Part shown: one piece after another, positions 1-64,000 of the stretch
How the letters are laid out: the number at the start of each line of letters is the position of its first letter
How positions within the stretch are numbered: the first letter of the stretch is position 1
Made by a program: the position numbers and the translations under genes
Notes under the pieces: model-generated
What the model was told of the DNA's origin: nothing
Databases searched by the model: none
Seen by the model: only the letters and a program-made list of their open reading frames with translations
Assembly (NCBI GenBank): GCA_034521595.1
Contig: JAXHMG010000003.1
Location: forward strand, 384,001 to 448,000
Direction of reading: 5' to 3'
Origin: Gemmatimonadota bacterium
GTDB lineage: Bacteria > Gemmatimonadota > Gemmatimonadetes > Longimicrobiales > Gaopeijiaceae
Length of the DNA stretch: 64,000 nucleotides

Positions 1-893
1 CCGAAGTACGTGCGCCAGTCGACCCAGGGTGTCGATCGCGCTGCGACCGCGGCCTCACCGCCACGACACCGCGCGGCCGGGACGCCGACTTTTCCCAGGA
101 AGCGTTCGCTCCGGTCATCGGCCACCTCCCGGAGCCCGCTGTCGACCAGATCGAAGCAGGCCTGGATGGAGGCGCCGTAGCTCGCGTACGCCGCGACGCC
201 GAGGACCGGGAGCGCGAGACCGAAGCCGAGGGCCAGCTTCCGGGCGAGCACGAACTCCATGGGGGATTCGGCATGGTCCGGCGCACCGGTCCAAAGGGCC
301 CAGCCCCATCCCACGAGGCCCAGGCTGAGGACCACGCCGCCCAGGACGGCGACGACCCACGGCACGGGCCCCACGGGCTCCGTGGGGAGGTTGGTGGCCA
401 CGACCCCCACCACGACGAGCAGGCTCCCCCAACGCGGCAGGACGCCGGCCCGAAAGGCGACGACGCCCATCCAGACGAAGCCCACGACCAGAAAGACGCG
501 TGCGGCGAGGATGGGGCCGAGCGCCAGCGGATGGGTGAACATCGCGCCTCCACTGGCCACGAAGGTCGGTGCTTCGAAGGCGATGGCCGGCCAGAGGAAG
601 GTGCTGCTCATTCCCGTGCCGACGAAAAGCGCCGTTCCCAGGAAGGCGAGGAGGAAGCCCACGAGGCCCGCGACTCCCGCGCGTTCGCGTTCCCTCAGGT
701 ACAGCCCCGGCAGGCCGACCAGGAGCAGCAGCGCCCCGACGAAGTGGAACGCGTGGGAGGCGAACCACTGCGGCGTGGTGGCCACGGCGCCGGTCCGTTC
801 CGCCCACGGGTGGATCAACATGTAGGCAGCGATCGCCAGTCCACCCAGCGCGACGGCTGCACCACTCCAACGGATCAACTTTCGCTCGGACAT
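1..893 (-). CDS. Multi-TM membrane protein fused to a soluble domain (possibly heme peroxidase/oxygenase family); truncated by the window edge
   Basis: Not in the ORF track. Manual translation from ATG at 893: MSERKLIRWSGAAVALGGLAIAAYMLIHPW... with about 7 hydrophobic segments, then ...IQACFDLVDSGLREVADDRSERFLGKVGVPAARCRGGEAAVAARSTPWVDWRTYFG. No stop before position 1. Confidence 0.7.
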   Translation of the reverse strand, partial: MSERKLIRWSGAAVALGGLAIAAYMLIHPWAERTGAVATTPQWFASHAFHFVGALLLLVGLPGLYLRERERAGVAGLVGFLLAFLGTALFVGTGMSSTFLWPAIAFEAPTFVASGGAMFTHPLALGPILAARVFLVVGFVWMGVVAFRAGVLPRWGSLLVVVGVVATNLPTEPVGPVPWVVAVLGGVVLSLGLVGWGWALWTGAPDHAESPMEFVLARKLALGFGLALPVLGVAAYASYGASIQACFDLVDSGLREVADDRSERFLGKVGVPAARCRGGEAAVAARSTPWVDWRTYF

Positions 894-1327
894 TTCGCAT
901 TCCGGGTGGTTCGGTCGGAACCGGGGTGGGGGGGTGACCCCGGCGACCGGAAGAGAACAAAGCATGTTGTACGAACATCGAGCCCGTGCGACTGACCAGG
1001 CTGCGCATGACGCCTCACCGGCTCAACCCCCAACATGGACCGCTCGCCCCGGACTGCGCAACGACCATGTGTCGACGGTCGCCGACGGCTCCGGCACCGA
1101 GCCTCTCGACACGCGAAGGCCCGTCCGACCTCGACGAGTCTTGCCATCGGAAGGCACCGCCGCGCAGCTCTTCGGCAGGTCGAATTGGCTTCCGCGACCT
1201 GTGCCGGCGGCCGTCGATCCGTGGCGACGTCGACGGTGGCGGCGTGCGGATGGGTGGGATCCGTTGGTGAGTCAGCTCGGCGAGATCGAGACGGAGGTCC
1301 GAAGCTGCGGAGGATGCCCGCGCCGGC

Positions 1328-1759
1328 TCACGTCAACTCCCGGATGCGGGCTCGAAGGTCCGGCGGGAGCGGTGCTTTCTCCGCGCGTCCATAGTCGTAT
1401 GCGACGATCACTCCTTCGCCGGTTGCCGCCACCGCGTCCTGGGTCCTGCTCACGATCAGGTACTCGTGCGTGAATCGGTCCTCTTGGATGTCCGCGGCAC
1501 GGACCCCGACCCGGACGGTATCGGGATACCCCAGTGGGCGTCGGAACCGGCAGCTCGTGGACGCGAGGATCGGGCCGACGCCGGCGTGCCCCCGGAAGTC
1601 GACGGCGTCGAAGAAGGCGATCCGCGCCACCTCGAAGAGGCGGAAGAACACGGTGTTGTTGACGTGCCCGAAGGCGTCCATGTCCCCCCACCGGATGGGC
1701 ACGTCGACCACGATCGGGTAGGCGTCGAGCTCGGCGCGGGGCGGGCTCGGTTCAATCAT
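1328..1759 (-). CDS. Acyl-CoA thioesterase (4HBT/YbgC-FadM hot-dog family)
   Basis: Motif IRWGDMDAFGHVNNTVFFRLFEVAR; C-terminal GVIVAYDY. Confidence 0.9.
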   Translation of the reverse strand: MIEPSPPRAELDAYPIVVDVPIRWGDMDAFGHVNNTVFFRLFEVARIAFFDAVDFRGHAGVGPILASTSCRFRRPLGYPDTVRVGVRAADIQEDRFTHEYLIVSRTQDAVAATGEGVIVAYDYGRAEKAPLPPDLRARIRELT

Positions 1760-1771
1760 GCGCCATCGAGC

Positions 1772-2767
1772 TCAGGCCTTCTCTCCGTACAGCCACGAGA
1801 AGGGCCGGGGCTCCCGCGCCTTGCCCTTCTTTCGCTCGTCGACCTTGCGGATCCGAGCGGGGAGCCCGCACAGGACATCCTGCATCCGTGCCGCTTCACC
1901 CGTCACCGATCGGTGCTCGATGGAAAGCTTCTCATTCAGCGTTTCGAGGATGTTCGCGTAGTCGCTGGCGGTATAAATCCCGAGGTCTTCGGCGAGGTCG
2001 GCGTAGATCTCGAAGAGCTCCGGCGGGGGCGTTTGGCCGTCGGTCATGAGGCGTGCCGGCATCACCAGGCCCGACCGCATGAGCTTGCCGTAGGTGACCA
2101 TGAGGCCCTCCGGGTCCTGCTCGAACGCGGCGTTGACCACGCCGAGGTAGAAGGTGCCGTGACGGTGCTCGTCGCCGGCGATGTTCCGGCACATCTGAGC
2201 AAGGTATTCGTCGCCCTGCTCCAAGGCGAGACGCGCGGTGTTGACGTGTGAGACCCGTGTCGCGGGCTCCTGGAACATCGGGTACAAGATTCCGCCGTAG
2301 AGCGTCGGTTGATACTCGACGCCGTTCTTGATGAACCCGTAGATCGTCCGGTCGACGGCCTGCATATTCACCCGGCCGGTCAGCATCAGGTACTGGTGGA
2401 GCACCGATCCGTGTTGGTCCTCCTCGGCGCTCCATCCGCGCTGCCAGACGGCCCATGGGCTATCGGAGACGCCGGTCCTGTCGGGGAAGAGCGTGGCGAA
2501 CATCGAAGAGAAGTTCGGAAGCCCCTCCTCCGTGATGATGTTGCCGGTCAGTCCGGCCAGGAGGCCCGGGTGGAGCGAGCGGGCCTGGGTTCGCAGCTCT
2601 TCGAGTCGATCATGGTAGTCTTCCCGCTCCATGAAGTCGAAGTAGTCGGCTGCCCACCAGCGCTTCGTGTCGTGGGTCGTGAGGTATTTGAGGTGGTCTT
2701 CTACCACTCCCTCGATGGATTCGAGGACTTCACGTTCGTGCGGATCGTATGCGTCGGCGTCGGCCAA
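1772..2767 (-). CDS. Soluble di-iron acyl-ACP desaturase (plant stearoyl-ACP desaturase/mycobacterial DesA family)
   Basis: ITEEGLP, WSAEEDQHG, FQEPATRVSH, IAGDEHRH di-iron motifs; TTG start. Confidence 0.9.
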   Translation of the reverse strand: MADADAYDPHEREVLESIEGVVEDHLKYLTTHDTKRWWAADYFDFMEREDYHDRLEELRTQARSLHPGLLAGLTGNIITEEGLPNFSSMFATLFPDRTGVSDSPWAVWQRGWSAEEDQHGSVLHQYLMLTGRVNMQAVDRTIYGFIKNGVEYQPTLYGGILYPMFQEPATRVSHVNTARLALEQGDEYLAQMCRNIAGDEHRHGTFYLGVVNAAFEQDPEGLMVTYGKLMRSGLVMPARLMTDGQTPPPELFEIYADLAEDLGIYTASDYANILETLNEKLSIEHRSVTGEAARMQDVLCGLPARIRKVDERKKGKAREPRPFSWLYGEKA

Positions 2768-2899
2768 TGGATCTTCCAGGGGGGGTGGCAGCCTCGCTCC
2801 CGAGGTGGCGAGGCATCACTGTACGTTAAGGTGCCCCGCCCCGCGGCGACAACCTCGTGGCCGACAACCCCCTACGAGGCACGGGTGCGTCCGGCGCCC

Positions 2900-3319
2900 T
2901 CAGCCGCCGGCGAGCTCGGGCTCGTCTCCGCGAACCCGTGACGGGTCGATCACGAGCCGCGGATAGGTTACGCGGGACGCCCACGAGGCGCGGTGTCCTC
3001 TCGGCGCCTCCTCCGCCTGGGCTCGGTCCCGCAGCTCGCGGGCGCTTCGACGAAGCGTCACCACATCGATTCCGAGATATTCCGGGGGATAGGGAGCCAG
3101 AGCCCGCTCGGCTTTTCTCAGCTGTGCCGCGATCCCGTGTGTGTTGTCCCGCTGAACGTGCACGAAGGCGCTCGCGAGCAGGATCAATCCATGATAAAAC
3201 CGGCTTCCGCTCGCTCGCCAGGAACTCTCGAGCACCTCGTGGCTCTCCCAGAACTCCTGGCGGTTGAATAGGTCGATGAAGCGGGTCAGGGCCGCAGGAA
3301 GATCCGCTTCGTCAGCCAT
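2900..3319 (-). CDS. DUF309 domain protein
   Basis: LFNRQEFWESHEVLESSW...YHGLILLASAFVH motif; ATG at 3319 after GGAGGA. Confidence 0.85.
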   Translation of the reverse strand: MADEADLPAALTRFIDLFNRQEFWESHEVLESSWRASGSRFYHGLILLASAFVHVQRDNTHGIAAQLRKAERALAPYPPEYLGIDVVTLRRSARELRDRAQAEEAPRGHRASWASRVTYPRLVIDPSRVRGDEPELAGG

Positions 3320-3342
3320 CGGACATCCTCCGCGCCGGCCGG

Positions 3343-3699
3343 TCAGACGACTCCGCGTATCAGCCACTCGCCGAGGCTTCCCAGCACCGACATCATCAGC
3401 GCGCCCCCCAGTGCCCAACCGAAGCTGTCGATCTTTAGGGCGTCGCTCAGCGCGTCGGTCATCTTCAGCAGAATGGCGTTGATGATCCAGCGCGTGAGGA
3501 ACGCCAGCAGGATCGCGATCCCCAAGGTTCCGATGGCGAAGATCGTGAAGAAGATCCAGCCCAGGAAAAAGTTCAGCACCCCGAAGATGGCCGCCACGAC
3601 GAACGCGCTGCCGAAGCTCTTGACGTGGAAACCGGGCAGAACGATTGCGGTGATCCAGACCGATACCGAGAGAATGACCCAGGTCAGCAGCAATCCCAT
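3343..3699 (-). CDS. Phage-holin-like 4-TM membrane protein (YvlD/DUF360 family)
   Basis: LPGFHVKSFGSAFVVAAIFGVLN...TLG...INAILL pattern. Confidence 0.85.
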   Translation of the reverse strand: MGLLLTWVILSVSVWITAIVLPGFHVKSFGSAFVVAAIFGVLNFFLGWIFFTIFAIGTLGIAILLAFLTRWIINAILLKMTDALSDALKIDSFGWALGGALMMSVLGSLGEWLIRGVV

Positions 3700-3755
3700 G
3701 GCGGTGGCTCCTTGAAGAGGTGGGGGACTTGTGGATATCCGGCCGGGACCCGCGC

Positions 3756-5594
3756 TCAGGTCAGGGTCTGCTGTTCGCTTTCACCCATGGACGCGATCAC
3801 CTCCTCCTCATCGACCTTTGCCGGCTCCTGCTGCTCGGGTGTCATGAGCGCGACCACGGTCTGACCGGGCGCAGGGGTGAGCGTCGAGTCCGCGCTGAAG
3901 ACGCCCGCGAGACGTTTGTTTTCAATGAGGAAGATCGGTACGGCTTTGGTGCCGTGCGTGTCACGATAGTCTCGGAACGTGAACTGGTTCGTGAGCTGTG
4001 TGTTGCGGAACTCGCCGCCCGAGAGCATCCGCTCGGACATGACGGTGAAGCTGAACGTGGGTGAGACGAGCGTGCGTGCTCGGGAGCGGGTGGCCACGAA
4101 GTCGCCCCCGCTCGTCGGAGCAAGCTGAAAGACCCGCGAGCGGTCTCGTGATTCCACGGCGCGGATGGCGGCGAGCGTGTTGAACTCGTCGTTGGGCGTC
4201 GCGATGAGGAGGATGCTTTCGCTTTGGTCGTCGGCGTCGTCATCGAGCACGCTCGCGCGCACGGCGTTCAATCCTTCCATGCGCGCTTTGGTCAGCTCGG
4301 AGTGGTTGGTGGCGACCAGCTTGACTTCGACTCCCGTGGCCGCCACCGACTTCGCGAGCTCTCGGGCGACGGGGTTCGCCCCCACGATCTCGAGCCCGCC
4401 GGAACGGTCGTCCACCACCCCCAGAAGCCGGCCCACGTGCTTGGCGGTCAGCGAATAGAGCGCCACCGTGCCGATGATCACGAAGAACGTCAGGGGCACC
4501 AGACGGCCGGCGTCGGCGACGCCCTGTTCCTGCAACGGAATGGCGAAGACGGAGGCCACGGCCGCGGCGACGATCCCGCGAGGGGCCACCCAGCTCACGA
4601 ACAACCGTTCCCGAAGCGACATGTCCGATCCCTTGGTCGAGATCAGCACCGTCAACGGTCGTGCGACGAGCACCAGGACCGTCAGGAAGAGCGCCTCACG
4701 CCAACCCACGGCGGCGATGTCCTCGAAGCTGAGCCGGGCCGCCAGCACGATGAACAACCCCGCGATCAGGAGGTCACGGAGGGTTTCCTTGAAGGCGATG
4801 ATGCGGTCGACTCCGACGAAGTTCTGGTTCGCCAGAGCGATGCCCATGAGCGTGACGGCCAGAAGGCCCGACTCGGGCCTGATCAGGTCGGAGACGCTGA
4901 AGGCCGTGACGATGAACGCCAACGTGACGGATGCCTGGAGACGATCGGGAATCAGGTAGTTTTTGAGCAGGAGGACGACGAGCCCTGCCGTAACCAATCC
5001 GACCACGAGCCCCGAGCTGAGGGTGGCGATCGCGGCGCCGAACCCGCCGCTGAGCGATGCGCCCTGAGCGATGATGATGTCGAACACGATCACGGCGAGT
5101 GTCGCCCCGATCGGGTCGATGAGGATCCCCTCCCAGTTGAGAACCGTTCGAACCTTACGGGTCGGCCGGACCGACCTGAGCAGAGGACCCACCACCGTCG
5201 GGCCGGTCACGACGAGGATCGCGCCGAGGAGCACCGCGATCTCGATCGAAAGGTCGAGGATGAGGATGCCCGCGACCGTGATCACACCCCAGGTGACCAG
5301 GAGGCCGCTCGTGATCAAACGGCGCACGACCGCGTGGTGCCCGGTGACCTCGGAGACGGACAGCGTCATCCCCCCTTCGAACAGCACCACCGCGACCGCG
5401 AGCGGCACCAACACGAAGAAGAGGTCGCCGAACATCGCATCCGGGCGCACCAAGCCGGTGACCGGCCCGGCGATGAAGCCGAAGATCAGCAGGAGGAGGA
5501 TCGACGGCATCCGCAGCTTGGCGGAGATCCATTGCGCCCCGATCCCGAACGCGAAGATCGCCGCGATGCCGATGAGGAGGTCTGGGTGGCTCAA
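3756..5594 (-). CDS. Na+/H+ antiporter, CPA1 (NhaP-like), with C-terminal RCK/TrkA-N-like domain
   Basis: LFEGG, TGPTVV, WEGILIDPIGA, APRGIVAAAVAS motifs; start uncertain (TTG 5594, ORF open to 5672). Confidence 0.9.
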   Translation of the reverse strand: MSHPDLLIGIAAIFAFGIGAQWISAKLRMPSILLLLIFGFIAGPVTGLVRPDAMFGDLFFVLVPLAVAVVLFEGGMTLSVSEVTGHHAVVRRLITSGLLVTWGVITVAGILILDLSIEIAVLLGAILVVTGPTVVGPLLRSVRPTRKVRTVLNWEGILIDPIGATLAVIVFDIIIAQGASLSGGFGAAIATLSSGLVVGLVTAGLVVLLLKNYLIPDRLQASVTLAFIVTAFSVSDLIRPESGLLAVTLMGIALANQNFVGVDRIIAFKETLRDLLIAGLFIVLAARLSFEDIAAVGWREALFLTVLVLVARPLTVLISTKGSDMSLRERLFVSWVAPRGIVAAAVASVFAIPLQEQGVADAGRLVPLTFFVIIGTVALYSLTAKHVGRLLGVVDDRSGGLEIVGANPVARELAKSVAATGVEVKLVATNHSELTKARMEGLNAVRASVLDDDADDQSESILLIATPNDEFNTLAAIRAVESRDRSRVFQLAPTSGGDFVATRSRARTLVSPTFSFTVMSERMLSGGEFRNTQLTNQFTFRDYRDTHGTKAVPIFLIENKRLAGVFSADSTLTPAPGQTVVALMTPEQQEPAKVDEEEVIASMGESEQQTLT

Positions 5595-5829
5595 CCGAAT
5601 CCGCCAGTGCCGGACAAGGGGAAGGATGGGGACTGTGAGTCCTAAGCTCTCGCGTTTCTCGTTGTAACGCAAAGCAGGGCGGAATGATCCCCGTCAGCGC
5701 GCACGAGGGGGGATCGTCTCCAGTCTTCGCGGGGCGGCTGGAAGTCACGGTGTTCGCCTCGTTATCATACGAATGGGCCGGTGTGGGCGTTCGGCTCTTC
5801 CGCTTCTCGATTCCGAGGTTGGTGGCACC

Positions 5830-6375
5830 ATGAGTAGACTCCTCTCCGTTCCGGCAGCGGTGCTCGTCACGGCTTTCACGGTCGTGGACGTGAGCGCGCA
5901 GCAGGATGGCCCGGAACCGCTCGACAGCATCCGCAACTTCCAGGTCGTCGACGACCGTCTCGCTTCGGCCGGTCAGATCGCCTACGACCAAGTTCCCCTC
6001 GTTCGGGAGCGCGGCTACGACGTCGTCATCAACCTGGCGGTGGCCGACGAGGAGCGGAACGGTCGGGAGGGCTTCCACGTGGCCAAGGAGGGTTTGACCT
6101 ACGTGCATATCCCCGTCGACTGGGAGGAGCCCCGGGTGGATGACGTCCGCGAGTTCTTCGACGTGATGGAGGCCAACCGGGACCGGAAGATCTTCGTGCA
6201 TTGCTTCGCGAACATGCGCGCCTCAGCCTTCGTTTACCTGTACCGGACGCTCGTGGAGGATGTCCCCGAGGCCGAGGCGCGGGCCACGTTGCATGCCGTC
6301 TGGGATCCGGCCGAGGAGGAACCGTGGGCGGATCTGATCGAGCGCGTGAAAGCGGAATACGCGACGGGCGGGTAG
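5830..6375 (+). CDS. Exported PTP-like/DUF442 putative sulfur transferase
   Basis: Signal peptide; ASAGQ, VVINLA, YVHIPV and HCFANMRAS (Cx5R) motifs. Confidence 0.8.
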   Translation: MSRLLSVPAAVLVTAFTVVDVSAQQDGPEPLDSIRNFQVVDDRLASAGQIAYDQVPLVRERGYDVVINLAVADEERNGREGFHVAKEGLTYVHIPVDWEEPRVDDVREFFDVMEANRDRKIFVHCFANMRASAFVYLYRTLVEDVPEAEARATLHAVWDPAEEEPWADLIERVKAEYATGG

Positions 6376-6447
6376 GCGAGCGGCCGATGCTCGGTTAGCG
6401 TCTGCGACGAGCGAGGTCCGAAAACCATCCGACGATCCCGAAAGTCC

Positions 6448-7068
6448 ATGGCCCATATCCCCTACGTTCCCTACGACGAAGCCGAAGGTCTGTTGGCCGA
6501 GCTCTACGAAGAGTACGGGGGGCGGAGCGGGCGCGTCGACAACATCATCCGCATTCATTCGCTGAATCCCCGCTCCATGCGGGATCACGTGCGGCTGTAT
6601 GCTCATCTGATGCGAGGTCGTTCTCCGCTGAGCCGTGTACAGCGGGAGATGCTTGCCGTGGTGGTCTCCGCCGAGAACGACTGCTTCTACTGAATCAACC
6701 ATCACGGGGCGGGCCTCCGTACGTTGCTGGGATCCGACGCGCTCCCCAAAGCGCTGGCGAAGGACTACCGAGCGGCTGAGCTCGGTCTCGAAGATCGCGC
6801 GATGGTCGAGTACGCGGTCAAGCTGACGCGGTCGCCGCACAGCGTGAACGAGAGCGACATCGAGCGCTTGCGCGAGGCGGGGTTCGACGACACCGGCATC
6901 CTCGACATCTGTCAGGTGGTCTCGTACTACAACTACGTGAACCGGATGGCCGAAGGGCTGGGCGTCGAGTTGGAGGAGGATTGGGACGCCGCGGACCTCA
7001 CGGTGACCCGCGCGGAGTTCGAAGATCGGGCGCGCCGGCGCCGGCGGGGAACCGTCGACGGCGGTTGA
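6448..7068 (+). CDS. AhpD/CMD-family peroxidase-related enzyme, predicted selenoprotein (CxxU; TGA at 6691-6693)
   Basis: ORFs 6448-6693 and 6724-7068 are in the same frame; read-through gives REMLAVVVSAENDCFY-U-INHHG; C-terminal YYNYVNRMAEGLG motif. Confidence 0.85.
6696..6726 (+). promoter_or_regulatory. Putative bacterial SECIS hairpin
   Basis: Upper stem ACGG-GG/CC-(T)-CCGT with a G-containing loop CGGG starting 16 nt after the UGA; lower stem CAAC/GTTG. Confidence 0.55.
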
Positions 7069-7075
7069 CGGTTCC
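7048..7075 (+). promoter_or_regulatory. GGAAC-N18-GTT ECF-type promoter (also a palindrome/hairpin) upstream of the TonB receptor
   Basis: GGAAC 7048-7052, GTT 7071-7073; embedded in the inverted repeat GGAACCGTCGAC-GGCG-GTTGACGGTTCC. Confidence 0.5.
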
Positions 7076-7154
7076 GGGGGGCGGTACGCGGGTCGGCCGT
7101 CACGACCGTGACGACCCGTGAGTCGATATCTGCTTTTCCGAAGAGCCACGCGCA

Positions 7155-10049
7155 ATGACCATAAACACGCTTTTCACTCGCCTCCGCATTCCTCGTCCGA
7201 TCGCACGGTGGGGGCGGGCCGTGACCACGGGTGGAGCCCTCGCGGTTTGGGTTCTGGCGGTGCCACCGAACGTGACCCCCGTGGCGGCCCAAGCGGGAGG
7301 ACAGGAGGCCGTGCTCCGCGGGACGGTACACGCCCAGGGCACCGGACCGCTCGAGGGCGTATCCGTGACCTGGGAGCCCGAGGGACGGACCACCTCGACC
7401 GGCACCGCCGGTCGCTTCGAGCTCAACGTTCCGGAGGGGCGGGCCGGAACGTTGACGTTCGAGCACCCGACGCACTTTTCCGAGGAACGATCGACCCCGG
7501 CGCTGGGCCCGGGGGAGGTCCGGAGCTACGCGGTCACCCTGTCGCCCGTCTATGCCGTGGACGCGCTCGAGGTCGTCGCGCCGCGGCAGCGCCCCCTGTT
7601 GAACACGGACGATGCCGAAACCGGCGGCGCCGTGGAGCCGTACGAGCTCCGCGCCCTCCCGACGGAGTCGCGGCAGCCGCTCAACCTGGCGTTCAACGTG
7701 CCGGGGGTTTCTCAGGCCACGGGCTTCTTCGGTGACGCGCCCCCGCTCACGATCCATGGCGAGAACGCGCTCTACACGCAGTACACGATGGACGGTCTCG
7801 ACAACAACGAAGGATTCCTCGGAGGGCCGCGAGTCCAGCTTCCCCTGTCCGGCCTCGAGCGCCTGACCGTTCATGCCGCCACGTATCGGCCGGCGTTCGG
7901 ACGGACCAGCAACGGGGTGGTCGATGCGGAAACCCGTGCGGGAGGAAGTGAGTGGTCGGGGGAGACCTTCGTGGTGAATCGGCCGGGCACACCGATCGAT
8001 GCCGACCCGAAGTTCACACCGGCCGGCGTGGACCCGGAGGGCTTCGAGCGGACGCAGGTGGGTGGAGCGTTCGGCGGCCCGCTAGTGGCTGACCGGACGT
8101 TCGTGTTCGGCGCGGTCGAGTATACCAACGAGCAAGAGGATCGGATCGGCTCGACGGCCCGCACGGACTTCCTGGGCACCGAGGAGCGCGAGACGTGGAA
8201 GGCCCTCGCACGCATCGATCACGGGTGGTCGCCGTCCCAGACGACGACGCTACGGTTCGCTTTCAGCGACGAGCGACGCAAGGGTCAGGGCGGAGGCGTG
8301 ATCGTGCCGGAGGCCGACATCACGACGCGGAGGATCGGGAGCCTCACCAACGTCACGCACCGGACCTCCCTACAAGGCGGTCAGGCGAGCAACGAGCTCT
8401 CCTTCCAGATCGGCACGTTCACCTGGGACTTCCCACCGACGGCGAGCGACCTCGAGACGCCGCGGGTCGAGATCCGGTCCCCGGACGGCGAGACTCAGGC
8501 AGTGGTCGGCTCGAGCAACTTCATCTTCGACGAGTCCGAGCTCCAGTTCCAGATCAAGGAGCTGTTCGAAGCCCGCCTGGGGGATCGACATACGCTGCGA
8601 GCCGGTGTCGACGTCGTGCGGTCCGACTTCGAGCTCCTCGGAGCGAACACCAATCCGGAAGGGGCCTACGTCGTGATCGACGAGGGGAACATCGAGCCCT
8701 CGGGGCGTTTCCTCTCGATCAGCGATGTTCCGGACGATGTGCGCGTGTTCAGCTACACGATCGACGCCAACCCGCAGCAGGTGAATCTGAGCCAGACGCT
8801 CTGGAGCGCGTTCGTCGAGGACCGTTGGCGGATCACACCCTCGCTCACGGTCCAGGCGGGCTTGCGTTGGGACTACGACGACATCACCTCACGGGGCCGG
8901 AGCGATCCCGATCTCGACAACATCCAACCCCGCGCTTCGTTCAACTGGTTCGCCACGCCCAACAGCGTGGTGCGCGGTGGTTGGGGGCTCTACACCGGGA
9001 AGTTTCCCTACAGCGTGTATTCCGATGCCGTGCAGTTCGGTGAAGAGGGGAATGCGGTCGTTACCTTCACGGAGGGCACGGCCTTCCCGCCGCCCGATTT
9101 CGGCGAGGGGCCTTCGGCCGCCGAGATCGAGGCTCTCGAAGACGACCTGCCCCCGCGGGAGGTACGGCGCATGTTCGCCAACGGGTTGGAGCAGCCCTAC
9201 GCCTCACAGGCTACCATCGGCTATCAGCGGCAGCTCGGGGACGTCTGGAGCGTGTCCGTGGACGGCGTCTGGGTCGAGACGCGCAACCTGCCGCGGTCGT
9301 GGGACCTGAACGCCATCGAGCGCACGCTGCAGCCGGGCGACACGATCGACCGGAGTCCGGAGTTCGGAGACCAGTTCCGGCCCATCGAGCCCGTCCCGGG
9401 CGGCTTTCGGAGATTGACGACCACCGATTCCGGAGGGGAGAGCCGCTATCTGGGGCTCCACACCACGGTCCGCCGGCTTCTCGCGGACGGATTCGCGGTG
9501 GAGGGGACGTGGGTCTGGTCCGAGGCGAAGAACGACACGGAGGACATCAACTTCCATGCGGTTCAGGGCAACGACTTCGAGTCGGAGTGGGCGCCGGCGG
9601 TCAACGACCGGACCCATCAGGTCACGGCGCGCGGGGTCTGGGCGCCGCTCGAAGCGCTCGAGGTCGCCGGCGTGATCGACTGGCAGACGGGAACGCCCGT
9701 GAACCGGATCGCCTTCCAGCGGGACCTCGACGGCTCCGGGCCCATCTTCGGGAACGGCTTCGTCGGAAATCACGACCGCTTTCCCGGGGTCTCGCGTAAC
9801 ACCGGGCGGCTTCCCGACGCCTGGCAGATCAACGGGAGCGTCGCCTACGACATCGACGTGGGGCCGGGGGAGCTCGGCCTGCGGGCCGAGGCGTTCAACA
9901 TCTTGAACCGCACGAACTTCACGGGCTTCGTCAACGGTATTCCCGGAGGAGGCCCGAGAACCCAGAACGGCCGCCCGGGTGATCCGATGGAGTTCACGAC
10001 GGCCGCGCCGCCCCGACAGTTCCAGTTCTCGGCGCAGTGGGCTTTTTGA
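7155..10049 (+). CDS. TonB-dependent receptor with carboxypeptidase-regulatory-like N-domain (Oar-like)
   Basis: Signal peptide, YTMDGLDNN plug, GLRWDYD, AFNILN, C-terminal aromatic residue (QWAF). Confidence 0.9.
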   Translation: MTINTLFTRLRIPRPIARWGRAVTTGGALAVWVLAVPPNVTPVAAQAGGQEAVLRGTVHAQGTGPLEGVSVTWEPEGRTTSTGTAGRFELNVPEGRAGTLTFEHPTHFSEERSTPALGPGEVRSYAVTLSPVYAVDALEVVAPRQRPLLNTDDAETGGAVEPYELRALPTESRQPLNLAFNVPGVSQATGFFGDAPPLTIHGENALYTQYTMDGLDNNEGFLGGPRVQLPLSGLERLTVHAATYRPAFGRTSNGVVDAETRAGGSEWSGETFVVNRPGTPIDADPKFTPAGVDPEGFERTQVGGAFGGPLVADRTFVFGAVEYTNEQEDRIGSTARTDFLGTEERETWKALARIDHGWSPSQTTTLRFAFSDERRKGQGGGVIVPEADITTRRIGSLTNVTHRTSLQGGQASNELSFQIGTFTWDFPPTASDLETPRVEIRSPDGETQAVVGSSNFIFDESELQFQIKELFEARLGDRHTLRAGVDVVRSDFELLGANTNPEGAYVVIDEGNIEPSGRFLSISDVPDDVRVFSYTIDANPQQVNLSQTLWSAFVEDRWRITPSLTVQAGLRWDYDDITSRGRSDPDLDNIQPRASFNWFATPNSVVRGGWGLYTGKFPYSVYSDAVQFGEEGNAVVTFTEGTAFPPPDFGEGPSAAEIEALEDDLPPREVRRMFANGLEQPYASQATIGYQRQLGDVWSVSVDGVWVETRNLPRSWDLNAIERTLQPGDTIDRSPEFGDQFRPIEPVPGGFRRLTTTDSGGESRYLGLHTTVRRLLADGFAVEGTWVWSEAKNDTEDINFHAVQGNDFESEWAPAVNDRTHQVTARGVWAPLEALEVAGVIDWQTGTPVNRIAFQRDLDGSGPIFGNGFVGNHDRFPGVSRNTGRLPDAWQINGSVAYDIDVGPGELGLRAEAFNILNRTNFTGFVNGIPGGGPRTQNGRPGDPMEFTTAAPPRQFQFSAQWAF

Positions 10050-10063
10050 TCCGGCTTCCGGAG

Positions 10064-11290
10064 GTGGCCCGCCTCGGAGGATGCGCCGCCGGGCTCCTCG
10101 CGATGGCGCTCGCGGGTTGCGGCTCGGATTCGGAGTCCGGTCTCGACGCGTCGACCCTGGCTGGGCTCCCCTGGGACAGCGTGGTCGAACGGGCGCGCGG
10201 GAGCGAGGTCGTCTGGCGGCTGTGGCGGGGGGATCCGGCCATCAATAGCTACGTGGACGAGTGGGTGGCGCCTCGGCTCGCGGAGCGCTACGACATCCGG
10301 TTGAGGGCCGTCGATGGGCAGGGGGCCGAGCTGGTGAACGCGTTGGTCGTCGAACGGGAAGCCGGGGCCCGGGGGGGTGCGGACCTCCTCTGGATCAACG
10401 GGCAGACCTTCCACAACCTCAGGAGGGAGGACCTCCTGCAGGGCCCTTGGGCGCACGCGCTCCCGTCCGCGGCGTTCGTCGACAGCGCCTCGACCATCGT
10501 CATGCGGGACTTCGAGCAGGACCTGGAGGGCTACGAGTCTCCCTGGGGACGGGTGCAGTTCGCGTTGATCTACGACACCCTGCGGACGCCTACGCCACCG
10601 CGCACCGTGGAGGAGCTGGGCCGCTGGATCGACGAGCATCCCGGGCGCTTTACGCACGACCAGTCGTTCACCGGCATGACGTTCCTCAAGACGCTCATGT
10701 ACGCGCGTGCGGGAGGGGTAGAGCGGTTCGAGGGTGGCTTCGACGAAGACGCGTACCGGGTGGGACGTGATTCCGTGTTCTCGTGGATCGAGGCGCACCG
10801 TGACGATTTCTGGCGGGAGGGGAACGTCTATCCTTCCGGCGTCGCGGACCTGCATCGCCTCTTCGCGAACGGCGAGGTGGACTTTTCCATGTCGAACAAT
10901 GAGAACGAGGCTGTGACCAAGGCGCGGCAGGGCGTGTTGCCGGAGAGCGCCCGTCCGCTGGTGTTGCGCGAAGGCACGATCGCGAACGCGCACTACGTGG
11001 GCATCCCGTTCAACGCCCCCAACCCGGCGGGGGCGATGGTGGTGGCCGACTTCCTGCTCTCACCCGAGGCACAGCTCGAGAAGCGCCGACCCGAGGTGTG
11101 GGGGGACGGGACCGTGCTGGACCTCGATCGGTTGCCCGACCGGTGGCGCGCTCGCTTCGATGCCATCGAGGACGGGCCCCGGGCGGTTCCTCGAGATACC
11201 CTGGCCCGGTATGCGGTGCCGGAGGTCGCGCCCGAATACCATGAGCGCCTTCAGGAAGATTGGCGCAGGCACGTCCGCGACGGGGGATGA
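10064..11290 (+). CDS. ABC transporter substrate-binding lipoprotein, YnjB-like
   Basis: LAGC lipobox; ADLLWINGQTF, ESPWGRVQFALIYD, GTIANAHYVGIPFNA, AMVVADFLLSPEAQ; start uncertain (10037-10103). Confidence 0.85.
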   Translation: MARLGGCAAGLLAMALAGCGSDSESGLDASTLAGLPWDSVVERARGSEVVWRLWRGDPAINSYVDEWVAPRLAERYDIRLRAVDGQGAELVNALVVEREAGARGGADLLWINGQTFHNLRREDLLQGPWAHALPSAAFVDSASTIVMRDFEQDLEGYESPWGRVQFALIYDTLRTPTPPRTVEELGRWIDEHPGRFTHDQSFTGMTFLKTLMYARAGGVERFEGGFDEDAYRVGRDSVFSWIEAHRDDFWREGNVYPSGVADLHRLFANGEVDFSMSNNENEAVTKARQGVLPESARPLVLREGTIANAHYVGIPFNAPNPAGAMVVADFLLSPEAQLEKRRPEVWGDGTVLDLDRLPDRWRARFDAIEDGPRAVPRDTLARYAVPEVAPEYHERLQEDWRRHVRDGG

Positions 11291-12156
11291 GCTCCCGGTC
11301 GGGGCGCTTCGGGATCGCCGCCGCGGCTCTCTTGGCCGCGCCCGTCCTGGTCGGCGCGCTCTACGCGGCCGCCGGGGCCCTGGGCCTCGTGGGGCCGGGC
11401 GCGTCTGGGCGTCCTTCGCTGGCCCGCGCGGTCCGCGTGCTCACGGAGCCGACCGTGGTACAGGGCACTCTGTGGATCTTGTGGGTCGCCGGGGCGTCCA
11501 CGCTCCTGTCCGGAACGGTCGCGGGTGGGATCGCGGTGGTGCTCAGAGGGCGTGGCAAGTTGGAAGGGCTCGGTCGCGGCCTGGCCGTGCTGCCTCTACC
11601 GGTACCGCATCTCGTCGCTGCGGTCGGGGGATTGCTCGTTCTCGGACAGAGTGGCTTACTCGCGCGTGTCGGGTTCCACGCCGGACTGATCGACGGCCCG
11701 GCGGAGATGCCCGCGCTGGTCTACGATCCGCTGGGCGTCGGGTTGATTCTGGCGCTCACGTGGAAGGAGGTCCCGTTCTTGACGCTCGTCGCGGTCTCGG
11801 TCCTGGGCACGCGCGGGGATGCGCTCGAACGAACCGCTCGAGGGCTTGGCGCGGGTGCCGGAGACGTATTCCGGCGCGTCACCTGGCCGATTCTGTGGCG
11901 GGGAATGCTGCCCGCCGCGGTCGCCGTGTTCACCTTCGTGGCGGGGAGTTACGAAGCCGCCGTGATCCTGGCCCCGAGCGACCCTCTCCCACTCCCGGTG
12001 CTCACGTGGGAGCGGTTCGTCGATGCGGGGCTTGCCCGTAGGGCGGACGCCTACGTGCTCGCTCTTCTCGGGTTGGGGATCGCCGCCGTGGCAGTGGCCG
12101 CGCACGAGATCGTCCGAGCCCGGCTGCCCGGACTCGACGGAGGGTCGCAGGCGTGA
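11287..12156 (+). CDS. ABC transporter permease
   Basis: Multiple TM segments; WKEVPF and EAA-like ERTARGLGA motifs; ATGA overlap with the SBP gene. Confidence 0.85.
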   Translation: MSSRSGRFGIAAAALLAAPVLVGALYAAAGALGLVGPGASGRPSLARAVRVLTEPTVVQGTLWILWVAGASTLLSGTVAGGIAVVLRGRGKLEGLGRGLAVLPLPVPHLVAAVGGLLVLGQSGLLARVGFHAGLIDGPAEMPALVYDPLGVGLILALTWKEVPFLTLVAVSVLGTRGDALERTARGLGAGAGDVFRRVTWPILWRGMLPAAVAVFTFVAGSYEAAVILAPSDPLPLPVLTWERFVDAGLARRADAYVLALLGLGIAAVAVAAHEIVRARLPGLDGGSQA

Positions 12157-12965
12157 CGCGCGCGACGAGGTTCTCGGCCCTTCCTTCGCTCCGGGCCTGG
12201 CTCGTGGTGTTGCTCGCCGCATGGTCCCTCCTCCCGCTCGTGTTGCTCGTCGTGATCTCCGTCAGCGGAGGATGGCGCTTCCCTTCGTTGCTCGGAGCCG
12301 ACCCGGGGCTCGATGCGTGGCGGAGCCTGAGACAGAGCACCGGTCGTCTGCTCCCCGCACTCTACACCAGTCTGGGACTCGGCGTCGGCACTGGGGGCCT
12401 CGCTGCGGTGTTGGGGCTGCCGATCGGCAGGGCTCTGTCCGACCTGCGAGGCGTGTGGAGATTCGTCGGTGCCGGATGTGCCTTTCTCCCCGTGGCCGCA
12501 CCGCCGCTCGCACTCGGCGTGGGGCTCCAGTACAGCTTCCTGCGCGCGGGACTCGGCGGGAGCGCAGTCGGTGTGACGCTGGCGCATCTGATTCCCGCGC
12601 TCGGCTACACGTCCCTTTTCTTCCTGGGCGTATTCGCGGTGTTCGACCGCGGGGTCGAGGCGGAGGCCCGGCGACTGGGGGCGGGCGGGTGGCAGACCTT
12701 GACACGGGTCACGCTGCCGCTGCTGCGACGCCCCCTGGCCGAAGCGTTCGTGCTGGGGTTCCTGGTCTCGTGGGCACAGGTGCCGTTGACCTTGCTGGTC
12801 GGTCAGGGGCGGGTGCGGACCCTGACGGTCGAGGTGCTGTCGTGGGTCCAGGCCGGTCAGGATCCGCTCGCCGCGGCGGGCGCGACGCTGCTCGTGATTC
12901 CGCCGCTGCTTCTGATGGGAGCGGCCGCGCTCGGGTTCCAGCGAGCGCAGGTGGTGGCGCCGTGA
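12153..12965 (+). CDS. ABC transporter permease
   Basis: TM segments; EAEARRLGA EAA motif. Confidence 0.85.
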   Translation: MTRATRFSALPSLRAWLVVLLAAWSLLPLVLLVVISVSGGWRFPSLLGADPGLDAWRSLRQSTGRLLPALYTSLGLGVGTGGLAAVLGLPIGRALSDLRGVWRFVGAGCAFLPVAAPPLALGVGLQYSFLRAGLGGSAVGVTLAHLIPALGYTSLFFLGVFAVFDRGVEAEARRLGAGGWQTLTRVTLPLLRRPLAEAFVLGFLVSWAQVPLTLLVGQGRVRTLTVEVLSWVQAGQDPLAAAGATLLVIPPLLLMGAAALGFQRAQVVAP

Positions 12966-14074
12966 GCGTTCTCGAAGTCGAAGGTCTGGCGGTCCCCTTC
13001 GGGCACGAGCCGGGCTTGCGGGAGATCTCCTTCACGGTGGGCCGCGGCGAGCGTTTCGTGCTCGTCGGTGCCTCCGGAGCAGGGAAGACCAGCCTGCTCA
13101 ACGCGATCGTCGGCTCACTCGAACCCTCGGCCGGGCGAGTCCGCATCGGTGGAGACGACGTGACCCGGTGGACGGTGAACCGGAGACCTTGCGTCCTCCT
13201 GTCGCAGACGCCGCTACTCTTTCCACACCTGACGGTCTTCGAGAACGTCGCCTTTCCGCTCAGGGTGAGGCGCGTGCCGTCCGGAGAGCTAAAGGAGCGC
13301 GTGGAGGAGGCGCTCGCCGCCGTGCGCATGAGCGGATACGACGAGCGGCGTCCGGCCACGCTCTCCGGAGGCCAGGCGAGACGGGTCGCGCTCGCCCGCG
13401 CGGTGGTCTCCCGGCCGCCGGTGCTCCTTCTCGACGAGCCTCTCTCCGCGCTCGACGCCACGCTGAAGGACGAGGTTCGGAGAACGATCCTGGACCTCCA
13501 CGCCGACTACCGGCCGGCCCTCGTCATGGTGACCCACGATCTCGCGGAGGCCGGACGGATCGGTGATCGCATCGGGGTGCTGGTGGGTGGAACGCTGGCG
13601 CAGGTGGGGATGCCCGAGGAGATCTTTCGGGGGCCTGCCACGCTGGAGGTGGCGCGGTTCCTCGGGCTACCGAACGAGTTGGACGGTGTCGTGGAGAAAG
13701 ACGGAGCGCTGCGCGTCGGCGGCGTGTGTGTCCCGCGCCCGAACACGGGGTGGAGCGGGAATCTCGGCACCGGGCCGGACTGCGGCCGACGGCAGGTGCG
13801 TGTCGTTTTCGGGCCGGACGGTGCCGAGCTCGCCGCCGTCGGATTTACGAGCAACGATGGCGGGGCGTGCACGGGTCGGGTGGAGGAGGTCGTGCACCGA
13901 CCCGATGGCGTCAACGTGCGGGTTCGAACCGAGCTCGGCGTCGTCGAGCTCGGCGTCTCTCCCGACCGGATTCCCGCGGTGGGCCGGGACGTGGCGCTAC
14001 GGCTTCGGGCGGGGAGTGTGCACCTCTATGGCAACGACGCCGGATCCTCCGGAGGTCGTTCCGTCCCGTCATGA
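12962..14074 (+). CDS. ABC transporter ATP-binding protein (PotA/YnjD-like)
   Basis: GASGAGKT Walker A, LSGGQ, LLLDEP, VTHD; GTG start overlaps the permease stop. Confidence 0.92.
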   Translation: MSVLEVEGLAVPFGHEPGLREISFTVGRGERFVLVGASGAGKTSLLNAIVGSLEPSAGRVRIGGDDVTRWTVNRRPCVLLSQTPLLFPHLTVFENVAFPLRVRRVPSGELKERVEEALAAVRMSGYDERRPATLSGGQARRVALARAVVSRPPVLLLDEPLSALDATLKDEVRRTILDLHADYRPALVMVTHDLAEAGRIGDRIGVLVGGTLAQVGMPEEIFRGPATLEVARFLGLPNELDGVVEKDGALRVGGVCVPRPNTGWSGNLGTGPDCGRRQVRVVFGPDGAELAAVGFTSNDGGACTGRVEEVVHRPDGVNVRVRTELGVVELGVSPDRIPAVGRDVALRLRAGSVHLYGNDAGSSGGRSVPS

Positions 14075-14643
14075 TGACGCAGTCGCATTTTCTGGTCTCG
14101 GGCTTGCTGGCCCATGGGCTTCGTCGGCGTGAGCTCGACGTGCGCGTGCCCGCGTTCCTGGTCGGCTCGGTTGCGCCGGACCTTCCCCTCACGCTCCTCA
14201 CCGTCTGGTTCTACTACGTGCCGTTGGGCGGCCTGGCGAGCACCCACGACGACCTCTTCGGCCCACTCTACGATCAGTATTTCTTCGAAGACCCCTTCTG
14301 GATCGTGTCGCACAACACGCTCCACGCGCCCCTCGTTCTGATCGCGTTGATCCTCGTGGGGCGGGCTCTGACGCGACGAGGCCTGGGTCTCGGTCCAGCC
14401 CTCGCTTGGTTCGCGATCGCGGCGCTGCTCCACTCGGCGATCGACGTCGTCACGCACGTGCAGGACGGACCGCTCCTGTTCTTTCCGTTCGAATGGTCGT
14501 ATCGCTTCCCGGCGCCGGTGTCGTATTGGGATCCGCGCCACGGGGGCGCGGTGTTCTCCAGGGTAGAGTGGGGCCTCGACCTCGCGATCGTCGCCTACTT
14601 TCTGGTGTTCTGGTGGCGTGAGTGGCGGCGGGGCGCGTCATGA
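14071..14643 (+). CDS. Membrane-bound metal-dependent hydrolase (YdjM-like)
   Basis: TQSH, GSVAPDLP, HNTLH, HSAIDVVTH, SYWDP motifs. Confidence 0.75.
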   Translation: MMTQSHFLVSGLLAHGLRRRELDVRVPAFLVGSVAPDLPLTLLTVWFYYVPLGGLASTHDDLFGPLYDQYFFEDPFWIVSHNTLHAPLVLIALILVGRALTRRGLGLGPALAWFAIAALLHSAIDVVTHVQDGPLLFFPFEWSYRFPAPVSYWDPRHGGAVFSRVEWGLDLAIVAYFLVFWWREWRRGAS

Positions 14644-14933
14644 GCGGCCTCGACCAGTACGGTGAGGCGGTCGGGAACGTCTTCAACATCTACCCTGAAT
14701 CGATGCCGGACTGGATCGAAGATTGGCTGCCGAACGACGAGTCGGGGTACTTCGCGGGCAACGTCGGCCCGGGAAGGATCGACTTCCGGTTCTTCGCGCA
14801 GGGGAACCTGATGGCCTGTTTCACGGGTCTGGCCACGCCGGCGCAGCGCGACGGCCTGATGTCCTTGGTCGAGACCCGGTGGAGCGAGCTCGTCGGCGAG
14901 GCCCCGCTGCGGATCGTGTATCCGGCCCTATAG
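14640..14933 (+). pseudogene. Internal fragment of an alkaline/neutral invertase (GH100)
   Basis: FNIYPESMPDW...GYFAGNVGPGRIDFRFFAQGNLMA...RWSELVGEAPLRIVYPAL matches a GH100 mid-region; only 97 aa. Confidence 0.75.
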
Positions 14934-15099
14934 GCAGCGACCGAGCCGCCGCGGCGTCGAGGAAGAACACGGATCGTGGGTTCTCCACGCGGCCGGCGGG
15001 AGTCGACCGGCTCCCCTTGTTTCGGGGCTCCTTGGATCCGTCGGGCCCATCGCCGGTTCCGTCGCGCCTTTAATGGGGTCGGAAGCGCGTGTGTGTTCC

Positions 15100-15125
15100 G
15101 GAACTACCGTGGCGAGACGTCGGTT
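15100..15125 (+). promoter_or_regulatory. GGAAC-N18-GTT ECF-type promoter
   Basis: GGAAC 15100-15104, GTT 15123-15125, 38 nt before the cupredoxin ATG. Confidence 0.65.
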
Positions 15126-15163
15126 CTTGAGTGCCATCTCGACTTCTACCGGAAGGTTGAAAC

Positions 15164-16021
15164 ATGTGCGCTCTCACTCCTCCGAATCTTAGTCGCCGAC
15201 AGTTTCTGGCAGCGACTTCCTTGTTGCCGATCGGCCTGTTGCTTTCGAGTTGCCGCGACGACGGTGCCTCCGATACTGCGTCCCGCTCCGCCGTGGGGAG
15301 TCACGCCCCCGGTGACACCACGGGACTCCCGCCCCGGGTCGTCGCGCTACGGAGCGAAGCCGGAACCTTTCGCTTCGACCCCGTGGGCATCTTGCTGGAG
15401 CCCGAAAGCGACCTGCATTGGCTCAATATGGGTGATTTCCATACAACGACCGCCTTTCATCCTGAGTACGACGACCTCCTGGCTGCAGGGGTACCGCTGC
15501 GCATACCGGAGGAGGCCGAGCCATGGCACAGCGGCATGTTGGGGCTGACCGCGGGGACCCAGTTCACGCATCGATTCACGGTGGAGGGCGTGTACGACTA
15601 TTTCTGCCAACCCCACTACAGCTTCGGCATGGTGGGCAGGGTCGTCGTGGGTCGACCCGGATCAGGACCGGCTGTGGGCAACCCGTTGCCGGAGACGCCT
15701 CCCACGCTTCGGGAGAACATGCCTGCCGTGGACGAGATCGTGGGTCCGGGGGGCGTGGTGTTCGAGTGGTCCGCCCGAATCAATGGCGTGCTCTTTCAGG
15801 CAGCCAACGGAGACGACCCCGCTCGGTTCGCGACGGAGGTTGCCCGAGGGATGAAGGAGCACCCGGCGCTTCGCGACTACCTGGGAGAGCGTGGCCGCCG
15901 CCTGGAGGAGGAGATGGCTTCCTTCCGGGAGGCCGCGGTTTCCGGAGAAGGCTACGAGACCTTGGTCCGACGAGCCGACGCGGCCAAGGAGATCCTCCAA
16001 GCGAGCCGAGGCCGGGGCTGA
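15164..16021 (+). CDS. Tat-exported cupredoxin (halocyanin/plastocyanin-like) with a C-terminal helical extension
   Basis: SRRQFL Tat motif, LSSC lipobox; type-1 Cu ligands FHTTT and YFCQPHYSFGM. Confidence 0.85.
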   Translation: MCALTPPNLSRRQFLAATSLLPIGLLLSSCRDDGASDTASRSAVGSHAPGDTTGLPPRVVALRSEAGTFRFDPVGILLEPESDLHWLNMGDFHTTTAFHPEYDDLLAAGVPLRIPEEAEPWHSGMLGLTAGTQFTHRFTVEGVYDYFCQPHYSFGMVGRVVVGRPGSGPAVGNPLPETPPTLRENMPAVDEIVGPGGVVFEWSARINGVLFQAANGDDPARFATEVARGMKEHPALRDYLGERGRRLEEEMASFREAAVSGEGYETLVRRADAAKEILQASRGRG

Positions 16022-16032
16022 ACAGCCGGTCG

Positions 16033-16058
16033 GGAACGATTCCGTAACCCGTCCCGTT
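16033..16058 (+). promoter_or_regulatory. GGAAC-N18-GTT ECF-type promoter
   Basis: GGAAC 16033-16037, GTT 16056-16058. Confidence 0.65.
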
Positions 16059-16176
16059 AGAGGTCTGCCGGCGCGGCGGATCCGCCGTCGCGCCTCACGA
16101 GAGTGAGCTGGCGCGAGGATGCCTCGCGACGGCGAATCTTTAGAACCCTGTTGCTTGGAACGAGGCGGTTGCTGAC

Positions 16177-16968
16177 ATGGACATGACGAAGATTTCAGGA
16201 TTGGCGGGACTGCTCGGGTTGGCGGCTCTGGTGCCGGCGAGCTCCGGCTTCGTGCCCACCGACGAAGCCCCACCGGCCGCGACGTCCGAGGCGGAGCATT
16301 CGGTCGCGGCAGGTCAGTGGCATATTCGAGCGGAGGGAGCTCGGATCATCGGCGGTTACGGCGACAACTTCGCCTACGACGGTGAGAATGTGCGACCTCT
16401 CGACGGTGAGGCCGAGATGCGCCTGAACACGGCTGACGGCACCGGTGAGCTCGAGGTCACGATCCGGACCACACCGGAATCGGGTCCGATCCACTTTTCC
16501 GCGGACCAGTCGTGGGAAGGCGAGATCCGCATAGTGAAGCAGCTCAACACCGAGCAGATGGACATGGCTCGAGTGGAGGAAGAAGTCTGGCTTCACGGCG
16601 ATACGGGCAACGAGGCGCCGGTCATGCCTCGGCTCTTCAACTATTTCGCCACGTGGGGGCCTTCCCAGATCTTCGTGAACGGCGAGCGGGTCGTCCCGAT
16701 GATCGGAAGCCATACCATGTTGTCCGAGCAGGCTCGAGGGGCGGACGGCAGGATCGCCAAGGCCGGCCAGGTCTATGGCCCCATGGCCGGGGACAAGACC
16801 GGATTCACCAACCCGTCCGAGACCGAGTTCCACTACGTGGCCCATACCACGCAGCCGGACGAGAACAACTTCCCGCCCCATACTGCGTGGATCCACCTCC
16901 ACTTCTCCGACGTCGAAGTGCTGGAGAAGCCGGCCGACGTGGAGATTCCGTACCAGCGTGCGAGGTAG
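16177..16968 (+). CDS. Secreted hypothetical protein with several His/Met-containing motifs
   Basis: Signal peptide; WLHGDTG, GSHTM, FHYVAH, PHTAWIHLHF; GC3-biased codons. Confidence 0.75.
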   Translation: MDMTKISGLAGLLGLAALVPASSGFVPTDEAPPAATSEAEHSVAAGQWHIRAEGARIIGGYGDNFAYDGENVRPLDGEAEMRLNTADGTGELEVTIRTTPESGPIHFSADQSWEGEIRIVKQLNTEQMDMARVEEEVWLHGDTGNEAPVMPRLFNYFATWGPSQIFVNGERVVPMIGSHTMLSEQARGADGRIAKAGQVYGPMAGDKTGFTNPSETEFHYVAHTTQPDENNFPPHTAWIHLHFSDVEVLEKPADVEIPYQRAR

Positions 16969-16992
16969 GACGCGCCCAACGATTCCGAAACG

Positions 16993-17023
16993 GGGAGCGG
17001 GCCCGGCTCGAGGGTCCGCTCCC
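16993..17023 (+). terminator. GC-rich hairpin after the secreted-protein gene
   Basis: GGGAGCGGGCCC-7nt-GGGTCCGCTCCC; no U-tract. Confidence 0.4.
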
Positions 17024-17059
17024 GCCCCGGACGAGCACCCTGTTCTCGATGCGGTCCGA

Positions 17060-17088
17060 AGAACCGTTCGCCGCTCGTTCCGGTTGGG
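17060..17088 (+). promoter_or_regulatory. AGAAC-N18-GTT ECF-type promoter
   Basis: GAAC 17061-17064, GTTGGG from 17083. Confidence 0.6.
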
Positions 17089-17135
17089 GGAATGTACGAC
17101 CTGCGGTCACTCCGGTCACACGGGAGGTCGGCGAC

Positions 17136-17651
17136 ATGAGCCGGACGCTCGAGGAACAGATCAGCTCGGAGCTCGATACGCTCTGGCAGGCGGCGCTCTT
17201 CCTTACCGGTGGGGTGGAGCAAAGAGCCGAGCCCCTCTTATTGCATGTCATCACGTTGGTGAGCCACGAGGATCCCGGCGCGCTCGAACGTGAAGACGGC
17301 ACGGACGTGCTCGAGCGATTCATGCTCCGACAGTTCTTCGATCAGCCGCTGCGTGGGGGGGACTCTCCACCACGCTCCACGAGCTCGTGTGAAGGGGTCG
17401 ACCCGGACGTCGCCGAGTTGCTCAACGACGCGGGCGCGGTTCCCGATCGAGCGAGGCCCGCGTTGTGGCTGGTGCTCGTTCGCAGGCGATCCTACGAAGA
17501 GGCGGCGGAGGTCTTGGGGATCGAAGGCGACACGTTGAGGGAGCTTCTGGGCTACCGTGACGTCCTCATGGCGAGAGTCGCTGCTCGATCGGGTGGACGT
17601 GTGCCCGGGGACCCCGAGGGGGGATCGACGTCACGGGAGGGAGCGTCGTGA
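17136..17651 (+). CDS. Degenerate ECF sigma-like protein
   Basis: LDTLWQAALFLTG (region 2-like) and SYEEAAEVLGI (region 4-like); lacks DAEDxxQ and GTVKSR; RBS GGAGG. Confidence 0.65.
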   Translation: MSRTLEEQISSELDTLWQAALFLTGGVEQRAEPLLLHVITLVSHEDPGALEREDGTDVLERFMLRQFFDQPLRGGDSPPRSTSSCEGVDPDVAELLNDAGAVPDRARPALWLVLVRRRSYEEAAEVLGIEGDTLRELLGYRDVLMARVAARSGGRVPGDPEGGSTSREGAS

Positions 17652-18457
17652 ACTGCAGGGAGGCACGTGAAGGGCTGTGGCCACCGGAACGACCACGACT
17701 GCTCGACCCGGAGATCGAACGTGCGCGGGAGCATGTTCGGCACTGCCCGGAATGTGCCCGGTATTTCCAGCAGGATCGCGCGGTGCTCGATTCGTGGCAC
17801 CGGCTGCGCGGTGTTCGTGCGCCCCTACGGGTGCGCCTACACGTCTTTCAGGCACTCGCCCGGGCTCGTGGAGAAGGTGGAGAAGTCCGAATCGCCGAGG
17901 AGTCGACCGGAGCGCCGACGGGAGAAGTGGGACGTTCTCGGGCCAGGCGATGGATGGCTGTCGCGATCGTGGCGTTGATCGTCGTTGGATCCGTCTCGGT
18001 GGTGTTCGGCTCGACCTGGTCGCAGGAGAGGGTCGCGTCGGAGCCCGAGCCGGCGGCTGCGGGGTCCGAGGCCGCGTTCGTCGAGGACTACCTCAGGCGT
18101 GCCGTGGGCGAGGACTATCTCGAGACGTCGGATCGAGCCGAGATCGCCCGCTTTCTGCGACGGGAGCTGGGATTGCAGTCCGAGCTTCTGGAGCTGTCGG
18201 GACTCGTGCCCACCAGAGTGGAGATTTGCTTACTCGAGGGACGGCGCGGAGCGATGGTGGTTTATCGGCTCGACGGAGAGCGTGTGACGCACTACCTCGT
18301 GCCGAAGCGCGCGGAAGACCGCCCACCACGGGTCGCGCGGGAACACGGGGCTCTGGCCGTCGTGACTTGGGCCTCCTCGACGATCGAAGAGGCTCTCGTG
18401 GGACAAGTCTCGCCGGATACACTCCTCCAACTCGCGCGGGACGGCGTCTCCGAATAG
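17648..18457 (+). CDS. Membrane-anchored zinc anti-sigma factor (zf-HC2/ZAS)
   Basis: MNC...HVRHCPEC, one TM helix, extracytoplasmic domain. Confidence 0.8.
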   Translation: MNCREAREGLWPPERPRLLDPEIERAREHVRHCPECARYFQQDRAVLDSWHRLRGVRAPLRVRLHVFQALARARGEGGEVRIAEESTGAPTGEVGRSRARRWMAVAIVALIVVGSVSVVFGSTWSQERVASEPEPAAAGSEAAFVEDYLRRAVGEDYLETSDRAEIARFLRRELGLQSELLELSGLVPTRVEICLLEGRRGAMVVYRLDGERVTHYLVPKRAEDRPPRVAREHGALAVVTWASSTIEEALVGQVSPDTLLQLARDGVSE

Positions 18458-18497
18458 GTGCACCCCTCCTCGGGAACTTTCCGGCATGCTCGGTAAT

Positions 18498-18513
18498 TGT
18501 ACCGGTTGGTACA
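18498..18513. promoter_or_regulatory. Palindromic operator TGTACC-GGTT-GGTACA (TetR/NemR-like)
   Basis: Perfect 6-4-6 inverted repeat 37 nt upstream of the AhpD-TetR operon. Confidence 0.65.
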
Positions 18514-18550
18514 GTCCGTATCGACTCAATTCAGATGAACGGGAGACACG

Positions 18551-19120
18551 ATGACCGACTTCAAGCTCCAGACCGCTGAAACCGCCACGCCCGAGGGCCG
18601 CGAAGCCATCGAGAAGGCTGAGCAGGGCATGGGCTTCGCGCCCAACCTGGTCAAGATCCTCGCCAACGCTCCAGCGGCGGCCCATGCCTATCTCGACCTC
18701 AACGCGCTGCTCGACAGTACTTCCCTGTCGCCACAGGAGCAGCAGGTGGTGTTGCTTGCCACGAGCTTCGAGAACGAGTGCGGTTATTGCATGGGGGCCC
18801 ATTCGACCGTGGCCGGGATGGTCGGGCTCGACGACGGTGATCTCCAAGCGATTCGTGAGGGCACCGAGCTGCCCACCGCCCGCTTGAACGCGCTCCGGGA
18901 TTTCACCCGAGCCGTCGTGCGGAAGCGCGGTTATGTGACCGAGGACGACATTCGTCGATTCCGTGACGCGGGCTTCGAGCAGGAGCAGGTGCTCGAGGTG
19001 CTCCTCGGCGTCGCGATGAAGACCCTCTCGAACTACACGAACCACATCGCCAATACGCCGCTCGACGAGGCGTTCCAGGCGCAGCAGTGGTCGCCTCCGA
19101 AGGGTGCGGTCACCGCGTGA
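18551..19120 (+). CDS. AhpD/carboxymuconolactone decarboxylase family protein (CxxC)
   Basis: ENECGYCMGAH, KTLSNYTNH motifs. Confidence 0.9.
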   Translation: MTDFKLQTAETATPEGREAIEKAEQGMGFAPNLVKILANAPAAAHAYLDLNALLDSTSLSPQEQQVVLLATSFENECGYCMGAHSTVAGMVGLDDGDLQAIREGTELPTARLNALRDFTRAVVRKRGYVTEDDIRRFRDAGFEQEQVLEVLLGVAMKTLSNYTNHIANTPLDEAFQAQQWSPPKGAVTA

Positions 19121-19172
19121 TGAACGGGCCGCCGGTCGGGTGGGGATGTCTCACCCGGCCGGCGGGCTCACC

Positions 19173-19781
19173 ATGCCGACCATGACTACTCTCACCACGC
19201 GTGGCCGGGCCACGCGGACCCGCATCGTCGAGGCGGCGGCTCGACTCGTGCACCTGAACGGAGTCGCGGCCACCACGGTGGACCAGGTCCTCGAGGAAGC
19301 CGGAGCCGGCAAGAGTCAGTTCTACCATTATTTCGGCACGAAGGACGACCTCGTCGAAGCCGTGCTCGAGTTTCAGGCGGCCGTCAGCGAAGGCGAGCAG
19401 ACCCGGATCCTCGAACAGCACCCCGGATGGGACGGAATCCGGGTCTGGCTCGATGCCGTCGTGGAAGGGCAGAGGCGTGCGGACTACGCCGGGGGATGCC
19501 CGATCGGGTCGATGGCGGCGGAGATGGCGGACAGGGATCCGGAGCTGAGAGTCCGGCTGGGTGAGGCGTTCGAGCGGAAGCGCGCGGCGCTCGAGCACCG
19601 GCTGCGCGAGCTTCAGGACGACGGGGAGCTCGACGGGGCCGCGGAGCCGGAGGGACTCGCCACCTTCGTGATCGCCACGCTTCAGGGGGCGCTATTGCTC
19701 ACGAGCACCCTCAAGCACGACCACGCGCTCGCTCAGGCCGTCGGGGAGACCTGGCGGCACCTGGTTTCGTTCCGGCGTTAG
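19173..19781 (+). CDS. TetR family regulator (NemR-like, conserved GCP cysteine)
   Basis: HTH ...GAGKSQFYHYFGTKDDL; GGCPIGSMAAE; start uncertain (19146/19173). Confidence 0.9.
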   Translation: MPTMTTLTTRGRATRTRIVEAAARLVHLNGVAATTVDQVLEEAGAGKSQFYHYFGTKDDLVEAVLEFQAAVSEGEQTRILEQHPGWDGIRVWLDAVVEGQRRADYAGGCPIGSMAAEMADRDPELRVRLGEAFERKRAALEHRLRELQDDGELDGAAEPEGLATFVIATLQGALLLTSTLKHDHALAQAVGETWRHLVSFRR

Positions 19782-19788
19782 CAGCCTT

Positions 19789-20106
19789 TCAAGAGGACGA
19801 CATCCCCTCGTCTTCTTCCAGGCTCGCGATGATCCGATCGCGCAGCTCCGGGGGCACGTCATGGTGTTGGGCGGCCCGCGACACGGCTTCACGGAAGGAC
19901 TGTTCGAACACGAGCCACGGGTAACACCGCGCGCAGGTCTCCAGGTGGGTGCCGACGCGCTCTTCCATGTTCGGGTCGAGCTCGTTGTCCAGCCATTCGA
20001 AGAGTCTCTCCGCGGCTTCTTCGCAGGAGATCCCACCGGGCTCGTCGTTGCGAGGCTGTCCCTTCCGGCGGCGCAGCAAGCGCCGGAGCTCGTCGGTCCA
20101 CGTCAT
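19789..20106 (-). CDS. Soluble zinc anti-sigma factor (RsrA/RshA-like)
   Basis: ISCEEA...LDNEL...HLETCARC; no TM segment. Confidence 0.85.
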   Translation of the reverse strand: MTWTDELRRLLRRRKGQPRNDEPGGISCEEAAERLFEWLDNELDPNMEERVGTHLETCARCYPWLVFEQSFREAVSRAAQHHDVPPELRDRIIASLEEDEGMSSS

Positions 20107-20717
20107 GTCGATGGGTCCTTGGCATCCGCGCTGGAGCTCTGAGTCGAGCGCCCGATGATCCCTTGTTCCACGGCGTAGTCGTACAGCTCGTGCTGGAGTC
20201 GTCGTCGCCCACGATAGAGCCGGCTCTTCACGGTGCCCACGGGCACTTCCAGGATTTCCGCGATCTCCTGGTAGGGAAGCTCCTCGAGGTCCGAGAGGGT
20301 CACGACGTCTCGGAACTCGTCGGGCAACTCGTCGATCGCTCGCAGGACCTCGCCGTCGACGATCCGGCTCCAGAACTCTCCTTCCGGATCTCGTCCGCGC
20401 GCCGCGAGGAACACCGTCGCCTCCCGAGAGATCCTGTTCGGATCTTCTTCGGCGGCGTCCGCGACGATCTCGTCGTGCCGACGGGTGCGCTCCTCCCGTT
20501 GGAGGAAGTGATTGCGGCAGATGGTGAACAGCCAGCTCTTGATCCGGGTGCCGGGGGTGTACTTGTCCCAGTTCCTGAATGCGCGGAGGAATGTCTCCTG
20601 CGTCAGATCTTGCGCCCGATCGGGATCTCGGGCGAGGGAAAGCGCGAAGCGGTATACCGCATCCATCTGCGGCAGGGCTTCGTCCTGGAAGGACCCGTCG
20701 GGGGCGTTCGCGCTCAT
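20103..20717 (-). CDS. ECF sigma factor (SigR/SigH-like)
   Basis: AQDLTQETFLRAF, KYTPGTRIKSWLFTICRN, YQEIAEILEVPVGTVKSRLYRGR. Confidence 0.92.
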   Translation of the reverse strand: MSANAPDGSFQDEALPQMDAVYRFALSLARDPDRAQDLTQETFLRAFRNWDKYTPGTRIKSWLFTICRNHFLQREERTRRHDEIVADAAEEDPNRISREATVFLAARGRDPEGEFWSRIVDGEVLRAIDELPDEFRDVVTLSDLEELPYQEIAEILEVPVGTVKSRLYRGRRRLQHELYDYAVEQGIIGRSTQSSSADAKDPST

Positions 20718-20834
20718 CGGACGCCGATCTTCACCAGTCACGGGTGGACGAGGTAGCAACTTCCTGCGAGGTGGACGGGAGCATAGACAGGGTGGTGGGA
20801 AGGTGCAAGAGATGCCGCCGCCGACCCTGATCGG

Positions 20835-20864
20835 CCGAACCTTCCTGTCGCGTAATCGGTTGGG
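20835..20864 (+). promoter_or_regulatory. CCGAACCTTCC-N12-GGTTGGG (GAAC-N18-GTT) promoter
   Basis: Identical core to the motif at 23239-23268. Confidence 0.7.
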
Positions 20865-20901
20865 CGCCCGGAGAGCACGTCCCCTATCGCAGGATGAGCC
20901 C

Positions 20902-22065
20902 ATGAGAACGCGCGACCGTGGAACCGGCCGATATTTCGGATGCCTACCGACACGATCAGGCGGCGGGATCGGACTGAGCGCCGGGTTCGTGTTGGTCGTG
21001 ACGTTGGCGGCCTGCGACGGTGGCGATTCGACCGGCCTCAGTCAACCGAATGGCCCGTCGGATGGTGGAAGCGGGGAAAGCGGGACGGCGTGTCGCGTCT
21101 CCACCGACGATATCCTGGGTCTCCTGGGACCGGATGCGATCCCGGCGCTCACCAACCCACCGCTCGTCGCTCCCGACCACGAGGACGCCTCGTACCTGTC
21201 GGAGGAGGACAGGGTGGTGGGCCTCGTCGTGGATGGCTCCGCCTATGCGTTTCCCCTGAACGTGCTCCGGTGGCACGAGAACGTGAACATCGATGCCGGG
21301 GACGAGCAGCTCGCCGTCTCGTACTGTCCCCTGACGGGGACCGCCCTGACGTTCGACCGATCCGTCGTGGACGGCGCGGAGCTCGGCGTGAGCGGCCTCC
21401 TGTTCCGCAACAACCTCGTGTTGTACGACCGCGGCTCCGAGGACCGCTCCTTCTTTCCCCAGATGCTGCGTTCCGCGCAGTGTGGCCCGCTGTCGGATCG
21501 GGAGCTCGGCCTACCGATGGTCGCATCCTGGGAGATGCGCTGGGATGCATGGAAAGATCTCTTCCCGGACACGCGCGTGTTGTCACGGGAAACCGGATTC
21601 CGTCGTGACTATACCTCGAATCCGAACGTCGGATATGAGGAGATCGACAACCCCAGGACGCTGTTTCCCCTCGTCCTCGATCCCCGTCGGCCTCCCAAGG
21701 AGCGGGTGCTCGGTATTCCCACGGGAGGCGATGGTGGTCCGGCCTATCCGTTCGAGGAGCTCGCCGAATCGGAACGCCGCGCGATACACGTCGGACGCGC
21801 TCCCGGCGGCAGGGTCGTGTTCTGGAGTGCGGAAGCCGAAGCCGCGATCGCGTTCCGAGCCGAAGTGGACGACCAAGCTCTCAGCTTCACGGCGTCGGCC
21901 GGAGGGTACGTGGATCGGGAGACCGGCTCGACCTGGAGGCTGGACGGGCTCGCCGTCTCGGGACCGCTCGAAGGCCGGCGACTCGAGCCGGTCGCCGAAT
22001 CCTACGTCGCGTTTTGGTTCGCCTGGGCGGATTTCCACCCCGAAACATGGGTTTGGAGGAACTGA
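20902..22065 (+). CDS. DUF3179 family lipoprotein (copy 1)
   Basis: DAIPAL, WHENVN, SYCPLTGT, GVSGLLFRNNLVLYDR, FWFAWADFHPET; LAAC lipobox. Confidence 0.88.
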   Translation: MRTRDRGTGRYFGCLPTRSGGGIGLSAGFVLVVTLAACDGGDSTGLSQPNGPSDGGSGESGTACRVSTDDILGLLGPDAIPALTNPPLVAPDHEDASYLSEEDRVVGLVVDGSAYAFPLNVLRWHENVNIDAGDEQLAVSYCPLTGTALTFDRSVVDGAELGVSGLLFRNNLVLYDRGSEDRSFFPQMLRSAQCGPLSDRELGLPMVASWEMRWDAWKDLFPDTRVLSRETGFRRDYTSNPNVGYEEIDNPRTLFPLVLDPRRPPKERVLGIPTGGDGGPAYPFEELAESERRAIHVGRAPGGRVVFWSAEAEAAIAFRAEVDDQALSFTASAGGYVDRETGSTWRLDGLAVSGPLEGRRLEPVAESYVAFWFAWADFHPETWVWRN

Positions 22066-22103
22066 GAACACGCCTCTGACGGTCCGCCGCGGTGGGCGTG
22101 CGT

Positions 22104-23132
22104 TCATTCACGCTCCAAGATCTCCCGCGCCATGCGGTAGGCCACTTCGTGAGGGGTGAGCTCTTCGGCGTCCGCGGTCCGGAGGATGGCGAGGGACCGG
22201 TCGTAGATGCCGTCGAGCTTCGCTCGCATTTCCTCCTGCGGATACAGTCCGGCGGCGGCCGTGCCCGCGATCACCCCACCGGCGCTCGCGACGAAGTCGG
22301 GCACCAGCGCGATGCCTCGCTCCCGGAGACGGCGAGCATCGTCTTCGGTGGCCAGTTGATTGTTGGCGCCGCCACAGATCCCTCGTACGCGGAGATCGGG
22401 AATCGTTCGTTCCGACAGGATCCCACCGAGCGCGCAGGGAGCGAGGACGTCCGCGTCGACGGAGAGGATTCGGTCGGGGGGCGCGACATCGACGGGGGTG
22501 CTCTCGCGTACCGCGCGCACCGCGTCTTCGCTCACGTCCGCGATCGTCACCCGGGCTCCCGCTTCCACGAGGTGCCGCGCCAGGTCGCTTCCCACCGCGC
22601 CCGCTCCCTGGATCGCGACCCGTACGCCCGTGAGGTCGGGAGATCCGAACAGGTGATGGGCGAGCGCGCGTACCCCCTGGAACACCCCGAGCGCGGTCGG
22701 GGGGCCGGAGCTGCCCATCTGTCGATTCGTCGCGCCCACATGAGCAGTCTCCTCGGAGATCACGTCCATGTCGTCGGCGGTGGTGCCGATGTCGGGGCCG
22801 CACATGTAGGCCCCACCGAAGCTTTCGACCACGCGGCCGAACGCGCGCATCCGCTCCGGGGTCTTGTCCCGCTTCGGATCCCCGAGGATGACGCTCTTCG
22901 CGCCACCGAGCGGGAGGTCGGCGAGCACGTTCTTGTACGTCATCGCCCGCGACAAGCGCAGCACGTCCGTGAGCGCCCCGGCCTCGGAGGCATAGGGCCG
23001 GAAGCGAACGCCGCCGGCCGCCACCCGCCCGCGGCTCCGGTGCACGACCACGATCGCCAGGAGACCGCTCTTCGGGTCGCTCACGTGACAGACGCGCTCG
23101 TGGTGGTCGAACTCGGGGTGGTCGAAGATCAT
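22104..23132 (-). CDS. Leu/Phe/Val dehydrogenase family
   Basis: LSRAMTYK, GGAKSV, IQGAGAVG, PCALGG, GGANNQL, PDFVASAGG. Confidence 0.92.
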   Translation of the reverse strand: MIFDHPEFDHHERVCHVSDPKSGLLAIVVVHRSRGRVAAGGVRFRPYASEAGALTDVLRLSRAMTYKNVLADLPLGGAKSVILGDPKRDKTPERMRAFGRVVESFGGAYMCGPDIGTTADDMDVISEETAHVGATNRQMGSSGPPTALGVFQGVRALAHHLFGSPDLTGVRVAIQGAGAVGSDLARHLVEAGARVTIADVSEDAVRAVRESTPVDVAPPDRILSVDADVLAPCALGGILSERTIPDLRVRGICGGANNQLATEDDARRLRERGIALVPDFVASAGGVIAGTAAAGLYPQEEMRAKLDGIYDRSLAILRTADAEELTPHEVAYRMAREILERE

Positions 23133-23238
23133 CGGTCCTTCGTTTCGATCGAGCCGCTCCTATTCCTCGTCGCCAGCGCCTACAGATAGCACGAGGACGC
23201 TTCGAGCGCGACCCGCGTTCTTCGCACGCCGGGCAGGA

Positions 23239-23268
23239 CCGAACCTTCCCACGCCGTGGTTGGTTGGG
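23239..23268 (+). promoter_or_regulatory. CCGAACCTTCC-N12-GGTTGGG (GAAC-N18-GTT) promoter
   Basis: Same motif and spacing as upstream of DUF3179 copy 1. Confidence 0.7.
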
Positions 23269-23306
23269 AATACGAGGAGCATGCCCCGAGCCGTGAGGAG
23301 GACCCC

Positions 23307-24482
23307 ATGCGAGCCCCGGACGATTCACCCGGCCGATATCCCCGACGGCGGCCGGGATCCGCACGCGGCAAGGTCGGGTTGAGCCTCTGCCTGGGCGTTG
23401 GCATGGCACTCGGGGCGTGCGACGGCGCTGATCCGACGGCCGCCAGCCGGTCCGAGAGCGCAACCGGCGAGGAAACGGACGAGAGCGGTGTGTTCTGTCG
23501 CATCCCCATAGGCACCATCTACTCCACGAACGGACCGGATGCGATCCCGGCGCTCACCAACCCACCGCTCGTCGCTGCCGACCACGAGAATGCATCGTAT
23601 CTGTCCGACCAGAACAGGGTGGTGGGCCTCCTCGTGGACGGCTCCGCCTACGCGTTTCCCCTCAACGTGCTCCGGTGGCACGAGAACGTGAACATCGACG
23701 TCGGGGGCGAGCAGCTCGCCGTCTCGTACTGTCCCCTCACGGGGACCGCCCTGACGTTCGACCGCTCCGTCGTGGATGGCGCGGAGCTTGGCGTGAGCGG
23801 CCTCCTGTTCCGCAACAATCTGGTTCTCTATGAACGGGGATCCGAGCAGCGTTCGTTCTTCCCCCAGATGCTCCGATCCGCACAGTGCGGTCCGCTGGCC
23901 AGGCAGGAGCTTCAGCTACCCATGGTGGCTTCGTGGGAGATGCGTTGGGATGCATGGAAAGATCTCTTCCCGGACACACGCGTGCTGTCGCGGGAAACGG
24001 GGTTCGATCGCAACTACGAGGCGAACCCGAACGCGGAATACGAACAGATCGACAACCCTCGAACGCTGTTCCCCGTCGAGCCCGATACCCGCAGGCTTCC
24101 CAAGGAACGAGTGCTCGGCATTCCCACGAGCGGGGACGGCGGCCCGGCTTATCCGTTCGAAGAGATGAAGGGCGCGGCCCGACGTACGATGGAGCTCGGG
24201 ACCGGTCCGGGCGCGATCGTGGTGTTCTGGCACGGCGATGCGGAAGCGGCTATTCCGTTTCGCGCCGGCTTCGACGGCCAGGCTCTCACGTTCTCCCCAT
24301 CATCGGAAGGATACGTGGATCGCGAGACGGGCTCGACCTGGAGGCTCGACGGGCTCGCCGTCTCGGGACCACTCGAGGGACGGCGACTCACGCCGGTCGC
24401 GACGGCGTACGTGGCGTTCTGGTTCGCGTGGGCGGATTTCCATCCCGAAACGTGGGTTTGGAGCGCGTCGGGAGGAGAATGA
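23307..24482 (+). CDS. DUF3179 family lipoprotein (copy 2)
   Basis: Close paralog of 20902-22065 with long identical DNA stretches; LGAC lipobox. Confidence 0.88.
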   Translation: MRAPDDSPGRYPRRRPGSARGKVGLSLCLGVGMALGACDGADPTAASRSESATGEETDESGVFCRIPIGTIYSTNGPDAIPALTNPPLVAADHENASYLSDQNRVVGLLVDGSAYAFPLNVLRWHENVNIDVGGEQLAVSYCPLTGTALTFDRSVVDGAELGVSGLLFRNNLVLYERGSEQRSFFPQMLRSAQCGPLARQELQLPMVASWEMRWDAWKDLFPDTRVLSRETGFDRNYEANPNAEYEQIDNPRTLFPVEPDTRRLPKERVLGIPTSGDGGPAYPFEEMKGAARRTMELGTGPGAIVVFWHGDAEAAIPFRAGFDGQALTFSPSSEGYVDRETGSTWRLDGLAVSGPLEGRRLTPVATAYVAFWFAWADFHPETWVWSASGGE

Positions 24483-24511
24483 TCCGGACGCTGTAAAAGA
24501 CCCGCGCTCGA

Positions 24512-25744
24512 TCACTCCCCGCTCGAGCCCAGCACGGACTTCACGGCCTGGACGAACGCGTCTCGGTGCTCGGTGAATGCCTCGCCGGTCGGCTCGGGCC
24601 AGGCGCCGTGCGTCGCGATGACCAGGTCGAGGGACGGATCGACGTGGATCATCTGCCCGAAGATCCCGCGGGCCGTGAACGAGCCGTCACCTTCGAGCCA
24701 CCAGAGGTAGCCGTACCCCGGGTTCGTGGGTGAGGGCGTGGTGGATTCCTCCATCCAGCCGTCCGGGAGCACGCGGCGGCCGTCGTCCAGCACGCCATCC
24801 GCCAGCGCGAAGAGCCCCAGCCGGGCGTAGTCCCGGAGGGTGGCGCTGATGCAGCATCCCGCGTACTCGGGTCCGTACGGCTCCACGAGCATCCAGTTGG
24901 CGTCTCCCTCCATGCCGAACGGCTCCCAGACCTTTTGGCGCAGGTAGGCGGAGAGGTTGTTCCCGACCGCGGCCCGGACCACCGCGCCCACGAGGTAGAT
25001 CTCGCCGGTGCTGTAGTTGAAGCGGGTGCCGGGCTCCGCGACGCGCGGCTTTCCCCCGAGGAACCGGAGCCGCTCGATCGCGTCGAAGTCGATCTCCCGG
25101 CTCACGTCGGACTCCGGATCGGTGTAATCCTCGTCCCACTCGACCCCGGAGCTCATGCGGAGGAGGTCCCGGATCCGCACCCGGTCGTACGCGCTGCCCT
25201 CGAGCAGGGGGAGGTAGCGCGTGACGGGATCGTCCACGCTAGCGATGTAGCCGTCCCGAAGGGCCGCGCCCATCAAGAGCGAGACGACCGACTTCGCGAC
25301 CGAGTACGAAACCCACCGAGTGGACGGTCCGTTGGGTTCGTCGTAGCGCTCGAGCCGGATCGTTCCGTCCTGGACGACGATGAGGCCCGTGACGTGGTTG
25401 TGCGTCAGGAAGTCCTCGAGGTCGTGCGTCCGGCCGTCGACCGTGTAGCTCAGCCCGGCGACGTCGAGTGGCCGGCTCGGGAGGGCAGAGGGCTCGGCGC
25501 TCGCCGGGATGCTCCTCGTGTCGAAGATCCGGTGGTAGTTGGGGAATCCGGCGAGTTGCTCCTCCGGAGTCCAGAGGAGAACGCTGTCGGGGTGGCCGAA
25601 GGCCAGGCTGTCGGGGACCTCGGTCGAGGGGTCCTCACCTGCAGCGGGTCGTTCGCCGTCCGGAGCACAAGCCACGATGAGGGCCACCGCTCCCACCACG
25701 GGAAGGCGCGTGGCCGCTCTCGCTCGTCTCTGGGTCGCCCGCAT
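24512..25744 (-). CDS. Serine hydrolase, beta-lactamase family (NylB-like) lipoprotein
   Basis: SVAKS (SxxK), FNYST, YGYLWW. Confidence 0.88.
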   Translation of the reverse strand: MRATQRRARAATRLPVVGAVALIVACAPDGERPAAGEDPSTEVPDSLAFGHPDSVLLWTPEEQLAGFPNYHRIFDTRSIPASAEPSALPSRPLDVAGLSYTVDGRTHDLEDFLTHNHVTGLIVVQDGTIRLERYDEPNGPSTRWVSYSVAKSVVSLLMGAALRDGYIASVDDPVTRYLPLLEGSAYDRVRIRDLLRMSSGVEWDEDYTDPESDVSREIDFDAIERLRFLGGKPRVAEPGTRFNYSTGEIYLVGAVVRAAVGNNLSAYLRQKVWEPFGMEGDANWMLVEPYGPEYAGCCISATLRDYARLGLFALADGVLDDGRRVLPDGWMEESTTPSPTNPGYGYLWWLEGDGSFTARGIFGQMIHVDPSLDLVIATHGAWPEPTGEAFTEHRDAFVQAVKSVLGSSGE

Positions 25745-26088
25745 CGAAGGAATTCACCGCTCATGGTTGTGCAGATGGATCCGTGCCGGGCCGCAAGGTA
25801 CAACGATCCGGGCCCGGGGATCACTCCTTCGCCGTTCTTGGCGCGCCCGCTCACGTCGATAGCGGGAGCACGGGAGTGGACGGCTCCTCATCCTCCGCCC
25901 GATTCGCACGGCAACCCACATGCCATCGTCAAGGCGGATGCTCGCGACCGAACGTCGGTCACAACGACGGACGGGTGGGCCGAAGCCTGTCAGAGTGGCG
26001 CAGAGGGCGTGCTCTCCGTCGGCTGTTCCGGTTCCGGGACGTCCCGTAGCTTGTCGAGGGGCTACTTTTCCCTACTTCGAACGGACAC

Positions 26089-29000
26089 ATGAAGGACTCG
26101 CCTCTTCCGGACTCGACGCTTCTCGGCGCCGGGCGGATGGGACATCATGCCGGTCAGGTGGGAGGTGACTCCATACCCGGCCCCCTTCCACTCGTTGGTC
26201 GCGACGCCGATCTCCACGCGCTGTGGGGACTCCTCGACGGGAACGGGAGAGGAGCTTCGGTCGCCGTGATCTCCGGTGAGGGCGGGGTGGGGAAGTCCCG
26301 CCTGGCCGCGGAGCTCGCGCGACGCGCCGAAGGCGAGGGATGGAGCGTCGTGCAAGGTCGGGCCTACCCGGTCGAAACCGGCGTGCCGTACGCGCTCTTC
26401 GCCGATGCTTTCCTTCCAATTATGCGCGAGATGGACCCCGCCCGGCTCGCGATCCTGAGCCGGGGCGGTGAGGCGGAGCTGCGCCGACTCTTCCCGGCGC
26501 TCGGCGGTGGGGAGCGGTTCGTCGACGACTCGGGCGACCCCACGGAGTTCCGCACGCGTCTGTTGTGGAACTTCACCGAGTTCACGAAGAGCTACGGCAA
26601 ACGGTCACCTCTCTTGTTGGTGCTCGAAGATCTGCAATGGGCCGACGGTTCCTCTCTCGAGCTCCTCCACTTCCTCGCGCGCCAGGTCACGGAGGACCCG
26701 GTCTTCATCGTGTGCACGTACAACGACGCCGAGCGTGAGCCGAACGCCCAGCTCGTGCGCACGGAGCGCTCCCTGATGAGTCTCGGCGTCGCCGCGCTCC
26801 ATCGCCTCGACCCGCTCGGGCTCGAGGATGTGGTGCACCTCGTGAGCGCGACGTTCGACACGGAGGCGACCGTGGTGCGCGATCTCGCGGCGCTGCTGTT
26901 CGAATGGACGCGTGGCAATGCGTTCTTCATCGAAGAGATCCTGAAGTCGATGGTCGCTTCCGGGAGGCTTTGTCGCGAGGACGGCGTGTGGGTGGGATGG
27001 GACGCCGCGGACTTCTCTCTTCCGGGCTCGATTCGTGATGCGGTGCTCGATCGGATCCGTGCCTTGTCCCCCGATGCGCGGACCGTGATCGAGCTCGCGG
27101 CCGTCGTCGGTGCGCGCGCACGCTATCCCGTCATCGCGGCACTGAGTCGGTTGGAAGAAGCGGACTTGCTCGCGGCCTTGGACGAGCTCCGCGTCCACGG
27201 TGTGCTCGAGGAGCGGGAGGAGGGCGATGTCGTGGTGTACGTTTTCGCCCATCCTCTGGTGCGCCAGACGCTGTACCGTGAGTTGGGGCTCCAACGGGCG
27301 CGCGTGCTTCACGGACGGGTGGCGGAAGCCCTGGAGGTGGTTCATGGGGACCGCGCGCTCGAGCACGCGGACGAGCTTGCGTACCACTTCTCGCGTACCG
27401 ATTCGGCGACGTTGCGGTCGAAGGCCGCCGCGTATCTGACCGCGGCTGGACGGCGGGCCCTCGATCGGCGCGCGGACCAGGAGGCGGTGCGGTATCTCGA
27501 GGAGGCCAGGGAGCTCACGCATACCGAGTCTCCGACGGACGAGGGGCCCGACAGGGTGGAGCTCGCGTCGCTCCTGGCCCGAGCAAAGCAACATCTGGGT
27601 GAGTTCGATGAGGCGGTGGCGCTGTGGACGGAGGCCTTGGAAGGTGTGCCCGCGGGAGACCGGAAGCGTCTGGACCTCATGCGCGCGCTAGGCATGGCGC
27701 ATTTCTGGTGTGGCCGCCACGAGGAAGCCCACCGGGTGCTCGACGCGGGGTTTGACGCGGCGCGAGTGGCGGGCGATGCGGAAGCCATGGTACGGCTGCG
27801 CGTGGCGAAGGGTCACTGCCTGCACGAGGTCGGGCGAGGAGACGAAGCCCTGGAAACCGTCCGCTTGGCACTGCCGCTGGCCGAAGAGCTTTCCGACGCG
27901 GCGCTCCTCGCCCGGGTGCACCGGGCGCTCGAGCTCCTCCATGTCTGGATCGGCCCGCCGGGCCTGGCTCACGAGCACGGTCATCGGGCCATCGAGCTCG
28001 CGCTGAAGGTCGGAGACGTCTCCGTAGAGTTCTGGGCCCGGTGGGGTTGGGCGGTGTTGGGCGGTATGCGTGGCGACCCGGAGCGCACGCACGAGGCCAT
28101 CGCAGAGCTGACCGAGCTCGCCGATCGGGCGAGATCGCCCGTTCTGCGGCTGTGGACGGACGAGCTGGAGATCGAGTTCGCGTACGGACGCGGGGAATGG
28201 GACGCGGGCATGGCGCTCGGGGAACGCGCGATCACGCTGGCCACCGATCTCCGTCAGCGCACCATTCTTCCGCGGCTCCTCGTTTGGACCGCCCAGTTCC
28301 ATCTGGGTCGAGGACATCAGGAGCGGGCACGGGAGTTGATCGACCGGGCCGTGGAGATGGCTCGGCCCGATCAGATCGATCGGCCGGTCGACGTTCATCA
28401 GGTGGTGCCGACGTGCATCGGGCTCGCACACTACCGGATCGGCGTGGGGGACTATGCCGGAGCCATCGAGGCCGGCGAGCGGGGCTTCGAGATCGCCGAA
28501 GGGACCGGCTACACGCTCTGGGCGGTGCACCGCCTCCTACCGGTTCTGGCGGAAGCCTGCCTCTGGGCCGGCGAGATCGACCGCGCCGGGCAGATCGGCA
28601 CACGGCTCCGGACGAACGCCGAGAGGCTCGACCACAAGCTCGGTCTGGCGTGGGCCGATGCTTGTGATGCGCTCGTGCGTTGGAAACAGGGCGATCCGAA
28701 GGGAGCGATCGCCCTCATGCGGCGGTCTTCCGCATCGCTCGAGGAGATACCGATGATTCCGTATGCGGCTCGCGTCCGGCGGCAGCTCGCCGGGCGCCTC
28801 CTCGAGATCGGGGACCGGGAAGGCGCCCTTGCGGAGCTGAAGCACGTGCACGAGACCTGTGTCCGACTCGGCGCGACCCCCGAGCTCGAGAAGACCCGGC
28901 TCATGTTTCGGGAGGCCGGCCATCCGGCGCCTCCGAAAGGGTCGGGCGAGGGCCTGGCGGGCCTCACCGATCGTGAGATGGAGGTGGCTCGCCTGACCGT

Positions 29001-29154
29001 CCAGCGCCTCACCAACGCCGAGATCGGACGACGTCTGGGCATCGCGGCGCGCACGGTCAGCACGCACCTTTCGAAGATCTACGGCAAGCTCGACATCGGT
29101 TCGCGAGGTGAGCTCGCCGATCTCGTGCGGGAACGCGTGGAGGACGCCCCATGA
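26089..29154 (+). CDS. Large ATP-binding LuxR regulator (LAL/STAND AAA + TPR + HTH)
   Basis: GEGGVGKS, LEDLQWAD, TRGNAFF, C-terminal LTDREMEV...NAEIG...TVSTHL. Confidence 0.92.
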   Translation: MKDSPLPDSTLLGAGRMGHHAGQVGGDSIPGPLPLVGRDADLHALWGLLDGNGRGASVAVISGEGGVGKSRLAAELARRAEGEGWSVVQGRAYPVETGVPYALFADAFLPIMREMDPARLAILSRGGEAELRRLFPALGGGERFVDDSGDPTEFRTRLLWNFTEFTKSYGKRSPLLLVLEDLQWADGSSLELLHFLARQVTEDPVFIVCTYNDAEREPNAQLVRTERSLMSLGVAALHRLDPLGLEDVVHLVSATFDTEATVVRDLAALLFEWTRGNAFFIEEILKSMVASGRLCREDGVWVGWDAADFSLPGSIRDAVLDRIRALSPDARTVIELAAVVGARARYPVIAALSRLEEADLLAALDELRVHGVLEEREEGDVVVYVFAHPLVRQTLYRELGLQRARVLHGRVAEALEVVHGDRALEHADELAYHFSRTDSATLRSKAAAYLTAAGRRALDRRADQEAVRYLEEARELTHTESPTDEGPDRVELASLLARAKQHLGEFDEAVALWTEALEGVPAGDRKRLDLMRALGMAHFWCGRHEEAHRVLDAGFDAARVAGDAEAMVRLRVAKGHCLHEVGRGDEALETVRLALPLAEELSDAALLARVHRALELLHVWIGPPGLAHEHGHRAIELALKVGDVSVEFWARWGWAVLGGMRGDPERTHEAIAELTELADRARSPVLRLWTDELEIEFAYGRGEWDAGMALGERAITLATDLRQRTILPRLLVWTAQFHLGRGHQERARELIDRAVEMARPDQIDRPVDVHQVVPTCIGLAHYRIGVGDYAGAIEAGERGFEIAEGTGYTLWAVHRLLPVLAEACLWAGEIDRAGQIGTRLRTNAERLDHKLGLAWADACDALVRWKQGDPKGAIALMRRSSASLEEIPMIPYAARVRRQLAGRLLEIGDREGALAELKHVHETCVRLGATPELEKTRLMFREAGHPAPPKGSGEGLAGLTDREMEVARLTVQRLTNAEIGRRLGIAARTVSTHLSKIYGKLDIGSRGELADLVRERVEDAP

Positions 29155-29207
29155 GCGGCGTCCTCACCTTCGTGCCCTCCTCACCCGTCAGGGTCGGACC
29201 CTCGCGC

Positions 29208-29546
29208 CTATGCCTTCGTCGGTCGCGGCATCCGACCTGACGAGAGCTCGCCGGCTTTTCGAGGTCGACGGGTCACGGAGGAGACGATGATCCGCTCCTC
29301 TACCGGGGCCGAGTCCCGCACGACGAAGCGGCACACCCCGGACCCCAACCCCGCTTCGAAATCCAGCACGTCCTCCCGGCGGAGCTCGACCGAGTAGCCG
29401 TCGTTCAGGTCGGGAAGGAGGATCACTCTGGTGTCGGTCAGCTCGCCGATGTAGCCCTCCAGGACGGTCGTGGATTCGGCTGAAAGCCCGCGGGTCGGCT
29501 CCGGGAAGGTGTCGCCGGAAACGTGGTCGGTGGTGTAGCGCATCAT
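29208..29546 (-). CDS. Hypothetical protein
   Basis: Protein-like composition, RBS GAGGGG; no recognised motif. Confidence 0.55.
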   Translation of the reverse strand: MMRYTTDHVSGDTFPEPTRGLSAESTTVLEGYIGELTDTRVILLPDLNDGYSVELRREDVLDFEAGLGSGVCRFVVRDSAPVEERIIVSSVTRRPRKAGELSSGRMPRPTKA

Positions 29547-29683
29547 CTTGCCCCCTCGCTGGAATGGTACCGGTGCTGCGTATCGTCCGGTCTCCAGAGT
29601 GGGCGATGCTGCCCTTGGGCCCCATACGTAGTGTGACGTATACGGGGGGGCTCGAGGGCCTACGTCATGCTCCGCTCGTCATC

Positions 29684-30079
29684 TCACGCCGCTCCCAGCT
29701 TTCGGGTTTCGGCTTCGTCCCGTTCGAAGGCGAAGTCTTCAGCGGACAGCTCGGGCCAGTGCGCCAAGATGCGCGCGGCGCTCGCCTGTCCGGCCCGGCC
29801 CGCGCGCTGCTCGGTTCGCACGCGCGCCACCGTCTGTTTCAGGTCCATGCACGAGAGCCACCAGTCGAGCACCTCGACCTCGAGCTCGTTGCCGCTCACC
29901 AAGTTGGTGGTATCTCCGTCGAGCAGTTGGAGGCGGTGTCCACAATAACGCTCGGTTTCGTCTACGGAGCATGTGCAGTGAGCGGACATGTGACCGGCTG
30001 AGTGGCGGATGAACGTCACCTCGTGGTCGACTCCTTCGGAGTCGCGTACCACGAAGGTGAAGCTTTGCAGATTCGCCAT
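29684..30079 (-). CDS. SWIM zinc-finger-like protein
   Basis: CTC-x8-CGH motif; RBS GAGG. Confidence 0.7.
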   Translation of the reverse strand: MANLQSFTFVVRDSEGVDHEVTFIRHSAGHMSAHCTCSVDETERYCGHRLQLLDGDTTNLVSGNELEVEVLDWWLSCMDLKQTVARVRTEQRAGRAGQASAARILAHWPELSAEDFAFERDEAETRKLGAA

Positions 30080-30281
30080 GTCGTTACGCCTCTCGATACC
30101 GAGGATGCGACTGTTCGCGCTGCGGGCTTCTCGTGCGTCCCCGTCTGGGGGTGCTGCGCCGTGAACACTCGACGAGCCGCGATCGGGTCACATGCGGGCA
30201 ACCGGTGGGGCTGGCGCGTCGCGAAACGCGGCGGCATGATGGGCACGACCCACCGTTCGCTTCGGTCCGGAGGACGTGTCC

Positions 30282-32021
30282 ATGCTCGACCGTGTTACGA
30301 TTCGCCCGCGCCTCGTCTCGTTGTGTCTGCTCTTCTGTACTGCATGTTCGGGACCAGACGCCCCGACCGGGGGTGCTGAAGAGTGGTCCACCACGGACTA
30401 TGCCCCACAGAATCGCCCCGATGTGAGGGGCACGACCGGCGCGGTGTCGTCGGATCACCCGCTGGCCACCGAAGTGGGGATGGCGGTGCTGCGAGATGGT
30501 GGCACGGCGACCGACGCGGTCATCGCGATGGCGGGAGTGCTCGCCGTCACCCGTCCGCACATGAACGGGATCGGTGGCGACGCCTTCGGGATCTTTTACG
30601 ACGGGGAGACCGACGAGGTCACGGCACTCAACGCCAGCGGGCGCTCGGGCGCGCTGGCGACGCCCGAGTTCTTCCGAGAAGCCGGGCTCGACGAGATCCC
30701 CGGGAAGGGGGCGCTGTCCGTGAGCGTTCCGGGCGCGGTCGCGGGTTGGGTCGATGCGCACGAACGGTTCGGCACACTACCCTTCGCCGAGTTGCTGGAG
30801 CCCGCGATCGGGTTCGCGCGGGACGGCTTCCCCGTTTCGACCCGCCTCGCCCGGGATTTCGTGGCGCAGGGAGACGACCTGAACGAAGAGGGGCGCGCCC
30901 TCTATCTGCCGGGTGGCTCACCGCCACCCGTCGGGTCGTTGCTCGCGAATCCCGCGCTCGCCGCGTCGTTGGAGACCGTCGCGACGCGAGGGAAGGCCGG
31001 GTTCTACGAAGGCGAGATCGCGCGCGCGCTCGCCGAGTTCGTGGAGGAAGAAGGTGGCTACCTCCGGGCCAGCGATTTCGCGGCGCACACGTCGACGTGG
31101 GTGGAGCCCCTCCGGACCCGGTATCTGGGTCACACCTTCCTGGCCATGCCGCCCAACACCCAGGGGCCGGCGCAGCTCGCCCTCATGGAGATGTCCAAGG
31201 CCCACCCGCTGGCCGAGATGGAGCACAACGGAGTCGATTACCTCCACACGCTCATCGAGCTCAAGAAGTTGGCCTTCGCCGACCGTGACCGTTGGGTCGC
31301 CGATCCGGCCCACGCCGACGTTCCCGTCGACCGGCTCCTCGATCCGGAGTACCTGAGCGAGCGAGCGGAAAGGGTCGATCCGGAGCGGGCGGCGGCGGAG
31401 GTTGCGCCCGGGTTCGGCGCGGAGCTCACGGCGGCCGGGGCGGGTGAGCCCGACGATGCCGGTGACACGGTCTACCTCACCGCCGTGGATCAATGGGGCA
31501 ACGCGGTGAGCTGGATCCAGAGCAACTTCGCCGGCTTCGGCTCCGGGCTCGTGGAGCCGACGACCGGCATCCTTCTTCAGAACCGGGGCGCGCTCTTTAC
31601 GCTCCAGGAGGGACATCCGAACCAGGTCGCGCCCGAGAAGCGTCCGTATCACACGCTCTCTCCGGTCATGGCGCTCGACGGATCCGGTGGTTTGGCGTTC
31701 ACCGTCGGGACGCCGGGCGGAGACAGCCAACCCCAGTCGATCCTGCAGATCGTGCACAACCTGCTGTTGTTCGACATGACGCCTCAGGAGGCCGTCGAGG
31801 CGGCACGGTTCCGCTCGTACGGCGGCGTGCGCGTCTCGCTCGAGAACCGCGTGCCCGCAGACGTGGCGCGGGGCCTCGCGGCACGGGGGCACGACCTGTC
31901 GCTCGTCGACGGATGGACCGCGACGTTCGGTGGATCGCAGATGATTGTGTACGACTCCGAGGTCGGGGTGCTCACCGCCGCTGCCGATCCCCGTAGAGAA
32001 GCGTACGCGTTGGCCTACTGA
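30282..32021 (+). CDS. ggt: Gamma-glutamyltransferase
   Basis: NGIGGDAF, DTVY nucleophile Thr, LQNRG, PYHTL, GTPGG, AADPRR; lipoprotein signal. Confidence 0.93.
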   Translation: MLDRVTIRPRLVSLCLLFCTACSGPDAPTGGAEEWSTTDYAPQNRPDVRGTTGAVSSDHPLATEVGMAVLRDGGTATDAVIAMAGVLAVTRPHMNGIGGDAFGIFYDGETDEVTALNASGRSGALATPEFFREAGLDEIPGKGALSVSVPGAVAGWVDAHERFGTLPFAELLEPAIGFARDGFPVSTRLARDFVAQGDDLNEEGRALYLPGGSPPPVGSLLANPALAASLETVATRGKAGFYEGEIARALAEFVEEEGGYLRASDFAAHTSTWVEPLRTRYLGHTFLAMPPNTQGPAQLALMEMSKAHPLAEMEHNGVDYLHTLIELKKLAFADRDRWVADPAHADVPVDRLLDPEYLSERAERVDPERAAAEVAPGFGAELTAAGAGEPDDAGDTVYLTAVDQWGNAVSWIQSNFAGFGSGLVEPTTGILLQNRGALFTLQEGHPNQVAPEKRPYHTLSPVMALDGSGGLAFTVGTPGGDSQPQSILQIVHNLLLFDMTPQEAVEAARFRSYGGVRVSLENRVPADVARGLAARGHDLSLVDGWTATFGGSQMIVYDSEVGVLTAAADPRREAYALAY

Positions 32022-32029
32022 CCCGTCCC

Positions 32030-32064
32030 CCCGCCTCGGCCGCGAGCACGCCGGCCGAGGCGGG
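32030..32064. terminator. Hairpin between convergent genes
   Basis: 13-bp stem CCCGCCTCGGCCG/CGGCCGAGGCGGG. Confidence 0.55.
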
Positions 32065-32116
32065 CGCCGGCCAAGGTTCAGCGGACGCGTCCGGCGACTT
32101 CCGCCTGTTCCCGTTC

Positions 32117-33001
32117 TCAGTCGGAGTGGCTCGAGGAGCCGGCGAAGTCGAAGGTCAGCATTCCGTAGGAGAAGACACCGCGCGTGAGTCCCTGCTGGAG
32201 CGCGTTCCCTCCGATCATGTTGCCGAAGAAAGGGACGCGTGCGAGGCCGAGGGGAGTGAGAACGGGCGCTACGAGGGCGATCGCCCGGTCACGGGGACGG
32301 CCGAGTCGGATGAGCGGGGTGAGGTCGCGCCGCTCCAGGAGCTCGAAGCCAGCGGGCTCGGCGGCCTCGGCCCAACCTCGGGGGTCCATGACCGTACCTA
32401 GACGCCATCCTCGGCGGAACGTGTCCACGAGCCGACGCTCGTCCGCCTTCAAGGTTTTCGCGCTCCGGGTGAGGAAGTCGTCCACGACGATGAGTCGTCC
32501 CCGACGGGACTCGAAATGTCGCGCCACCGTGCGGAACAGGGCCTGGGGACACGCGGAGTGCGCGAACGACTCCACGGCGACCACGACGTCCACCCGGTCG
32601 GTTCCGAGGGGCGGAGCGGGTTCCGGGTCCTCGAAGTCCCCCACATGGAAGCGGCAGCGTTCCGCCAGTCCCTTCCGCTTTGCGGTCCGCTCCGCGAGTC
32701 GTTGTTGCTGCGGGCTGATCGTCACGCCATGGAAGCGCCCGTGATCGAACCGGTTCGCGAGGTCGAAGAGGGTTCCGCCGACCCCGCAGCCCAGATCCAG
32801 AACCGTCGGCGCGTCCGGTGCCCAGGCGGCGATCTGGTGACCCAGGAGCCGGTTCACGTAGCGCTTCGCTTCCGCGGGGGTGCGCACATCCGGGCCCCAG
32901 AGCTCACGGTGGATGGCGAGCGCCTCTCCGCCGCCTCCAAAGCGAAGGAAGCGACGTGTGTTGCGGTCGTAGTAGTGCGCTATGCGATCGGATGGCGTCA
33001 T
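32117..33001 (-). CDS. SAM-dependent methyltransferase
   Basis: VLDLGCGVGG, GVTISPQQ, AVESFAH. Confidence 0.88.
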   Translation of the reverse strand: MTPSDRIAHYYDRNTRRFLRFGGGGEALAIHRELWGPDVRTPAEAKRYVNRLLGHQIAAWAPDAPTVLDLGCGVGGTLFDLANRFDHGRFHGVTISPQQQRLAERTAKRKGLAERCRFHVGDFEDPEPAPPLGTDRVDVVVAVESFAHSACPQALFRTVARHFESRRGRLIVVDDFLTRSAKTLKADERRLVDTFRRGWRLGTVMDPRGWAEAAEPAGFELLERRDLTPLIRLGRPRDRAIALVAPVLTPLGLARVPFFGNMIGGNALQQGLTRGVFSYGMLTFDFAGSSSHSD

Positions 33002-33188
33002 CGCAGGTATCTGACGGTCCGGAGTTCCACGTGCAACCCCCGTGTCCGTGCTCGACCCGGCGGGCGGGGCGCGGGGTGCAGCGGGGGTGGTGCGGTGCCG
33101 GAGGGGAAACGAGATTCCACCGCCCGAGCCTGCCGGTGTCCCTGCAGTGAGCCGGCTTCCTCTCCCGTGCCTTCGACCCCCGACAGCC

Positions 33189-34844
33189 GTGTCCGACGCC
33201 TCGATCCTGAGGGACCTCGGCGTGATCCTCGTGGCCGCGGCCGCGTTCGCTATCTTGGCGCGCTCGCTGCGGATCCCGTCGATCGTCGCCTACATACTCG
33301 CCGGGTTGCTGCTTGGCCCGGTATCGGGAGTCTTGGAAGTCAGCGAAGGTGTGGAGCTGGCATCCGAAATCGGTATCGCCCTGCTTCTTTTCCTTGTCGG
33401 GCTCGAGCTTTCATTCGCGGCGATCAGGGATCTCGGGAAGGTCGCTGGGGTCGGGGGGACGGCGCAGGTCGTGATCTCGGCGCTGGTGGGCACGGGCTTG
33501 GCCGTGCTGCTGGGCTTTCCTGCCCGGGAGGCGCTCTTTCTCGGTGTGGCGCTGTCGTTCAGCTCCACCGTGGTGGTCGTGAAGCTCCTCGAGCAGCGCG
33601 GCGACCTACAGGACACCTACGGGCGTGTGACGCTCGGCATCCTGCTCGTTCAGGATCTACTGGTGGTGGTCGTGCTCACCTTCGTGTCGGGGTTGGCCCG
33701 AGAAGGATCCGCGAGCCTCCTGCGGATGGCGATGGACCTGTGGATCTCCTTCGGGGGGATGGCGGTGCTGGTCGTGGTCGCCATCGGAGCGTCCCGTTCC
33801 TTCCTGCCTCTCGCCTTCCAATGGATCGGACGATCGCCCGAGGCCACCCTGATCTGGAGCCTTTCGTGGTGCTTTCTCCTCATCCTGGGAGCCCAGTGGC
33901 TGGGGCTGTCCGTGGAGCTCGGCGCGTTCCTGGCCGGTGTGGGGTTGGCTCAGCTGCCGTTCAACGACGACCTCCGGCGGCGCGTGGGGCCGCTCGTCAA
34001 CTTCTTCATCGCGGTCTTCTTCGTCACGCTCGGGGTCCACATGGATCCGGTCGAGGCGTTGGCCCTCTGGCCTTCCGCGCTCGCGTTGATCGCCTTCGTG
34101 ATGATCGTCAAGCCGATGTTGCTCCTCACCGTGATTCCACGTCTCGGCTTCGGTGAGCGCACGGCCGCGCTGTCGGGCCTGACGCTCGCGCAGACCTCGG
34201 AGTTCTCGTTCATCCTTGCGGGTCTCGGCCTCTCCGCGGGACTCATCGGAGAAGAGATCCTGGCGCTTATCGCCCTGATCGGGCTCGGCACCATGGGACT
34301 TTCTTCGGGGCTCATCCTGAACTCACGACGCGTGTATGTGCGCCTACGCGCCGCCGGGCTCTTGAAGGTCTTCCGCGCCCCCCATGAAGGTCCCCGGGAC
34401 CGGGAAGAAGCCGGGAGCGGACACGGCCCCGCCTTCGGGCTCCGAGATCACGTCATCGTGGTCGGCATGAATTCGCTGGGACAGCGGATCGTCGAGGGGC
34501 TCAGGCAACGGGGAGTGGCCACCCTGGCCGTCGACACGGATCCGTTGAAGCTCGCCGAGGTGGACGGGCCGGTGCTGGTCGGCGACACGGACGACCTCAC
34601 AGTACTGGAGTCCGCGGGGATCCGGCGGGCGGAGCTCGTCGTATCGGCGCTCCAGATCGAGGGAGCGAACAACCTTCTCGCGTACCGCTGCCGCACCCTC
34701 GGCATACCGTGCAGCGTCCACGCGTTCGACGTCGCGGTCGTGCCCGACCTCAGGGAGATCGGAGCCACGCACCTCATGGACTCCAAGACCGCGGGCACCA
34801 GGCGGTTGACCGAAGCGCTCGGTGCGGAAGGGGTGTACGGATGA
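33189..34844 (+). CDS. CPA2 cation/H+ antiporter (Kef-like) with TrkA-N domain
   Basis: LLFLVGLE, SSTVVVVK, LLVQD, GAFLAG, AQTSEFS; start uncertain. Confidence 0.9.
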   Translation: MSDASILRDLGVILVAAAAFAILARSLRIPSIVAYILAGLLLGPVSGVLEVSEGVELASEIGIALLLFLVGLELSFAAIRDLGKVAGVGGTAQVVISALVGTGLAVLLGFPAREALFLGVALSFSSTVVVVKLLEQRGDLQDTYGRVTLGILLVQDLLVVVVLTFVSGLAREGSASLLRMAMDLWISFGGMAVLVVVAIGASRSFLPLAFQWIGRSPEATLIWSLSWCFLLILGAQWLGLSVELGAFLAGVGLAQLPFNDDLRRRVGPLVNFFIAVFFVTLGVHMDPVEALALWPSALALIAFVMIVKPMLLLTVIPRLGFGERTAALSGLTLAQTSEFSFILAGLGLSAGLIGEEILALIALIGLGTMGLSSGLILNSRRVYVRLRAAGLLKVFRAPHEGPRDREEAGSGHGPAFGLRDHVIVVGMNSLGQRIVEGLRQRGVATLAVDTDPLKLAEVDGPVLVGDTDDLTVLESAGIRRAELVVSALQIEGANNLLAYRCRTLGIPCSVHAFDVAVVPDLREIGATHLMDSKTAGTRRLTEALGAEGVYG

Positions 34845-36433
34845 TCGAATTCGCCGCCCTGCTCCTGGCCGCCGCGGCCGGCTTTGGAATCGCTCGGGCC
34901 TTCAGCCTGCCGGCCATCCCGTTCCTCATCCTCTGCGGGTTCGGCCTTTCGCTTCTCGTGCATCTCGAGGACGCGTTTCTCCAGGACACGTTGCTCCTGG
35001 GGATCACCTTCCTCGTGTTCGTAGCCGGGATCGAGCTGAATCCGCAGCGGGTCAGGCGTCAGAAGGTGGCTGCGGTGGCCGTCGGCACGGTCCAGTTCGT
35101 GTTGCTCGGCACGCTCGGATTCGGGGTGGCCAGGGCGTTGGGCTTCGACGTCCAGGCGGCGATCTACCTGGCGCTCGCCCTCACCGCCTCGTCGACACTG
35201 GTGGTCGTGAGGATTCTCCAGCAGCGTCGACAGCTCTTCGAGGCGTTCGGTCGGCTCGTGATCGGGGTGCTTCTACTCCAGGACCTGGCGGTTATCCTCC
35301 TGATTCCCGTTGTTACCCGGCTTCCGGACGGAGCCGGATCGGTCGCCTCGGGTGTCGTGGCGACGCTCGTTCTGGTAGCTCTCGCCTTCGTGCTCCTTCG
35401 CTGGGTCCTCCCGGAGTTGCTGCGCCGGATCTCGCTCGATGAAGAGCTGCTATTGCTGGCGGTTCTGGCGCTGCTCTTCGTCTTCCTCTTCCTGTCCGAC
35501 GTGATGGGTGTCCCCCACGTTGCTGGTGCGTTCCTCGCGGGGCTGGCGCTTTCCTCGTTCCCGGTGAACGGGGTCGTGCGTGGTCAGTTGGGGTCGCTCT
35601 CCGATTTCTTCACGGCGATGTTCTTCACGGCCCTCGGTGCGACCCTCGGGCTTCCGTCCGGCCTGGAGGTGGCCCAGGCGGTCGTGCTCGCACTCGTCGT
35701 GATCATGGTCACGCCACCTCTCGTGGCGCTGATCGCCGAGCGGGCGGGCTTTTCCGCGCGTCCCGCGATCTTCTCGGGATTGCTGCTTTCACAGACGAGT
35801 GAGTTCTCCCTGGTCGTCGGGCTCCAGGGTGTGGTGCTCGAGCAGATTCAGCCGGGCACGTTCACCGTGATCGCCCTGGTCACACTCACGACGATGACCG
35901 TCACGCCGTTCCTCGCCAACGACCGTCTCTCCTTGACGCTGATGCGCTTCCACCCCGCCCGTCGCGTTCCAGCGGAGGCCGGGGCCCCTCCCGAGAACCA
36001 CGTCCTGGTCCTCGGTTGCGGCGTGAGCGGGATGCCGCTCCTCGAAACGCTGGTTATCGGACCGTACCGCGTCGTGGCCGTCGATGACGACCCTCAGGTC
36101 GTTCAGCGGGTGCGTGACGCCGGCGTGGAAGCCATCCGGGGTGATGCCGCCGACACGGCGCTCCTCCGCAGGGCCGGAGCGGACCGTGCGCGGGTGGTCG
36201 TCTCGACGGTGCGGAGGGTCGAGGACAACGGACCGCTCCTGGAGATGGCCGACGGCGTTCCCATCCTCGTTCGCGTGTTCAACGTCGAGGACGCCGAGTG
36301 GGTCGAGGCTCGGGGCGGCCAGGCCGTGTTGTATTCGGACGCGGCCGCCGAGGGGTTCCTGGAATGGTTCGACCGGGCCGGGTGGGCGCGGCCGGACCAG
36401 CTGGAGGACGAGGAAAGGGAGCAGGTGCTCTGA
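34841..36433 (+). CDS. Second CPA2 cation/H+ antiporter with TrkA-N domain
   Basis: LVFVAGIE, LLLQD, SQTSEFS, VLGCG; ATGA-coupled to the first copy. Confidence 0.9.
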   Translation: MIEFAALLLAAAAGFGIARAFSLPAIPFLILCGFGLSLLVHLEDAFLQDTLLLGITFLVFVAGIELNPQRVRRQKVAAVAVGTVQFVLLGTLGFGVARALGFDVQAAIYLALALTASSTLVVVRILQQRRQLFEAFGRLVIGVLLLQDLAVILLIPVVTRLPDGAGSVASGVVATLVLVALAFVLLRWVLPELLRRISLDEELLLLAVLALLFVFLFLSDVMGVPHVAGAFLAGLALSSFPVNGVVRGQLGSLSDFFTAMFFTALGATLGLPSGLEVAQAVVLALVVIMVTPPLVALIAERAGFSARPAIFSGLLLSQTSEFSLVVGLQGVVLEQIQPGTFTVIALVTLTTMTVTPFLANDRLSLTLMRFHPARRVPAEAGAPPENHVLVLGCGVSGMPLLETLVIGPYRVVAVDDDPQVVQRVRDAGVEAIRGDAADTALLRRAGADRARVVVSTVRRVEDNGPLLEMADGVPILVRVFNVEDAEWVEARGGQAVLYSDAAAEGFLEWFDRAGWARPDQLEDEEREQVL

Positions 36434-36439
36434 CTGGTG

Positions 36440-36738
36440 GGGCGCGCCGTAGTCACATACCTCGCTCGGGGCGCTTCGCTTGAACGCTGCGCGTTCAACC
36501 CGCTCGCTCGGCATGTGACTACGGCGCGCCTCACAGCCGGAGCGGTTGGGGAACGGGCGCTTCGCTTGAACGCTGCGTGTTCAACCCGCTCGCTCGGCAT
36601 GAGACTACGGCGCGCCTCACGGCCGGGGCGGTTGGGGAACGGGCGCTTCGCTTGAACGCTGCGTGTTCAACCCGCTCGCTCGGCATGAGACTACGGCGCG
36701 CCTCACGGCCGGAGCGGTTGGGGGAGGGGCGCTTCGCT
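36440..36738. repeat. Three tandem 86-bp palindrome-rich units plus an inverted partial copy (REP/BIME-like)
   Basis: GCGCTTCGCT recurs at 36471, 36557, 36643 and 36729; GGCGCGCCGTAGTCACAT is the inverted copy of ATGTGACTACGGCGCGCC. Confidence 0.9.
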
Positions 36739-37705
36739 ACAGCTCGATGGTCTGGCCGAAGCCGCGGGCTTCGGCCTCTCGCACGGTGGCGAGCGCGACG
36801 GCCATGTCCTGTACGGCGTTGCCGACCGACTTGAAGTAGGTGATCTGGTCCGGCGAAGTCCGTCCCTCCGCGGTACCGGCCAGGATCTCGCCGATATCGG
36901 CGGCGATGTGGTCCTCACCGAACACGCCCTTCTCGATGGGGATGATCAGGTCCCCCGTCTCCTCGAGCGCGGCGTCTCGGGCATCCACGACCACCCGGGC
37001 ACGGAGCAGGAGCGCTTCGTCGATTTCCTGCATGTCCGGCTTGAAGGATCCCACGCCGTTGACGTGCACGCCCGGCTCCGCCGCGGCGTCGGGGAAGACC
37101 GGAGTGGCGCTCGTGGTCGCGGCGCACACGATGTCTGCGCCTCGAACCGCTGCGGAGGCGTCGTCGTAGGCGCTCGCGGCGACGCCTTCCAGCTCCGCGG
37201 CGAGGGCTCGCGCGGAGTCGCCACCGCGCGAGACCACGCGTACCTCTTCGATGTCGCGCACGGCCCGAACGGCCTCGATCTGCGTGAGCGCCTGAGGGCC
37301 CGCACCGAATACGGTGAGGACTCGCGCGTCCTCGCGGGCGAGCTCGCGCGTAGCGACCCCGGCACCGGCACCCGTGCGGAGCGCCGTGAGGTAGGTCCCG
37401 TCCATGAGGGCCATGGGCACCCCGGTGTCGGGATCGAGAAGCAGCACGACCCCGTTGATCGAGGGGAGACCGCGGTCGGGATTGCCCTGGAACGCCGACA
37501 CGATCTTGGCGCCCAACGCACGGGTATCCATGAGATATGCCGGCATGAAGAGCGACGTCCCGCCGGGCGTGTGCAGCGCGTGCCGGACCGGGGAGAGCGC
37601 GCGACCTGCCGAAAGTTCCTTGTATGCGCCGACGCAGGCTTCGATGGCCGCGGGCATGTCGATGGCCCGCCGCACGTCGTCCTGACTCAAGACGGTGAGC
37701 TTCAT
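36737..37705 (-). CDS. Ornithine cyclodeaminase/mu-crystallin family
   Basis: LTALRTGA, FGAGPQA, NGVGSF, FKSVGNAVQD. Confidence 0.9.
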   Translation of the reverse strand: MKLTVLSQDDVRRAIDMPAAIEACVGAYKELSAGRALSPVRHALHTPGGTSLFMPAYLMDTRALGAKIVSAFQGNPDRGLPSINGVVLLLDPDTGVPMALMDGTYLTALRTGAGAGVATRELAREDARVLTVFGAGPQALTQIEAVRAVRDIEEVRVVSRGGDSARALAAELEGVAASAYDDASAAVRGADIVCAATTSATPVFPDAAAEPGVHVNGVGSFKPDMQEIDEALLLRARVVVDARDAALEETGDLIIPIEKGVFGEDHIAADIGEILAGTAEGRTSPDQITYFKSVGNAVQDMAVALATVREAEARGFGQTIEL

Positions 37706-39339
37706 TCCTCGTCCTCCGCCATGGACGGATAGCGGTAGTCGGTCGCGGGCACGAAGGTTTCCTTGATGCTGCGCGCCGAGACCCAACGGAGCAGGTTCAT
37801 CGACGAGCCGGCCTTGTCGTTGGTGCCGCTCGCGCGACCGCCGCCGAACGGCTGCTGCCCCACGACCGAACCGGTGGGCTTGTCATTGACGTAGAAGTTG
37901 CCCGCCGCGTGTCGAAGCATGTCCATGGCCCGGCGGGCCTCGGCACGGTCACGGGAAAAGACCGCCCCGGTGAGCCCGTAGGGTGAGGTCTGGTCGACCA
38001 GCCGCAGAGTTTCCTCCCACTCCTCCTCCGGATAGGCGTATACGGTCACGACCGGCCCGAAGATCTCTTCCCGCATCGATTCATACTGGGGGTTGGTGGT
38101 CTCGATGATCGTGGGCCGCACGAACCACCCCTTGGCGTCGTCGTACGTGCCACCGGCGATCACCTCGGCGTCGGAAGCCGCCGCGGCCCGATCGATATAA
38201 CCGGTCACCTTCTCGAACGAGGCCTCGTGGATGACCGCGCCCATGAAGTTCCGGAAGTCCGTCGGATCTCCCATGGCGATCGCTTCCGTCTCGCGCAGAA
38301 GGGGCTCGCGGATCTCCGACCACATCCCCTCGGGGAGGTAGACGCGCGAGACGGCGCTGCACTTCTGGCCCTGGTATTCGAAGGCGCCTCGGAGGATCGC
38401 CGTCTTCACGGCTTCAGGGTCCGCGGAAGCGTGGGCGACGATGAAGTCTTTCCCGCCCGTCTCACCCACGATGCGCGGATAGTTGTGGTAGCCGTCGAGC
38501 CCGTCGCCGATCTTCTTCCAGAGTTGTTTGAATACGCTCGTGGAGCCGGTGTAGTGGAGGCCCGCGAAGTCCTCGTGGTCGATCAGGGCCTCGGTCACGG
38601 TCGGGGGGTCTCCGGGAACGAAGTTGATGACACCCGGGGGCAGACCCGCTTCCTCGAAGATCTTCATGACCAGGTAGTTGCTGTACATGGCCGCCGTCGA
38701 AGGCTTCCACAACACCACGTTCCCCATCAGCGCGGGCGCGGCGGGCAGGTTCCCGGCGATCGCGGTGAAGTTGAACGGCGTGACCGCATAGATGAAGCCT
38801 TCGAGGGGCCGATACTCGAGCCGATTCCACATGCCCGAAGGGGACCGAGGCTGCTGGCTGGCGATCTCCTCGGCGAAGTGCACGTTGAAGCGTATGAAGT
38901 CGATGAGCTCGCAGGCGGCGTCGATCTCGGCCTGGTGCACCGTCTTGCTCTGACCGAGCATGGTGGCGGCGTTCACACGCTGTCGCCACGGACCGGCAAG
39001 GAGGTCGGCGGCGCGGAGGAAGACCGCCGCACGGTCCTCCCACGACATCCTCGACCACTCCTGCCATGCGCTCTTCGACGCCTCGATGGCCCTGCCGACC
39101 TCGGTCGGGCCCGCCTGGTGCCAGTGTGCCAGCGTGCGTTGGTGGTCGTGCGGGGCGACGGCCCGCTCGGTATCGCCGGTGCGGACCTCTTCGCCACCGA
39201 TGATCAGTGGGATGTCGAGCGGGTCCAAGCCGTCGTGGCGGGCGAGCTCGGCTTGGAGCTCTCGGCGCTCGGGGGTCCCTGGCGCGTAGGAGCGCACTGG
39301 CTCGTTCACGGGGACGGGAACGGTGATCCTTCCATTCAT
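37702..39339 (-). CDS. pruA: Delta-1-pyrroline-5-carboxylate dehydrogenase
   Basis: PVNEPV, QAEIDAACELIDF, GETGGKDF, FEYQGQKCSA, GGRASGTNDKAG. Confidence 0.95.
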   Translation of the reverse strand: MNGRITVPVPVNEPVRSYAPGTPERRELQAELARHDGLDPLDIPLIIGGEEVRTGDTERAVAPHDHQRTLAHWHQAGPTEVGRAIEASKSAWQEWSRMSWEDRAAVFLRAADLLAGPWRQRVNAATMLGQSKTVHQAEIDAACELIDFIRFNVHFAEEIASQQPRSPSGMWNRLEYRPLEGFIYAVTPFNFTAIAGNLPAAPALMGNVVLWKPSTAAMYSNYLVMKIFEEAGLPPGVINFVPGDPPTVTEALIDHEDFAGLHYTGSTSVFKQLWKKIGDGLDGYHNYPRIVGETGGKDFIVAHASADPEAVKTAILRGAFEYQGQKCSAVSRVYLPEGMWSEIREPLLRETEAIAMGDPTDFRNFMGAVIHEASFEKVTGYIDRAAAASDAEVIAGGTYDDAKGWFVRPTIIETTNPQYESMREEIFGPVVTVYAYPEEEWEETLRLVDQTSPYGLTGAVFSRDRAEARRAMDMLRHAAGNFYVNDKPTGSVVGQQPFGGGRASGTNDKAGSSMNLLRWVSARSIKETFVPATDYRYPSMAEDEE

Positions 39340-39735
39340 GGATGTTGCCTCTGTCGGTCTTCTGGCGATGTCGCCGTGAGGGCGATCGGCCCTTGTCGGG
39401 TGGCGGGAAGAAGCGGATTCCACCGTACCCAAGATGAGGTCCCGGTGTCAATCGAGGTTGCGGATCCGGCCGTCGCGGCTCATTGTGTTTGGTTGGTTGG
39501 GGAGGGAGCCCCGAGATGCACGAGCGTTTCGGAGGATAGCGCTCACGTCATACGTGGCGTTTGCATGTTTAGGCTCTCGCTCCCCGTCCGCGCGCGGAGG
39601 GGTGTTGATAATAATGCGCGTTTCGACCAGATCCTCCGACGCCACACACGTCGTGTGGCCGCGTACATTCGGGCCGACTCGCGTCCGAAGTCGAACGTCA
39701 CACTCCGAATCCCTTCTCTATACCGGAGACGAGGT

Positions 39736-42708
39736 ATGAAGCTTCCCATGTCCAAGGTACGACCGATCCTTTACGGATCTTTCGCGCTCCTGGCCGTCCT
39801 TTTGGTGCCGTCGCTCGCGGCGGCGCAGACGGGGACGGTTCAGGGCCAGATCGTCGATGCCAGCACCGGCCAGCCCATCCCCTCGGCTCAGGTGACCGTG
39901 GAAGGGACCGGTGTCGGGGGTCTGTCCAACCAGCAGGGCCGGTTTCTCCTACTCAACGCTCCGGTTGGTGAGCAGACCGTCAGCGCGGTTCTGATCGGGT
40001 ACACGTCCGAGCAGAGCACGGTCACGGTCACCGCCGGCGAGACCACGACCGTCGACTTCGAGTTGAGTCCCTCCGCTCTGGAGATGGACGAGTTGGTCGT
40101 GACCGGCACGGGTCAGGCTACCGAGCGACGGAGGCTCTCCGCCGAAGTGGCCGTGGTGGACGCGGACGATATCGCCTCGTCCGGTGCGGGTAACGTCACC
40201 GAGCTTCTCCAGGGACGGGTCGCCGGCGCTCAGATCAACGCGGTCTCCGCGGCGCCCGGTACCGCCGGGCTGATGAGCTTTCGCGGACCGTCCAGCGCGA
40301 TCGCCGACCAGACGCCGGTCATCTATATCGACGGCGTCCGCGTCGACAACGCCCGCGGTGTGAGCGGTAGCTTCGGGGGTGAACAAACCTCCGCGCTGGC
40401 GGACCTCGCGGTGACCGACATCGAACGGATCGAGGTGACCAAGGGTGGTGCCGCGAGCACGCTCTACGGGGCGGACGCGGCGAGCGGCGTGATCCAGATC
40501 TTCACGAAGCGCGGCCGTCCCGGGGAAGCGAGCTTCACCGCCAGGGTAGAGCAGGGGGTCGACATGCCGGAGACGAAGTTCGTCACCGACATGGACTTCG
40601 CCTGTCCCGAACGACTCGGGGATTGTGAGACCGCCCGGGCGCACCCGAGCTGGGATCCCGACTTCGTCAAGAACAGCATCCTGCAGAGCAGCCACTACCA
40701 GAGCTACTACCTCGGTGCCGTGGGTGGGACCGATCGGGTTGGCTACAACATCAGCGGCCGCGTCCGGGACGGAGACGGCACGCAGGTGAAGACGGGGTCG
40801 ACGATGTACAACCTCACATCGAGCCTCCAGGCGACCCTGACGGACGACCTGACCGCGGAGTTCAGCGGGACGTACCTGCGTCACAACTTCACGCGGGTCC
40901 CGAACGGGACGACGACCAATGGCGCGCTCACCAACGCCATGGTCGGTGACTTCCTCTTCTTCGCCAGGCAGGAGAACCTCGCCGATGCGCTGGCCGTCTA
41001 TCACGCCCAGGACATCACCGAATCGGTCGATCGTTCCACCTTCAGCACGACGCTCAGCTACGATCCGTCGACGCTCCTGGATCTTCGGGCCACCGTCGGC
41101 ATCGACAAGCGCGTGAGCGAGCAGCGGCACAACGAGCAGCTCGAGATGGTGGCCACGGACCGCCAGGGACGGATCCAGACGAACGCCCGTGACTTCACCG
41201 GTCTGACGATGGATTTTCGGGGCACGCTCACCTACGACGCGCCCATGTTCACCAACACCTCGACCTCGTTCGGCTTCCAGGCGTTTCGGGAGCAGGCGAA
41301 GACCACGAGCGTGACCGGTGACGAGCTCGCTCTTCCGGGTGTGACGGAGTTCGACGCGGCCGCGCTCATCACGGCCAACGAAGGCTTCAACGAGGTCTAC
41401 AACGGCGGGCTCTTCCTGCTCCAGCAGGCCGGCATCGCCGACCAGCTCTTCCTCGAAGCCGGTGTGCGCTTCGACGGTAACACCGCATTCGGCTCCAACG
41501 TGTCGTACCAGGCGTACCCCAAGGTGGGCGCGTCCTTCGACCTCGCGACGGCGGGCCTGATGTCCGACCAGTTCCAGACCCTTCGTCTGCGGGCGAACTA
41601 CGGCGTGACCGGGAAGTTCCCGCCGCCGTTCCGCCGCGACCGGACGTTCAGCGCCGAGCCGTTCGCGGGGGAGAGCGCTCCCCGATTCGACAATCCGGGT
41701 AACGCGAACCTCGAGCCGGAGCGCGTGACCACGGTCGAGGCCGGGTTGGACGCGTCGTTCTGGGATAATCGCGTGGGCCTGGGCGTCACGGCGTATCAGG
41801 CCGTCACGACCGAAGCGATCTTCAACGTCAACGAGCAGCCGTCCACGGGTCAGGGCTCGCAGCTCCGGAACATCGGAGAGATCGAGAACCGGGGCCTCGA
41901 GGTGAGCGCCAACGTCGACATTATCCGAAATGCGAGCGCCACGTGGGCGATGAACGTCAACTGGAGCACGCTGCGCAACGAAGTGAAGGACCTGGGGGGG
42001 CTGCCCCCGTTCGAGTTGGGCACGCTGGGCGGACGCCGCGAGTTCGGGCGGATCGAGGAAGGACTCCCGATCGGCGTGCGGTACATGTCGCAGCCGGTGG
42101 ATACCAACGGTGACGGCTTGCCGGACAGTGCGGAGCGCGGGATCGTGCGCCATCCGGAGACGGGTGAGCACATGACGCCCTTCCCCACCAGCAATGGAAG
42201 CGTGGGGTCGAGCCTGTCCCTGCCGCAGATGGGCGTGAGCATCCGGGCCCAGGCGCAGTGGTCCCGCGGATCGACGGTCCAGGACTACGCGGCCGCGTGG
42301 TCGACGTTCAATTCGCTTCCGCGGATCGAGTTCCCGACGCGGTACGACTTGGACGGAAACGAAGTCGGTCAGTACTCCTACTCGCAGGCGTTCAACTATC
42401 TCCTCGTGAACGGCGACTTCTTCAAGCTGCGGGAGATCACCCTGAGCTACCAGCTTCCCGAGGTCTTTGCGACCAGCCTCGGTGGCACCAGCGCGCAGCT
42501 CAACTTCGGCGCCCGCAACCTGTGGACGTGGGTCCCGACGCCCCAGAGCATCTTCGCTCCGGAGGCGTCGCGTGAATACCTGCTCGATCCGGAGTTGGCC
42601 GGGTACTCGGAGCCGAACGGCGAGAGCAGCCTTCAGCTCGGTGGCTCCCAGAGCGTGGTGTTGCCTCCGCCGCATCAGTTCCGATTCGGATTCCAGATCA
42701 CGTTCTGA
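39736..42708 (+). CDS. SusC/RagA-like TonB-dependent receptor
   Basis: LVVTG, YIDGVRVDN, DIERIEVTKGGAASTLYG, FFKLREITL, C-terminal F. Confidence 0.93.
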   Translation: MKLPMSKVRPILYGSFALLAVLLVPSLAAAQTGTVQGQIVDASTGQPIPSAQVTVEGTGVGGLSNQQGRFLLLNAPVGEQTVSAVLIGYTSEQSTVTVTAGETTTVDFELSPSALEMDELVVTGTGQATERRRLSAEVAVVDADDIASSGAGNVTELLQGRVAGAQINAVSAAPGTAGLMSFRGPSSAIADQTPVIYIDGVRVDNARGVSGSFGGEQTSALADLAVTDIERIEVTKGGAASTLYGADAASGVIQIFTKRGRPGEASFTARVEQGVDMPETKFVTDMDFACPERLGDCETARAHPSWDPDFVKNSILQSSHYQSYYLGAVGGTDRVGYNISGRVRDGDGTQVKTGSTMYNLTSSLQATLTDDLTAEFSGTYLRHNFTRVPNGTTTNGALTNAMVGDFLFFARQENLADALAVYHAQDITESVDRSTFSTTLSYDPSTLLDLRATVGIDKRVSEQRHNEQLEMVATDRQGRIQTNARDFTGLTMDFRGTLTYDAPMFTNTSTSFGFQAFREQAKTTSVTGDELALPGVTEFDAAALITANEGFNEVYNGGLFLLQQAGIADQLFLEAGVRFDGNTAFGSNVSYQAYPKVGASFDLATAGLMSDQFQTLRLRANYGVTGKFPPPFRRDRTFSAEPFAGESAPRFDNPGNANLEPERVTTVEAGLDASFWDNRVGLGVTAYQAVTTEAIFNVNEQPSTGQGSQLRNIGEIENRGLEVSANVDIIRNASATWAMNVNWSTLRNEVKDLGGLPPFELGTLGGRREFGRIEEGLPIGVRYMSQPVDTNGDGLPDSAERGIVRHPETGEHMTPFPTSNGSVGSSLSLPQMGVSIRAQAQWSRGSTVQDYAAAWSTFNSLPRIEFPTRYDLDGNEVGQYSYSQAFNYLLVNGDFFKLREITLSYQLPEVFATSLGGTSAQLNFGARNLWTWVPTPQSIFAPEASREYLLDPELAGYSEPNGESSLQLGGSQSVVLPPPHQFRFGFQITF

Positions 42709-42740
42709 GCGGCACCCCAGACCAGAAACGAGGAAGATTC

Positions 42741-44192
42741 ATGCGTTCATATCGCTTCAAGAGACTGGGACGGACCGCGCTCGCCGCGGCCGCCACGGTT
42801 CTGCTCGTGTCCGGGTGCGACTTCCTGGACCCGACCAACGTGACGAACCCGAACACCACCACCGAGGACCTGGCCGCCGCGGCCGAGCCCACCACGGCGC
42901 TCTTGCCGGGGTTGCGGGCGCAGACGGCGCGCGCGGTGCGGGCCGTCGTCCAGACGAGCGCCCTGTTGAGCGACGATTTCGAGATCGCGTTCACCAATGT
43001 GGGTCCCGAGCTGTCCGACCCCTACCAGCTCTCTCCGGACGGTGCTTCGTACAACACGACGGGGGGCATCGGCGCCTACTGGAACACGCAGGAGCTACGG
43101 GCGTTGGCCGACTTCGTGATCGATTCGATCGCGCCCGAAGACGAGGGGGCTACCGACGAGCAGCTCGCCGAGGCCCGCTACTACCGTGGGATGGCATACC
43201 TTCTCCAGGGAGAGAACTTCATCGCCGTTCCGACGGGACCCGACCAGGAGCCGACGGCGTGGGATGGCCTTCTGACGCGCGCGGCGAGCGACTTTTCGGC
43301 GGCTCGGGGTCTGACGGCGGAGGCCGAGCGTGAGGTGGCCCTCCTGGCCGCGCTGGCTCGCACGCATCGTGCGCTCGGAAACGTCGGTGATGCGCGCGGC
43401 TTCGCTGAGGACGCGCTCGCGGCGGACCCCGAGTTCGTGACGCTGCAGAACTACAGCGCCGGCGAGCTCGAGAACCCGTTCTCGACGGAAACAAGAACGT
43501 TTCAGCCGCTTCCCCGGTTGGATTTCCTGGATCCGAAGTACACGAGCAGAGGGGAGTCCATCCCGGTCGCCAAGGCCGAAGAGATGCACCTCATCCTGGC
43601 CGAGGCCGACATGGCCGACGGGAGCTACGGCGATGCAGCCGAGCGCATCGCCGACGCCGTGCGGCTTGCGGGGGACCGTCCCACGGAGGAATTCAACGAC
43701 CCGGACGAGCGCCTCAATCCCAACCTGACTGACCGTCCGAGCAGCTCGGACATGCTGGTGGCGGCCGAAGACGGTGCACCGTTGCGGGCCGGGTTGGTGC
43801 TCGACCGTCCGGGGACGGTGACCATGCCGATCATCAGCGGGACCTCGCTGGACGCGGACAGCGTCGAAGCGCTCACGGATCCGCAGGAGATCCGGCACGC
43901 GTTCTGGCTTGCCCGGCAGGAAATCCTCTTCCTCGAGGGCCGCCGCGTGCACGACTTGGGCGTGCGGATGCCCGTCAGCCAGAGGGAGATCAATACCAAC
44001 GGAACGGTCTCGGACGGCGATGACGTGGCAGTCGTGGACGTGCCGGACTACATCCCCCCGGATATCATGGACGACTTCTCGCCACGAGATCCGTACGAGG
44101 CGGGGTCGAACGAGATCACCATCGCGATCGACATGAACCGGGTGTTGGCCGAGGAGCTGGTATCGCCACTCGGTCCGTTGCCGAGCGGTTGA
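42741..44192 (+). CDS. SusD/RagB-like lipoprotein
   Basis: SGC lipobox; EEMHLILAEA, RQEILFLEGRR. Confidence 0.85.
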   Translation: MRSYRFKRLGRTALAAAATVLLVSGCDFLDPTNVTNPNTTTEDLAAAAEPTTALLPGLRAQTARAVRAVVQTSALLSDDFEIAFTNVGPELSDPYQLSPDGASYNTTGGIGAYWNTQELRALADFVIDSIAPEDEGATDEQLAEARYYRGMAYLLQGENFIAVPTGPDQEPTAWDGLLTRAASDFSAARGLTAEAEREVALLAALARTHRALGNVGDARGFAEDALAADPEFVTLQNYSAGELENPFSTETRTFQPLPRLDFLDPKYTSRGESIPVAKAEEMHLILAEADMADGSYGDAAERIADAVRLAGDRPTEEFNDPDERLNPNLTDRPSSSDMLVAAEDGAPLRAGLVLDRPGTVTMPIISGTSLDADSVEALTDPQEIRHAFWLARQEILFLEGRRVHDLGVRMPVSQREINTNGTVSDGDDVAVVDVPDYIPPDIMDDFSPRDPYEAGSNEITIAIDMNRVLAEELVSPLGPLPSG

Positions 44193-44220
44193 TGAGAGCC
44201 GTGATCCGGTAGGGGACATG

Positions 44221-44258
44221 GAGGGCGCTCGGCCGCGCGGGTTCGGTCGAGCGCCCTT
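44221..44258 (+). terminator. Hairpin after the susD-like gene
   Basis: GAGGGCGCTCGGCCG...CGGTCGAGCGCCCTT. Confidence 0.55.
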
Positions 44259-44301
44259 CGTCCGTACCCCCTTGACTTTGATTGACTGATCGGAGCATAA
44301 C

Positions 44302-45210
44302 ATGCGCAGGATCGTACTCGGTGTCCCCGGAGCTTTGTTGGCCGTGTCCGTGCTGGCGGGCTCCGTAGAGGCGCAACAACCGCCGAGCTCGGAGCAGCTC
44401 GACGAGCGAGAGCGGCGGTATCAGGAAGAGATGGCCATGCCGAGGCCCATCGAAGCCGTGAGCTCCGTATGGATCGACGAGCTGACGTGGCTCGAGGTGC
44501 GAGACCGCATTCGGGAAGGATATACGACGGCGATCGTCCCAACGGGAGGCATCGAGCAAAACGGCCCGTACCTCACGACGGGAAAGCACAACGTCATTCT
44601 CGAGGCACTCTGCCCGGCGATCGCCGAGAAGCTGGGGAACGCGCTGTGCGCACCCGTCGTGCCGTTCGTGCCGGAAGGAGACATCGATCCACCGACGGGC
44701 GCGATGCGGTACCCGGGAACGATCACGGTCAGGGACGCCACGTACGAGGCGCTCCTCGAAGACATCGGGGCCAGCCTCGGGGCGCACGGGTTCACCGACG
44801 TCGTGTATATCGGCGACAGCGGGGGGAACCAGACCGGAATGGCCAACGTCGCGGAGCGGTTGACCGAGCGGTGGAAAGGCTCGGGCCGGCGTGCGCACTT
44901 CGTTCGTGAGTTCTACTCACCCGGGTGGGAGGAGACCGAACGCTATACGGAGGAAGTCCTGGGGATCGCCGAAGGCGAGCACGACGGGTATCACGACGAC
45001 ATCTGGGTCACGGCATTCATGGCCGTCGTGGATCCCGAAACCATTCGTTGGGATCAACGCGTCGACGCCGGGCTAGCGTCTATCAACGGCGTGAGCCTCG
45101 TGCCTCTTCAACGCACGATCGACCTCGGCGAGCGGATCGTGGAGTTTCGTGCCGAGTACACCGTAAAAGCCATCCGAGAGGCTATTCAGCAGGGGGTTGA
45201 GGGACGCTGA
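44302..45210 (+). CDS. Exported creatininase-family amidohydrolase
   Basis: PTGGIEQNGPYL, GDSGGNQ; signal peptide. Confidence 0.85.
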   Translation: MRRIVLGVPGALLAVSVLAGSVEAQQPPSSEQLDERERRYQEEMAMPRPIEAVSSVWIDELTWLEVRDRIREGYTTAIVPTGGIEQNGPYLTTGKHNVILEALCPAIAEKLGNALCAPVVPFVPEGDIDPPTGAMRYPGTITVRDATYEALLEDIGASLGAHGFTDVVYIGDSGGNQTGMANVAERLTERWKGSGRRAHFVREFYSPGWEETERYTEEVLGIAEGEHDGYHDDIWVTAFMAVVDPETIRWDQRVDAGLASINGVSLVPLQRTIDLGERIVEFRAEYTVKAIREAIQQGVEGR

Positions 45211-45232
45211 GCGTGGCGGAACCTCAACAGAT

Positions 45233-45253
45233 GAGCCCGCTTGCGGGTCTTTA
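45233..45253 (+). terminator. Short intrinsic-terminator-like hairpin
   Basis: GCCCG-CTTG-CGGGT followed by CTTT. Confidence 0.35.
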
Positions 45254-45432
45254 AGGGTGACGACGTTCGCGTGGCTGGCTCCTCGAGATCCGCCTTTCGC
45301 CCGCGTCGTGAAACCCGCTAACGTACGAGCGGTGGCGCCTAGGTCGGCCTCACCGGTGTTATAGAACGAAACGAGTCGAATCCAGTCAGTGAACGGTCCC
45401 GGTGACGAGCCAGGGGCCTCAGGGAGCACTTC

Positions 45433-47901
45433 ATGAAATCGATCCTCGCGACCGCCGTAGCCGGGAGCGCGCTCTTCTTCGCGATCCAAGGCTCCGACCT
45501 TTCCGTCGAGGACGGGTCGAACCAGCCGGAAGTGGCGGCCGAGCGGACTGAGGGCGCGGCAGAGAGAGAAGATGCGCACCTCGCGTCCGCGGCCGAGGTG
45601 GAGGAGCTCGACGAGGTCGTCGATCAGTACTGCGTTCGTTGCCACAGCGAGCGGCGCCTGACGGGGAACCTTTCCCTCGAGGAGTTCGCCGTGGGGTCCG
45701 CCGTCGAGCAGGCCGAAGTGGCGGAGCGGGTGATTCGGAAGCTGCGCGCGGACATGATGCCACCACCCGGAGCGAACCGTCCCGCGGGAGATACGCTCGT
45801 CACGCTGGTCGAGACGCTCGAGCAGACGATCGACGAAGCCGCGGCGCGCGAGCCGCGCCCCGGAAAACGGCCGTTCCAGCGGCTGAACCGGGCGGAGTAT
45901 GAGCAGGCGGTCGAGAACCTGTTCGGAATCGAGATCGATGCCGGGCAGTGGCTGCCGTCGGACCAGATCAGCGAGAGCTTCGACAACATCGCGGACGTCC
46001 AGACGTTCTCCCCGACGCTCATGGATTCCTACCTGAACGCGGCGAGTGAAGTCGCCCGACAGGTGATCGGGAATCCCAACGCGACCCCGGTGGAGACGAC
46101 GTACCAGAACGAGCCGTACCGCTCCCAGCACGAATGGGATCGCGTGGAGGGAGCACCTTACGGGACGCGTGGCGGGATCAGCGCGATGCACTCCTTCCCC
46201 GCGGACGGGAAGTACGTGATCACGCTCGGCTTCATCTCCGGCTGGGGTGAGCGCTTCGATGACATCGACATCTCCGTGGACGGAGAGCGCGTCGCGCTCC
46301 TCCGGTATCAGGGGGCCAGCACGCGGCTGATCGATTTCCAGGGTCGGCTCGCGTATCCCGTGCAGACGGATTCGATCGAGTTGGAGGCGGGGCAGCACCG
46401 GCTCACGGCTGCGTTCATCCGGAAGATGGACGGTCCGTACGAAGACCTGATTCGTCCGAACGACTGGTCGCTGACAGGCACCGAGGCGAGCTACGGCACG
46501 ACCTCGTTGCCGCACATCATGCAAATGACGGTGGAAGGCCCGTTTGATCCGACCGGCGTGTCGGAAACGGATGCGAGGCAGCGCGTCTTCACGTGCCGGC
46601 CGACTTCTCCAGAGGATGGGCGTCCGTGCGCCGAGCGCATCGTGACGCGCCTGGCGACCGAGGCGTATCGGCGTCCGCTCGAAGAGCGAGACATCGAAGG
46701 TCTGATGACCTTCTACGACGAAGGTGCCGAAGAGGGCGGATTCGAGCATGGCGTGCGCTCCGCCATCGAAGCGATTCTGGCGAGCCCCCACTTCCTGTTC
46801 CGCTTCGAGCGTACGCCCACGGACGTCGGGTCGGGCGAAGTATTCGCGATCGACGATCTCGATCTCGCGTCGCGGCTCTCATATTTCCTGTGGGGCACCG
46901 GACCGGATGAGCGCTTGCGGGAGATCGCGAGGCGGGGTGAGTTGAACGACCCCGAAACGCTCGAGCGGGAAGCGCTCCGCATGTTGGAGGACCCACGCGC
47001 GAAGGCATTGGCGACGCGGTTCGCATCGCTCTGGCTCCGACTCCAGGACCTGGACAAGGTCCGCCCGGACGCGTTCTGGTTCCCGAACTATAGTGAGCAA
47101 GTTCGGGATGACATGCGCCGTGAGACCGAGTTGTTCTTCGAGAATCTGGTTCGGGAGGATCGTAGCCTCATCGAGTTGCTCGATGCCGACTATACGTTCC
47201 TCAACGAGCGCCTGGCCCAACATTACGGCATTTCGGGGGTCGTCGGTGACGACTTCCGCCGGGTGGAGTACCCGAACGAACGGCGTCAGGGCGTGCTCGG
47301 ACACGGTAGCGTTTTGGTGCAGACGTCCTACGGAAACCGGACCTCTCCGGTGCTGAGGGGTAAATGGGTGATGGAGGTCCTCTTGGGGACACCGCCGCCG
47401 CCGCCACCGCCAAACGTGCCGCCATTGGACGAATCGACGGGTGAAGATGCGCCGGAGGGACAGGTCACGACGGCTGAGCGGCTGAGGATACACAGGGCCA
47501 ACCCGACGTGTAACTCCTGCCATCAGTTGATCGATCCGATCGGAATGGCGCTCGACAACTTCGACGTGACCGGTCAGTGGCGCATCCGAGAGGACGGGAT
47601 TCCGCTGGACACCGAGGGAGAGTTCTACGACGGAACTGAGATCTCGTCGCCCAAGACGTTGGTCGAGGTTCTGAAGAAGCGCCCGATCCCGTTCGTGCGG
47701 CACTTCACCCAGAATCTCATGACCTATGCGCTGGGTCGGCGGATCGACTATCGAGATCAGCCGACCGTGCGCCAGATCGCCGGGGAAGCGGCGGAGAACG
47801 ATTACCGGATGTCCTCGTTCATTCTCGGTGTGGTCAAGAGTGACCAGTTCCGCCTGAAGCGAGCGACATCCACGCAAGCGGATGAAGCGGACAACGACTG
47901 A
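45433..47901 (+). CDS. DUF1587/1592/1588/1585 (PSD/PSCyt) cytochrome c-like protein
   Basis: CVRCH and CNSCH heme motifs; RLNRAEY, LASRLSYFLW, RTSPVLRGKWV, YALGR. Confidence 0.9.
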   Translation: MKSILATAVAGSALFFAIQGSDLSVEDGSNQPEVAAERTEGAAEREDAHLASAAEVEELDEVVDQYCVRCHSERRLTGNLSLEEFAVGSAVEQAEVAERVIRKLRADMMPPPGANRPAGDTLVTLVETLEQTIDEAAAREPRPGKRPFQRLNRAEYEQAVENLFGIEIDAGQWLPSDQISESFDNIADVQTFSPTLMDSYLNAASEVARQVIGNPNATPVETTYQNEPYRSQHEWDRVEGAPYGTRGGISAMHSFPADGKYVITLGFISGWGERFDDIDISVDGERVALLRYQGASTRLIDFQGRLAYPVQTDSIELEAGQHRLTAAFIRKMDGPYEDLIRPNDWSLTGTEASYGTTSLPHIMQMTVEGPFDPTGVSETDARQRVFTCRPTSPEDGRPCAERIVTRLATEAYRRPLEERDIEGLMTFYDEGAEEGGFEHGVRSAIEAILASPHFLFRFERTPTDVGSGEVFAIDDLDLASRLSYFLWGTGPDERLREIARRGELNDPETLEREALRMLEDPRAKALATRFASLWLRLQDLDKVRPDAFWFPNYSEQVRDDMRRETELFFENLVREDRSLIELLDADYTFLNERLAQHYGISGVVGDDFRRVEYPNERRQGVLGHGSVLVQTSYGNRTSPVLRGKWVMEVLLGTPPPPPPPNVPPLDESTGEDAPEGQVTTAERLRIHRANPTCNSCHQLIDPIGMALDNFDVTGQWRIREDGIPLDTEGEFYDGTEISSPKTLVEVLKKRPIPFVRHFTQNLMTYALGRRIDYRDQPTVRQIAGEAAENDYRMSSFILGVVKSDQFRLKRATSTQADEADND

Positions 47902-47929
47902 GGCCCCCAAGGCCAGGAGACATACGAAG

Positions 47930-49306
47930 ATGCATTTCATCACGGGTAAACACCTTCCGCGCCGTACCTTCCTGCAGGGTATGGGAGCCATGGTCGGCCT
48001 TCCCATGCTCGATGCCATGGTTCCGGCGGGGCGACGGAGCGGAGTCGAAGAGACCCCGACGCGCTTCGTTGCCATCGAGGAGGTCCATGGCGTCGCGGGG
48101 AGCAACCAGTGGGGAGCAAGTCAGCACCTGTTCGCGCCGGAGACGGTCGGCCGTGGCTTCGAGTTGAAGCCGGAGAACGTCCTCAGCCCGCTCGCGGAGT
48201 ACCAGGACTATCTCACGATCGTGAGCAACACGGACGTGCGCATGGCGGAGGCCTTCGCGCCCGCCGAGATCGGGGGTGACCACTTCCGGTCGAGCGCCGT
48301 GTTCCTGACCCAGTCGCACCCCAAGCAAACCCAGGGGTCCGACCTGCACGTGGGCGTTTCGCTCGACCAGATCCACGCGAGGACGTTCGGGAAGGACAAC
48401 GTGCTCCCCTCCCTTCAGCTCTGCATCGAGCCGACGGATAAGGGCGGCGGGTGCGACTACAACTACTCGTGCTCGTACACGGACTCCATCAGCTGGGCTT
48501 CACCGGACACCCCGCTGCCGCAGATCCGGAACCCGCGAAGCGTGTTCGATACACTCTTCGGGGCCGGTGGTAGCGAGGCCGAGCGTGCGGCCCGTCGTCG
48601 GTCGCACAGCAGCATCCTGGACTGGGTTCAGGGTGAGGTCGCGCACGTCAAGCGTGAGCTGGGCGCGACCGACAGGGAGCGGGTCGACCGTTACCTGGAC
48701 AGCGTTCGCGAGATCGAGCGGCGCATTCAGCTCGTGGAGGAGCAGAACGCGAGCGGCGAGGAGCGCGAGCTCCCCGAAGCCCCTGCGGGCGTGCCCGACT
48801 CCTTCAGCGAGCACATGGAGCTCATGTTCGACCTCCAGGTGCTGGCGTTCGAATCGGATACCACGCGGGTCGTCTCGTTCAAGACCGGGCGGGACGCATC
48901 GAACCGGACGTTCCCGGAAAGTGGCTCCGACAGCGGCTTCCATCCGGCTTCCCACCACGGGGACCGTGAGGAGCGGATCCTGGAGTTCAACAAGATCTCG
49001 CAGTATCGCGTGAGCATGCTGGGGCACTTCCTCGAGCGCCTGAAGAACACCCAGGTCGGCGATTCGAGCCTGCTCGATCAGACGGTCGTGATGTGGGGCT
49101 CGCCCATGGGAGACGCCAACCTGCACAATCACCGGCGTTGCCCGCTCGTCTTGCTCGGGAAGGGCAACGGTGCGCTGGAGGGAGGCATTCACTACAAGGC
49201 TCCCGACGGCACGCCCATGGCCAACGTGTTCGTGAGCCTCATGCAGAAGCTCGGCCATACGAATATGCGGAGCTTCGGCGACAGTACCGGCGAATTCATT
49301 CTTTAG
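47930..49306 (+). CDS. DUF1552 family protein
   Basis: PRRTFLQG Tat-like motif; FHPASHH (HxxSHH), NLHNH. Confidence 0.9.
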   Translation: MHFITGKHLPRRTFLQGMGAMVGLPMLDAMVPAGRRSGVEETPTRFVAIEEVHGVAGSNQWGASQHLFAPETVGRGFELKPENVLSPLAEYQDYLTIVSNTDVRMAEAFAPAEIGGDHFRSSAVFLTQSHPKQTQGSDLHVGVSLDQIHARTFGKDNVLPSLQLCIEPTDKGGGCDYNYSCSYTDSISWASPDTPLPQIRNPRSVFDTLFGAGGSEAERAARRRSHSSILDWVQGEVAHVKRELGATDRERVDRYLDSVREIERRIQLVEEQNASGEERELPEAPAGVPDSFSEHMELMFDLQVLAFESDTTRVVSFKTGRDASNRTFPESGSDSGFHPASHHGDREERILEFNKISQYRVSMLGHFLERLKNTQVGDSSLLDQTVVMWGSPMGDANLHNHRRCPLVLLGKGNGALEGGIHYKAPDGTPMANVFVSLMQKLGHTNMRSFGDSTGEFIL

Positions 49307-49330
49307 CGTTCCATCACTTCGGGATCATTC

Positions 49331-51217
49331 ATGCAGACCAACACGAAAAGAGCGGCGACGCTGAAGTTGCTCGGAATCATGGCGGTCACGGCCGTCCTCT
49401 CAGCCAGCGTCCCGCCGGACGCGCCCATCGCGGACGCGGCGCAGCGGGGCGACCTCGAGACGGTGCGCTCCCTGGTCCGCTCGGGGGCGGATGTGAACGC
49501 GGCGCAGGGCGATGGGATGACGGCTCTGCACTGGGCTGCCGACCGGGGTAACGCCGAACTCGCCAACCTGTTGATCTATGCAGGCGCGAATGTCGAAGCG
49601 GGAACGCGGATCGGGCGGTACACCCCGCTCCATATCGCTGCAAGAGAAGCGCGTCCCGGCGTCGTCCAAGCGCTCCTGGAGGCTGGTGCGGATCCGGAGG
49701 CGCGCTCGACCAACAGCGGCGCGACCCCGTTGCATCTCGCGTCCGCGTCCGGCGACCCCGAGATCGTTTCGGCGCTCGTCGAAGCGGGAGTTGATCCGAA
49801 CGTCACCGAGGGCGCATGGGGTCAGACGCCGCTCATCTTCGCCGCGGCGAACAACCGGGTGGATGCCATCCGCGTGCTGATCGAGGCGGGCGCGGATCCG
49901 AATATGTCCGCCCGCTCGGTGGACGTGAAGGAATGGGCCGATGCCGATCAGGCTGCCGCAGAGCGTCTGACCGAGGCCCTCGACGAATTCAAGGAGCAAG
50001 AGGACGGCGGACCGGACTGGAAACCCAGCTCCGCGCAGGTGCAGGCGGCCGTCGAGCTTTCCCGGGAAGTGCAGCGCAAGTGGCCGAACGTGCCGCAAGA
50101 AGACGAGGGCGAGGACGCGGCGGACGAATCCGAATCCGATGCGGACGATGCCGAAGGTGAGGAAGGTGAGGAGGAGGAACGCAAGCTCTCGTACGCCGAA
50201 CAGGTGGATCGCTGGGGTGGGCTCACGCCGCTGCTGCACGCCGTGCGACAGGGCCACAAAGAGGCCGCGAAGGCGCTCCTCGAGAGTGGTGCGGACATCA
50301 ATCAGACGAGTGGCGACCTCACGTCTCCCCTTCTGATGGCGACGCTGAACGGTCAGTGGGATCTGGCCAAGGTATTGCTCGAGGGCGGTGCGGATCCGAA
50401 CCAGGCGAGCGTGGCGGGTGCGACCCCGTTGTACACGGTTCTCGAGCGGCAGTGGGAGCCGAAGGCGTCTTACGCGCACCCTGTCGAGCATCGGCAGCAG
50501 GAGACCACGCATATCGAAATGCTGCGGGAGCTTTTGGAAGCCGGCGCCGACCCGAATGCGCGTCTGAATCGACATCTCTGGTATATGGAGTACACCTTCA
50601 GCGTGCTGGGCGGAAGCGGTATCTACGTGAAGGGTGCGACCCCCTTCTGGCGGGCTGCGTACGCGCTCGACGTCGAAGCCATGCGACTGTTGAAGGAGCA
50701 CGGTGCGGATCCCGGTATTCCGACCATGAAGGAGCCCGAGCGACGCCGGCGCGCGCCGGACGATCCGCCGGAGGAAGAAGGTGAAGAGGCCGAGGAAGAG
50801 CCCGAGCTCGATCCATCGGGGCTTCCACCCGTGCCCACCAACGGCCCGGCGATCTATCCCATCCATGCGGCATCGGGTGTGGGGTACGGCCAGTCGTTCG
50901 CCGGTAACGCTCATCGTTACGTTCCCGACGGGTGGCTCGATGCCGTGAAATTCCTGGTCGAAGAGGCCGGCGCCGACGTGAACAGGCGCGATGCCAACGG
51001 CTATACGGCGCTACACCACGCCGCCTCACGGGGTGACAACGAGATGATCCGGTATCTCGTCGAGCAAGGCGCGGACGTGACGGTGGTGAGTCGCGAAGGC
51101 CAGACGACCGCGGACATGGCGAACGGACCCGTGCAGCGGGTCCAGCCGTATCCGGCCACCATCCAGCTACTCGAAGAGTTGGGTTCGGAGAACAACAACA
51201 ACTGCCTGTCCTGCTGA
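49331..51217 (+). CDS. Exported ankyrin-repeat protein
   Basis: Multiple TPLH/TALH repeats, acidic linkers, C-terminal CLSC. Confidence 0.92.
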   Translation: MQTNTKRAATLKLLGIMAVTAVLSASVPPDAPIADAAQRGDLETVRSLVRSGADVNAAQGDGMTALHWAADRGNAELANLLIYAGANVEAGTRIGRYTPLHIAAREARPGVVQALLEAGADPEARSTNSGATPLHLASASGDPEIVSALVEAGVDPNVTEGAWGQTPLIFAAANNRVDAIRVLIEAGADPNMSARSVDVKEWADADQAAAERLTEALDEFKEQEDGGPDWKPSSAQVQAAVELSREVQRKWPNVPQEDEGEDAADESESDADDAEGEEGEEEERKLSYAEQVDRWGGLTPLLHAVRQGHKEAAKALLESGADINQTSGDLTSPLLMATLNGQWDLAKVLLEGGADPNQASVAGATPLYTVLERQWEPKASYAHPVEHRQQETTHIEMLRELLEAGADPNARLNRHLWYMEYTFSVLGGSGIYVKGATPFWRAAYALDVEAMRLLKEHGADPGIPTMKEPERRRRAPDDPPEEEGEEAEEEPELDPSGLPPVPTNGPAIYPIHAASGVGYGQSFAGNAHRYVPDGWLDAVKFLVEEAGADVNRRDANGYTALHHAASRGDNEMIRYLVEQGADVTVVSREGQTTADMANGPVQRVQPYPATIQLLEELGSENNNNCLSC

Positions 51218-51241
51218 CCACCAGCTTCACAGGACACGGAG

Positions 51242-51277
51242 CAGGGCCTGGGCGGGATCGCCCGGGCCCTGTTTTGT
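51242..51277 (+). terminator. Intrinsic terminator
   Basis: CAGGGCCTGGGCG-GGAT-CGCCCGGGCCCTG followed by TTTTGT. Confidence 0.75.
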
Positions 51278-51335
51278 GAGCAGGGCCCGAGTTCCCACAC
51301 ATGCGGCGATGACGCCGTGAGGTCGAGGGAGGACT

Positions 51336-52298
51336 GTGCTTAGAAGCACTCTGATCGCGCTGAGTGAGTCGGATGTCGCTCGTCTGGCGGTTACGCGCAC
51401 GCCGCTCAGAGGCATGAGTCGACGGTTCGTGCCCGGGGAGGGGGTCGAAGATCTCGTCGGAGCCATTCGCCAGGCGAACGCCGAAGGGATGTCGGCGACC
51501 GGGAACTACCTGGGAGAATCCGTGAAGACGGAGCGTGCGGCGTCCCAGGCGGCATCGGTCTATACCGGGGTGATGGACCAAGTGCAGCGTGAAGCGCTCG
51601 ATGCCAACGTCTCGGTGAAGTTCAGCCAACTCGGTCAGGCGATCTCCGAGGAGTTTCTCGCCGAGACGCTCGCCCCGATTCTGGAGCGGTCGCGACGGGA
51701 CGGGATCTTCGTGCGGTTCGACATGGAGTCGTCGGCCTATACGCAACGGACTCTGGACGCCTTCGAGAAGCTGTGGTCCGAGGGTTGGCGCAACATCGGT
51801 GTGGTGCTCCAGGCCTACCTCCACCGTACGGCGGGTGACGTGGCGCGTATGAACCAGCTCGGCGCGAGGGTGCGGCTATGTAAGGGAGCGTACGACGAGC
51901 CGGCCAAGATCGCGTACAAAGAGCGTGAGGACGTGGCCGAGAACTTCACGGCGCTCATGCGGGAGCTCATCGACCACGGAAACTACCCCGGGATCGCGAC
52001 CCACGATGAGCGCCTGATCGAAGCCACGCTCGAGCACGTGACCCGCAACGGGATCCCCTCCGATCGTTTCGAGTTTCAGATGCTCTTCGGCGTCCGTCGG
52101 GACCTCCAGCGGCAGCTGGTGGATGACGGATGGAACATGCGGGTCTACGTTCCCTTCGGAGAGCAGTGGTACCCCTACTTGATGCGCAGGTTGGCGGAAC
52201 GCCCCGCGAACCTGCTGCTCCTCATCGGGAGCGTGGTGCGCGAATCGCCGCTGGGCTTCCTGTGGGGTGGCCGCGACCGAACCAACAGGAAGGCGTGA
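51336..52298 (+). CDS. Monofunctional proline dehydrogenase
   Basis: RRFVPGE, DMESS, RLCKGAY, IATHD, FQMLFG, YLMRRLAERPAN. Confidence 0.93.
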   Translation: MLRSTLIALSESDVARLAVTRTPLRGMSRRFVPGEGVEDLVGAIRQANAEGMSATGNYLGESVKTERAASQAASVYTGVMDQVQREALDANVSVKFSQLGQAISEEFLAETLAPILERSRRDGIFVRFDMESSAYTQRTLDAFEKLWSEGWRNIGVVLQAYLHRTAGDVARMNQLGARVRLCKGAYDEPAKIAYKEREDVAENFTALMRELIDHGNYPGIATHDERLIEATLEHVTRNGIPSDRFEFQMLFGVRRDLQRQLVDDGWNMRVYVPFGEQWYPYLMRRLAERPANLLLLIGSVVRESPLGFLWGGRDRTNRKA

Positions 52299-53777
52299 TG
52301 AGCCAGGGCGGAGCTGAAGGCGGAGATAAGACGGTCGCGCCGGGAGGGGTGGAAGCCGACTCGACCGAGCTCGGGGGAACCGACGTCCTCAAGTTCGTGG
52401 TGCCGACGCTCGTCGGGATGTTGATGTTCCTCGTGCCGCTCGGCACTGAAGAGTGGATCAGCATCGGTGAGCGGTCGGTCCCGCGCCCGACGCTCCCCCA
52501 TTTCCCGCTTGGATCCGGGGAGTCGGTGACGATCGGCATCGGCGTCCTCGCCGACGCCCTGACGGCTGTCCTGGGTGGCTTCCTCATGCCCCTCGGCGTC
52601 GGCGTGCTCTGCCTGTCGGTGGTCGCCTCGGTAGTCGCTCGTGTCGCCAATCCGGCTTGGATGCGGGTCGAAGGATGGGGTGAGATTTTCCACGTCGGCC
52701 CGCTCTGGTTCGGCCTCCGGGTGATCGGCGCCGTCTTCGGGCTGATGACGATGTACGAGGTCGGCCCCGAGTTCATCCGCGGCGGCGCCACGGGGGGCGT
52801 GATCCTCAACGACCTCATCCCGGTGCTCCTGACCTTCTTCCTGTTCGCGCTCATGGCGCTCCCGTTCTTGACCGAGTTCGGGCTCATGGAGTTCATCGGG
52901 ACGATCGTCCGAAAGCCCTTCCGCGTGGTGTTCGGCCTGCCGGGGCGCAGCGCCATCGACGCCACTGCTTCCTGGATGGGGGCCGCCCCGCTCGGCGTGC
53001 TCATCACGTACCAACAGTACGAGCGCGGCTTCTACTCGCAGCGGGAGGCGTCGGTCATCGCGACCAATTTCTCCGTGGCTTCGATCGCGTTCAGCCTTCT
53101 GATCGCCGGGTTCATCGGGATGGACCACATGTTCGTTCAGATGTACTTCACGGTGGTCGTCGCCGGCGTGATCGCCGCGGTGGTCATGCCCCGGATTCCT
53201 CCGCTCTCACTCAAACCGGACGAATATTACCCTCCGGTGGGCAAGAGGCTGATCGAGCCGGAGCGGAAGGAAGGAACCGGCGTCTTCAAGACGAGTCTGG
53301 CGGCGGCGACGGGACGCGCTCGCACGGCGCCCGGAGCGCGTGTGCTGGGCCGGAACGTGTTGCTCAGCATCGCCGATATCTTCTTCGGCCTGCTGCCGCT
53401 GGTGATGGCGATCGGGACCGCGGCGCTCGCCGTGGCCGAGCACACCCCGGTGTTCACGTGGATTTCCTATCCGATCGTGCCGGTCTTGGAGCTCCTGCGA
53501 CTCCCTGAAGCCGCGGCGGCCGCGCCGGCGACCCTGGTCGGGTTCGCGGACATGTTCCTGCCCGGCCGTCCTCCTCACCGGAGTGGAGAGTGAGCTGACG
53601 CGTTTCGTCATAGGGTGTCTGTCGCTCACCCAGCTCATCTACATGTCCGAGATCGGAGTCCTCATCCTCAAGTCGAAGATCCCGCTCAGCTTTGCCGAGC
53701 TCGTGGTGATCTTCGGGCTACGCACCGTGATCACGCTGCCGATCATCGCTCTGATGGCGCACACGCTGTTCTACTGA
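52298..53777 (+). pseudogene. YjiH-family (Gate-domain) transporter with a +1 frameshift near 53561-53565
   Basis: GLMEFIG, LPGRSAID, VGFADMFLP; continuation AVLLTGVESELTRFVIGCLSLTQLIYMSE lies in another frame. Confidence 0.8.
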
Positions 53778-53804
53778 GCGAGCGGGAGGGGGCGGCGCAA
53801 CCCC

Positions 53805-54920
53805 TCACTGCAGGGTGCGGACCACCGACGCGACGCGGTCGAGCGCGGGCCTGATCCGCTCGGGCTCGTAGCCGACGGTGATCCGGAGGTGCCCCTCCGC
53901 CCCGAGAAAGCTTCCGGGCGCGGTCAGGATGGAGGCTTCCTGTCGGATGCGCTCCGCCACCTCGAGGGATGGAGCGTCCAGGTGGTAGCGCACGAACGCG
54001 ATCGAGGTGGCCTGCCTGCGTCCCACGCTGAAGAGCCCGTCCTGTTCGTCGAGCCAGGCGCCAAGGAGATCGTGACCGGCACGCGAGAGCGTCCGCTGCC
54101 GCTCGAGGAGATTCGAGTGGTGGACGGGAGTGAGTGCCGCGTCGGCGAGGACCATGCTGGGCGCGGCGGCGGCGATGACTTGGTATTCGTGCCGACGCCA
54201 GAGCTCTTGCACCGTGTCGGGACCGGCGACCGCCCACCCGATGCGGAGACCGGCCAGTCCGTATGCTTTCGACAGGGAGTTGGTCACGACCAGCTTGTCG
54301 TACATGCCTCTGAACGACGGTGTGGGCTCGCCGTCGAGCTCGGTGCCGTGGTACACCTCGTCGGCGTGTAACCACGCACCGACTCGTTCACAGGCCGCGA
54401 CGATGCGTTCCATCTCGTGCGGCTCGAATATGCGGCCCGTCGGGTTGTTGGGGTTGACGACCCCCACCAGGCGGACATCGTCCGTCACCCGTGCGTCGAA
54501 TGCATCCCAGTCCACGGCCCAATCCCGGTCCGGGTCCATGGGCACGTCCCGCACGTCGCATCCCAGGTTACGGGCGAGGCCGGGGAGCTGCTGGTACCCG
54601 GGGGAGAGCCAGACCATGCCGTCACCGGGGCGGAGCAGCGTCTCGGCGACCAGGTGGTTCGCCTGGGCGGCGCCGTTGGTGACGAGGACTTCGTCGGGAG
54701 TGGTGTCTTCGTAGAGGGCGGCGATCTTCCGCCGCAGACGCTCGAGCCCGTTCACCTGAGGATAGAAGAGCTCGAGGGAGAGGAGCTCGTCGCGCTGGTC
54801 CGGATCCAACCAGGAACCGACGTCCACGCACTTCACGGAGCTGTCGGCCAGGTTGATGTCCACGGTGTGCTCGAAGCGGGACTGGTAGTGTTCCAGCTCG
54901 AAAGGATGAAAGTCGGGCAT
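53805..54920 (-). CDS. PLP-dependent aminotransferase class I/II
   Basis: NPNNPTG, ADEVY, SLSKAYGLAGLRIGW. Confidence 0.92.
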   Translation of the reverse strand: MPDFHPFELEHYQSRFEHTVDINLADSSVKCVDVGSWLDPDQRDELLSLELFYPQVNGLERLRRKIAALYEDTTPDEVLVTNGAAQANHLVAETLLRPGDGMVWLSPGYQQLPGLARNLGCDVRDVPMDPDRDWAVDWDAFDARVTDDVRLVGVVNPNNPTGRIFEPHEMERIVAACERVGAWLHADEVYHGTELDGEPTPSFRGMYDKLVVTNSLSKAYGLAGLRIGWAVAGPDTVQELWRRHEYQVIAAAAPSMVLADAALTPVHHSNLLERQRTLSRAGHDLLGAWLDEQDGLFSVGRRQATSIAFVRYHLDAPSLEVAERIRQEASILTAPGSFLGAEGHLRITVGYEPERIRPALDRVASVVRTLQ

Positions 54921-54963
54921 GGGCGGTGTCGTGCGGTCGAGTGAAGAGGGTATCTTTCAGGGC

Positions 54964-55947
54964 ATGAGCCGGAACGAAGGGAAGCGGACGAGTGCCTCGG
55001 GATGGGCCGAACGGATCGAGCAGACGCACGCTCGCATCGAACCGTTGATCCGGCGCACCGAGGTCACGCACGCACCCGAGATCGCCCCTGATTTCGCCGG
55101 GAAGTTGGCGTTCAAGCTCGAGCAGCGCCAGCGGACGGGCTCCTTCAAGCTACGCGGAGCGGCGAGCCGCATTCTCGCCTTGTCCGGCGGCGAGTCCGCC
55201 GCGGGTGTCACGACGTCGTCGATGGGAAACCACGGGATGGCTGTGGCGTGGGCGGGGCGGGAGGCGGGAGTTCCGGTCGAGGTGTTCGTCTCCCCGCACG
55301 TCTCGCCGGACCGCCTCGAGCGGATGCACGAGCTGGGGGCGGAGTCGCGGGTGGTGGGAACGTCCGTATTGGACGCGGAGATCGCCGCGCGTGCGGCCGC
55401 GGCCGATTCGGGCAAGGTTTACGTCTCGCCGTACAACGATCCGTGGGTCGTCGCGGGCCAGGGGACCGTCGGCGTGGAATTGCTCGAAGACCTCCCGGAC
55501 CTCGACGCCGTGTTCATCGCCGTCGGCGGTGGAGGGCTGATCAGCGGGATCGGGGCGTACCTCCAGGAGCGGGTCCCGGAGGTCGAGATCGTCGGGTGTT
55601 GGCCGGAGCACGCACCTGCCCTGCATGAATGTTTGCGCCAGGGGCGGATCGTCGAGGTGCCCGAGCGACCCACGCTATCGGAGAGCACGGCGGGTGGCGT
55701 CGAGGACGGGTCGATCACGTTCGACCTCGCGCGGCGGGTCATCGACCGCTCGGTTCTGGTGCCCGAGGAAGAGATTCTGGCCGCGATGCGGCTGGCGCGC
55801 GATCGGCGAGGCTGGTGGATCGAGGGAGCCGCGGGCGTCGCGCTCGCCGCCTTCCTGAGGCATCGGCGGGACTACGACGGGCGTGAAGTGGCCGTCGTTC
55901 TCTGTGGCGGGAATTTATCGTCCGACGTGCGTGCTCGACTGTCGTGA
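54964..55947 (+). CDS. Threonine/serine dehydratase (PLP)
   Basis: TGSFKLRGA, SMGNHG, VGGGGLISG, LCGGN. Confidence 0.9.
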   Translation: MSRNEGKRTSASGWAERIEQTHARIEPLIRRTEVTHAPEIAPDFAGKLAFKLEQRQRTGSFKLRGAASRILALSGGESAAGVTTSSMGNHGMAVAWAGREAGVPVEVFVSPHVSPDRLERMHELGAESRVVGTSVLDAEIAARAAAADSGKVYVSPYNDPWVVAGQGTVGVELLEDLPDLDAVFIAVGGGGLISGIGAYLQERVPEVEIVGCWPEHAPALHECLRQGRIVEVPERPTLSESTAGGVEDGSITFDLARRVIDRSVLVPEEEILAAMRLARDRRGWWIEGAAGVALAAFLRHRRDYDGREVAVVLCGGNLSSDVRARLS

Positions 55948-55957
55948 ACGCGATGGG

Positions 55958-55992
55958 GTGCGGGGGTGGGTGGCTAGCTCCCACCCCCGCAC
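55958..55992. terminator. Bidirectional terminator-like hairpin between convergent genes
   Basis: 13-bp perfect stem GTGCGGGGGTGGG/CCCACCCCCGCAC. Confidence 0.6.
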
Positions 55993-56015
55993 GCCCGACC
56001 GTGGCGCTGCGTGGC

Positions 56016-56966
56016 TCACTTCGCGTCCCGCTTGCGCAGGGCGAGGAGCGAGATGAACTCCCAGAGGACGTTCGCGGCGCCCATGGCCGTGAGCTCGGCG
56101 TGATCGTACATGGGGTAGACTTCGACGAGGTCTCCCCCGACGAAGTCGATTCCGGTCATGCCTCGCACGAGGGAGAGCCCTTCGTGACTGGTGAAGCCCT
56201 CCACTTCAGGCGTTCCGGTGCCGGGTGCGTAGGCCGGATCCCACGAGTCGATGTCGTAGCTCAGAAAGGTCTTCCCGTCGCCGGCGCGTGCGCGGATACG
56301 CTCGGTAACCGCTTCGATGCCCATCTGCCGCACCTCCTGCATGGTGATGACTTCCATGCCGAGCTCCCGGGACTGGTCGTAGTCCTCGTACCCGTAGATG
56401 GAGCCGCGCAACCCGACCTGAATGACCCGAGCGGGGTCGATGATCCCTTCTTCGGTCGCACGCCGGAAGACCGTGCCGTGGTTGTACTTCTTGCCCCAGT
56501 GACCCTCCCATGTGTCCGGGTGGGCGTCGATCTGTACCACTCCGAGCGGTCCGTGCCGCTTGCTCAGGGCCCGGAGCTCCGCCAATGTGACGGAGTGGTC
56601 ACCGCCGAGGCCGACGGGCGTGACGCCGGCGTCGATGATCGGGCGCAGGCCGGCCTCGATGCGTTCGTACGAGGCCTCGATATAGCCGGGCACGACGCCG
56701 ACGTCCCCGTAATCCACGCCGGAGAGATGCTCGAACAAGTCGACTCCGTGGTACGCGTTGAACGGTCGGAGCATGGTCGACGCGCCCCGGATGGCCTGAG
56801 GGCCGAAGCGGGCGCCGACCCGGTATGTCGTGCTGGTGTCGAAGGGAATGCCGACGACCACGAAGTCCACGTCCTCCGTGGTCTGAATATGGGGCAATCG
56901 CATGAACGTGCGGATGCCCCCGATGCGGGGACTCTCCATGGCGTCCGGCGGTTGGTAGCGGGGCAT
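56016..56966 (-). CDS. speB: Agmatinase / ureohydrolase
   Basis: GARFGP, GGDHS, DAHPD, DIDSWDPAYAPGTGTPE. Confidence 0.88.
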   Translation of the reverse strand: MPRYQPPDAMESPRIGGIRTFMRLPHIQTTEDVDFVVVGIPFDTSTTYRVGARFGPQAIRGASTMLRPFNAYHGVDLFEHLSGVDYGDVGVVPGYIEASYERIEAGLRPIIDAGVTPVGLGGDHSVTLAELRALSKRHGPLGVVQIDAHPDTWEGHWGKKYNHGTVFRRATEEGIIDPARVIQVGLRGSIYGYEDYDQSRELGMEVITMQEVRQMGIEAVTERIRARAGDGKTFLSYDIDSWDPAYAPGTGTPEVEGFTSHEGLSLVRGMTGIDFVGGDLVEVYPMYDHAELTAMGAANVLWEFISLLALRKRDAK

Positions 56967-57180
56967 TGGCGGGGCCTCCTCGTTGAATGAAGTTCCTTGG
57001 TGTCCGGTCGCGGCGGTCGTTCGGGATGAGGCAGCGACGACTCACGACTCCGGACCGTGCGCCCGAAAGGGCGCGCCGAAGGCGCCGGAAAGCTAGAGAT
57101 GGCGCCTCGGGTCGGCAAATGACCGCCGTGCCGGCCACGGCCCGCGCACCAACGTTACTCGAGCTGAAGCGCGCAACGAT

Positions 57181-58131
57181 ATGAAGATCCGACGCCATGC
57201 CACGCTCGCCGCGGTTCTCACGGTTTTCGCGTGTGGTGACGACGAGGCCGAGGCCCCGGCAGGGGACGGGCCGGGTTCGGACGCCGCCGTCGAGAGCCCC
57301 TATGCGCCCGAGGCACCCGATTCGGTATACCGGGTCGTCCGGGAGATCACCGATGGGGTCTACACCTACGAGTACGCCCGCCCGGAGGATCCCGTGACGA
57401 CGGTCAGCATGTTCGTGGTCAGCGAGGAGGGCGTCCTCGTGGCCGACGGGCAGGGCAACATCGAGGAAACGGAGCGCCTCATCGACGAGATCCGGGAGGT
57501 GTCGGATGCTCCCATCACGCACCTGGTGATCGCGACCGACCACGGGGACCATACCGGCGGCAACCTCGCGTTCCCCGAGTCGGTCGAGGCCTACGCGCAC
57601 CCGGCGGTGGCGGAAGCGCTGGAGCCGGCCGAGCCGGGAGACCCGGTCCTGGAGCCCGATCACCTCGTGCGGGACCGGGAGCGGATCGTGTTGGGGAACA
57701 GGGAGATCGAGGTCCTTTTCCTGGGGCGGGGGCACACGGCCGGGGACCTCGTCGTTCACCTGCCCGAAGAGGGGATCGCCTTCATGAGCGAGGCCTACCT
57801 CGACCGTGTCTTCCCGCTCATGATCACGGCTTACCCGTCGGAGTGGGTGGAGACGCTGCACCTCGCGGAGGCGCTCGATGCGCGGACATACGTGGCCGGT
57901 CACGGCGTGCGGGGCTCGATCCAGTACGGCAAGGAAGATCTCGTCCGGTACCGACGCGCCGTGGAGCAGGTCATCGCCGAGGTGACGAGGCTCTACGAGG
58001 CGGGCATGACCGTGGATGAAGCCGTCGAACGGGCCAACTTCGGCGAGCTTGCGCAGCAGGCCGACTACGTCTACCAGGCCGAGCGGGCGGTTCGTCGGGT
58101 ATGGGCGGAGCTCGAAGGGGAGCTCGACTGA
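57181..58131 (+). CDS. MBL-fold metallo-hydrolase lipoprotein (cyclase-like) with an atypical metal motif
   Basis: FAC lipobox; TDHGDH, GHTAGD, AGHG. Confidence 0.82.
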   Translation: MKIRRHATLAAVLTVFACGDDEAEAPAGDGPGSDAAVESPYAPEAPDSVYRVVREITDGVYTYEYARPEDPVTTVSMFVVSEEGVLVADGQGNIEETERLIDEIREVSDAPITHLVIATDHGDHTGGNLAFPESVEAYAHPAVAEALEPAEPGDPVLEPDHLVRDRERIVLGNREIEVLFLGRGHTAGDLVVHLPEEGIAFMSEAYLDRVFPLMITAYPSEWVETLHLAEALDARTYVAGHGVRGSIQYGKEDLVRYRRAVEQVIAEVTRLYEAGMTVDEAVERANFGELAQQADYVYQAERAVRRVWAELEGELD

Positions 58132-58239
58132 CCGCGGGGTGGGACCCGCCATCGCTTGACGCCGGGGGCACGGGCCCGTACGGTCGGCGAATCGACCTCA
58201 TCCCGGCCAAGCCGGAGCGTCCTCGACCCGGAGCGTACG

Positions 58240-58512
58240 ATGCAGCAGGCACCTCGGACTCCCGCTACGCCCACCGATGAGGAGCTCGATCGCTACATTC
58301 GCACGCGATACGCGCTCCTCGGCATCGATATCTCCGTCCTTCCCGAATCCGATCCGGATGCGCCGATGGATCAGGAGCGGTTGTTGGCGAACGGGCGTTC
58401 GATCCTTCGTCAGGACGTCGAGGCGGCGGACTTTCCCATCGATCCTCAGCTTCACCTTCCACAGCCGCATCCGGCGCCGTTCACCGCCTGGACGGACGGA
58501 GAGGCGGAATGA
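58240..58512 (+). CDS. Small protein coupled to the amidase (possible accessory subunit)
   Basis: About 90 aa, acidic; ATGA overlap with the amidase. Confidence 0.6.
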   Translation: MQQAPRTPATPTDEELDRYIRTRYALLGIDISVLPESDPDAPMDQERLLANGRSILRQDVEAADFPIDPQLHLPQPHPAPFTAWTDGEAE

Positions 58513-60119
58513 GCGGGGCAGGCGGGACCCGGCCGGCCGGGTCGACCGGTAAGGACACGAACCCGGAAGGGCCCCAGCCCCTCGATGAGCAGGTCTCTCG
58601 GCGGTGGTTCCTGAGCCGGATGGCTTGGGTCTCCTCCGCGGCTGCGGCGGGCACGCTCTTCGCTCGTAGACCGGGGGTCGCGAGCCCGCGGGGGCCGGTG
58701 GTGACGGACGAGGCGTTCGAAGGGTCGGTGCGCTTGCAGGACGTGGGCGAGCTCACCGAGCTAACGCTCTCCGAAGCGATGACGCTCGTGCGAAACGGGA
58801 CGTTGTCGCCGGTGGATCTCGTAGAGGCCTACGTGGACCGGATCGACGCCTACGATGAGGCCTTCTACCAGGCATACGCCGCTCGACCGGATCGCGAGGA
58901 GGTGCTGGCACGGGCGGAGCGGATCCCCTCGGGAGGACGGGACGCACCGCTTCGCGGCATCGGCATCGCGCCGAAGGACAACTACTATACGGCCGATCTC
59001 CTCACCGAGGGGGGCTCGCTGGTGTTCGAGGGCTTTCAGCCGGACTACGACGCCACGGTCATCTCGCATTTCCGCTCGGCCGGGGCGGTGGTGTTGGGGA
59101 AAGCCCAGATGGGGAACCTCGCGGGTGGACGGGCGCGTCGGTATGGCACGACGACGCCGACGACCCGGAATGCATGGGTTCCCGACGACGTGCGTTATTC
59201 TCCGGGAGGCTCCTCGTCCGGAACGGCCACGGCCATAGCCGGACGTCTCGCGCTCGCGGGTGTGGGGACGCAGACGGGTGGATCCGTCATCGGGCCCGGG
59301 AACGCACAGGGGCTCACCTGCATCAAGCCCACGTTCGGTCGCATCTCGCTGCACGGCATCATCCCGTTGAGCTACACCCGGGACCATGTCGGGCCCATGG
59401 CCCGAAACGCGAAGGATGCCGCGATCGTGTTGCAGACGCTCGCTCAGCCCGATCCGCTGGATCCACGCACGCTGGGGTTGCCCCGTCCGCCCAACTACGC
59501 GCTGGCGGCCTCGCCGTTCGGAGGTGACCGGCCCCGGGTGCGTTGGCCGACACGGGTGGGCGTATGGCCCGACTATCTGTCTTCGGACGACGAGCGCACG
59601 AACGAGCTCCGGCGCGATCTGGTGGAGTACCTCGACGGCACGCCCGGCGTGACGGTCGTGCCGGACGTGACGCTTCCGGACGACTTCGAGACGCTTACTT
59701 CGAGCCCGCTGGGCGGCTCCCACGGGGACCCGACCGCGTTCTTCATCCAGCATCTGCGGCGCGACGTTCGCCTGTTCGCCGACCGGCTTCCTCGCTTCCT
59801 CAATGGCATGCTTCAGAGCGCCGATACGTACGTCAAAGTCCAACAGGCGCGGCAGCTGCTCCTCGACCGCTTGATCAGCCAGCTCTTCAACCAGTGCGAT
59901 GTGGTGCTCACGGCTTCGACCGGTGCGTTCGACGGGACCGGTCTCCCGCTCATGTGCTTTCCCATCGGATTCGACACGGACGACGAGACGGGGCGCCGGG
60001 TGCCCCGCGGCGCCGTTTTGGCGGGCGCACCTTTCGCCGAGGAACGGCTCTTGGCGGTCGTCGCGGCGTATCAGGCGGCCACCGATTTCCATGCTCAACG
60101 GCCCGAGGACCCCGCATGA
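58509..60119 (+). CDS. Amidase-signature enzyme with a Tat-like signal
   Basis: SRRWFL; PKDNY, PGGSSSG, GTQTGGSV, KPTFGRIS. Confidence 0.9.
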   Translation: MSGAGGTRPAGSTGKDTNPEGPQPLDEQVSRRWFLSRMAWVSSAAAAGTLFARRPGVASPRGPVVTDEAFEGSVRLQDVGELTELTLSEAMTLVRNGTLSPVDLVEAYVDRIDAYDEAFYQAYAARPDREEVLARAERIPSGGRDAPLRGIGIAPKDNYYTADLLTEGGSLVFEGFQPDYDATVISHFRSAGAVVLGKAQMGNLAGGRARRYGTTTPTTRNAWVPDDVRYSPGGSSSGTATAIAGRLALAGVGTQTGGSVIGPGNAQGLTCIKPTFGRISLHGIIPLSYTRDHVGPMARNAKDAAIVLQTLAQPDPLDPRTLGLPRPPNYALAASPFGGDRPRVRWPTRVGVWPDYLSSDDERTNELRRDLVEYLDGTPGVTVVPDVTLPDDFETLTSSPLGGSHGDPTAFFIQHLRRDVRLFADRLPRFLNGMLQSADTYVKVQQARQLLLDRLISQLFNQCDVVLTASTGAFDGTGLPLMCFPIGFDTDDETGRRVPRGAVLAGAPFAEERLLAVVAAYQAATDFHAQRPEDPA

Positions 60120-60182
60120 CTTCGTCCGCCACTGGCCCTTTTTAGCGAGCGCGCCGGGAGCACGCCGCTCCGTCCGGCGGGC

Positions 60183-62621
60183 TCAGGCCGTCGTCGCCTC
60201 GCCGAGAACCGTAGCGACCCGCTCCCGGAGCTCGGCGGACCGGAAGGGCTTCTGGAGGAAGCCCGCCACGCTCTCCTCCGGAGGTACGGCTTCGCCCGAG
60301 TAGCCGCTGGCCAGGAGCACCGGAATGCCGTAACCCCGATCCTTCATCTCCGAGAGCGTGGAAAGCCCGTCCCGATGCGGCATGGTGAGATCGAGGACGA
60401 TGAGATCGACTTCGTCGTGCCGCTCCGCGAGCAGCTCGAGCGCGGCATCGCCGTGCGCTGCCTCGATGACTTCGTGGCCGTCCCGTCTGAGCATGCGGGC
60501 TACCGTCTCCCGAACCACCGATTCGTCGTCCACCACGAGGATGTTCGCGGGACCGTTCCCGGACACGCGCCGCGGGGAGGCCCGCGTGTCCACGGCCTTG
60601 CTCGAGCGTTCGGACTGCGGGAGCGCGATCTGGAACCGCGTGCCCAGCCCGGCTTCGGTCTCCACTATGAGCGCGCCCTTGTGGCTCTTGAGCATCCCGA
60701 GCACCGCCGATAGCCCGAGGCCTCGTCCCGTGCCCTTCGAGGAGTAGAACGGATCGAAGATCTGACCGACGGTCTCGGGGTCCATTCCGATGCCGTCGTC
60801 CTCTACTTCCACGATGGCGTAGTCGGTTTCCGGCAACCCCTGGGCACCGTAAGCGCGTCCGAGCCAGCGCCCGTCGCAGAACCGGGAGCCGACCCGGACG
60901 ACCACTCGTCCGGATCCGTTGCTCTCGAGCACGGCTTCGGACGCGTTCGTCACGAGGTTGAAGATGACCTGCCGAATCTGGACCTCGTCGGCGATCGCCA
61001 TCACCGGGTCGTCGGGGGTCTCGAACTCCAGGTCGACGTGCTTGCCGACCGAAAGGGCCATGAACTGACGCATGTCCCGGGTACAGGAGGCCAGGTCGAG
61101 CGGGGAGAGCATCGCGGTCGTCTTCCCCGCATAGGTGAGGAGCTGTCCGCAGAGACCCGCTGCATGCTGCGCGGCCTGGATGATTCCCTCGGCGTCGTCG
61201 CGTCCCTCGTCGTCCAATTCGGGCTGCGCCAGGAGGAGCTCGGCGTAACCCATGATGCCGGCGAGGATGTTGTTGAAGTCGTGCGCGACCCCTCCCGCGA
61301 GCACGCCCAGGCCTTCCAACTTCTGGCTGTGGAGGATCTGCTCGTGTAGGCGACGGCGTTCCTCTTCGGATTCGACGCGCTGTGTGATGTCACGAGTGGT
61401 CCATACGCGTCCCCCGCGGTCGGTGGAGCCGACCAAAGGCACGGACTCCGCCTCGAGGATCCGTCCGTCGTCCAGCCGCACTTCACCGGTGATCTTCGCC
61501 TCTTGACCGACGTCGGGGTCGAGGACCGTGGGACATGTCACGGGCCCGTCGTCCCCCGTCGGCCGCAGGCTTCGCAGAAAGGTGCCGACGTGGGCGTCAG
61601 GTGCGGGCGGGTCGGCGGGCTCCCGGCCGACGAGCTTCAGGAACGACGAGTTCACGTCCGTGACCCGCCCTACGTCGTCGGCCACCAAGATGCCTTCACT
61701 GGTGGCTTCCAGCACCGCCCGAAGACGCTGCTCTCCTCGCTGAACCTCGCGTTCCGCGAGCGTCCGTTCTCGCACGGCCGCCGTCGCGATGACCGTGGCC
61801 ACGATGGTGACACTCGCGAAGCTCCATGTCAGGAACAGGGCTTCGTTCGCGGTCCCGAACGAGAAGGGACCGCGAAGCACGAGCGCGCCCCCGATCGCCA
61901 GAACGGTGACCAGGAAGGCTCCACCCGTCGCCACGAGCGCATCGCTCCGCACGCCGGCGAGCAATAGCAGCGGGAACGGCAGGAAGAAAAGCTCGGCTCG
62001 GAGGCTGGTCGGTGGAGCCGAGAACGAAATCCAGGCCGTGATGCCGATGGCCGCCAGGAGCGCGGCGGTTTCACGCCGCGTGGCTCGGGTCAACTCTCCG
62101 TCACGGGCCCGCACGCTCAAGGCGAACGGGACGACGACGAGAATGCCCATCCCGTGCGTGAGCCACCACATCAGCCAGATTCTTCCGAAGGCTGCCGGTG
62201 GTGCCCCTCCGGTCACCACCAGCGAGGTCACGCTCAGCAACGCCGTTACCGCGGCGGCGACGCCGCATGCGAGAGCCACCAAGAGCATCACGTCTCGGAC
62301 GGTGCCGAATCTGGAGTTGAATCCGGTCTTTCGCAGCAGGAACAGGGCCAGCCAGATCTCGCCGGCGTTGGCGACTCCCGTGGCGAGCGCGTGCGTCCAC
62401 GGTGATCCGTCCGACAGGGTCGCCAGGATTGCGCCTGCAGCGACGCCCGGCCAGACGGGGAACGGGACCTGGAGCGCTACGGCCAGCGCGATCCCCGAAC
62501 CGATCCAGAGCATGCTGCTCAGGTTCGGCCCCCCGATCTGTGGGAAGGACAGCGTGGCCGCGCCGGCCGCCGCATAGGCGGCGGCCAGCGCCACGTTCGT
62601 GAGGACGGCCCGGACGTTCAT
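60183..62621 (-). CDS. Hybrid sensor kinase MASE1-PAS-HisKA-HATPase-REC
   Basis: MASE1 TM region; LAGGVAHDFNN, NLVTNA, DDGIGM, GRGLGL; LVVDDE, DLTMP, FLQKPF. Confidence 0.92.
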   Translation of the reverse strand: MNVRAVLTNVALAAAYAAAGAATLSFPQIGGPNLSSMLWIGSGIALAVALQVPFPVWPGVAAGAILATLSDGSPWTHALATGVANAGEIWLALFLLRKTGFNSRFGTVRDVMLLVALACGVAAAVTALLSVTSLVVTGGAPPAAFGRIWLMWWLTHGMGILVVVPFALSVRARDGELTRATRRETAALLAAIGITAWISFSAPPTSLRAELFFLPFPLLLLAGVRSDALVATGGAFLVTVLAIGGALVLRGPFSFGTANEALFLTWSFASVTIVATVIATAAVRERTLAEREVQRGEQRLRAVLEATSEGILVADDVGRVTDVNSSFLKLVGREPADPPAPDAHVGTFLRSLRPTGDDGPVTCPTVLDPDVGQEAKITGEVRLDDGRILEAESVPLVGSTDRGGRVWTTRDITQRVESEEERRRLHEQILHSQKLEGLGVLAGGVAHDFNNILAGIMGYAELLLAQPELDDEGRDDAEGIIQAAQHAAGLCGQLLTYAGKTTAMLSPLDLASCTRDMRQFMALSVGKHVDLEFETPDDPVMAIADEVQIRQVIFNLVTNASEAVLESNGSGRVVVRVGSRFCDGRWLGRAYGAQGLPETDYAIVEVEDDGIGMDPETVGQIFDPFYSSKGTGRGLGLSAVLGMLKSHKGALIVETEAGLGTRFQIALPQSERSSKAVDTRASPRRVSGNGPANILVVDDESVVRETVARMLRRDGHEVIEAAHGDAALELLAERHDEVDLIVLDLTMPHRDGLSTLSEMKDRGYGIPVLLASGYSGEAVPPEESVAGFLQKPFRSAELRERVATVLGEATTA

Positions 62622-62803
62622 CTGCGGCTCGTGGATCGCTGCGGGGGTGGGTGGGACGCTATGGGCAAGCAGGCTATCGTCGGTCCGCTCCTCGGAGAAA
62701 GCCGGCCGGCCTGACAATGCCGAGCTACGGTGGCCCGTTAGGTTGGGCCCCACGACCTTGTAGCGCCACCCGGAACGGAGATCGAGACAGGAATGAACCG
62801 TCC

Positions 62804-64000
62804 GTGACGTCGAGAACCACAGAGCACGCCCTCGCGGAGTACAGGGAGCGATGGAACCGCCACGAGGCCACGCGGGCCGCCGCCGCCGATTGGTCTCGCC
62901 GGCTGTCGAGCCTGCGCGGAGCTACCTTTCTCGTGGCGGTGGCCGCGCTCATCGCGTTCGATTTCTTCGACGGTGCCGGGGAGATCGCGGCCCTCGCCGC
63001 TTTGGCCGCCACGGTCGTCGCGTTCGTGGGACAGGTGGTCGTCCACCGGAGGATCGGACGCCGTGAGCGTTGGTCGGCAGCGCTCGCCGGGGTGGCACGA
63101 GAAGGCGTGTTACGTCTCGAACGGCGATGGGAGGACCTCGAGGCGGCCCTTCCGGAAGCGGAGCGTGTCCCCGTACCCGTGCCTCACGATCATCCGTACG
63201 CGTCCGATCTCGACGTAGCAGGTCGGGCCTCTCTCTTTCGGCTTCTCGGACCGGTCACGTCCAAGCGAGGGCGGGACACCTTGGCAACGTGGCTTCTCCA
63301 CACGGGGTCGTGCCCGGAAGCACGGCAGCGGCAGGACTCCGTTCGCGAGCTCGCGCCGCATGCCGAGCTGAGGGCCGAAGTCACCGCTCACGGCCGACTC
63401 GAAGCTCCGGACACGCTCGGGAGCCTGGAGCCGTTTCTGACCTGGGCGGAAGCCGAGCCGGTCATGCTCCGACATCCGGTTCTGCGTTGGGCTGGATTCG
63501 TGTTGCCGGTAGCTCTCCTGTCTACCGTCCTCCTTGATGTCACGCTCGCGGCCGGACCCTGGTGGCTCCTTCCGGCTGCCCTGCAGCTCTGGGTCGTGCG
63601 GAGGGCACGGCCCCTCGTGGGGCCGTCGTTCACGCCTACGGCGCCCGCTGCAGCACCGCTCCGTGCCCTGGTGCCTCAGCTTCGCGTCTTGGATCGGACA
63701 TCCTGGGAGAGTGCGGAGCTCAGGCGCGTGCGGGATGCGCTCGGATACGGACCCGACGCTGCCCATCGCGGCCTCGGCCGACTCACCCGTATCTTGGACA
63801 CCGTCGAGAGCCGGCACAATCTCGTCTACGCTGCCTTGGCTCCCGTGCTCCTCCTCGACCTGCACGTGGGGTGGGCTCTCGACCGGTGGCGGGCGCGGCA
63901 CGGTCCGCAGGTTCGGCGCTGGCTCGACGCGGCCGCCGAGTGGGAAGCCGTTTCCGCGCTGGGGACCCTCGCCCACGATCATCCCCGATGGGCCTTCCCG
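62804..64000 (+). CDS. MutS-related protein with N-terminal TM segments (truncated by the window edge)
   Basis: Not in the ORF track. Manual translation from GTG 62804 includes HPYASDLDVAGRASLFRLL...RQRQDSVRELA...WEAVSALG...HPRWAFP; open to the end. Confidence 0.75.
   Translation, partial: MTSRTTEHALAEYRERWNRHEATRAAAADWSRRLSSLRGATFLVAVAALIAFDFFDGAGEIAALAALAATVVAFVGQVVVHRRIGRRERWSAALAGVAREGVLRLERRWEDLEAALPEAERVPVPVPHDHPYASDLDVAGRASLFRLLGPVTSKRGRDTLATWLLHTGSCPEARQRQDSVRELAPHAELRAEVTAHGRLEAPDTLGSLEPFLTWAEAEPVMLRHPVLRWAGFVLPVALLSTVLLDVTLAAGPWWLLPAALQLWVVRRARPLVGPSFTPTAPAAAPLRALVPQLRVLDRTSWESAELRRVRDALGYGPDAAHRGLGRLTRILDTVESRHNLVYAALAPVLLLDLHVGWALDRWRARHGPQVRRWLDAAAEWEAVSALGTLAHDHPRWAFP

Follow-up and report, generated by a model that had tools for sequence, protein, structure and literature searches.

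To our knowledge, the one known case of sigma mimicry is PhyR-NepR-EcfG, where a domain of the response regulator PhyR serves as the mimic. No stand-alone sigma decoy was found in the literature on sigma mimicry, pseudo-sigmas and anti-sigma decoys. ECF sigmas are anchored on the beta-prime clamp helices through the acidic motif of region 2.2 (DAED...QE; PMC8999054, PMC6411747; these papers and PMC7826278 are cited throughout from extracts). In SigH the -10 element is read by W81, I85, N88 and a specificity loop (F72/T76/N77), with Arg at the N88 position found in some working Mtb sigmas, and the -35 element is read by M181, S182 and R186, the last of which reads G-34 (PMC6411747). ECF43 sigmas, which have no DAED, are intrinsically inactive until phosphorylated on Thr (PMC8999054), and the ECF classification of Casas-Pastor 2021 requires Pfam matches to Sigma70_r2 and to Sigma70_r4 or r4_2 (PMC7826278).

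We analysed a two-gene operon of a Gemmatimonadota bacterium that lies in a 64,000-nt stretch of DNA (hereafter the window; contig JAXHMG010000003.1, positions 384,001 to 448,000), for which the original prediction had proposed a degenerate ECF sigma as a possible sigma mimic (anti-anti-sigma). The features of the operon and its neighbourhood are collected in Table 1. Our preferred reading, held tentatively and at a probability of roughly 0.45, is that the sigma-like protein P0001 is a non-transcribing sigma mimic inside a SigH-like regulon.

Table 1. Features of the sigma-like/anti-sigma operon and the neighbouring genes (positions in the window; residue numbers refer to the encoded protein)
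Feature	Position	Strand	Details
ECF-type promoter of operon	17061-17086	+	GAACC 17061-17065 (-35), 15 nt, CGGTTG 17081-17086 (-10 GTT)
Sigma-like gene P0001	17136-17651	+	Open frame, 171 aa; both strings quoted in the original prediction present
P0001 domain layout			Predicted model: sigma2-like, residues ~1-70; disordered linker, 74-86; sigma4-like, ~90-154
Anti-sigma gene P0002	17648-18457	+	269 aa; GTG start 17648; 4-bp overlap (GTGA) with sigma-like stop
P0002 cytoplasmic ZAS domain, residues 1-77	17648-17878	+	Zinc ligands C3, H29, C33, C36; invariant LWPPE motif
P0002 predicted transmembrane helix, residues 97-119	17936-18004	+	AlphaFold model
P0002 extracytoplasmic domain, residues 140-269	18065-18454	+	Fold like RseB/MucB C-terminal domain; pLDDT 80-93
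Soluble RsrA-like ZAS anti-sigma of neighbouring ECF	19789-20106	-	Pfam zf-HC2 E 2.3e-9; TIGR03988 antisig_RsrA 56.2 bits vs cut-off 62.5
Canonical SigH/SigE-like ECF sigma	20103-20717	-	Sigma70_r2 E 1.6e-13, r4_2 E 4.2e-19
Second promoter-motif copy	20837-20862	+	GAACC-N15-CGGTTG; 65 nt before ATG 20902
DUF3179 lipoprotein gene, divergent from neighbouring ECF	20902-22065	+	Pfam DUF3179 E 1.5e-77
Third promoter-motif copy (near-exact)	23241-23266	+	GAACC-N15-TGGTTG; 66 nt before second DUF3179 gene
Second DUF3179 paralogue	23307-24482	+	73% identical to first; Pfam E 4.8e-76

Judged by its sequence, P0001 is a genuine but degenerate sigma homologue. A GGGAGG ribosome site precedes its ATG by 8-13 nt, and both helical domains are present in the AlphaFold model (pLDDT 77, pTM 0.72), in which the third sigma2 helix comprises 12 residues (58-69) and is followed by a stretch with pLDDT below 50. 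The Pfam search with P0001 gave nothing above cut-offs, the best matches being PhyR_sigma-like (E 0.018) and Sigma70_r4_2 (E 0.15; 12.2 bits against a cut-off of 25.7), with Sigma70_r2 unmatched; neither a receiver domain nor any further domain was found by Pfam in the 171 residues. Foldseek returned no match to the model at E<=0.001; its top hits, ECF sigmas and PhyR, had E values of 2.6e-3 upwards (PhyR-NepR 4qic, TM 0.56), while the neighbours in the Atlas structure search were SigE-family sigmas (TM 0.61-0.68). The family profile, searched against PDB, gave full-length matches (positions 4-165) to M. tuberculosis SigH (E 2.7e-16) and SigE (E 5e-13) and a match to sigma2 of SigR (E 1.9e-7), whereas PhyR was matched over sigma4 only, at E 6e-4 to 0.04. 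The outline of sigma regions 2 and 4 described in the original prediction is thus borne out. By these profile comparisons the family descends from the SigH/SigE-like branch and not from the PhyR lineage, so that the proposed analogy to PhyR would be one of function alone.

The hallmark residues of a working sigma appear largely replaced. P0001 reads RAEPLLLH in place of DAEDxxQE, and the original statement that this motif was lost is slightly too strong, as the flanking D, Q and E are gone but the central A-E is retained. The basic recognition helix is indeed missing, DTLRELLGYRD standing where canonical ECFs carry GTVKSRLxRAR, with G139/Y140 at the equivalent of SigH R186, and V occupies the W81 equivalent. 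Among 120 family members, the fourth column of DAED holds D in 21 and R in 32, the centre keeps A in 115 and E in 103, Q of the QE motif survives in a single member (V, L and I together account for 79), and its E is E or D in 52. (The eight 'canonical' comparators of this genome were picked by a pattern requiring D..Q, and their score of 8/8 at these positions is circular.) In the recognition helix, the equivalent of S182 is E or D in 54/120 and that of R183 is L or W in 102/120; the R186 equivalent is aromatic in 88/120 in the no-gap HMMER register or R in 40/120 in the one-gap MAFFT register, and one recognition-helix Arg is kept in 97/120. The W81 equivalent is W in 71/120, the positions of I85 and N88 are mostly R, and the specificity loop is variable and acidic. 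Members outside the genus of the window mostly keep A-E, the W81 equivalent, D38 and F/L at the positions of Y90 and I91; degeneration is greatest in the subgroup to which the window belongs, with RAEP for DAED and no W81 equivalent. The beta-prime clamp-helix stretch of the genome, read by eye from the translation, is in our judgement ordinary-looking. At E<=0.01, Pfam recognizes Sigma70_r2 in 1/120 members, Sigma70_r4_2 in 43/120 and PhyR_sigma-like in 34/120. The family lies outside the current ECF classification, since Pfam matches to both domains are required there (PMC7826278), and standard annotation would miss it.

A decaying remnant, that is, a pseudogene beside a still-useful anti-sigma, would account for the degeneracy of the hallmark motifs and for nothing else, and is contradicted by the conservation data. 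The frame is intact, with no internal stops, in 12/12 loci; the family (~150-205 aa) comprises 87 clusters at 50% identity and E<=1e-30, with near-invariant residues of its own (R107 in 120/120, W111 in 119, R117 in 114 and F22 in 111); and the fold is confidently predicted and the ribosome site and start overlap are conserved. The sigma-like/anti-sigma pair is present in 13/41 related genomes, and the question whether orthologues are absent or decaying is thereby answered in favour of a maintained gene. The alignments indicate that the degeneracy is family-wide and under selection, and because of this we regard the sigma-like gene as no pseudogene and give the remnant reading hardly any weight.

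The fixed gene partner of the sigma-like protein is an intact ZAS membrane anti-sigma, as originally described: an orthologue of P0002 directly follows the sigma-like gene in 12/12 loci, the HxxxCxxC motif and the overlap of the two genes are in place, and a transmembrane helix is modelled. The four zinc ligands are invariant in 11/11 orthologues and in 8 further relatives, conforming to the type C/H-x23-26-H-x3-C-x2-C within a four-helix anti-sigma domain (modelled helices 3-10, 21-32, 34-54 and 60-77). Library matches all fell below their cut-offs (NCBIfam anti-sigma E 7.1e-5, RsrA E 0.017, zf-HC2 E 0.42; NF052375 22.9 bits against 100), and the anti-sigma profile, searched against PDB sequences, found nothing but RsiW at E 0.068. 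The hydrophobic stretch at residues 97-119 occurs in all 11 orthologues, with a poorly conserved sequence. The outer domain is highly conserved, C194 and H215 being invariant in the 11 orthologues. In VIA-align its model superposes on residues ~211-315 of RseB/MucB with Z 9.3-9.6 and rmsd 2.5-3.4 over 90-99 residues at 14-19% identity, compared with Z <=6.8 for unrelated rows, and Foldseek gave just E 6.6e-3; the likeness to RseB/MucB is one of predicted fold alone and says nothing on function. We also asked whether an exchange of charges between helix 1 of the anti-sigma and the sigma4 helix could account for the acidic recognition helix, and rejected the idea because every anti-sigma of the family has the helix-1 Arg, even where its partner is a canonical sigma.

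In other Gemmatimonadota, the same full-length anti-sigma family follows canonical sigmas (L085, L087 and L088; canonical-ECF HMM E 1e-36 to 1e-39), intermediate sigmas (L083, L084 and L089; E 1e-11 to 1e-13) and degenerate ones. The presence of all three types beside one anti-sigma family therefore constitutes a graded loss series. Along it the relative rates are reversed. In canonical pairs the sigma is more conserved than the anti-sigma (59.7% vs 37.8% identity, with the sigma higher in 3/3), in intermediate pairs the two are close (42.8% vs 40.6%), and in degenerate pairs the sigma-like protein shows 36.4% against 43.3% for the anti-sigma (sigma higher in 8/66). Of the two partners on the degenerate branch, the sigma-like protein is the faster-evolving one.

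The operon has a promoter of its own, which had been described as GAAC-N18-GTT and which we read as xGAACC-N17-GTT, 75 nt before the ATG of the sigma-like gene. An equivalent motif stands upstream of 12/12 orthologous operons, at 67-107 nt before the start in 11 and at 198 nt in one, and also before two further operons, L081 and L082 (14/14 in total). A second conserved 7-mer upstream of the operons was not found in a crude test (at most 11/12 sequences, against 11-12 in 20 shuffles). For genome counts we used the exact genus-level pattern in place of the cross-genus PWM; a genome scan with the latter had yielded 32 sites scoring >=14, of which the extras C3:1200259 and C3:3047413 were dropped for want of a convincing link to a downstream gene. 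GAACY-N15-CGGTTG occurs at 6 sites in the 3.49-Mb genome, more than expected by chance (2, 2 and 2 in three Markov-1 simulations). Among the six are one at the sigma-like operon and two at DUF3179 genes, and none lies at a canonical sigma gene. The first DUF3179 protein carries a signal peptide and an LAAC lipobox, read from the translation. Across genomes, a PWM score >=9 was reached upstream of 20/30 DUF3179 genes against 20/334 control windows, and these matches include 5/9 DUF3179 loci in genomes without the sigma-like gene. DUF3179 lipoprotein genes are preceded by promoters of the same SigE/H-type class as the operon, and this class is older than the sigma-like family. As it also stands before DUF3179 genes of genomes that have no sigma-like gene, a canonical SigH-like ECF probably reads it.

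Such an ECF is encoded next to the operon. Its best NCBIfam match is SigH_actino (E 3.3e-39, below its cut-off), and its start is placed at ATG 20717, the longest ORF extending to 20903. No same-strand copy of the motif was found in its own upstream region, where the best PWM score, 2.9, is reached by 21% of background windows. A SigH-like ECF is present in 13/13 genomes with the pair vs 14/28 others, and DUF3179 in 13/13 vs 8/28, counts which were taken on related genomes and overstate independence. A SigH-like ECF adjoins the pair in 4/14 loci, and ECF-RsrA-DUF3179 operons are found in 5 genomes. The originally proposed connection to the neighbouring ECF is supported to this extent, that both loci share one promoter class with the DUF3179 genes, that the adjacency recurs and that every genome with the pair has a SigH-like ECF. 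An orphan sigma for the membrane anti-sigma was not found among the genome's three SigH-like ECFs, each of which keeps its own soluble, RsrA-like ZAS anti-sigma, and because of this the further proposal, that an extracytoplasmic signal is fed into the neighbouring ECF, is one that we infer rather than observe. As a by-product, these data point to a likely SigH-like regulon of DUF3179 lipoproteins in Gemmatimonadota.

The same promoters, however, also speak for P0001 as a working, extremely divergent ECF sigma of a new ECF group, with a cognate ZAS membrane anti-sigma. An outside signal would remove the anti-sigma, and the sigma would bind RNA polymerase through a modified interface and transcribe its own operon and the nearby DUF3179 genes from promoters that lack G at -34 and are T-rich behind GAACC, a subclass overlapping with the SigH-like one. 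Read by eye, G at -34 occurs in 3/14 sigma-like operon promoters, where a T-rich stretch usually follows GAACC, and in 20/24 DUF3179 promoters with a GAAC core, the exceptions being mostly in the genus of the window; this difference agrees with the family's lack of a conserved Arg at the position that reads G-34 in SigH (PMC6411747), and we keep the reading because the sigma-like promoters mostly lack this G. It is further favoured by the typical operon layout with translational coupling, by the ECF-type promoter conserved before every operon, by an exact motif found at the sigma-like operon and DUF3179 genes and at no canonical sigma gene, and by the use of another promoter motif in the canonical relatives of the pair, the motif having changed when the sigma changed. 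The retention of A-E, W81, D38 and one recognition-helix Arg, the SigE-family neighbours in the Atlas search and a family member named sigma24 protein by its source all fit as well, and sigmas missed by Pfam are known to work, e.g. ComX and SigI (PMC7826278). On the other hand, region 2.2 no longer has its D, Q and E, the -10 helix is short and the recognition helix is acidic or hydrophobic. The protein evolves faster than its anti-sigma, unlike its canonical relatives, and the promoter is still of the GAAC...GTT class that is read by canonical residues now lost and that is found in genomes without the sigma-like gene. Moreover, the subgroup of the window is the most degenerate, yet has the most canonical -10, CGGTT. 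We consider a divergent working sigma a serious possibility, short of even odds.

A conditionally active sigma, inert for want of the acidic beta-prime patch until a modification or cofactor, together with release from the anti-sigma, switches it on, has its precedent in EcfP/ECF43, which lacks DAED and needs phosphorylation (PMC8999054), and the residue directly after the degenerate motif, in the column that follows QE, is often T or S (T in 47 and S in 12 of the 120 members). Sigmas of the ECF43 type are nevertheless accompanied by a Ser/Thr kinase and have no anti-sigma (PMC8999054), whereas here the anti-sigma is always present and no kinase was noticed among the annotated neighbour genes in general annotation. 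Such a switch would also leave the loss of the DNA-reading residues unexplained, and we regard it as improbable.

Returning to the preferred reading, a non-transcribing sigma mimic, we postulate that the two-gene module would descend from an ordinary ECF sigma/anti-sigma pair. The anti-sigma would have stayed intact, with its zinc-binding ZAS domain, one membrane helix and RseB-C-like outer domain, and the sigma would have become a pseudo-sigma. Its sigma2 and sigma4 folds would persist, but most of the acidic patch through which ECF sigmas attach to the beta-prime clamp helices is apparently gone, and so are the latter half of the helix that reads the -10 element and the conserved residues that read the -35 element. 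P0001 would then most likely no longer start transcription alone and would instead serve as a protein ligand of ZAS domains. Nor does the operon appear self-contained, as its SigE/H-type promoter is of the class that would also drive the DUF3179 lipoprotein genes and would be read most simply by a canonical SigH-like ECF that has a soluble RsrA-like anti-sigma to itself. Held by the membrane partner, the mimic could, in response to an outside signal or through its mere amount, change the quantity of free ZAS anti-sigma that holds the SigH-like sigma, and since the operon would in turn depend on this sigma for its transcription, the regulon would contain a loop of the feedback or partner-switch kind. 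In its most specific form, an envelope signal would remove the anti-sigma with the RseB-like sensor, the freed mimic would titrate the RsrA-like anti-sigma or anti-sigmas, thereby switching on the SigH-like ECF and the DUF3179 regulon, and the regulon would re-express the mimic operon; this full sequence of events we think doubtful.

Several points count against a mimic. Where a sigma homologue lies behind an ECF promoter and is coupled in translation to a class I anti-sigma, it is normally a functional sigma under autoregulation. Both genes are strongly conserved, and therefore the module must have an output. As the canonical relatives use their other motif, promoter and sigma changed together, which fits co-evolution as well. 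As a separate observation, the decoy model needs an extra partner, and the SigH-like ECFs already have RsrA-like anti-sigmas of their own.

If that full sequence of events is true, the module would pass an extracytoplasmic signal on to a cytoplasmic redox-type ECF by a partner switch that needs no phosphorylation, and the mimic would have evolved stepwise from an ordinary sigma/anti-sigma pair, with intermediates alive in sister lineages. What we describe in either case is a free-standing sigma-like family that has the hallmarks of a mimic and is still paired with a membrane anti-sigma. Since its sister lineages keep canonical and half-degenerate stages, the origin of a mimic, or else the limits to which a working sigma can drift, becomes directly testable.

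Among known systems, the best sequence relatives are SigH-RshA and SigE-RseA of M. tuberculosis and SigR-RsrA of S. coelicolor, which share the sigma2 and sigma4 domains and a partner with C...HxxxCxxC; the promoter architecture is likewise of the SigH type, GGAAC-N17-GTT (PMC6411747). Unlike SigH, SigR and SigE, the sigma-like protein lacks the region 2.2 D, Q and E, has a short -10 helix, carries replacements of the recognition-helix S and R, fails the Pfam cut-offs and evolves faster than its anti-sigma, and P0002, in contrast to the soluble redox-sensor anti-sigmas, is bound to the membrane and carries an outer domain like RseB-C. The fold of the RseB/MucB C-terminal domain in the outer part of a membrane anti-sigma recalls RseA-RseB and MucA-MucB, although here that domain is fused to the anti-sigma itself, the large LolA-like domain is absent and the cytoplasmic domain is a ZAS. 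ECF43 (EcfP/PknT) resembles the family in lacking the acidic motif of sigma2.2, a lack from which weak intrinsic binding to beta-prime is predicted (PMC8999054), but the sigma-like protein keeps A-E of DAED, has an anti-sigma (12/12 loci) and is degenerate in its DNA-reading residues too. Lastly, with the sigma-like domain of PhyR it shares the sigma2/sigma4 fold, degenerate promoter and core contacts and a proposed anti-sigma ligand. In contrast to PhyR, it stands alone at 171 aa, with neither a receiver domain nor a phosphorylation switch, it is paired with a class I ZAS membrane anti-sigma in place of NepR, and its lineage, by profile, is another. What may be new here relative to PhyR mimicry is a free-standing sigma-like family with a class I ZAS membrane partner.

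The sigma-like gene, encoding P0001, and the gene for P0002, a membrane anti-sigma of the ZAS type, lie on contig 3 (C3) of the host genome (3.49 Mb, 93% complete). The predicted overlap of a degenerate sigma gene with an HxxxCxxC anti-sigma gene is seen: the GTG start of the latter and the TGA stop of the former overlap by 4 bp, the zinc ligands are present, and GGAGG-type ribosome sites stand before both genes. Directly upstream are a copper protein gene and a secreted protein gene, which do not adjoin the pair in the other genomes compared. Downstream, genes for a carboxymuconolactone-decarboxylase-family protein and for a TetR regulator keep their position in two genomes of the same genus (G004, G002). 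In two same-genus genomes (loci L002 and L003) the gene before the pair is DsbD/CcdA-like and codes for a thiol-disulfide transporter-like membrane protein with an LSPCVWPLVP motif, and about nt 1-70 of the stretch upstream of the G004 operon (L002, contig C225) are a run of N (withheld bases).

Coordinates of the features, in the window or on contig 3 (C3) of the host genome
Feature	Position	Strand	Remark
Plastocyanin/azurin-like copper protein	15164-16021		E 5.3e-9
Secreted protein, 263 aa	16177-16968		without family
Sigma-like gene, P0001, 171 aa	17136-17651	+	open frame
Anti-sigma gene, P0002, 269 aa	17648-18457	+	open frame, GTG start
Carboxymuconolactone decarboxylase and TetR	18551-19781		3' of anti-sigma gene
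DUF3179 lipoprotein gene	20902 (paralogue 20837-22065)		divergent from neighbouring ECF; exact promoter motif upstream
Second window DUF3179 gene	23307 (paralogue 23241-24482)		near-exact promoter copy upstream
AAA_16-TPR-LuxR (MalT-like STAND) regulator	26089-29154		large, 1021 aa
MSQ..LWERV.MAW... frame	C3:2243300-2243470		precedes SigH-like ECF gene
DUF3179 paralogue	C3:2244298-2245476
DUF3179 paralogue	C3:2251504-2252695

Pfam made no above-cut-off sigma call for P0001; the best matches, PhyR_sigma-like (E 0.018) and Sigma70_r4_2 (E 0.15), both cover residues ~103-138, and NCBIfam gave sub-threshold matches only, in which several ECF models align through their region 4. Nor is the gene among the 22 places above cut-off in a PF08281 scan of the genome, some of which are, judging by their open frames, LuxR-type response regulators and not ECF sigmas. 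Scanned singly at E<=0.01, 120 full-length family members matched Sigma70_r2 once, r4_2 in 43 cases and PhyR_sigma-like in 34. Since the Casas-Pastor classification requires Pfam matches in both sigma2 and sigma4 (PMC7826278), the family falls outside it by construction. Against solved structures, a profile of the 120 members matched M. tuberculosis SigH (E 2.7e-16) and SigE (5e-13) over positions 4-165, SigR sigma2 at 1.9e-7, and PhyR proteins at 6e-4 to 0.04 in sigma4 only; a profile of 18 orthologues gave the same ranking. These matches place P0001, as a sigma homologue, in the SigH/SigE branch. Together with an AlphaFold model from the 18-orthologue alignment (pLDDT 77, pTM 0.72), they bear out the predicted outline of sigma regions 2 and 4, with modelled helices at 5-23, 28-44, 47-51 and 58-69 in sigma2, at 90-101, 106-115, 120-127, 131-138 and 141-154 in sigma4, and a linker (74-86) of pLDDT <50. 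Foldseek with this model returned no match at E<=0.001, the rows listed being ECF sigmas and PhyR only, and an Atlas structure search returned SigE-family sigmas (TM 0.61-0.68). In a language-model feature search (Atlas), the nearest clusters were unnamed 'hypothetical proteins' of 180-200 aa (scores 0.95-0.96), commonest in Acidobacteriota and Pseudomonadota and annotated for r4_2 partially or not at all; other phyla may have sigma-like families of a similar kind that go unrecognised.

The sigma-like protein is a conserved family, no wreck. Uninterrupted relatives occur in 13 of 41 related genomes, the host counted, with a P0002 orthologue directly 3' in all 12 fetched loci (one truncated by a contig end). 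Searching 1.84 billion representative proteins, the 18-orthologue profile returned 87 clusters with E<=1e-30; the number rises to 177 at E<=1e-10 and to 3007, ordinary ECF sigmas included, at E<=0.001. One close homologue is labelled 'Gemmatimonadota bacterium'. Across the 120 members R107 is invariant, and conservation reaches 90% or more at E6, E7, L16, A20, F22, L23, G26, A31, W111, L112, R117 and Y120. With intact frames and family-wide conservation, absent or decaying orthologues are not what we find, and a pseudogene is scarcely credible. Among 301 evenly sampled Gemmatimonadota genomes (including the unpublished G025, G095, G191 and G213), strong matches (E<=1e-30) fell in only six, all from two families of one order, and the many matches near 1e-17 were canonical SigH-like ECFs.

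According to PMC6411747, electrostatic contacts seat SigH sigma2 on the beta-prime coiled-coil. The T-10 pocket is built from W81, I85 and N88, T-9 is held by the specificity loop 72-79 (F72, T76, N77), and the -35 element GGAAYA is recognised by M181, S182 and R186, of which R186 reads G-34. Equivalent positions were assigned by a HMMER alignment to SigH and tabulated column by column for the 120 members. In region 2.2, the loss of DAEDxxQE held for the second D, the Q and in part the final E, and failed for the central A-E: 115 members retain the A and 103 the E, the D after them survives in 21 and has become R in 32, the Q column holds Q once (V 43, L 26, I 10), and 52 members have E or D at the final E. 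P0001, whose genus is the most degenerate subgroup, reads R-A-E-P-L-L-L-H here. Eight 'canonical' comparators from the host genome were chosen by a pattern requiring the D..Q motif, making their uniformity at those columns circular; the generality of the motif therefore rests on the SigH/SigE alignments and on PMC8999054. In the -10 helix, 71 of 120 members have W at the W81 position (V in P0001), and Arg occupies most I85 and N88 equivalents. The recognition helix is altered, broadly as proposed, S182 being replaced by E or D in 54 members and R183 by L or W in 102; the R186 equivalent is aromatic in 88 in a gap-free register, or R in 40 with one gap allowed, and one later Arg is kept in 97. 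The lost beta-prime patch, the short -10 helix modelled for P0001 and the altered recognition helix count for P0001 as a non-transcribing mimic or pseudo-sigma, a reading to which we give a probability of roughly 0.45. The same features argue against a working, divergent sigma, a reading we nevertheless consider quite possible. ECF43 sigmas without DAED are inactive until phosphorylated (PMC8999054); that P0001 is a conditionally activated sigma seems unlikely, and a small remainder of the probability is assigned to no named reading.

P0002 is fully intact. As predicted for an HxxxCxxC anti-sigma with a TM helix, C3, H29, C33 and C36 are invariant in 11/11 orthologues, as is an L-W-P-P-E motif, and the modelled structure comprises four helices at the N-terminus, one at 97-119 and a well-modelled C-terminal alpha/beta domain (pLDDT 80-93). 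Over 90-99 residues this domain aligns with the RseB/MucB C-terminal domain at Z 9.3-9.6 and rmsd 2.5-3.4, ahead of TM1622 (Z 8.4) and unrelated rows (<=6.8); Foldseek alone gave E 6.6e-3, and we take the resemblance as a fold match only. In other Gemmatimonadota families the same anti-sigma family (full-length match, E 1e-20 to 1e-61) follows two other sigma kinds, so P0001 is the in-place descendant of that anti-sigma's cognate sigma. Canonical partners (L085, L087, L088; canonical-ECF HMM E 1e-36 to 1e-39) carry AEDLLQD, WLFTIL.RTNLNR and GTVASRLYRARR; in intermediates (L083, L084, L089; E 1e-11 to 1e-13), D..QE and the Asn-rich helix are gone and LYRAR is retained. Along the series the relative rates flip, sigma versus anti-sigma identity being 59.7% vs 37.8% in canonical pairs (sigma higher in 3/3), 42.8% vs 40.6% in intermediate pairs (the canonical and intermediate sets having only three pairs each) and 36.4% vs 43.3% in degenerate pairs, where identity is higher for the sigma-like partner in 8/66, or 1/66 after length normalisation. 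We count this reversal for the mimic.

The GAAC-N18-GTT promoter proposed for the operon has an equivalent before 12/12 operons: GAACC (once CAACC, once GAACT), 15 or 16 nt and a pentamer ending TT (CGGTT in the window genus, mostly GTATT elsewhere). Its distance from the gene start is 67-107 nt at 11 loci and 198 nt at the twelfth. The operons at L081 and L082 carry it too, and no second conserved 7-mer stood out upstream. Counted as xGAACC-N17-(G/A)TT, it has the SigH/SigE promoter architecture (GGAAYA...GTT). GAACY-N15-CGGTTG occurs at six sites in the host genome, against 2, 2 and 2 in simulations; three precede the sigma-like operon and the DUF3179 genes at 20902 and C3:2251595. Both window DUF3179 genes match that family at E 1e-76. 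A matrix from the 12 promoters scored >=9 within 350 nt upstream of 20/30 DUF3179 genes vs 20/334 control windows, and at 5/9 DUF3179 loci in genomes without the sigma-like gene (4/8 without the unpublished G025). A sigma present in those genomes must therefore read this promoter class, and the SigH-like ECF is the obvious candidate. ECF-RsrA-DUF3179 operons occur in five genomes, and several SigH-like ECF genes of the neighbour's type have the motif upstream (scores 17.3, 14.8, 10.9, 10.2 and 9.6). The neighbouring ECF's own upstream region in the window lacks it (2.9). That older, canonical sigmas probably read the class of the operon promoter is also counted for the mimic.

SigH-like ECFs (E<=1e-30) occur in 13/13 genomes with the pair vs 14/28 others, and DUF3179 in 13/13 vs 8/28, counts that overstate independence because the genomes are kin. 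In 3/12 loci the context fetched around the pair includes a canonical ECF of this kind, and one also adjoins the pair in G268; DUF3179 genes lie on the pair's contig, within 11 kb, in five genomes. All three SigH-like ECFs of the host have their own soluble RsrA-like ZAS protein, and so no orphan canonical sigma awaits the membrane anti-sigma. Three of the host's four DUF3179 paralogues stand behind GAACC-N15-(C/T)GGTTG and one follows a SigH-like ECF and RsrA-like anti-sigma in an operon. A table in PMC9312934 lists DUF3179 among selenoprotein families, with the motif UxxC/T; in the window proteins this place is taken by C-P-L-T, a hint of a redox function that would suit a SigH/RsrA-type regulon. 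One paralogue type of SigH-like ECF gene is preceded by a short conserved frame, MSQ..LWERV.MAW... (also at L064, L065, L069, L070 and L073), which enters the sigma frame via a frame change or in-frame TGA (1 TGA in 5 relatives) and may be an upstream ORF or N-terminal extension.

A working sigma draws support from the strong prior for sigma/anti-sigma operons of such layout, from the pair's need of an output and from a promoter that changed along with the sigma: a different element, roughly GGAT(T)TC...GGTGTCTC, precedes the canonical relatives in 3/3. Before these genes (L085, L087 and L088, in G134 and G201), it reads roughly GGAT(T)TC, ~13 nt, GGTGTCT(C/T), ~40-90 nt upstream, and is probably their own autoregulated promoter. 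There is also a subclass signal, counted by eye: G at -34 in 3/14 sigma-like operon promoters vs 20/24 DUF3179 promoters with a GAAC core, the exceptions among the latter being three in the window genus (G000, the host, and G004) and a weak site in G015. Since SigH reads G-34 through R186 and the family has no conserved Arg at that position, the sigma-like protein may read its own promoter subclass.

Literature searches covering listings and the passages cited here turned up no stand-alone sigma decoy. The P0001 family is homologous to the ECF sigmas, yet fails their operational definition by Pfam and the acidic core-binding motif. At most it would work like the PhyR sigma-like domain, from a separate lineage: unlike PhyR it has neither a receiver domain nor a NepR-type partner, and by sequence it is nearest to SigH and SigE.
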